Shown here piece after piece: positions 1-64,000 of a stretch of DNA of 64,000 nt (positions within the stretch are counted from its first letter, which is position 1; the number at the start of each line of letters is the position of its first letter). Below the pieces are notes generated by a model, which worked only from the letters and a program-made list of their open reading frames with translations, was not told where the DNA came from and searched no databases. The stretch comes from Gammaproteobacteria bacterium (GTDB lineage Bacteria > Pseudomonadota > Gammaproteobacteria > DASZBR01): assembly GCA_033763845.1 (NCBI GenBank), contig JANRJR010000016.1, positions 7,568-71,567 of the forward strand. The letters are read 5' to 3'. The translations under genes were made by a program, and so were the position numbers.

Positions 1-113
1 TACTAGATGAAATGGACAACATCGCTAAGGCCGCACACAGAGAAGTAGAGTAGTCCCTCTAATTGCCCTAATAATTCCCACGTTTTTCTTCTGAGATAAA
101 TGAGAACATCTTT

Positions 114-1925
114 ATGCAACGTATTACGCTATTAAATCCGCAATTGGCGAATCAAATCGCTGCCGGTGAAGTTATTGAACGCCCTGCGTCGGTTATCAAA
201 GAATTAGTCGAAAACAGTTTAGACGCAGCCGCAACACGCATTGATGTCGAAATCGAACAAGGCGGCACCGGATTAATTCGCATTCGCGATGACGGATACG
301 GCATTCATAAAGATGATTTAATTTTGGCGCTAAGTCGACACGCGACCAGCAAAATCGGTTCGCTGGATGATCTCGAACACATTGCAAGCTTTGGATTTCG
401 CGGCGAAGCCTTAGCCAGTATCAGTTCCGTTTCCCGATTTAAACTATCGTCACGCACAGAAGATCAATCGCATGGCTGGCAAGTGGAAATTCACGGTCGT
501 GAACCGGAAGTGTCACATACACCTATCGCACATCCAGTAGGAACCACCATTGAAGTACGGGATATTTTTTACAACACACCCGCGCGTCGCAAATTTTTAA
601 AATCCGAACAAACCGAATTTAACCATATCCAAGAAGTGGTTCGACGCATTGGCATGAGTGTTTTTAACACTAGCTTGAATTTAAAACACAATCAAAAATT
701 AATTTTACAATTACCTGTTGCAAAAACTTTAGACGACAAAGCTGAACGTATTGCGAAAATTTGTGGTCGTGAATTTATCGAACAGTCATTATATTTGGAT
801 ACTGAAAATCAAGACATGCAATTATCTGGATGGTTTGGTTTGCCCACGTTTTCACGCTCCCAAACTGACTTGCAATATATTTATATAAACGGCCGAATGG
901 TTCGCGATAAAGTCATTGCACAAGCCGTTCGACAAGCGTATCACGATGTTTTATTTGGCGGTCGACAACCTGCCTATGTTTTATATTTACAGTGCGATCC
1001 CGCAAATATTGATGTAAACGTACATCCGGCCAAAAACGAAGTGCGGTTTCGTGACAGCCGCATGATATTTGATTTTATTTTTCGTTCGGTACAGCGATTA
1101 TTAAAAGAAACCAAGCCAACATCCTCGGCAATTCCCACAGCTGAACCAACGTTCCAACCAACATTTAATAATCGCCCGCAACAATCCCAAATAGATTTAT
1201 ACAAAACATTAATTTCATCTCCGACAGTAGAAACCATTTCAGAAATCACACCATCTATTGTGGAATCGACAAATCGCATTATCGACAAAGCAAAATACAC
1301 GGCAAATCATATTCAACCTGCCCCTCCTCCACCCGAACCTTCGCATGCACTGGGTTTTGCGTTAGCGCAACTTAAAGGCGTTTATATTTTGGCACAAAAC
1401 GAAAAAGGCCTAGTGTTAGTCGATATGCATGCGGCACATGAACGAATTGGTTATGAAAAACTTAAACAACAATTTGATACGAAAAATATTCTCACTCAAA
1501 ATTTATTAATTCCAGTAGCCGTCTCAGTGAATGAAACTGACGCGGAGTTTATCGATCAACAAAAAAATCTATTTGAATCATTGGGATTTACAGTGGAACG
1601 GATAGGACCCGAAACCATTTCTGTTCGTACTGTCCCGTTATTACTTAAAAATGCGGATATTGCCGTATTAATTAAAGATCTGGCTTCTGATTTGAAAGAA
1701 CATCCAACAACCAACCGCATTCAAGAACGCATCTATGAGCTACTAGGAACGATGGCCTGTCATCAAGCCATACGCGCAAATCGTCAACTCACCATTCCCG
1801 AAATGAACGCTATTTTGCGACAAATGGAAGTCACGGATCACAGCAATCAATGTAATCATGGCAGACCCACGTGGACTGAATTATCATTGCAGGACTTAGA
1901 TAAGATATTTTTACGGGGACGATAG
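114..1925 (+). CDS. mutL: DNA mismatch repair protein MutL
   Basis: 603 aa. N-terminal GHKL ATPase motifs (LANQIAAGEVIERPASVIKELVENSLDA, DDGYGI). C-terminal dimerisation region. Synteny mutL-miaA. Confidence 0.95.
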   Translation: MQRITLLNPQLANQIAAGEVIERPASVIKELVENSLDAAATRIDVEIEQGGTGLIRIRDDGYGIHKDDLILALSRHATSKIGSLDDLEHIASFGFRGEALASISSVSRFKLSSRTEDQSHGWQVEIHGREPEVSHTPIAHPVGTTIEVRDIFYNTPARRKFLKSEQTEFNHIQEVVRRIGMSVFNTSLNLKHNQKLILQLPVAKTLDDKAERIAKICGREFIEQSLYLDTENQDMQLSGWFGLPTFSRSQTDLQYIYINGRMVRDKVIAQAVRQAYHDVLFGGRQPAYVLYLQCDPANIDVNVHPAKNEVRFRDSRMIFDFIFRSVQRLLKETKPTSSAIPTAEPTFQPTFNNRPQQSQIDLYKTLISSPTVETISEITPSIVESTNRIIDKAKYTANHIQPAPPPPEPSHALGFALAQLKGVYILAQNEKGLVLVDMHAAHERIGYEKLKQQFDTKNILTQNLLIPVAVSVNETDAEFIDQQKNLFESLGFTVERIGPETISVRTVPLLLKNADIAVLIKDLASDLKEHPTTNRIQERIYELLGTMACHQAIRANRQLTIPEMNAILRQMEVTDHSNQCNHGRPTWTELSLQDLDKIFLRGR

Positions 1926-1930
1926 TTTTA

Positions 1931-2833
1931 ATGAAAACAGTCGTATGCTTAATGGGTCCCACCGCCACTGGTAAAACTGATTTAGCCATTAAGCTCGCGA
2001 AAAAATTCCCGCTTGAATTAATCAGCGTTGATTCTGCGATGATTTATAAAGGCATGGATATTGGCTCAGCAAAACCTAAACAATTTCACCATCTCATCAA
2101 CATTCGAAATCCTGATCAAACCTATTCCGTTGGCAATTTTTGCAAAGATGCTGTAAGAATTATTAAAGATATTCATGCACGCAAGAAAATTCCGTTATTG
2201 GTTGGCGGTACAATGATGTATTTTCGTGCATTACAACAAGGTTTATCTGAATTACCGAATGCTGATCAAGCTATTCGAAAAATGATTCGTGAATTAGAAA
2301 ATCCCTATGAAAAACTGAGCGAAGTCGACCCTATAACAGCGAAACGATTGCATCCCAATGACATGCAACGTATTGAGCGCGCATTGGAAGTGTATGAAAT
2401 TACGGGAATCCCTTTAAGCGAATTCCATCAAACGCAAACACGCTATTTAGATAATTATAATGTTATTTCGATTGCACTAATTCCATCCGATCGCGAAAAA
2501 TTAAAACTACGCATTCAAAAACGATTTCAGAAAATGCTAAAACGCGGACTAGTCGGCGAAGTTAAAAAATTATTAACCTATAAAGATTATCCGGCCATGC
2601 GTTCGGTAGGCTATATAGAAACCATGGAATATCTACTAAAAAAGATTAATCGAAAAACGATGATTGAAAAAGCGACCATTGCAACACAACAATTAGCCAA
2701 ACGCCAATTAGTGTGGCTAAGATCGTGGCCAGACTTAACGGTGTTTGAGCCGGGGGAGAAAAATCTTACAGCTGATGTTTCTCGGCTTTTACAACGATAT
2801 ATCGAACAATTGAAAAAATCGTCGCCGCACTAA
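1931..2833 (+). CDS. miaA: tRNA dimethylallyltransferase
   Basis: 300 aa. P-loop GPTATGKT. Conserved MiaA N-terminus (ISVDSAMIYKGMDIGSAKP). Directly follows mutL as in many gammaproteobacteria. Confidence 0.93.
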   Translation: MKTVVCLMGPTATGKTDLAIKLAKKFPLELISVDSAMIYKGMDIGSAKPKQFHHLINIRNPDQTYSVGNFCKDAVRIIKDIHARKKIPLLVGGTMMYFRALQQGLSELPNADQAIRKMIRELENPYEKLSEVDPITAKRLHPNDMQRIERALEVYEITGIPLSEFHQTQTRYLDNYNVISIALIPSDREKLKLRIQKRFQKMLKRGLVGEVKKLLTYKDYPAMRSVGYIETMEYLLKKINRKTMIEKATIATQQLAKRQLVWLRSWPDLTVFEPGEKNLTADVSRLLQRYIEQLKKSSPH

Positions 2834-3278
2834 AAAAGATCAACGTCCATTCCGGAATATTTAATCCCAGCAAATGCCACGTTTGTTTTGCACAATCATC
2901 AGAACCTAAAAACAAAATTTGCAAAGTTTGTGTAACCGCCATGTTTTTAAACATATATTCCAAGGTCGGACTACACGTTGCCACTGCACCGACCGGTTGA
3001 AGTGTTAACCACACGTGACGGGCAGCAACAAACACGCCCAACAAACTAAATACCCCTAGAATAGCACTGTTAATTTTTTTACCGCGAATACTGGCCGGCG
3101 TAAACAAGGAATTAATTAAGAATATAAACCCAATAATCAATACAATAAGCCGTTGCACAACACATAACGGACACGGCAATAAACCTAAATACGTTTGCAA
3201 ATAGGCCGCAAAACTCAACAATGCCATGCAAAATAAAAACCCAAGAAAACTAATTCTGCGAGAATATAAAAAATTCAT
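2766..3278 (-). CDS. dsbB: disulfide bond formation protein B (DsbB-like)
   Basis: Polytopic membrane protein with CPLC redox pair in first periplasmic loop and a second Cys pair. Start placed at internal Met (MNFLY...) giving a 4-nt overlap with ruvX. The ORF track extends to 3299. Confidence 0.6.
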   Translation of the reverse strand: MNFLYSRRISFLGFLFCMALLSFAAYLQTYLGLLPCPLCVVQRLIVLIIGFIFLINSLFTPASIRGKKINSAILGVFSLLGVFVAARHVWLTLQPVGAVATCSPTLEYMFKNMAVTQTLQILFLGSDDCAKQTWHLLGLNIPEWTLIFFSAATIFSIVRYIVVKAEKHQL

Positions 3279-3709
3279 TTTGAATCTCCCATTAACCAAT
3301 CTTCCAAAATAATTTTGGCCGCGACACTATCAACCGGCCCTTTCTTTAACGCACGATATCCACCCTCTTCAAATACATTCGCTCGCGCTTCTACTGTCGA
3401 AAGACGCTCATCAATTTCATGAACCGGCAAACCATAACGCGATTTTAATTCGTTTGCAAAATGCTCCGCTAACTCCGTTAACGGCTGCGTCGAACCGTCC
3501 ATATTCAATGGCCGCCCTACAATTAATGCCATCGGCTTCCACTGCTGAATCAATTTTTGGATTTCATCCCACGGTGGTTCACCATTTTTAGCAAATAACG
3601 TTGTTAGAGGGTTTGCAGAATGCGTAATCGTTTGGCCTACCGCTACACCAATTTTTTTGAGCCCAAAATCAAAACCTAACACTGTTTGATTAGGCATGCC
3701 CTGCTTCAT
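3275..3709 (-). CDS. ruvX: Holliday junction resolvase-like RNase H-fold protein YqgF/RuvX
   Basis: 144 aa. N-terminal LGFDFGLKKIGVAVG motif typical of YqgF. Operon with yqgE. Confidence 0.85.
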   Translation of the reverse strand: MKQGMPNQTVLGFDFGLKKIGVAVGQTITHSANPLTTLFAKNGEPPWDEIQKLIQQWKPMALIVGRPLNMDGSTQPLTELAEHFANELKSRYGLPVHEIDERLSTVEARANVFEEGGYRALKKGPVDSVAAKIILEDWLMGDSK

Positions 3710-4262
3710 CCGACAAGTTCGTTAAATTAATACCTAATAAGGACAGCGAATCCGAATAACGTGACTCGAACGGAATATCAAACGTAATGGAAGAAACAGC
3801 AGGAATCGTCAGCCATGTGTTTGCTAAAATTTCTTGCTCGAGCTGACCCGGCTCCCATGCACAACATCCCAGCGCAACCAATACATCTTTCGGACCTTGA
3901 TGAATGGCCAACGCTTCAAGAATATCTTTAGACGTTGTGATAAAAATATCGTCGCCCGCTACTAACGTTGAGCGCCACGCACCACGAGGACGATGCACCA
4001 CAAATCCTCGCTCTTGATGAACCGGCCCACCAAATAACACTGGAATATGACGAACAACATCATCTTGAACATTGATTTTCATGTCAGACAAGACATCAGC
4101 TAAGGAAATCGTCGTAGGACGATTGATAATAATAGCCACCGCTCCATTTTCATTGTGTTCACATACAAACATCACCGTGTGATGATAGTTAGGATCTTCC
4201 ATCGAGGGCATCGCGATGAGAAAATGATTTTGGTAGTACGGATTTTCTTTGGCTGTCTTCAT
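3690..4262 (-). CDS. yqgE: YqgE/AlgH family protein (UPF0301)
   Basis: 190 aa. Conserved yqgE-yqgF gene pair. Family-typical HQERGFVVHRP region. Confidence 0.75.
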   Translation of the reverse strand: MKTAKENPYYQNHFLIAMPSMEDPNYHHTVMFVCEHNENGAVAIIINRPTTISLADVLSDMKINVQDDVVRHIPVLFGGPVHQERGFVVHRPRGAWRSTLVAGDDIFITTSKDILEALAIHQGPKDVLVALGCCAWEPGQLEQEILANTWLTIPAVSSITFDIPFESRYSDSLSLLGINLTNLSDEAGHA

Positions 4263-4336
4263 TAACGGGCATCATAACAGTCGTCGAGAATTGGTCAAGA
4301 ATATTATATGATTGCTCTTTTTTCAGTTGAGTAGCT

Positions 4337-5077
4337 ATGCAAAAGACAGCATTAATTACAGGTGGCGGTACAGGTTTAGGTCAAGCGATTGCAAAACAAC
4401 TCGCGGCAAAAAACCTTCGTGTCTATATCGTCGGCCGTCGACTTCAAAAACTGTGCGAAACCCAAGCGTTTTATCCAGACAATATCGCCTGCATTCGTGG
4501 CGATGTTAGCACTCCGGCAGGACGAAAATTTATCGCTAAAAAACTGGCCGATGTTCAGCTGGACTATTTAGTTCATAACGCAGCGATAGTGACACCAATT
4601 GTTCCTTTGCATCAAACTAGTTTAAAAGATTTCCGAAAAACACATGCAACCAATGTCGAAGGACCGTTATTTCTCACCCAGCTTTTATTTTCACAATTAA
4701 ATCCTGAAGCACGCATTCTTCACATCTCTTCTGATTGTGCCAAGATGCCGCTGGCACGTTGGACAACTTACTGCACATCAAAAGCAGCAATCTCAATGAT
4801 ATCGGGTTGTCTTAAAAAAGAATTGCTGGAAAAAAATATTTACGTCGGCTCTATCGATCCGGGCATGATGGATACACCCATGCAACGCTACATTTGCCAA
4901 GACGACGTTCAATTTCCCGAAAAATATTCACTCGAAGAATTAATCCGTGAAAAACTATTGTTAACTCCCGAATATTCTGCGAGTTTATGCGTCAAATTAT
5001 TGCTAGAATTCGCTCCTCATGCCTTTAGTCAACAAGAGTACTGCGCCTATGATGAAGCTCGCTTTTTGCCTGTTTAG
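4337..5077 (+). CDS. short-chain dehydrogenase/reductase (SDR) family oxidoreductase
   Basis: 246 aa. TGGGTGLG Rossmann motif. Catalytic Y-x3-K (YCTSK). Divergent from yqgE. Confidence 0.8.
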   Translation: MQKTALITGGGTGLGQAIAKQLAAKNLRVYIVGRRLQKLCETQAFYPDNIACIRGDVSTPAGRKFIAKKLADVQLDYLVHNAAIVTPIVPLHQTSLKDFRKTHATNVEGPLFLTQLLFSQLNPEARILHISSDCAKMPLARWTTYCTSKAAISMISGCLKKELLEKNIYVGSIDPGMMDTPMQRYICQDDVQFPEKYSLEELIREKLLLTPEYSASLCVKLLLEFAPHAFSQQEYCAYDEARFLPV

Positions 5078-6140
5078 GTATTACCCCTACGGTGGACTTG
5101 AGCGCGATTTTCTCCAAATAGCTAAAATGTGTCTTGCGCGAGGACATGAAATACATGTTTTCACTATGAGCTGGGAAGGTGAAATTCCCAATGGGTTTCA
5201 CGTGAATTTAATTAAACCCTTCGGATTTTCCAATGCAGGTCGCGCAAAATCATTTGCCAACCACGTTTCTCGTTATCTTAAAAAACAAAAATTTGATCGA
5301 GTGATTGGTTTTAATCGCATGCCAAATCTGGATTTTTATTTCGCCGGCGATCCCTGTTTTGCAAAAACAGCCCATGAAAAACATCCTGTATTATTTAAAT
5401 TACTACCACGCTATAGAATTTATGCTAGTCTTGAAAACAGCATATTTTCAGCCGAATCAAAAACACAAATTTTATTATTAAATCCCAGCCATCTTGATAT
5501 CTTTCGTGAACATTACAAAACACCCAAAAAACGCTTTACGTTATTAGCTCCAGGCATAAGTGAAGATCGTCGCCGCCCACTAAACCAAACAGAAATTCGC
5601 GAGCAATTTCGAAAGAAACACGATGTTCCTGCAAACGATAAAATTATTCTCATGGTAGGTTCTGATTTCAAACGTAAAGGTGTCGATCGTGCTTTACTCG
5701 CCTTTGATGCATTGCCTGATAACCTCAAAGATTCGACCCGCTTATGGATAATAGGGCAAGGGCAACCAATCACACATCCTCGCGTCACTTACTGGGGCAC
5801 ACGAGATGATATCGTTAATTTCTATGCTACCGCAGATTGTTTGTTACACGTAGCATACCAAGAAACGGCAGGAATGGTATTACTGGAATCACTGGCAGCA
5901 GGATTACCCGTTATCGTCACGCAAAATTGCGGTTATGCGCCGTATATTCAAAAAGCCAGTGCAGGCATGATTGTGCCTGAACCCTTTTCGCAAGAAACCT
6001 TAAATCAAATTTTAGCAAAAGTATTATCCGAAGAAGATGTTTTAGCCGATTACCGTCAAAACGCATTAAATTTCTGCAAAACACATAATTTATTTCATTT
6101 TGCGATTCAAATCGCCATGATCATCGAAGGAAAAACCTAA
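5049..6140 (+). CDS. waaG: LPS core glucosyltransferase I-like GT1 glycosyltransferase (WaaG-like)
   Basis: Near-colinear with recalled E. coli WaaG (LAFCL..Y.P.GGL.RDF..IA, GSDF.RKGVDR, E..G.VLLE...AGLPV, EPFSQE). Start at MMKLAF (5049) inside ORF-track frame 5019. Confidence 0.8.
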   Translation: MMKLAFCLFRYYPYGGLERDFLQIAKMCLARGHEIHVFTMSWEGEIPNGFHVNLIKPFGFSNAGRAKSFANHVSRYLKKQKFDRVIGFNRMPNLDFYFAGDPCFAKTAHEKHPVLFKLLPRYRIYASLENSIFSAESKTQILLLNPSHLDIFREHYKTPKKRFTLLAPGISEDRRRPLNQTEIREQFRKKHDVPANDKIILMVGSDFKRKGVDRALLAFDALPDNLKDSTRLWIIGQGQPITHPRVTYWGTRDDIVNFYATADCLLHVAYQETAGMVLLESLAAGLPVIVTQNCGYAPYIQKASAGMIVPEPFSQETLNQILAKVLSEEDVLADYRQNALNFCKTHNLFHFAIQIAMIIEGKT

Positions 6141-7511
6141 ATGCAAAAACGCTATTTACTTCCTTTAGCTATTTTCATCAATCTTTTATTGTCTTACTTA
6201 ATGCTGTTATATAACCAACCCATTAATTCTGATGGGATATTGTATATTAATACGGCCAAAGCATTTTTAGCTGGTGGATTTCATTCTGCATCTGGAACAT
6301 ACAACTGGCCTTTTTATTCCATAATACTTGCGGAATTTGTTTCGCTCTCTCATTTATCCTTTTTAGCATCGGGATTTATTTTAAATAGCTTATTTACCAG
6401 CATGCTAATAGTTTTTTTTATATTATCGTCAGAATTGCTCGAAAATACTTCAAAAGTGTTACCTTGGGCTGCAGCCATTATTTTATTATTTCCCGAACTC
6501 AATCATGACAGATATAATATTTTGCGGGACATCCCCTATTACGCTTTATTTATATTCTCCTTATGGTCATACTTAAAATATATACAAACCGAAAAATTCT
6601 CTTACGCAGTTTTATGGCAAATTGCCATACTCTCAGCGACATTATTCAGGATAGAAGGTGCGGTTTTTTTACTCGCTACGCCTCTCTTAACTTTTTTGAT
6701 TCCTGCATATTCTATTACACAAAAATTTATGCGGGCTTTAAAACTGTATTCACTGACGATTGTTTTAGGCGTGAGTGGAATAATACTTTTCAGTCACTTT
6801 TTAAACTTTGGTCGAATTCCTGAATTATTCAGCTATTTAAATCCGAACGAACTATTCAATGTTTTTCAAACACAAAGCAATGCTCTCAAACCAGCCATTG
6901 GCGTGTTAGGACAAAATAATTCGGGAATATTCTTAATTGGTGGATTAATTAGCGTATTTGCGCATTCTTTCTTAACGACATTGGGAATATCCAGTTTTTT
7001 ATTAATTTATGGCATATATGCAAAATTATTACCCCAGAATAAATCCGCCATATACAGCCTGATTATTTATATCTTTATTAATTTAGCGGTTTTATTAGCA
7101 TTTTCTTTACATAATCTTTTTATGAATTGGCGTTACACCGTTCCACTCGTATTAACTTGTTTATTATTTGTACCAGGGATGGTGGAAAAATTGCCTAAAA
7201 CCGGAATAAAAATACTCTTTTGTCTTTACCTTGCCGCAGCTAGTTTTATTCCGTTTGGAACATCTAATGCGTATCTAGTGAAAGCAGGACAATGGATCGA
7301 TTTAAATACACCCAGCGATACGATAATTTATTCAAACAGTGATTTGTTGATTTTTTACGCGGATCGCACAGCCGTGACGAACCCCAAAAAAGCAGATTAT
7401 GTTTTAATTCAAAGCAAAATACTTTCGCCAACCGCATTACCCAAAAACCAATTACCTGTCATCAATTTTAAAAATAGACGGGGTGATGGAGCGTACATCT
7501 TTAAAAAATAG
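6141..7511 (+). CDS. polytopic membrane glycosyltransferase, GT39/ArnT-like (putative LPS/glycan modification)
   Basis: 456 aa with at least 10 predicted TM helices. N-terminal region resembles ArnT/PMT-family transferases. Adjacent to waaG-like gene. Confidence 0.45.
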   Translation: MQKRYLLPLAIFINLLLSYLMLLYNQPINSDGILYINTAKAFLAGGFHSASGTYNWPFYSIILAEFVSLSHLSFLASGFILNSLFTSMLIVFFILSSELLENTSKVLPWAAAIILLFPELNHDRYNILRDIPYYALFIFSLWSYLKYIQTEKFSYAVLWQIAILSATLFRIEGAVFLLATPLLTFLIPAYSITQKFMRALKLYSLTIVLGVSGIILFSHFLNFGRIPELFSYLNPNELFNVFQTQSNALKPAIGVLGQNNSGIFLIGGLISVFAHSFLTTLGISSFLLIYGIYAKLLPQNKSAIYSLIIYIFINLAVLLAFSLHNLFMNWRYTVPLVLTCLLFVPGMVEKLPKTGIKILFCLYLAAASFIPFGTSNAYLVKAGQWIDLNTPSDTIIYSNSDLLIFYADRTAVTNPKKADYVLIQSKILSPTALPKNQLPVINFKNRRGDGAYIFKK

Positions 7512-9804
7512 GCTCGCCAGAATCTGAAGAGCTTCCCGTTCCTGCAGGACCCGATTCATCCGGAGCGGTTTGCGTCGGAACCGTTTCTTTTGTGAAATAT
7601 TCATTTATGGCATCTTCTTGTCCGGAACGTGCCAATAATCCTGTCGCTGGGTCAATCAGGACCATCGTAATATCCGTCGGTTGTTGCACAGAATTTTCAG
7701 GCACTCCTTGTAGGGCATTTTTCATAAAATCGATCCAAATCGGTAATGCTGCGGATGCACCTTGTTCATGGGTAGGCTTAGGCTGATCAAACCCCAACCA
7801 TGCAATCGCAACAATATTACTGTTAAAACCATCAAACCACGTATCAACACCACCATTTGTAGTGCCCGTCTTTCCGGCTAAATCTAATCGACCTAATGAT
7901 CGTGCCGCGCCACCTGTTCCACTTTGGATCACACTTTTCATTGCATTCACAATTAAAAAATCAACTTCGGGTGAAATAACAGGCGCGGCCTGCGCAGGTG
8001 CTTTGTATTGAAAAATAACTTTTCCTGTTGCATCTTGCACTTGTTGTAACAAATAAGGATTTACGCGATACCCACCGTTCGCAAATACCGCATAACCATT
8101 TGCCATTTGTAACGGTGTAACATCTGCAGATCCCAACGCCATCGTTAAATTTTGTGGAAGTTGTGCCGGCGTAAAACCAAATTGTGAAATAAATTTTGTC
8201 GCGTAATCAATGCCAACGGACTGTAAAACACGAATCGACACAAGATTTAATGACTGCGCTAACGCAACACGTAAACGCGTAGGGCCGTTAAAATTACGCT
8301 CAGCGTTTTCGGGACGCCACTCACCGTCATCAGCACTGGGATCTGAAAATGCTAACGGCGCATCATTAAATAAACTCGCCAAGGTGTAACCTTTATTTAA
8401 GGCTGCGGAATATAAAAACGGCTTGAAACTTGAACCCGGTTGACGTTGCGCTTGTGTGACACGATTAAAATTACTTAAACGATAACTGAATCCACCCACC
8501 AATGATGTGATTCCACCCGTTGATGGATCCAACGAAACAAATGCCGCTTGTGCTTCAGGAATTTGCGCTAATTGAAAACCCGTACCAACTGGATTTAACC
8601 AAATCACATCACCAACTTTTACCACTGCATCAATAGATTTTTTGCGTGTCCATGTCATCGCTGACCATGGAAGTACCGTCGATTGTCCATTCGATAAATA
8701 AACCGTTGCTTTGGACGTATCCACGCCCAATACAATTCCCGGCACTAATCCATTCGCATCGGGAATTAATCTTAAATATTTTTGCAGCGCGGGTAACGGT
8801 GTTTTATTTACATCTTTTAAATTAGTCACGGGTCCGCGATAACCATGACGTTGATCAAACGCTAACAATCCTTTTCGCAATGCATTATTAGCATACACTT
8901 GATATTGGCTATTTATTGTCGTGTAAACACGATAAGACTGGGTAAATGCTTGGTCACCGTACGTGTCTTGCATCATTTGCACAACCATTGCACCAACATA
9001 TGGCGCTTTCACTTCAACCGGTCGCCCATGATAGCTTGCATCTAGCGGTGTATTTACAGCACTTTCATATTGCGCCTTTGTAATATATTTTTGATCGTAC
9101 ATTCGCCACAACACATGATCCCGTCGGTCTTTTGCAGCGGCAGGATTCGTAATCGGGTTAATTGCTGAGGGGGCTTGAGGCAATCCTGCTAACATCGCCA
9201 TTTCAGGCAACGTTAATTGATCTAGCGTTTTTCCGTAATATGCTTGTGCAGCAGCAGCAACACCATAGGCCTGCTGTCCGAAATAAATTTTATTCAGATA
9301 TAGTTCTAGAATTTTATCTTTCGGTAATTCGCGATCGATTTTAAGCGCGAGCAACATTTCTTGGAATTTTCGTGTGAACGTTTTTTGGCGCGTCAAATAA
9401 AAATTGCGTGCCACTTGCATCGTAATGGTACTCGCACCTTCCGATTTTGTTCCTGTTGCAATAAGATTGATCACTGCACGAGCCAACCCTCTAAAGTCAA
9501 CACCAGAATGTTCATAAAAACGCTGATCTTCTGTTGCAATTAATGCTTTAACCAATAAAGGCGGAATTTGATCAAAACTCACGGGCGCACGACGGATAGG
9601 ACCAAACTCACCAATTAATTTTCCGTCACTGGTATACACGTCGAGAGGGACTTGAAGTTGAATCGTTTTTAATTCGGATACATCAGGTAACTGACTTTCT
9701 AAATAAACGTAACCCAGTGCAACGATAATAAACCCTGAAAAAGCGAGACTGGCAAAAAAAGACATAAGCCTTGGAATGCGTGACATATATAAGGTAAGCC
9801 TCAC
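7501..9804 (-). CDS. mrcA: penicillin-binding protein 1A (bifunctional transglycosylase/transpeptidase)
   Basis: 767 aa. N-terminal TM. GT51 motifs (EDQRFYEHSGVD, RKFQE). Transpeptidase motifs SSFKP, SLN, KTGT. Classic divergent arrangement with the pilM-Q cluster. Confidence 0.93.
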   Translation of the reverse strand: MRLTLYMSRIPRLMSFFASLAFSGFIIVALGYVYLESQLPDVSELKTIQLQVPLDVYTSDGKLIGEFGPIRRAPVSFDQIPPLLVKALIATEDQRFYEHSGVDFRGLARAVINLIATGTKSEGASTITMQVARNFYLTRQKTFTRKFQEMLLALKIDRELPKDKILELYLNKIYFGQQAYGVAAAAQAYYGKTLDQLTLPEMAMLAGLPQAPSAINPITNPAAAKDRRDHVLWRMYDQKYITKAQYESAVNTPLDASYHGRPVEVKAPYVGAMVVQMMQDTYGDQAFTQSYRVYTTINSQYQVYANNALRKGLLAFDQRHGYRGPVTNLKDVNKTPLPALQKYLRLIPDANGLVPGIVLGVDTSKATVYLSNGQSTVLPWSAMTWTRKKSIDAVVKVGDVIWLNPVGTGFQLAQIPEAQAAFVSLDPSTGGITSLVGGFSYRLSNFNRVTQAQRQPGSSFKPFLYSAALNKGYTLASLFNDAPLAFSDPSADDGEWRPENAERNFNGPTRLRVALAQSLNLVSIRVLQSVGIDYATKFISQFGFTPAQLPQNLTMALGSADVTPLQMANGYAVFANGGYRVNPYLLQQVQDATGKVIFQYKAPAQAAPVISPEVDFLIVNAMKSVIQSGTGGAARSLGRLDLAGKTGTTNGGVDTWFDGFNSNIVAIAWLGFDQPKPTHEQGASAALPIWIDFMKNALQGVPENSVQQPTDITMVLIDPATGLLARSGQEDAINEYFTKETVPTQTAPDESGPAGTGSSSDSGEPIF

Positions 9805-9896
9805 TGGTTTATAGAGAACGCCAGTATAAAGATCTTGGGGCTATCGTGCAAAAGGTGATACGCTTTAGTTTCATCAATAATTAAAGTGAGATTAGT

Positions 9897-28284: not shown

Positions 28285-29199
28285 ATGTTACAACGCTTGA
28301 AACAGAGTCTCAAACGTACGCGTGCCCTCTTCACTCAAAGCTTGGCAACGTTGTTTCTCGGCAAAAAACACATTGACGATGAATTGTTTGAAACATTAGA
28401 AACGTTATTACTCACTTCAGATGTGGGTGTTGAGACAACACAAAACATTATGAAGCATCTCACAACTCAAGTTTCTCGCCGAGAACTGAAAGATCCGACT
28501 GCTTTACTGCAATCCCTTCAAACATTATTAATCGACCTTTTACAACCCTATGATGTTCCACTCACGGTTGATGGAACCTCAAAGCCTTTTGTTATTTTAT
28601 TTATAGGCATTAATGGCGCAGGAAAAACTACAACCATCGGAAAGTTAGCAAAAAAATTACAATCAGAAAATCATAAAGTCATGCTAGCTGCTGGCGATAC
28701 CTTTCGTGCAGCTGCCGTTGAACAACTAAAAGCATGGGGCGAAAAAAATGGGATCTCGGTTGTCGCTCAAGGCTCAGGCTCTGACAGCGCTGCTGTTATT
28801 TTTGATGCACTGCAATCTGCCAACGCTAAAAACATTGATGTTTTACTTGCGGATACCGCAGGTCGGCTACACACTCAAAACCATCTCATCGAAGAACTCA
28901 AAAAAATTAAGCGGGTGATAGGAAAACTAGATCCCACCGCTCCGCATGAAACGCTCCTCATTTTGGATGCCAGCATAGGCCAAAACGGGTTTGCTCAAGC
29001 CAAACAGTTCCACGAAGCACTTGGCGTCACAGGATTGGTCGTAACCAAAATGGATGGCACAGCCAAAGGCGGCATCCTTTTCTCTATAGCCCAGCAACTT
29101 AAACTGCCTATCCGCTTCATCGGCATGGGAGAGGGTATTGACGACCTCCAACCCTTCGACGCCAAGGAGTTTGTCGAGGCTATTTTGGCCAACGATTAA
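28285..29199 (+). CDS. ftsY: signal recognition particle receptor FtsY (NG domain only, short form)
   Basis: 304 aa. GINGAGKTTTIGKLA, DTAGR, TKMDG GTPase motifs. Confidence 0.92.
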   Translation: MLQRLKQSLKRTRALFTQSLATLFLGKKHIDDELFETLETLLLTSDVGVETTQNIMKHLTTQVSRRELKDPTALLQSLQTLLIDLLQPYDVPLTVDGTSKPFVILFIGINGAGKTTTIGKLAKKLQSENHKVMLAAGDTFRAAAVEQLKAWGEKNGISVVAQGSGSDSAAVIFDALQSANAKNIDVLLADTAGRLHTQNHLIEELKKIKRVIGKLDPTAPHETLLILDASIGQNGFAQAKQFHEALGVTGLVVTKMDGTAKGGILFSIAQQLKLPIRFIGMGEGIDDLQPFDAKEFVEAILAND

Positions 29200-29300
29200 A
29201 ATAAAGTTGCCATATGGCCTCCAATATGCTGTATACTGTGGGTAATTGCAGGGATGTGCTCTGCAAGGTTATTACATTTTATTTGAGGTTTATTTTTATT

Positions 29301-29534
29301 ATGGCAACAGGTACAGTCAAGTGGTTCAATGAAGCAAAAGGTTTCGGTTTTATCACCCCAAACGACGGCAGCGAAGATGTATTCGTACATTTTTCCTCTA
29401 TTAAAGGTTCGGGTTTCCGCACCTTGCATGAAGGTCAGCCTGTCACGTTTAGTGCAGAAAGAGGCCCGAAGGGTATGCAGGCGACTGCAGTTGAACCCGC
29501 TGGGAAAGAAAAAGAAGCTTCTGCAGAAGAATAA
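29301..29534 (+). CDS. cspA: cold-shock protein CspA family
   Basis: [20 protein letters not shown] with RNP1/RNP2 motifs. ORF-track 5' extension (29214) rejected. Followed by an intrinsic terminator. Confidence 0.9.
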
Positions 29535-29550
29535 TTCTTTTCTTTACACT

Positions 29551-29583
29551 AAAAAAACCCTGCTTTCGAGCGGGGTTTTTTTT
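29551..29583 (+). terminator. rho-independent terminator downstream of cspA
   Basis: A7 - CCCTGCT ttcg AGCGGGG hairpin (one G-U pair) followed by T8. Confidence 0.7.
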
Positions 29584-29610
29584 GGCTATTAGAAGGAGAA
29601 GCGAGTCACG

Positions 29611-30189
29611 ATGATCATTGTCGCTGTTTCTAAAGGCCAATCCCTGGAAAAAATCCACGCCGCTATTGTCTCCGGTCACCGTATGTTCGGCGAAAATTAT
29701 CTTCAAGAAGCTTTACCCAAAATTCAAGCTCTCAAGCATGAAAAGCTAGAATGGCATTTCATCGGAAAAATTCAATCTAACAAAACACGCGACATCGCAG
29801 AGCATTTTGATTGGGTACAAAGCCTGGATGACATAAAAATAGCAGAACGGCTCAATAAACAACGCCCCACATCACTTCCTCCGCTTCAAGTCTGTATCGA
29901 AATCAACAATAGCTGTCTCACTCAAAAACCAGGTATCCCACTGGACAAATTACCTGCATTGATTAAAACACTAAAAACTTTGCCGCACCTACACTGGCGT
30001 GGTTTAATGAGCACCATTACTGAAGAGTATGAATTAGTTGCCCGCACGTTTTTTCAACTGCAACAACAAGGTCATGCCATCGATACTTTATCCATGGGCA
30101 TGTCGAATGATTACAAAAAAGCACTTTCGTTAGGAGCAACAATGATACGACTTGGAACCGCAATTTTTGGAGAAAGACAAGGGAGATGA
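29611..30189 (+). CDS. yggS: PLP-homeostasis protein YggS (alanine racemase-fold)
   Basis: 192 aa. N-terminal VSKGQ...FGENYLQE matches YggS family. Precedes proC as in many proteobacteria. Confidence 0.85.
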   Translation: MIIVAVSKGQSLEKIHAAIVSGHRMFGENYLQEALPKIQALKHEKLEWHFIGKIQSNKTRDIAEHFDWVQSLDDIKIAERLNKQRPTSLPPLQVCIEINNSCLTQKPGIPLDKLPALIKTLKTLPHLHWRGLMSTITEEYELVARTFFQLQQQGHAIDTLSMGMSNDYKKALSLGATMIRLGTAIFGERQGR

Positions 30190-30193
30190 TTTG

Positions 30194-31024
30194 ATGAGCG
30201 ACGCACACCATCCCGTCATTGGATTTATTGGTGCTGGAAACATGGCGCATTGTTTAATTAATGGGCTGATTGCTGATGATTATCCCGCTTCGCATATTTG
30301 GGCAAGCGATCCCAATCCTGAGCAACTCGCGTTTTTAACACAGCAATTTCAGATTCATACCAGCAAAGAAAATACGGACATTGTGACGCACGCAGATATT
30401 TTAGTGCTTGCCATTAAACCGCAAGTCATGAAAGACGTGCTGTCTCCGCTATCTGCATTAATTCACAAAACCAAGCCGTTAATTATTTCGATTGCTGCAG
30501 GCATTACAGAAACCGCATTAAATCAATGGTTAGGGTCAGACAAGGCTATTGTTCGTTGCATGCCAAATGTTGCAGCATTTGTTGGAAGTGCTGCAACAGG
30601 TATGTATGCCAATTCACATGTCACCGCACTTCAACGCGATTTGGCTGAAACCATTTTAAGATCTGTGGGAATAACGTTATGGGTAAAAGACGAAAAATTA
30701 ATTGATACCATTGCTGCACTTTCAGGAAGTGGACCCGCTTACTTTTTCACCGTAATGGAATCGCTGGAAAAAACAGCGATAAAATTAGGCTTAAATGAAG
30801 AAGATGCGCATTTATTAACATTGCAAACTGCATTAGGTGCTGCACGCTTAGCCCTCTCGACAAATGAATCCACAAAAGAATTACGCGAACGCGTCACATC
30901 CAAAGGCGGAATTACTGAAAAAGCACTGGCTGTTTTAGAAACACATCGAACACCAGACGCATTTTCAAAAGCACTTGAAGCGGCACACGCTCGCTCAATA
31001 GAGTTGTCAAAACAATTAATTTAA
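30194..31024 (+). CDS. proC: pyrroline-5-carboxylate reductase
   Basis: GFIGAGNMA Rossmann motif. C-terminal P5CR dimerisation region (KGGITEKAL). Start at MSDAHH after a GGGAG Shine-Dalgarno; ORF track starts 30152. Confidence 0.9.
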   Translation: MSDAHHPVIGFIGAGNMAHCLINGLIADDYPASHIWASDPNPEQLAFLTQQFQIHTSKENTDIVTHADILVLAIKPQVMKDVLSPLSALIHKTKPLIISIAAGITETALNQWLGSDKAIVRCMPNVAAFVGSAATGMYANSHVTALQRDLAETILRSVGITLWVKDEKLIDTIAALSGSGPAYFFTVMESLEKTAIKLGLNEEDAHLLTLQTALGAARLALSTNESTKELRERVTSKGGITEKALAVLETHRTPDAFSKALEAAHARSIELSKQLI

Positions 31025-31046
31025 ATTTTTTGACCGGAGGTGGTCA

Positions 31047-31631
31047 ATGGAAAAAACAGTGTTGCAGCGAATGACTGATTTAATCGCACGTGCTGAAAAT
31101 TCTGACCCATCGACACTTAATCAAAAATTACGCCGTATTTCCGATGACATTATTCATTTTCGCCATACGCTTACTCAAGCAAGCGATAAACTCTCGCACA
31201 CCGTAAAAACAGAGGCCAAAACACTTGAAAACATTTATCAAACCACAAAAACAATTATTAACACACAATGTATCCAACTCAATAAAGCATCGATGACGAC
31301 AGTAAAAAATGTTTCCCAGTTGGTAAGTTCAGTTCGAAAAAATCATTTGGCTAAACTCACCGAGCAAAAATTAGGTGAATTAAAAAAAAGTCGCAACATA
31401 AGTACGCAGCGCATTCGGCAACGGATTTCATCATTACATTGGAAAAATTTTATCACGGTTACGCTTTTAACGCTGATTGTCGCATCTGTTGTCAGTTTAT
31501 ATGTCGACAATGCGTGGCCATGGCAAGCGCACAATGAAATTTTAAAAGAACGCGAAGCCGGTAAAATTCTACTCAGCGTGTGGCCACAATTATCTGCCAA
31601 AGATCAAGCGATCATTGTTCAAAATGCTTAA
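31047..31631 (+). CDS. hypothetical coiled-coil protein with C-terminal TM, paralog A
   Basis: 194 aa. Conserved C-terminal block HWKNFITVTLLTLIVASVVSLYVDNAWPWQAHNEILKEREAGKILLSVWPQLSAKDQA shared with downstream paralog. Confidence 0.5.
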   Translation: MEKTVLQRMTDLIARAENSDPSTLNQKLRRISDDIIHFRHTLTQASDKLSHTVKTEAKTLENIYQTTKTIINTQCIQLNKASMTTVKNVSQLVSSVRKNHLAKLTEQKLGELKKSRNISTQRIRQRISSLHWKNFITVTLLTLIVASVVSLYVDNAWPWQAHNEILKEREAGKILLSVWPQLSAKDQAIIVQNA

Positions 31632-31640
31632 GAGAACTCC

Positions 31641-32267
31641 ATGACAACTGAATTATCCCCCGAAATAGAACAACAACTCTCGGCGTTGATGACATCCTAT
31701 GAAGCAGCGTTAGCCGACTTGAATGCGCGCGAAAAAAACCTGAATGAACACATCGAAAAAATTAATGCATTAATGAATGATTTACATCAACTCATAACAG
31801 AAGCTAATGTATTAAAGCTGGGCGAGCATCAACTTGAAAACTTAAAGAAAATGAACTCAGAAATTCAAAATACTATTTCAGACAGCTGTGCACGGTTCGA
31901 AAAAACATCCATCGCAACCGTAAAAAATGTTAACGAAGCAATCCATGCATTTAAAGTTGATGACTTTAAATATTTCATTGAAGAAAGTTATGACCAAGCC
32001 AGAAATAATTCTGTAAAAACTGTTGAGGAAGTTTCAAAAATTCTACGGGTTTTTCATTGGAAAAATATGGGGCTGGCACTGGGATTAAGTTTAGTGGTAG
32101 CTGTTTTAATTGGTTTATACATGAATGCGGAATGGCCGTGGGAAATTCATCAAACTGTCGTAAAAGAAAGGGCAGCAGGTAAAGCACTCATGAATGCTTG
32201 GCCACATTTAAACAAAGATGACCAAGCATTCCTTCAAGATAAAATATTAAAAATTAGCCAAAAGTAA
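31641..32267 (+). CDS. hypothetical coiled-coil protein with C-terminal TM, paralog B
   Basis: 208 aa. Shares ATVKNV...HWKN..TM..WPW..H....KER.AGK.L...WP.L...DQA with the 31047..31631 product. Confidence 0.5.
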   Translation: MTTELSPEIEQQLSALMTSYEAALADLNAREKNLNEHIEKINALMNDLHQLITEANVLKLGEHQLENLKKMNSEIQNTISDSCARFEKTSIATVKNVNEAIHAFKVDDFKYFIEESYDQARNNSVKTVEEVSKILRVFHWKNMGLALGLSLVVAVLIGLYMNAEWPWEIHQTVVKERAAGKALMNAWPHLNKDDQAFLQDKILKISQK

Positions 32268-33098
32268 TTACGCAATATTATATTTCAAACCAAACATCAA
32301 TGTTTGCGTTACCAATGATCCATTCGATGAATTCACAAAACCATTTGTCACAGTGCTTGTTATTAACATATCACCCGGATAATCAGTGGTTACATCACCC
32401 ATTCCAAATACTTTTACACGACCATAGTCCGTATAAACATAATCGACCGTCACCGCTAATTTTGAATTAATTCTACGCTCCGCACCAAATCCCAATCGAA
32501 TTCCGATGGTATCTCTTGTTTTCGATGTATTAAGCGTATTGTTGGTTGTAATATCATCGGGAATATTATAAAAAGTAAACGTATTTTTGGCATCAATGGT
32601 TTCTCTATTAAAGGCAAGTCCCACTCTTCCGTAAACCAATGTTCTGCTATCGAGCAAATATCCAGGACGAAAATCAACACCAAACCCTATATGGTCCAAG
32701 CTCGCTGTGGTATTTGTCGACAACGTCTGTCTATCATCATCATCGTTAGGTTGCTGGTGATAAGAGGACATAGCAAGCGTGCCTTCGGGATTTGCGAGCT
32801 CCACAAATCCTTCACCGCCCAAATAAAATCTTGAGTTGTTAACAAATTTTCCATAGCCAAAAAATAAATCGCCCGCCAAAGAATTATTCCAAACATTATT
32901 ACTACCGTTTACAGAAAGCTGATTATCACTATCATATTGATTAACGAACGTAGCGGAAGTGTTATTTTCAACTTTAGCCTGCGTCACCATTCCACCCGCA
33001 CGCACACCCGCATAATATCCCGTAAAATCTGATTTTGCAGCAAAAGCAGTAGAACACATCAAAGAACCTGCAAGAACACCGATTACTTTCAACTTCAT
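32268..33098 (-). CDS. outer-membrane beta-barrel protein (OmpA-like TM domain / porin-like)
   Basis: 276 aa. Signal peptide ending AFA. Alternating amphipathic beta-strands rich in G/Y/T/N. C-terminal LKYNIA beta-signal-like ending. Confidence 0.5.
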   Translation of the reverse strand: MKLKVIGVLAGSLMCSTAFAAKSDFTGYYAGVRAGGMVTQAKVENNTSATFVNQYDSDNQLSVNGSNNVWNNSLAGDLFFGYGKFVNNSRFYLGGEGFVELANPEGTLAMSSYHQQPNDDDDRQTLSTNTTASLDHIGFGVDFRPGYLLDSRTLVYGRVGLAFNRETIDAKNTFTFYNIPDDITTNNTLNTSKTRDTIGIRLGFGAERRINSKLAVTVDYVYTDYGRVKVFGMGDVTTDYPGDMLITSTVTNGFVNSSNGSLVTQTLMFGLKYNIA

Positions 33099-33137
33099 CT
33101 GACTTCCTCCTTAAAGTGAAGACGAAGTCTCGCAGTA

Positions 33138-33864
<727 letters not shown>

Positions 33865-33922
33865 AGAGCACTTTCTGTATAAAAATAAGCCCCGATCTTA
33901 AAGTAAGTGACTAGGAAAATCT

Positions 33923-34888
33923 ATGATTTCACCCGATAACCGCACACGAATACAGAGCATTCTAAATGATGCGCTAACTAATGCGATGAAGAACAATTCA
34001 GGTCAATGTGCCACTTATATTCCAGAGCTAGCCAATGTCGATCTCGAAATGACCATGGCTGCCATTACCTTTCGTGATGGTGAGACCCTTACAGCCGGCG
34101 AAAACCAAGATTATCGCTTTACTTTACAGAGTGTGGCTAAACTAATTCTTCTTGCAGGATTATTAGAAGAATATGGCGAAAGCGATGTTTTCTCTTGGGT
34201 GGGATGTGAATCATCTGGCCATGATTTTTCTAACATTGTTCAACTTGAATCTTTTGGACCTAAACCGTCGAATCCGTGTGTAAACGCAGGTGCAATTGCA
34301 TTATGCAATCACATTCCGGGTGATACTGTTGCAAAACAACTAGCGTGGATAGATCAATGGATGGAGCGATTATTTGGCGAACCGCTTCGCATTAATCAAT
34401 CCGTTTTTGAATCAGAACGTACCACAGGTTACCGAAATTTTGCATTAGCGAATTTAATGAAAAGTAATGGCGTGATTACAAAAGACGTCAACGACGTATT
34501 GCGTTTGTATTTTAGCTTATGTTCTTACGAAGCAACCATCATACAAACCTCTCGTTTTTCATCTATGTTGGCGAATGGTGGCGTAAATTTTCAGGGAAAA
34601 CGCGTATTAACCAAACGCAGTGTACGAGGTGTTGTTAGCACAATGGCAACGTGTGGATTATATGACGAATCGGGACGGCATTTATTACGTACGGGGTTAC
34701 CTGCAAAAAGTGGTGTGTCGGGATTAATTATTGCAACTGCGGTTGGATTAGGTGGAATTTCTGTGTTTAATCCGCGATTAAATCCTAAGGGCGGCAGTGT
34801 ACGTGGACACAGTATGCTGGAATATTTATCCGCAAAATTAGGCTGGCATTTCGCAACACCGCGGAAATTAAAGTCGATCAAAACTTAA
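33923..34888 (+). CDS. glsA: glutaminase A
   Basis: 321 aa. Serine-dependent beta-lactamase-fold glutaminase motifs (QSVAKL, NAGAIA). Stop overlaps the convergent giant ORF stop. Confidence 0.85.
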   Translation: MISPDNRTRIQSILNDALTNAMKNNSGQCATYIPELANVDLEMTMAAITFRDGETLTAGENQDYRFTLQSVAKLILLAGLLEEYGESDVFSWVGCESSGHDFSNIVQLESFGPKPSNPCVNAGAIALCNHIPGDTVAKQLAWIDQWMERLFGEPLRINQSVFESERTTGYRNFALANLMKSNGVITKDVNDVLRLYFSLCSYEATIIQTSRFSSMLANGGVNFQGKRVLTKRSVRGVVSTMATCGLYDESGRHLLRTGLPAKSGVSGLIIATAVGLGGISVFNPRLNPKGGSVRGHSMLEYLSAKLGWHFATPRKLKSIKT

Positions 34889-37800
34889 CGCTCACTTCTG
34901 TGACCAAAATCACGGGGACTGCCTGGGTCCACGGCTTTCTTAGCCGTGTCTTCTTTAGCCAGTGTATTTCTGTTTATTTCAGCTTGCATCAACTCTTTAG
35001 CTATTTTTTTCAACTCTGCACTACCTTCATAGGTAATATCACTCGCTTTCTCAGGCTTAAATCTTTCGTAGGTTTCTTTAACCATTTTTTGAACAAGTTC
35101 CCTCATTTGCTGATCATTCAATTTTTCAGTGTCTTTGGGTTGCGTGTAACTCACGCTATCCTTTTTAACCACAATAACATGGTCATCCGATTTTAAGGCT
35201 TCTGTTATTTTTTCTTTACCCGAAATTTTTTCAAAGCGATCATCTGGATTAATTTCGGAGGGCCGGTAGACAAAAGCAGCATCTTGTTTTGGTTTTTCTA
35301 ATTTACTCGTTTCTGTTTCTTCAACGACCATGGAGATACGAACTACTTCGACACTGACAGTTTCAGTTTCCATCGAAACATTGACTCTTACAGCTCTTCG
35401 AGCTCCAAATAGAATATCGCTTCTTGCTTCAGCCACAACCTCATTCTGTTCAACATATCTTTTACGCATGTCATCTAAACGTTTAAACTCCGCATCTAAC
35501 GATTTAACTTCCTCGTTATCTTCGGGCAAATATTCATAAAGTGCATCACGCGCTCTTGAAACATCAGCGGTATAATCATCAACTTCTTTTATCGCTTTGT
35601 TTATATCATCCCATAGTGTATTCAAATCTTCATACGTTTTTGCTGAGTCAATTCTCGCAGCAAAATCCTGTTCCTTGATGGGTGATTTGTTTTGGGCAAT
35701 CACGGCAACAAAAAATTCTGACCTCAATTCATTGATACCCGGAATTGCTTCGGCATACTTTAAAAATGCAGCATATTTTTTCAAGAATTCATTCGGCATT
35801 ACATCTTCGCCAGGAGGAATTTGTGCATTAATATCTTTAACAGCTTTTTCTACTGCAGCAAGATCCACACCTTTCGTCAAATCAATGCCTTTACGTTCCA
35901 ATTGAAATAACATCGCGTCTAGTAATATTTTATTTTCTATACCTGCCAATATTTGTGCATTACTAGAAGCTTCGACACTTCTGACAGCTTGTTTAGTAGG
36001 TAATTTCGGCAACACCCGTTTTCTAGCAGGCGTTTCTCTTTCAAATTCATCCAGCGTTCTCAACAATGAAGCTTCAGCCGCATGCGCTTTTCTTTCTAAT
36101 TCAGCCGCTCTTGTTGCTTCAACCATTGCATCTTCTGCTTTAGGTGCACCTTCACGCATCGCTTCAGCTGTCCTAACAACACTTTCTTCAACGAGTGTAC
36201 GATCACGCTTTAACAATAATTTGAAAAGCTGACGCAATCCCGGCTTAATTTTCCATTTCGAAACCAATGAATCTCTTTTATCCGGGTCATGCCCCCATGG
36301 GTTATTAACGACACTTCCTCGTGCGCCGGGACGGCTTCGGGTATATCCATCCATCCCTGCACCTTCTTCATGAATAACTTGTAGATGATCTTCTACATAT
36401 TTTTCAAATCCGGGAGTTGTTGAAAGCAACGGATCACCGTTATGCTCTTCTTCATATTTTAACGCCAATTTATCATGGTTGAGCGACCAGTTCGTTCTAT
36501 CGTTTGTACTCTTGCAATTTTTTGCGACAATTACACCCGCTAATTCATTTGAACGTGCCATTTGTGTAGCAACGACATAGGAATATCCAGCTTCAATATA
36601 TTTACCTGAATAATACAACCGTTGAGCATCAACGAAATATTGTAGTTGTTTATTGTTTTCAAATTCAGCAGGGATTTCAGGCGCATTTTTTGCCCATTGG
36701 GTTTTCACATCCGCATATAATTTTTCATACTGATCGGCTAATTTCGCTTCAAATTTTCTGATATTTTTGCGTATACCCTCCACGACTTTTTCCTGAACCG
36801 CTGGACCCGAGGTAACCGTAACAAGTCCTTTTAATGCTTCGTATTGTTTTCTTAATTCTTTTTCTAATTCTTTTATTTCGGGCGTTGCTTCACGATAGCA
36901 ATTTTCTTTAAGCCAGGTTCCTAATTCAGGAAATTGTTTTGTTAGTGAGTCATACTGATTCTCAATATATTTCGCAAATCCACGCGCATTAATTAATCGT
37001 TGTTCTTTTTGATTTGCGCGTCCTTTTAGTTTTTTCGGATCTTTTACAGAAATATTAACGTGATTAATATTAACAGTAACTTTTTTACCGTTAACCTCTA
37101 ATGTTTCTCCATTTACCATTTCTAACGCAACATGATGGTCACGCAGCTGTCGTGTCTCACTGGCAAATCCCAAGAAACGACCCAACGTTGCTTTTTCCGT
37201 TGGCGCGTTCATCAATGGCGCTACCAAACTGGTCGATTGAATGGTTACCGTCTGACCATCTTCCACATCCATCAATTTTAATAAATTGGTAATATCATCT
37301 TTTGCATTTTCATAATTTAAACGTCGTCGTTGAATGGCCTGCTCTTTTTTACTTAACTTCAGAACAGAGAAACTTACCGCACGTGAAACCGTGGCTTGAA
37401 CTTTAAGTTGATTATGCTCATCCACATGCCCGATCACTTCTAAAACACTGTTGGGATTTGTTCCTGGATTTTCCGATGCACGAAAGTCACTGGGAAAACT
37501 TATTTTTCCTTTCGGAATATGAACATTGACTAAGCCATCCGCCATCACGTGAATTACGGTGGGTCGACCACGACGCATTAAAAGAAACTTCGATTTATTC
37601 TCAAATTCTTTAATCGCTTTTGACAAAGAAGTATTGGGAGCGACAATACCCAACAATTCTTTTTCCATATTTAGAAACATTTCTTGTGCTTTAACTGTCA
37701 TTCCTTCAAATTCTTTCCCGGCTGCATTACCAATACGTGCGAAATCAGAACCTTCACCACACATTGCAATATATCTTTCTTGAATACTATTTATTCTTCC

Positions 37801-40800
37801 TTGTTGTACCCCTAATGGATCTAGGTGGTATTCCCTTGCAACGTCCGCAAGAAATTTAATGCGTTCTCTTATATCTTCCACATTAATTGCATTACGTTCA
37901 TCTTCACCAAAATAACGAATAATGACCTCTCTAGCAGGCTCACTCGTTCCCTGAAAATCAGCAGAAATGCCCTCCAGTTGATCTCCCCTGAGCACAATCT
38001 TTCCGGTTTGCTCTGCTTGAAAGATATTGTCTGGGTGATGAAGAAGTTTTTGTAATTCGCTAGTCAGTGTTTCATATCGAGAAGGTTCGGGTTGCGCAGG
38101 ACGTTTTGCTCTCACCCAAGTTTGAGTGTTTGGTTGGGCAGCCGGGACATCTCCCTCTTGTAATTCGTTTAGCTCTCGTAATTCATCTTCAGAGATTTCA
38201 ACTCGTTCATATACAGCATCAGCTTTTCTTTTTTCTTTTTGTGCATCGTCACGCATTTGCTTTAATTTATCAGAGAGCTGCTTAACATGTTCATCTACAA
38301 CTTGTTTTTCTGCTATCAACGCCTCACGCTCAAGTGGAGTCGCATCTGTCATCTTTTTTATCGCATTGGCTAGTTCGAGTTGATATCTTATTGCTTTAAC
38401 CAAATTATCATCTATTGTCGCCGGAACATTTTCTGGATTGGTTTCGTAAGAAATATCGCCTTTAACAACAGCGATAATGATCGCTTTTAGCACCTCTGGA
38501 GAATGTTGGACTCCAACTTCATCGATAACAAATTTTTGAAATTCTGCATACTTTTCTAAAAAAGCATCCGGCATTTCAGCGTTTTTACTGATCAGCAAAT
38601 TTGCATTAATAACGAAGCCTTTGTCATAGCTAAAATAATTTAGCTGTTTTTTAACTTCTTCAAGCACTTTATTCAAAGCTTGGTTTTGAATTCCTTTTTT
38701 TTGAGAAACATACTCAACTCTTGCGACTATCAATTTTTTTAATTCTAAACCATAGCTATCTAACATTTGTTTAGGTGTTTTTAACCCAATCACCGCTAAA
38801 TCAACTGTAGCTGAGTCTATTCCCTCAGCCCTTAACGCATTACGAGCTGCCCCAAATCGATCAACAACAGACAACGCTGCTCTTGCTTTCAATAAAGCGC
38901 CAATAAGTTGTATTTTTTTATCAACGCTGCTTTCTGTTTTTCGTAAAAATTCCTCCGCCGCATCACACGCAGGCTTATCTCGAACAATTCCTGCTTGCCC
39001 TCCATGCTCCTGAGAACCAATTGCAAAACTCTTCTTAAGAATATCTCTAAAAGTATAAGCCTCTACTTCACGTTGATATGTTCCAGCTTCTTGTCCTTTT
39101 GATCCATCCGTTTGTTTATAGAAACTTTCATACACAGGATCGGTAGGCTTAAAATAATCTGAAAATATCTGACCAAACTCCTGCGCATCAAGAGAATCAA
39201 TGATTTGATCTAATTCCGCCTCTTCTGCTTTTAAATATGCATTAACTGCGTCAGTAGAAGGAAACATCCCTTGAATCGCTTCAACATTTAACCCCTCCGT
39301 TTGGTAATGTTTTGCCAATACGGTAACAATTCGGGTCATTGTCTCTACAGGATAATAAAGCGGATCGTTGCGCTCTTCTCTTTCTATGTTAGCTTCGTCG
39401 CGTATTTCATCCAACAGACGATTGACTCTAACTAAATCGCGACCTTCTAATACTTCCTTAGTTGCAACTAATTTTTCTAATTCTGATAAAGGAGCATCCA
39501 TACCAAATAATGGTTTTTTACCCTCGGCCTTATTTCTTCCAAATATATTAGCGAAGATTCCTTTCTTAAGCGCTGGCGCTCCCGAAGAAGCAGGCACCAT
39601 ATCATTTGCATCTGCTATCGCGGCTGCACCACCCACGACCTCGTTAATACCCAAAGAATGTAGTTCTTTGTATTGCCTCTCTTCAATCTCAAATGCATCC
39701 GCAACCGTTGCGGAATATTCTTTTAAGAATTTTCTATAGTCTTCGTAGGATGGAGGCTCACCCTGAAATTTTTCGTTTAACTCCTCCACAACTTTATTCA
39801 ATTTATCCAAATCAGTTGAATTAATTAAATTCATCTTTTGGTAACTTAATTTATCTAGTAGCAATCCCCTCAATTCCGCGAACTTAACCTTATCAAAAAC
39901 TTTTTCGATCGCATCACGAGAAAACATTTCTTCCCCTCTTTGCGGTTTGGGTGACTCTGAAACCTTGCCCCAGTTTTCTAAATCTAATCCTGTGAAGCCT
40001 TCAATATCTTCAATATCTTCAATATATTTTGGAGGTCGTATTTCAATGTAGCTTTTCTCATCCAATGTAAACAAATCTGAAGCAATTGCTTTTATTTCTT
40101 TGGGTGCATTTTTAACCATTGCATCATAATTTCCAAAATTTGCCACACCCGAAGCTTTTGCAAGATGCTTTTCAATAAACCCTTTCAGGGCATCCGCTTG
40201 GTCGCGGGTTTTTACTTCCGGAAGCTTATTTTCCTTAGCCAATACTTCAATTTTTTCCAACAGAAATTCTTGTAATTTTTCATTTTTGAATTCCACTGCT
40301 TTCAACGCAACATAGAAATCTCCCTTGCACCATTGCCCCGATTTATTAGTAGCCGATTCGTAAATTGCATCCAATAGTTTGATTTGTTCACCAGTAACTT
40401 CTGGAATCTTTTTTAATCTATCGATTTGGGATGGATTCCATTTTAAATCTTCGATAAAACTGGGGTCTTTAAGCATTTCATCAAGTTGAGCACTGGTAGT
40501 AATTTTTTCAATAACCACGTCTTCAAATTGCTGCTTCAGGCGCGATATAAAACCTAGCTTTTGTTTATCAGTAAATATATCAAGGATACCCGATGTAATT
40601 ATCGCTAAACGTAAATCACGATTTCCAGTATCTGCAAATGCAGGAACATTCTCTTCATTATAGCCCGCCGCCTTATTAACCAGTTCTTCGATATGCTTGT
40701 GGGCGTCATCAAGATTTTTCTTAAGTACTTCTTTCGTTTCTTCTGAAGAAAGAATATCTTTCGCCTTATCAGGATCTAATAATACCTTTAAATAAACCTG

Positions 40801-48065: not shown

Positions 48066-49734
48066 ATGTCTCCCAATATTCAATGATCAACTGCAACTTT
48101 TGTTGTTGATTAAAATGATTAACATCCAATCGATACACTGTTTTAATTTTTTCTGTATTTAATATCGAACCATAATTAAATAGCATCGCTTCTATAGGTT
48201 TAGCATTTTTATGTTGCGTCAAAAATAATTTCAAATGTTTATCTTGAATGAGTTGTTGATTTGCAATGCCAAACTCTCCCTCAAATAACGGCTCTGAAAA
48301 TCCTTGCCCCCAGGGCGCGCAATCTCTCAATAACATTGCATTTTCTATATTTAATTGCGACGCAATTAATTCCCCATCAGTTAACAAAACATTTTCAAAA
48401 TAATTTTTATCTGCTTTTTCAGAAACGGTCTGATTAAAAACTTCAGCAAATTTTTCGAATTTTTCTAACGGAATAGATAATCCTGCGGCCATCGCATGTC
48501 CACCAAATTTTTTAATCAGTCCGGGATTGCGGGTATCTATCAATGCCAAAATATCTCTTAAATGTAATCCAGGTATTGATCGCGCAGACGCTTTTAATTC
48601 TGTGTCACTAATTTTAGAAAATATTACCGTCGGTCGGTGATAACGATCTTTAATGCGTCCGGCTAAAATGCCAATCACACCTTGATGAAAATCCGCATGG
48701 TATAAACAAATACTTTCTGGAACTGACTCAAAACTAATATGCGCTAATATTTTTTCTGCTTGCGCTAACATGTCGGATTCAATATCACGGCGATTTTGAT
48801 TTAATGAGTCTAATTCAATGGCCATTCGATACGCCGAAATATCGTCGCTGCTTAAAAGACACGCGACACCTAACGACATATCTTCTAATCGCCCCGCAGC
48901 ATTCAAACGTGGCCCAACAGAAAATCCCAAATCGGCAGTTCGTACACGTTGCGCGTCACGTCTCGAGACTTTTAATAAGGCATAAATTCCTGGGCGAGAT
49001 AATCCGGCCCGAATTCTTTTTATACCTTGAGAGACCAATATTCTATTATTTTTATCTAAGCTAACGACATCAGCGACTGTTCCTAGCGCAACTAAATCTA
49101 GAAATTGGGCCATCGATACAGAATGATTTAGATATTTTCTCGTCGCTAACATGACATAAAAGATTACACCCACACCCGCAATATTTTTACTTTCGAATTT
49201 ATCATTGGGCTGATTGGGATTTACGATAACATCTGCATCAGGTAATGTTTCACCCGCAAGATGATGATCGGTAACTACAACTGTCATGCCATATTCTTTG
49301 GCTTTTTTTACGCCTTCATGACTGCTAATGCCATTATCTACGGTAATTAAAATATCGGGATTTCGTTGAGCAGCTAATTCGACAATCTCTGGCGTAAGAC
49401 CATAACCATATTCAAATCGATTTGGGATTAAATAATCGACATGTTGTGCACCCATCACTTTCAATGCACCTACGGCAACAGCAGTACTGGTTGCGCCATC
49501 TGTATCAAAATCCCCTAGAATTAAAAATTTTTTTTGTTCTTGAATGCCCTTCCCAATAATTTCGCCAGCCTTATGACTATTCAGCAAATTATCAAAGTTG
49601 AGGAGTTGTGATAGTTCAGTATTGAGTTCATCGGTATCTTCAATGCCGCGATTAGCATAGATACGCTTGAGCAAATCCGGTTCGTGAGAGAATTGACGTT
49701 GTTTGAGCGTTCTTCTCATTGCTGTTCGCGTCAT
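48064..49734 (-). CDS. recJ: single-stranded-DNA-specific exonuclease RecJ
   Basis: 556 aa. DHH motifs (GDFDTDG, VTDHH). DHHA1 GGH...AAG motif. Confidence 0.93.
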   Translation of the reverse strand: MTRTAMRRTLKQRQFSHEPDLLKRIYANRGIEDTDELNTELSQLLNFDNLLNSHKAGEIIGKGIQEQKKFLILGDFDTDGATSTAVAVGALKVMGAQHVDYLIPNRFEYGYGLTPEIVELAAQRNPDILITVDNGISSHEGVKKAKEYGMTVVVTDHHLAGETLPDADVIVNPNQPNDKFESKNIAGVGVIFYVMLATRKYLNHSVSMAQFLDLVALGTVADVVSLDKNNRILVSQGIKRIRAGLSRPGIYALLKVSRRDAQRVRTADLGFSVGPRLNAAGRLEDMSLGVACLLSSDDISAYRMAIELDSLNQNRRDIESDMLAQAEKILAHISFESVPESICLYHADFHQGVIGILAGRIKDRYHRPTVIFSKISDTELKASARSIPGLHLRDILALIDTRNPGLIKKFGGHAMAAGLSIPLEKFEKFAEVFNQTVSEKADKNYFENVLLTDGELIASQLNIENAMLLRDCAPWGQGFSEPLFEGEFGIANQQLIQDKHLKLFLTQHKNAKPIEAMLFNYGSILNTEKIKTVYRLDVNHFNQQQKLQLIIEYWET

Positions 49735-49757
49735 GCAAAATCCTTTAGAATCAAATC

Positions 49758-50105
49758 ATGATGGATTTTACGCTGGACAATTCCCCAAGTCATTATCAAA
49801 TTCGCTCCTATGAACGAGGGAAAATTGTCGTCAATGAAAAAACGATTACGCAGAATTTAATTATTTCTGCAAATAAATTAATTTACCCGTGGGATGAAAA
49901 TAATCTTGAGCCTATTTTAAAATTAAATCCTATTATTGTTTTATTAGGTACTGGTGAAGCCTTCAAAATCCTCTCCCCGAAATTCTTATCGCCTTTTTAT
50001 GAAAATAAAATAGGCGTCGAGGTCATGAATACCTCAGCTGCCTGTAGAACCTTCAATGTGTTAGCAGGAGAAGGCAGAAATGTTGTTGCGGGATTAATAA
50101 TTTAA
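49758..50105 (+). CDS. Mth938-like/DUF498 domain protein
   Basis: 115 aa. Family pattern IRSYE.GKI.VN.K..........W.......PE.VLLGTG...........GV.EVM.T.AACRT.N.L..EGR.V.A.L. Confidence 0.6.
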
Positions 50106-51417
50106 TATCTATACCGTTCCGTTTTATACGGACCTTCGACACTTAAACCAAGATAATCTGCCTGTTTTTTCGTCAATTTGGTCAAATTTACACCCAATTT
50201 GTCTAAATGCAGCCTAGCCACTTTCTCATCCAAATCTTTCGGCAATACGTGAACACCAACTGAATATTTGTCGGCATGATTCCACAATTCAATTTGTGCA
50301 ATCACTTGATTCGTAAAGGACGTCGACATCACAAAACTCGAATGTCCCGTCGCACAACCTAAATTCACCAATCGACCTTCGGCTAATAAAAGAACTGTTT
50401 TTCCATGTGGCATTTCAACCAAATCTACTTGAGGCTTAATATTTGTCCATTTATATTTTCGTAACGACGCCACATCAATCTCAGAATCAAAATGACCAAT
50501 GTTGCAAACGAGGGACTGATGTTTCATCTTTAATAAATGTTCATGAGTTATAACATCAATATTACCCGTTGCCGTCACAAAAATATCGCCATACGATGCT
50601 GCATCATCCATCGTTACAACACGATACCCTTCCATCGCTGCCTGCAATGCAATAATAGGATCGATTTCGGTAATATGAACCGTTGCTCCCAGTCCTCTTA
50701 AAGACTGCGCACAACCTTTGCCCACATCACCGTAACCACACACAACCGCAATTTTTCCGGCAATCATAATATCTGTCGCGCGTTTAATACCGTCCATCAA
50801 TGATTCACGACAGCCATATAAATTATCAAATTTAGATTTCGTCACAGAATCATTGACGTTTATAGCCGGCGTTTTTAATTGTTTTTTCGCATGCATTTCA
50901 TATAACCGATGCACACCTGTTGTCGTTTCTTCAGAAATACCCTTAATATCTTTTAATAATTCTGGGTATTTTTCATAAATTCGTAATGTTAAATCACCGC
51001 CATCATCTAAAATCATGTTGGGCGTCCAACCGTCTGGACCATGAATCGTTTGTTCAATACACCACCAAAATTCGTCTTCCGTTTCACCTTTCCACGCAAA
51101 TACGGGAATATTCTGTGCAGCAATCGCTGCCGCCGCATGATCTTGCGTAGAAAAAATATTGCAGGATGACCAACGAATTTCTGCGCCGAGATCAACTAAC
51201 GTTTCAATTAATACCGCTGTTTGAATGGTCATATGCAAACAACCCGCGATACGAGCACCTTTTAAGGGATTTTTTCCATGGTACTCTTTTCGAAGTGCCA
51301 TCAATCCAGGCATTTCTATTTCAGCTAATTTAATTTCTTTTTTGCCCCAATCAGCGAGAGCAATATCGGCAACACGGAAATCTTGTTTCATATGAGTCCT
51401 AGTTTTAAGGTCTTCGA

Positions 51418-51421
<4 letters not shown>
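50102..51421 (-). CDS. ahcY: adenosylhomocysteinase
   Basis: 439 aa. [18 protein letters not shown]-terminus. NAD-binding [12 protein letters not shown] overlap with metK stop. Alternative start at 51391. Confidence 0.93.
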
Positions 51422-54979
<3,558 letters not shown>

Positions 54980-55012
54980 TCAAGTCCATATTCATTCAAA
55001 ACAATCCGCTCA

Positions 55013-56092
55013 TTATACCCCGATTACACGTCCATGTTCCACGTGGAACAATGCCGGCTCAACAAAATCAATGCAGCCTCTCACCTCGTCGTAATCAATC
55101 GTTGTCAAAAACACCTGCGACTTAAAATCGCGCAGATGTTCGACCACGCAACGACGGTGTTTCGCGTCCAACTCCGCCGCAAAATCATCCAACAAATAAA
55201 CACACGAAACACCCCGACTGCTTTTCAACAACTGCCCTTGCGCTAAACGCAAAGCAATAACAACTAACTTTTGTTCCCCACGAGATAGCATCTCGCTCGC
55301 ACGACTCTCTCCACAACGAACCAACATCTCATCTCGATGAGGCCCATAATAGGTATGCTTAAGCTGAGCATCCCGAAAATAATTTCGCTCAAGCAACTCT
55401 GCAAGCCCTAATTCTTTCGACCATCCTCGCTGATACAATAACTGCAACTCAATCGAGGGAAGAAAATCTTTTATGATTAGCCCAAACAATTCAGACAGTT
55501 TTTCAACATAATCGCGGCGAAACACCGAAATTTGTTCACTGGCTTCTGCAAACTCATTATCCCAGACACAAACCTGGTCTTTTACATTCCCCAACTTCAA
55601 GGCAGCATTCCTCTGCTTCAAAGCCCTTTGCCATCGTTGCCAAATATTCAAAAATGAATGTTCCACGTGGAACACTCCCCAATCAATGAATTGTCGCCGT
55701 AAGCGAGGAGACCCCGTTAACAACTCATCGCTATCGGGATGGATTAATTGTAGCGGCAATATTTCTGCAATTGCCGCAGCAGATGATACAGACTCACCAT
55801 CGAGACGAAGCGATGTCTTTCCTTCTCGGTTTTTTTCTACGCCCACTGCACGAACATTTTCTTGCTGATAAAGGCGCGCAAAAACGGAAAGCGAATCGGC
55901 TTGATGATAAATGACTGGCATAACACTGTGATGACGAAAAGATCGATTGTGACTGAGCAGATACAACGATTCCAGAACGCTGGTTTTTCCACTGCCATTT
56001 TGCCCAAAGAAAACATTAAACCCAGGCGATAACGTTAATGAAACAGACAAGAGATTTCGAACAGCATTAATGTCACACTGAAAAAACCGCAT
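55013..56092 (-). CDS. recF: DNA replication and repair protein RecF
   Basis: 359 aa. Walker A GQNGSGKTS. ABC signature and Walker B (VYLLDDFAAELD). dnaA-dnaN-recF-gyrB synteny. Confidence 0.94.
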   Translation of the reverse strand: MRFFQCDINAVRNLLSVSLTLSPGFNVFFGQNGSGKTSVLESLYLLSHNRSFRHHSVMPVIYHQADSLSVFARLYQQENVRAVGVEKNREGKTSLRLDGESVSSAAAIAEILPLQLIHPDSDELLTGSPRLRRQFIDWGVFHVEHSFLNIWQRWQRALKQRNAALKLGNVKDQVCVWDNEFAEASEQISVFRRDYVEKLSELFGLIIKDFLPSIELQLLYQRGWSKELGLAELLERNYFRDAQLKHTYYGPHRDEMLVRCGESRASEMLSRGEQKLVVIALRLAQGQLLKSSRGVSCVYLLDDFAAELDAKHRRCVVEHLRDFKSQVFLTTIDYDEVRGCIDFVEPALFHVEHGRVIGV

Positions 56093-57196
56093 TTAAAGTG
56101 ACATAGGCATAATAACAAACTGTGCTTTTTCTAAGGCTTCAGAATAAATTAACACACTGTTATCTGCGTTGGATAAAGTAAATATAACGTCGCCTGACGG
56201 CACTGCCGATAGCACATCGAGTAAATAGTTCACATTAAATCCCATCTCAAGAGGCTCACCCTCGTAATTCATAGAGATCTCCTCTTTGGCTTCTTCTTGC
56301 TCTGTATTCGTAGCGGTAATTAACAATATTCCCGGTGAAAAATTTAAACGGACCGCATGATACTTTTCGTTAGTTAAAATAGCGGCACGCGCCAGCGCAT
56401 GTTTCAGCGTATCTCTATCCACCAATGCTTTTTTATTTCCACCTTGAGGTATAACCCTACGATAATCCGGGAATTTCCCTTCAATTAGTCGAGATACAAA
56501 CGTGAACGTGTCCGACTCAAGTCGAATGGCATTCGCGCCAATGTGCATTGAAAGCATTTTTCCTTCATCTTTGGATAGTAGCCGCAACAATTCAAAAACA
56601 CCTTTTCGAGGTAGAATAAATTGAGTAGGCTCTGTTAATTCAGGAAAATCCATTTTACGCACAGCTAACCGATGCCCGTCCGTTGCAACAGAACACATAC
56701 TCCCAGCATTCGCCTCAAAAAATAATCCATTCAAATAAAAACGCACATCTTGTTGCGCCATTGCAAACGATGTCGATTCTAACAGTGCTGCCAAATCAGA
56801 TTGTAAACACGTGACATTCTTTCCTGAGGCTTCAAACGCCGCCAGCGGAAAATCAGATGAAGGCAATGTCACTAATGAAAAGCGACTTTTCCCTGCAATT
56901 ACGGCTGCTTTTGTACCGTCTAATTGAAAACAAATATCCGTATTTTCAGGTAAGGTTCTACAAATATCCATTAACTTTCGACCCGAAACAGTAGTTTCAA
57001 ATGACTGCTCGTTTTCAATTAGTTCTGCATGCCCTGTTAATTCAATCTCTAAATCAGAGCCCACAAGTGATAAAAGATTATTGTGCGCACGAATGAGAAC
57101 GTGAGACAAAATAGGTAAACTTTGTCGCCGCTCTACAACGCCCGTGACAAATTGAAGTCCTTTTAACAACTGATCTCGTTTGGTGGTAAATTTCAT
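56093..57196 (-). CDS. dnaN: DNA polymerase III beta sliding clamp
   Basis: 367 aa. Three-domain clamp. Immediately downstream of dnaA. Confidence 0.95.
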   Translation of the reverse strand: MKFTTKRDQLLKGLQFVTGVVERRQSLPILSHVLIRAHNNLLSLVGSDLEIELTGHAELIENEQSFETTVSGRKLMDICRTLPENTDICFQLDGTKAAVIAGKSRFSLVTLPSSDFPLAAFEASGKNVTCLQSDLAALLESTSFAMAQQDVRFYLNGLFFEANAGSMCSVATDGHRLAVRKMDFPELTEPTQFILPRKGVFELLRLLSKDEGKMLSMHIGANAIRLESDTFTFVSRLIEGKFPDYRRVIPQGGNKKALVDRDTLKHALARAAILTNEKYHAVRLNFSPGILLITATNTEQEEAKEEISMNYEGEPLEMGFNVNYLLDVLSAVPSGDVIFTLSNADNSVLIYSEALEKAQFVIMPMSL

Positions 57197-57206
57197 GGCA
57201 CAAATC

Positions 57207-58508
57207 CTACGTGGTTAATATTCGCATTAAATTGAGATAATCTTCTTTTATTGTACTTGATATTTCTCTAAATTCCGCAACAGCTCGTGTTGCATGCAAT
57301 ACGGTTGTATGGTCTCGTCCACCAAACGCTTCACCTATTTCTGGCAAGCTGTGAGTAGTGAGCTCTTTTGCCAATGCCATCGCAACTTGTCTGGGACGCG
57401 TTATAGAACGACTACGACGCTTAGATAATAAATCAGACACTTTGATTTTATAATATTCTGCAACAACTTTCTGGATATTTTCGATAGTCACCATTCTTTC
57501 TTGTAATGCAATTAAATCTTTTAGCGCTTCTTTTGCTAAAGATAAATCGATTTCTTTACCCAAAAAATTCGAGCTTGCAACAACCCTTTTTAGGGCGCCC
57601 TCTAATTCTCGGACATTAGAACGAACTCGTTGTGCAATAAAAAAAGCAACTTCTGAAGATAAAAAAGTATTAGATTGAACCGCTTTATTCAACAAAATTG
57701 CTACCCGTGTTTCCAATTCCGGGGGCTCAACTGCAACCGTTAACCCCCAACCAAAACGTGACTTTAAGCGTTCTTCCATCCCTTCTACTTCTTTTGGAAA
57801 ACGATCGCAGGTAAAAATCATTTGCCGACCTGATTCCAGTAAGCAGTTAAATACATGAAACAGCTCCTCCTGGGATCTCTCTTTTCCTGCAAAAAATTGA
57901 ATATCATCAATAAATAATGCATCTAATGAACGATAGTAGTTTTTAAATTGCGTAATGGTATTCGTTTGCAACGCACGAATCATTTCAGAAACAAATCGTT
58001 CAGAATGTAGGTAAAGTACTTTGAGTTTCGGATTTTTTTTAAGCATACCATTACCAACGGCTTGCATTAGATGCGTTTTCCCCAACCCTACAGAACCATA
58101 TAAAAACAAGGGGTTATAGGCTTGTCCAAAATTTTCAGAAACTTGGATAGCTGCAGCTTTTGCTAATTGATTAGATTTTCCTTCGACAAAATAATCAAAG
58201 TTGAACATAGGGTTTAGATTTGTTTGAAAAAACTCCGGGTCGCCACTGTTTTCCACCCTTTTATCCGCTTCTTTTTGCGGAAAGCCTACAGTTACAATAA
58301 TGTCTTCACCCATTAATGATTTAATTTTAGAAAGAAATTTCGACGAAACACGTTCAGTAATAAAGTGATTAGGCGCAAATAAATATAATTTTCCGTCATG
58401 CGAATGAAACTGAAGTGGCTTTATCCACGTATCAAATTCTTGAGAGCTCATCTCTTGAGAAAGCGCTGAAAGACAATTTTCCCAATTTTTATCCGTAATC
58501 ATTGACAT
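57207..58508 (-). CDS. dnaA: chromosomal replication initiator DnaA
   Basis: 433 aa. AAA+ Walker [11 protein letters not shown]. Box VII. C-terminal DNA-binding helix-turn-helix ([23 protein letters not shown]). Confidence 0.96.
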
Positions 58509-58515
58509 AGAAACC

Positions 58516-58524
58516 TGTGGATAT
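58516..58524. promoter_or_regulatory. DnaA box (8/9 match, ATATCCACA on minus strand)
   Basis: TGTGGATAT immediately upstream of the dnaA start. Confidence 0.5.
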
Positions 58525-58583
58525 CTCTGTGAGTAACAGTGGAAAACTAGCGTAACATAACTAAAGTTTTTCTACGACAGGAT

Positions 58584-58592
58584 TTATCCACA
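58584..58592. promoter_or_regulatory. DnaA box, perfect consensus TTATCCACA
   Basis: Exact 9-mer in the dnaA 5' intergenic region. An AT-rich stretch follows at about 58690-58770. Confidence 0.6.
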
Positions 58593-58780
58593 AGTTATTC
58601 ACGGCCATATCACCTACTTTTACATAACTTATATCCCCATGTAAATTATTGTTTTATATGAAAAAAATTACGGTATTCACAGAAAACGGTATCCTTCATC
58701 ATCAATACATATAAATTAATATTATTAATAATAATATGATAGGATAAAAATCTATTATTTAGACATTACGCGAGGAATCT

Positions 58781-59785
58781 ATGGGCATAAAAATTGCTAT
58801 TAACGGATATGGCCGTATTGGAAGGAATATTTTAAGAGCGCTTTATGAAGGTCCGCATAATGGGAAGATTCAAATTGTAGCGATTAACGATATGGGCGAT
58901 GTCAAAACGAATGCCCATTTAACCCAATATGATTCCACTCACGGGAAATTTTCTGGGCAAGTCAGTACGCAAGGCAACGATTTAATTGTAAACGGTGATG
59001 CTATCAAAGTTTTTAGCGAACGAGATCCTACTAAATTACCGTGGGGGCAATTAGGGATTGATGTGGTTCTTGAATGTACCGGAATTTTTACAAGCAAAGA
59101 AAAATCCATGGTTCATATTCGTAGTGGTGCAAAAAAGGTGATTATTTCTGCGCCCGGTGGTGATGATGTAGACGCTACCATAGTTTTTGGCGTTAATCAT
59201 TCGATTTTAAAATCTGAGCATGAAGTGATCTCTAATGCCTCGTGTACGACCAATTGCTTAGCGCCGTTAGCTAAGGTCTTGCAGCAAACGGTTGGAATTG
59301 AAGAAGGCCTGATGACAACGGTCCATGCTTATACCAACGATCAAGTACTGGTTGACAGTTATCATAGCGATTTACGACGGGCTCGTTCAGCGACACAGTC
59401 CATGATTCCCACAAAGACCGGTGCAGCAAGCGCTTTGGGTTTAGTATTGCCTGATTTGAAGGGCAAATTGGATGGTTTTGCGATGCGTGTTCCCACTTTG
59501 AACGTATCTGTAGTTGATCTTTCGTTTATGGCTAAACGCCAAACAACGGTGGACGAAATCAATCAAGCCATTCAAAAAGCGGCAGAAGGCGAAATGAAAG
59601 GGATTTTGACGTATAATACAGTGCCGTTGGTCTCGGTGGATTTTAACCATCACTCTGCATCGTCTATTTTCGATGCAACGCAAACAAAGGTGATAGGGAA
59701 ATTAGTTAAAGTTTTGTCTTGGTATGATAACGAGTGGGGCTTTTCCAACCGAATGTTGGATGTAACAGCAGCCTGGATGAAATAA
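58781..59785 (+). CDS. gapA: glyceraldehyde-3-phosphate dehydrogenase (type I GAPDH)
   Basis: 334 aa. NGYGRIGR Rossmann. Catalytic [10 protein letters not shown]-terminal WYDNEWG. Confidence 0.92.
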
Positions 59786-61024
59786 ATGTCATTTGTTGCA
59801 TGTGGATTAAGTTATAAAACCGCTCCCGTCAGTGTGCGTGAACAGTTTTATTTCCCCAAAGAAAAAATTGCCGATTCATTGCTTGCATTGAAAAAATCAG
59901 TGCTGGTGAAAGACGCAGTGATTTTATCCACCTGCAATCGTACTGAAATTTATTGTTCATCAGTATCGAATCCTAAAGCCTTATCTGATTGGCTAGCGCA
60001 TCATCATGCTATATCACCTGAGAGTCTTTCTTCGTATTTGTATATGCATCACGGCGAGGAAAGCGTTAAGCATGTATTTCGTGTGGCGAGTGGCATTGAT
60101 TCTATGGTTTTAGGCGAACCACAAATTTTTGGTCAATTGAAGGAAGCTGTTTCGATTGCAGAAAAAGCAGGGACCTTAAACGGTGCACTTCGAAAATTTT
60201 TTCATCATGCTTTTTCAGTGGGAAAAAAAATTCGGGCTGAGACGAGTATTGGTGTTAATTCTTTATCACTGGGACACGTTATTCTTCAATTAATGCGAAA
60301 AAAGAATCGTGATATTTCACGCCAAAAAATTTTGATTCTTGGTGCGGGTGAAGTTATTGAATCTGTTGTTGACGTTATAAAACACCAAGATTTTCAGCAT
60401 ATTAGGGTTGCAAACCGGACACAAAAACATGCAAAAAAAATCGCTGCGCAATTAAAAGCCTCTGTTTGTAAACTAAGTGAAATAGATTTATCTCAAGCGG
60501 ATGTTGTTATTTCTGCTGTAGGAAGCCAAACGCCTGTTATCGATAAAAAAACTGTGTTTTCTGCACTGAAAAAAAGGAACCAAAAGCCCATCTTATTTTT
60601 TGATCTAGGGGTCCCTCGAAATATTGCACCAGAAATTAAATCTTTTAAGCATGTTGAGTTATTTAGTTTTGATGAAATGAAAGACTTGTTGGATAAGAAT
60701 AAAGAAAAGCGATTAAGTTGTGTGGTTGATGCAGAAATGATGATTGATGCACAAACCAAAAAATTTATTGCAAGCTTGCGATCCTGTAGTGTTTCCGAAG
60801 CCGTAAAAAAATACCGACAAAAAATGTTGTTTGTTCGTGATGAGTATTTAGAAAAATCTTTGGCATCGCTACGAACGGGTGAATGTCCCGAGAAAGTGAT
60901 TAAAAAACTGTCTCACCAAATTACGAATAAATTTTTGCATGCACCTTCGGTGAATTTAAAAAAAGCTGCTTGTCAGGAAGACTGGGTATTGATTCATGCA
61001 TTAGAAAAACTGTGGGATATTTAA
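59786..61024 (+). CDS. hemA: glutamyl-tRNA reductase
   Basis: 412 aa. GLSYKTAPVSVRE. Catalytic-Cys region STCNRTEIY. NADP-binding GAGEV. Confidence 0.92.
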   Translation: MSFVACGLSYKTAPVSVREQFYFPKEKIADSLLALKKSVLVKDAVILSTCNRTEIYCSSVSNPKALSDWLAHHHAISPESLSSYLYMHHGEESVKHVFRVASGIDSMVLGEPQIFGQLKEAVSIAEKAGTLNGALRKFFHHAFSVGKKIRAETSIGVNSLSLGHVILQLMRKKNRDISRQKILILGAGEVIESVVDVIKHQDFQHIRVANRTQKHAKKIAAQLKASVCKLSEIDLSQADVVISAVGSQTPVIDKKTVFSALKKRNQKPILFFDLGVPRNIAPEIKSFKHVELFSFDEMKDLLDKNKEKRLSCVVDAEMMIDAQTKKFIASLRSCSVSEAVKKYRQKMLFVRDEYLEKSLASLRTGECPEKVIKKLSHQITNKFLHAPSVNLKKAACQEDWVLIHALEKLWDI

Positions 61025-61027
61025 ATT

Positions 61028-62116
61028 ATGTTAAAACCCACGCTGTCTAAAAAACTCATCCATTTGGTAGAGCGTCATGAAGAAATCAATCATTTATTAA
61101 GTTCACCAGAAATTATTAGTGACAACACGAAGTTCCGTGAGCTTTCCAAAGAATATTCGGAATTACAAAAAGTAGTTGATGCTTATAAAAAATACGAAGA
61201 TATTAATAACCAATTAGCTGCCGCATTAGCGTTATTAGAAGACAGCGACGGTGATATGCGTGCGATGGCAAATGAAGAATCTGAACAATTAAAAATAGAA
61301 CAAGAAAAGAGCGAAGCGGAATTACAAGGGTTTTTATTGCCTCAAGATCCCAATGATAACCGCAATATATTTTTAGAAATTAGAGCAGCTGCTGGAGGTG
61401 ATGAGTCTTCTATTTTTGCGGGTGATTTGTTTCGTATGTACTCACGTTACGCAGAAAAAAAACGCTGGTTGATCGAAATTTTACAATCCAATGCTGGTGA
61501 GCATGGGGGATATAAGTCCATTATCGCGCGAGTTAGTGGCGAAGGCGTGTATGCTAAATTAAAATTTGAATCAGGCGCACATCGCGTACAGCGTGTTCCT
61601 GAAACCGAAGCGCAAGGAAGAGTGCATACGTCAACGTGTACTGTTGCGGTGCTGCCTGAACTTGAAGAAGTGGAAGACATAAATATTAATCCAGCGGATT
61701 TAAAAATTGATACGTATCGTGCATCGGGTGCGGGTGGTCAGCACGTCAATAAAACAGATTCCGCCATTCGTATTACACATATTCCAACGGGAACAGTTGT
61801 GGAATGCCAAGAAGAACGATCGCAACATAAAAATCGAGCGAGAGCAATGTCGTTATTAAAATCACGATTGTTGAATGCGGAAGTTGCCAAGCAGCAAAAG
61901 CATGAAGCGGAAACGCGTCGTAATCTTGTTGGAACCGGAGATCGTTCGGAGCGAATTCGAACGTACAATTTCCCACAAGGTCGATTGACGGATCATCGCA
62001 TTAATCTTACGTTGTATAAACTGTCCGATATCATGGAAGGTGATTTGGATGGTGTCATTGAGCCATTACGTCATGAATATCAAGCAGATCTGCTCGCAAG
62101 TCTCAGCGACGATTGA
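61028..62116 (+). CDS. prfA: peptide chain release factor 1
   Basis: 362 aa. GGQ motif ([16 protein letters not shown]). PxT-type recognition region. hemA-prfA-prmC synteny. Confidence 0.95.
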
Positions 62117-62882
62117 GCGATTAGAGGTCGAAATATTATTGTCGCATGTGTTGAATAAACCGCGCGTATATTTATATTCTCACCCGGAAGAACCGCTCAC
62201 CTCTGAACAGTGTGATCAATTTAACCAATTAATCAAAAGGCGTGAACAAGGTGAGCCATTGGTTTATATCACAGGAAAAACCGAATTTTATGGATTAGCA
62301 TTTGACATCACTCCAGACGTTCTTGTTCCTCGCCCAGAGACAGAATTATTGATTGATTACATACTGGATAACCTGAAAGTTAAAACAGCCTCTGTGCTTG
62401 AATTAGGAACAGGTAGCGGGATTATTGCAATTACCTTGGCGAAATATAGACCCGATTGGAATATTACAGCGACAGATATTTCAGCGGGAGCTCTAACTAT
62501 TGCGAAACGTAACAGTCATTTTCATGATGCAAAGACTATTCGATGGATTGAGTCGGATTGGTATAGCAATATCAAAGTCGAGAAATATGACTTGATCATC
62601 AGCAATCCCCCTTATATTGCTAAAGATGATCCCCATTTGCGTGATTTATCCTACGAGCCTCATGGGGCGTTAATTTCTGGGCACGAAGGTTTAGACGCTA
62701 TAAAAAAAATCATCAAAGGCGCAACAGGTTATCTTGTTCAGGAAGGAGAGATTGTTTTGGAACATGGGTACAATCAGGCCGAGGCAGTGCAGAATTGTCT
62801 TCATGAACATGGCTTTAAAGACATCAAAACCCTGGATGATTTAAATCACCAACCACGGGTAACAATTGCAACGCATCCGTAG
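62073..62882 (+). CDS. prmC: release factor glutamine N5-methyltransferase PrmC (HemK)
   Basis: NPPY motif. [14 protein letters not shown] motif. Start placed at MNIKQI (ORF track 62040); 3' of prfA overlaps. Confidence 0.9.
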
Positions 62883-62915
62883 TTTTGGTGTATACTCGCA
62901 TTTTTGGAGAACTTT

Positions 62916-63533
62916 ATGGCGAAGCGCAGTACAAAAGGGAAAAAAACAAACTCAAAAAAAACGTTTCCCGTGAAGCGAAGCAAACCTGTCACCAAGAAAA
63001 AAACGCCTGCCAAAAAGCCAGTGTCTCAACCTAAAAAGAAGAAATCCCTTAAGAAAATATCGACAAAAGCCACAAAAGCAAGTCTTTCTGAAAAAGCCAA
63101 AAAGCTAAAACAACTTCCATCGCCTTTTGTCAGCCATGTTAAGCCCTATCAAGCAGGTAAAAACGAAGAATACATGAACAATGCTCAGTGTGAGCATTTT
63201 AGAAAAATGTTATTATCCTGGAAACGTCAATTATTGCATGAAATGGAAAGAACTGTGCACCATATGCAGGATGATGCAGCGAATTTTCCCGATCCGAATG
63301 ACAGAGCTACACAAGAAGAAGAGTTCAGTTTGGAGTTGCGCGCGCGTGATCGTGAGCGTAAATTAATTAAGAAAATCGATGAGACAATTTCTCGAATCGA
63401 TAACAATGATTACGGTTACTGTGATGCCTGTGGTGTGGAAATTGGCATTAGCCGATTGGAAGCGCGTCCTACTGCAACTTTATGTATTGATTGTAAAACC
63501 ATTGATGAAATTCGTGAGAAGCACTACAGCTAA
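62916..63533 (+). CDS. dksA: RNA polymerase-binding transcription factor DksA with Lys-rich N-terminal extension
   Basis: C-terminal DksA core colinear with E. coli (PYQ....EEYMN.AQ..HFR..L..W...L......V.HMQDDAANFPDP.DRA.QEEEFSLELR.RDRERKLIKKI; C4 zinc finger CDACGVEIGISRLEARPTATLCIDC). Preceded by an extension of about 55 aa (KKTNSKKTFPVKRSKPVTKKKTPAKKPVSQPKKKKSLKK). Confidence 0.85.
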   Translation: MAKRSTKGKKTNSKKTFPVKRSKPVTKKKTPAKKPVSQPKKKKSLKKISTKATKASLSEKAKKLKQLPSPFVSHVKPYQAGKNEEYMNNAQCEHFRKMLLSWKRQLLHEMERTVHHMQDDAANFPDPNDRATQEEEFSLELRARDRERKLIKKIDETISRIDNNDYGYCDACGVEIGISRLEARPTATLCIDCKTIDEIREKHYS

Positions 63534-63547
63534 ACGAGGAGTTTAAG

Positions 63548-64000
63548 ATGGTTCATGGTCTTCTGCATTTTTCTTTCTGGGGCATGGTCCTCTACACACT
63601 CATTTTGACCCAAATCACGGTCATTAGTGTGACCATTTATCTTCATCGGTGCCAAGCGCATCGCGCGTTAGAACTACACCCTGCCATTAGTCATTTTTTC
63701 CGTTTTTGGCTGTGGTTAACCACAGGGATGACAACGAAAGCGTGGACTGCAATACATCGCAAACATCACGCTAAATGTGAAACGGCAGAAGACCCACATA
63801 GCCCCGTATTATTAGGTTTAAAAACAGTATTGTTGAGTGGCGCTGAGCTTTATCGTAAAGAAAAGCGCAATCAAGAAACGTTGGTGCGTTATGGTCAGGG
63901 TACACCCGAAGATTGGATCGAAAAAAATATTTATGAAAAACATAGCGTGATGGGTGTTGTGATCATGTTATTGACTAATGTGATGTTGTTTGGATTCCCG
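63548..64000 (+). CDS. membrane fatty-acid desaturase family protein (partial, runs off window end)
   Basis: TM helices plus His boxes HRCQAH and HRKHH typical of integral-membrane desaturases. 3' end truncated by the window. Confidence 0.55.
   Translation, partial: MVHGLLHFSFWGMVLYTLILTQITVISVTIYLHRCQAHRALELHPAISHFFRFWLWLTTGMTTKAWTAIHRKHHAKCETAEDPHSPVLLGLKTVLLSGAELYRKEKRNQETLVRYGQGTPEDWIEKNIYEKHSVMGVVIMLLTNVMLFGFP

Follow-up and report, generated by a model that had tools for sequence, protein, structure and literature searches.

A Lys-rich N-terminal tail of histone H1-like composition on an orthologous gammaproteobacterial DksA

DksA has a central part in regulating growth rate, survival under starvation and virulence, and mechanistic work on it has been done nearly all on the tail-less E. 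coli protein. The window, meaning the whole stretch of 64,000 nt of gammaproteobacterial DNA that was analysed, contains a dksA gene whose product appears to begin with a long region rich in lysine. The locus raises the questions of whether this region is translated as part of DksA, how widely such extensions occur, and what one might do on a factor that acts on RNA polymerase. An earlier note on this DNA had described an ORF at 62904–63533 with a Lys-rich peptide, and both are present in the sequence.

The DksA core and its extension

The gene and the parts of its product are located as follows.

62916–63533, + strand: dksA coding sequence, 205 aa and a TAA stop codon, with the ATG at 62916 as the most likely start.
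62916–63101, + strand: Lys-rich tail, aa 1–62, with 37 % K, 40 % K+R, a net charge of +24, one acidic residue and a single TPAKK.
63102–63179, + strand: segment aa 63–88 (KLKQLPSPFVSHVKPYQAGKNEEYMN), equivalent to residues 8–33 in the N-terminal part of E. coli DksA and gap-free when aligned with 1tjl.
63186–63398, + strand: DksA coiled-coil domain (Pfam DksA_N, aa 91–161), located from the profile match and the helices in the AlphaFold2 model.
63291–63308, + strand: coiled-coil tip motif DPNDRA (D126, D129 and A131, equivalent to E. coli D71, D74 and A76).
63420–63494, + strand: C4 zinc finger, C169-x2-C172 ... C190-x2-C193 (Pfam zf-dskA_traR; E. coli C114, C117, C135 and C138).

The protein matches both Pfam families expected of a DksA, namely DksA_N (PF21157; aa 91–161, E = 5.7e-35, 119.8 bits against a cut-off of 27) and zf-dskA_traR (PF01258; aa 165–195, E = 4e-12, 46.3 bits against 24.9). 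It also scores 172.2 bits on the NCBIfam equivalog model TIGR02420 'dksA' (cut-off 115.5), and is below the cut-off of the narrower enterobacterial-type model NF008045 (219.7 against 289). The best match among solved structures is E. coli DksA (1TJL; RNA polymerase complexes 5VSW, 5W1T, 7KHE and 7KHI). Window aa 63–203 align with E. coli residues 8–148 without a gap over 141 positions at 65 % identity, and the identity rises to 69 % from the PYQ motif onward. In an AlphaFold2 model made from a 45-sequence alignment, the coiled-coil helices are at 89–122, 127–143 and 145–162 with pLDDT of 76–86.

The positions named as functionally important in DksA are the tip aspartates, the zinc finger, the C-terminal helix and the R91–K98 group (PMC9239242, PMC12282333), and the DxxDxA motif of the tip has been named critical (PMC9239242). 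The DxxDxA columns are invariant across 45 homologues. Residues R146, K149, L150 and K153 correspond to the ppGpp-site residues R91, K94, L95 and K98 of E. coli (R97, K100, L101 and K104 in L. pneumophila numbering; PMC12282333) and all are identical, as are R184 and K194 (E. coli R129 and K139). The zinc finger has the CxxC-17-CxxC spacing, and the C-terminal helix of E. coli DksA is kept. The gene order hemA-prfA-prmC-dksA-desA is also kept in relatives. Judged by its sequence, the core is a canonical gammaproteobacterial DksA, orthologous to the E. coli protein, and the earlier description of an intact core, colinear with E. coli and with tip and C4 zinc finger in place, holds over the 141 gap-free positions.

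E. coli DksA has 7 residues before the aligned region and the window protein has 62. The additional residues number about 55, as previously estimated, and are Lys-rich and predicted to be disordered. The tail (aa 1–62) consists mainly of K (23), S (8), T (7), A (5), P (5), V (3) and R (2), with one acidic residue. Its description as almost entirely K, P, T and S was slightly overstated, since these four make up 69 %, or 82 % when A and V are added. Across the window's 62 ORFs of 100 aa or longer, the peak Lys fraction over 50 aa is 0.40 in DksA and 0.22 in the runner-up, and the median is 0.12. Residues 1–72 of the AlphaFold2 model have pLDDT of 34–42 and no secondary structure, and the tail is predicted to be intrinsically disordered.

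With 37 % K, 40 % K+R, D+E at 1 of 62 residues and pLDDT <50, the tail has a composition like that of the C-terminal domain of histone H1. To this extent the earlier comparison with H1 and Hc1 is supported. A Pfam search with the tail alone returned no family at E ≤ 10, Hc2 included. The Ala-rich tails of two relatives (P0010 and P0056) score 28.1 and 26.2 bits on HC2 (PF07382), against a cut-off of 40. Repeated units of the S/T-A/T-A-K-K or S/TPKK type were not found in the window tail, which has the one TPAKK only. Tandem Repeats Finder (TRF), applied to the tail DNA, gave nothing beyond a weak array of 20 nt at its 3′ edge (63091–63110; A-rich 8-nt unit AAAAAGCC, 2.5 copies, score 33), and for this reason we consider that the tail is not built of repeat units in the manner of DdbA or AlgP. 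As far as profile and composition searches can tell, the likeness to H1, Hc1 and Hc2 is compositional and not one of homology.

Translation of the tail and position of the start codon

Two features upstream of the coding sequence bear on where translation begins.

62883–62896, + strand: conserved 14-nt block TTTTGGTGTATACT, just 3′ of the prmC stop codon TAG (62880–62882) and containing a −10-like TATACT.
62906–62909, + strand: Shine–Dalgarno sequence GGAG, read from the sequence, 6 nt upstream of the ATG at 62916.

An open frame proves nothing by itself at this locus, because A makes up 48 % of the DNA at the tail and another frame also stays open over 49 codons. Six syntenic relatives (L081, L082 and L084–L087; L083 repeats L082), with DksA proteins 75–87 % identical to that of the window, were therefore compared with it. 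Only the DksA frame is stop-free in all seven sequences and the indels are multiples of 3, which rules out a chance open frame in A-rich DNA. The Nei–Gojobori pN/pS over the seven sequences is 0.044 for the core and 0.39 for the tail (pS 0.63, pN 0.24), the latter with synonymous sites saturated. It is 0.19 for the linker, aa 57–82 (LSEKAKK... up to the NEEYM motif), which roughly matches the segment aa 63–88. Although non-synonymous divergence is about 25 %, the K+R fraction in the first 62 residues is 0.40–0.42 in all seven. This pattern of substitution indicates purifying selection on the tail, with charge as the main property kept.

If the Lys-rich frame were untranslated, the true start would be internal, and the NCBI annotation of two close relatives, in which DksA is called at 158 aa (P0004) and 139 aa (P0009), could be read in this way. 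However, the starts of both calls are non-canonical in the sequences examined. The P0004 protein is 99 % identical to that of the window and its call begins at what is an ATA codon in the window (the P0004 codon itself being taken from the window sequence), and the P0009 call begins inside a conserved QLPSPF/QIPSPF linker at a position where full-length relatives have Leu or Ile. Gene calls from JGI, ENA and Logan for relatives are full length, 205–208 aa. No internal ATG, GTG or TTG is conserved in the seven syntenic sequences, and the first Met common to them lies inside EEYM. A start at the internal Met (MNNAQ...) had been argued against earlier on the ground that a conserved segment would be cut; this argument stands, as the Met falls within the conserved EEYM segment and cannot be the start, and neither of the two NCBI-annotated relatives starts there. 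With the reading frame, the Shine–Dalgarno sequence and the N-terminus all conserved, a tail pN/pS of 0.39, and a long DksA form proven in Xanthomonas (PMC5559785), an untranslated frame is extremely improbable. Conversely, the sequence comparisons make it highly probable that this is a genuine DksA with a translated tail.

The start codon is most likely the ATG at 62916 (MAKRS...) and not the TTG at 62904, the coordinate given earlier, because the TTG is not in frame in L081 and overlaps the Shine–Dalgarno sequence. Upstream of the core, no canonical start other than this ATG is common to all seven sequences. A GGAG(G)A Shine–Dalgarno sequence is kept 6–8 nt upstream of it in the six relatives, and the N-terminus MAKRS.KGK is conserved in all seven. 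Directly after the prmC stop codon, the 14-nt block (TTTTGGTrTATACT) is nearly identical in 7/7 syntenic sequences and may be the dksA promoter. A sigma-70 consensus scan upstream of dksA found no full canonical promoter. A scan of the whole window with Rfam at gathering thresholds gave no match, and thus no leader RNA upstream of dksA and no rRNA or tRNA.

Distribution of DksA tails and their charge

In a word-indexed homologue search, 117 of the 119 homologues listed had >60 residues before the core, rich in K together with A, T, P, S or V, and many carried a precomputed Hc2 match; this search is biased towards K-rich words. A query with the core only (aa 75–205) was therefore not left to a word index but run against 1.84 billion cluster representatives, of which the best 150 were examined. 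Tails were found on 66 of these 150 (49 with at least 25 % K+R and 17 moderately basic), a figure that reflects diversity and not frequency, as clustering at 50 % identity over-counts variable tails. A further 40 were short, and the remainder were apparent gene-call artefacts or lacked the anchor motif. The extensions in this set add 20–302 residues, with a median of 111.

A genome scan returned 80 gammaproteobacterial species-representative genomes, and about 28 of them have a long basic tail on DksA. These include metagenome-assembled genomes (MAGs) labelled Ectothiorhodospiraceae and Chromatiaceae and many other Gammaproteobacteria. In the same scan the DksA proteins of Methylococcales and Thiocystis are ordinary, at 140–146 aa with no tail. 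The best core identity among the 80 was 76 %, and no Legionella or Coxiella locus was among those returned. In a neighbour-joining tree of the core, which rests on about 130 residues and is indicative only, the tail occurs in several clades, with about five gains or losses. One locus, L019, was discounted in this count, as its over-extended Arg-rich frame is treated as an artefact and it was rejected as tail-bearing.

The tip aspartates of L. pneumophila DksA are at D77 and D80 (PMC12282333), only 6 residues beyond the E. coli positions, and this DksA therefore has no such tail. The suggestion in the earlier note that the extension might be specific to one lineage or to Coxiellaceae can accordingly be set aside, the tail being present in several clades of the core tree, in the Ectothiorhodospiraceae and Chromatiaceae MAGs and in Xanthomonas, and missing from L. 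pneumophila. Its proposed link to developmental compaction of the SCV/LCV type is likewise unsupported, as tails also occur in lineages with no known developmental cycle.

For 25 tail-bearing loci (24 distinct contigs) with a locus GC of 36–66 %, the K+R fraction of the tail is 0.39 ± 0.05 and does not follow GC (rho = −0.02). The Ala content of the same tails tracks locus GC (rho = 0.66, p = 4e-4). Lys is several-fold above Arg even at 60–65 % GC. As Lys is encoded by AAA and AAG, its maintenance at 30–40 % in GC-rich genomes points to selection, and there is strong evidence, drawn from these comparisons, that a Lys-based charge density is what selection maintains, and not the sequence.

As to the setting of the gene, the GC content of the window is about 40 %. 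The window also contains gyrB-recF-dnaN-dnaA, with three DnaA-box-like sites adjoining dnaA and a change in the sign of the GC skew there, which together place it at the chromosome origin. Among named GyrB sequences, those of Legionella species come closest (69–71 % identity), and an ORF of 3551 aa carries eukaryote-like Ras and RasGEF domains. Such domains are typical of Legionella-type effectors. A Legionella/Coxiella-related lineage is a reasonable, tentative assignment for the window.

Possible roles of the tail and comparison with known systems

In all likelihood the core works like that of E. coli DksA, binding in the secondary channel of RNA polymerase and acting with ppGpp. The coiled-coil tip (D126 and D129) would reach the active site of the polymerase, and the globular and zinc-finger part would sit on the channel rim and help to build the second ppGpp site. 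The tail would then project from the solvent-exposed N-terminus of the globular part. TraR works without a counterpart of the N-terminal half of DksA (PMC9239242), from which we infer that additions at the N-terminus should be sterically tolerated. By analogy with DdbA, the tail would most likely serve as an electrostatic tether, independent of sequence, to the nucleoid or to the DNA on either side of RNA polymerase. With such a tether, DksA would be more concentrated and stay longer near promoter-bound or transcribing polymerase.

A tether to DNA or the nucleoid is a reasonable reading, and DNA is the best-supported candidate ligand because of the analogy with DdbA, described below. It is not the sole candidate, as a polycation also binds RNA and polyphosphate (polyP). 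Many DksA proteins, among them those of E. coli, L. pneumophila, Methylococcales and Thiocystis, function with no tail, which makes the tail an accessory, and the processed form of DksA in Xanthomonas (PMC5559785) suggests that the tail may be removed in vivo. Taken as a whole, the statement that this is a genuine DksA whose translated, disordered and polycationic tail tethers it to DNA has, in our estimate and by analogy, about an even chance of being correct.

Part of the remaining probability belongs to a tail that binds polyP or RNA rather than DNA and on starvation draws DksA to polyP granules or condensates, so linking DksA to polyP metabolism. In P. aeruginosa, AlgP needs its H1-like, KPAA-rich C-terminus to support the organisation of polyP granules (PMC9239181). 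Strong polyP binding by Lys-rich sequences is described in PMC12077175, and DksA is named as a regulator of polyP accumulation in E. coli in the title of Gray 2019 (cited in PMC9239181 and PMC12077175). The marked excess of Lys over Arg, which persists in GC-rich loci, would also fit a dynamic interaction with a polyanion. Against this, nothing in the window connects dksA with ppk or ppx, and DdbA, the sole H1-like/DksA-like fusion to have been tested, was assayed on DNA and not on polyP; the sequence by itself does not decide the choice of ligand. We consider polyP or RNA binding a candidate reading, though a rather unlikely one.

The tail may instead be a handle for regulation or turnover, through which protease clipping or targeting, or modification of Lys residues, sets the level or activity of DksA. 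Such a role would suit a tail whose predicted disorder makes it accessible to proteases and whose best-conserved part is its extreme N-terminus (MAKRS.KGK in this clade and MA[AV]KKK in others), and Xanthomonas expresses both a long DksA and a processed variant (PMC5559785). However, about 40 % K+R held over 60–300 residues in many lineages exceeds what a degron needs, and a handle with no tethering function is unlikely. A neutral low-complexity expansion, tolerated at a permissive N-terminus, would account for the wide variation in tail sequence and length (about 40–300 extra residues), for the at least approximately five gains or losses on the core tree and for the many lineages that have no tail. 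It is nonetheless very unlikely, given a tail pN/pS <1, a charge density that is constant and independent of GC, the near absence of acidic residues, and Lys kept against a GC-rich mutational bias.

Returning to a tail that binds a polyanion, a broader proposal seems to us possible, if a little short of an even chance, namely that H1-like tails on canonical DksA form a widespread gammaproteobacterial module that couples the stringent-response factor to the nucleoid or to polyP and so alters both the sites and the strength of DksA/ppGpp action on RNA polymerase. Such a module would have undergone repeated gain or loss and been selected for Lys charge density regardless of GC, and the window would hold a compact low-GC example from a Legionella-like, probably host-associated lineage. 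If the tail does tether DksA to DNA or polyP, the amount of DksA effectively present at promoters would vary with the state of the nucleoid or of polyP in a large proportion of environmental and plant-pathogenic Gammaproteobacteria, and stringent control would be directly linked to chromatin-like compaction.

Annotation guided by homology truncates tail-bearing dksA genes (158 aa and 139 aa in NCBI, and 147 aa in Xanthomonas), and as a result this class is under-represented in curated databases. For the window itself the result is modest, in that one more member is added from an uncultured Legionella-like lineage and the link to Coxiella-type development is removed. The long DksA of Xanthomonas has already been verified and the DdbA analogue characterised, and Lys-rich DksA tails are common in environmental Gammaproteobacteria, although little studied; the tail is hence not unique to this locus. 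A search of full-text literature, with subscription journals mostly outside its scope, found no study on the function of Lys-rich tails of gammaproteobacterial DksA. Experimental work could reasonably be directed at the tail-bearing class in general.

Among known systems, Chlamydia Hc1 and Hc2 and P. aeruginosa AlgP resemble the window tail in their approximately 37–40 % Lys, their almost complete lack of acidic residues and their predicted disorder. They are stand-alone proteins of the nucleoid or of polyP granules, whereas the window tail is on an RNA polymerase factor and has no profile match.

A like architecture is seen in DdbA of Streptomyces coelicolor (SCO2075; Aldridge et al. 2013), an actinobacterial DksA-like paralogue that is distant from E. 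coli DksA (E = 8e-11, as given in PMC3643593). The H1-like N-terminal half of DdbA has been shown in vitro to bind DNA and condense it, and mutants lacking DdbA differ in nucleoid condensation and supercoiling responses (PMC3643593). Like the window protein, DdbA has a Lys-rich H1-like region at the N-terminus followed by a DksA-type domain in which a zinc finger and two aspartates at the tip are present. However, the DdbA tail contains five S/T-A/T-A-K-K pentapeptide repeats and the window tail is non-repetitive, and the DdbA core is a distant paralogue whereas the window core is an orthologous gammaproteobacterial DksA with 65 % identity to E. coli. On these grounds the two fusions are most likely convergent and of independent origin. 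The H1-like half of DdbA was called streptomycete-specific by its authors (PMC3643593), and at the level of architecture this is contradicted by the present data.

A further parallel is the DksA of Xanthomonas euvesicatoria. In PMC5559785, this protein is lengthened by proteogenomics from 147 aa to 256 aa, with the upstream peptide AAPAAAKPAAKPVASK detected and the first GTG confirmed as the start by start-codon mutagenesis, and a processed form is seen beside the long one. In the passages of that paper on the long form, the composition and function of the tail are not discussed. Like the window protein, the Xanthomonas one is a DksA from a gammaproteobacterium extended far at the N-terminus, in this case by a stretch rich in Ala, Lys and Pro, and automatic annotation had cut it short, as NCBI did for relatives of the window. 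The upstream peptide AAPAAAKPAAKPVASK places the Xanthomonas tail in the same class as that of the window. The two differ in that the Xanthomonas tail, from a high-GC organism, is Ala/Pro-rich and about 109 residues long, whereas that of the window, at about 40 % GC, has 62 residues with Ser, Thr and Val as filler. With its orthologous core and a basic low-complexity extension of at least 40 residues, the window protein joins an existing, widespread and under-annotated class of tail-bearing DksA.

Large ORFs and the probable origin

Five of the features in the window are as follows.
18912-21446, forward strand: large ORF, 844 aa.
21908-24499, forward strand: neighbouring large ORF, 863 aa.
34885-45543, reverse strand: giant ORF, 3551 aa, in which Pfam identified two eukaryote-like domains, a Ras GTPase at aa 50-149 and a RasGEF at aa 543-677.
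52556-58780, reverse strand: gene cluster gyrB, recF, dnaN, dnaA.
63548-64000, forward strand: DesA-family fatty-acid desaturase gene, incomplete, continuing past the end of the window.

The region containing gyrB, recF, dnaN and dnaA is probably the chromosomal origin, and lies approximately 4.4 kb from dksA. Three DnaA-box-like 9-mers are found at 58421, 58516 and 58584, the last of which is a perfect TTATCCACA, a sequence that occurs nowhere else in the window, and the sign of the GC skew flips at approximately 56-60 kb.

In the 3551 aa ORF, the remaining residues (approximately 2900) have no domain assigned by Pfam. This ORF resembles Legionella-type effectors, which is consistent with a host-associated lifestyle. 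For the 844 aa and 863 aa ORFs, the Pfam scan found no match at E <= 1e-5.

Immediate surroundings of dksA

The desaturase gene starts 15 nt past the dksA stop codon, and this pairing is retained in all of the syntenic relatives. As the pairing is conserved, the two genes may be co-transcribed.

Upstream of dksA, a 14 nt block, TTTTGGTrTATACT (62883-62896), is located directly 3' of the prmC stop codon, and is in the same position in the syntenic loci (L081-L087). It is nearly unchanged across the seven sequences, in which synonymous sites are saturated. The block may be the -10 region of the dksA promoter, or another regulatory site; a consensus promoter scan called no promoter at this block.

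N-terminus and start site of tailed DksA

Among the tail-bearing DksA examined (loci L001-L087 and homologous proteins P0241-P0389), conservation within the tail is strongest at the extreme N-terminus, where the motif is MAKRS.KGK in the clade that includes the window and MA[AV]KKK in many clades. The sequence MAVKKKAKAKA also opens a few DksA that are otherwise short (approximately 150 aa; L064 and L068), where it could be a tail remnant, a tail seed or a separate N-terminal signal.

The NCBI annotations of two close relatives of the window protein (62916-63533) lack the Lys-rich tail: P0004 is given as 158 aa and P0009 as 139 aa. The start used for P0004 corresponds to an ATA codon in the window, and that used for P0009 falls within the conserved linker joining tail and core. 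Pipelines other than that of NCBI give lengths of 205-208 aa. A mis-annotation of the same type in Xanthomonas DksA was corrected by experiment (PMC5559785).
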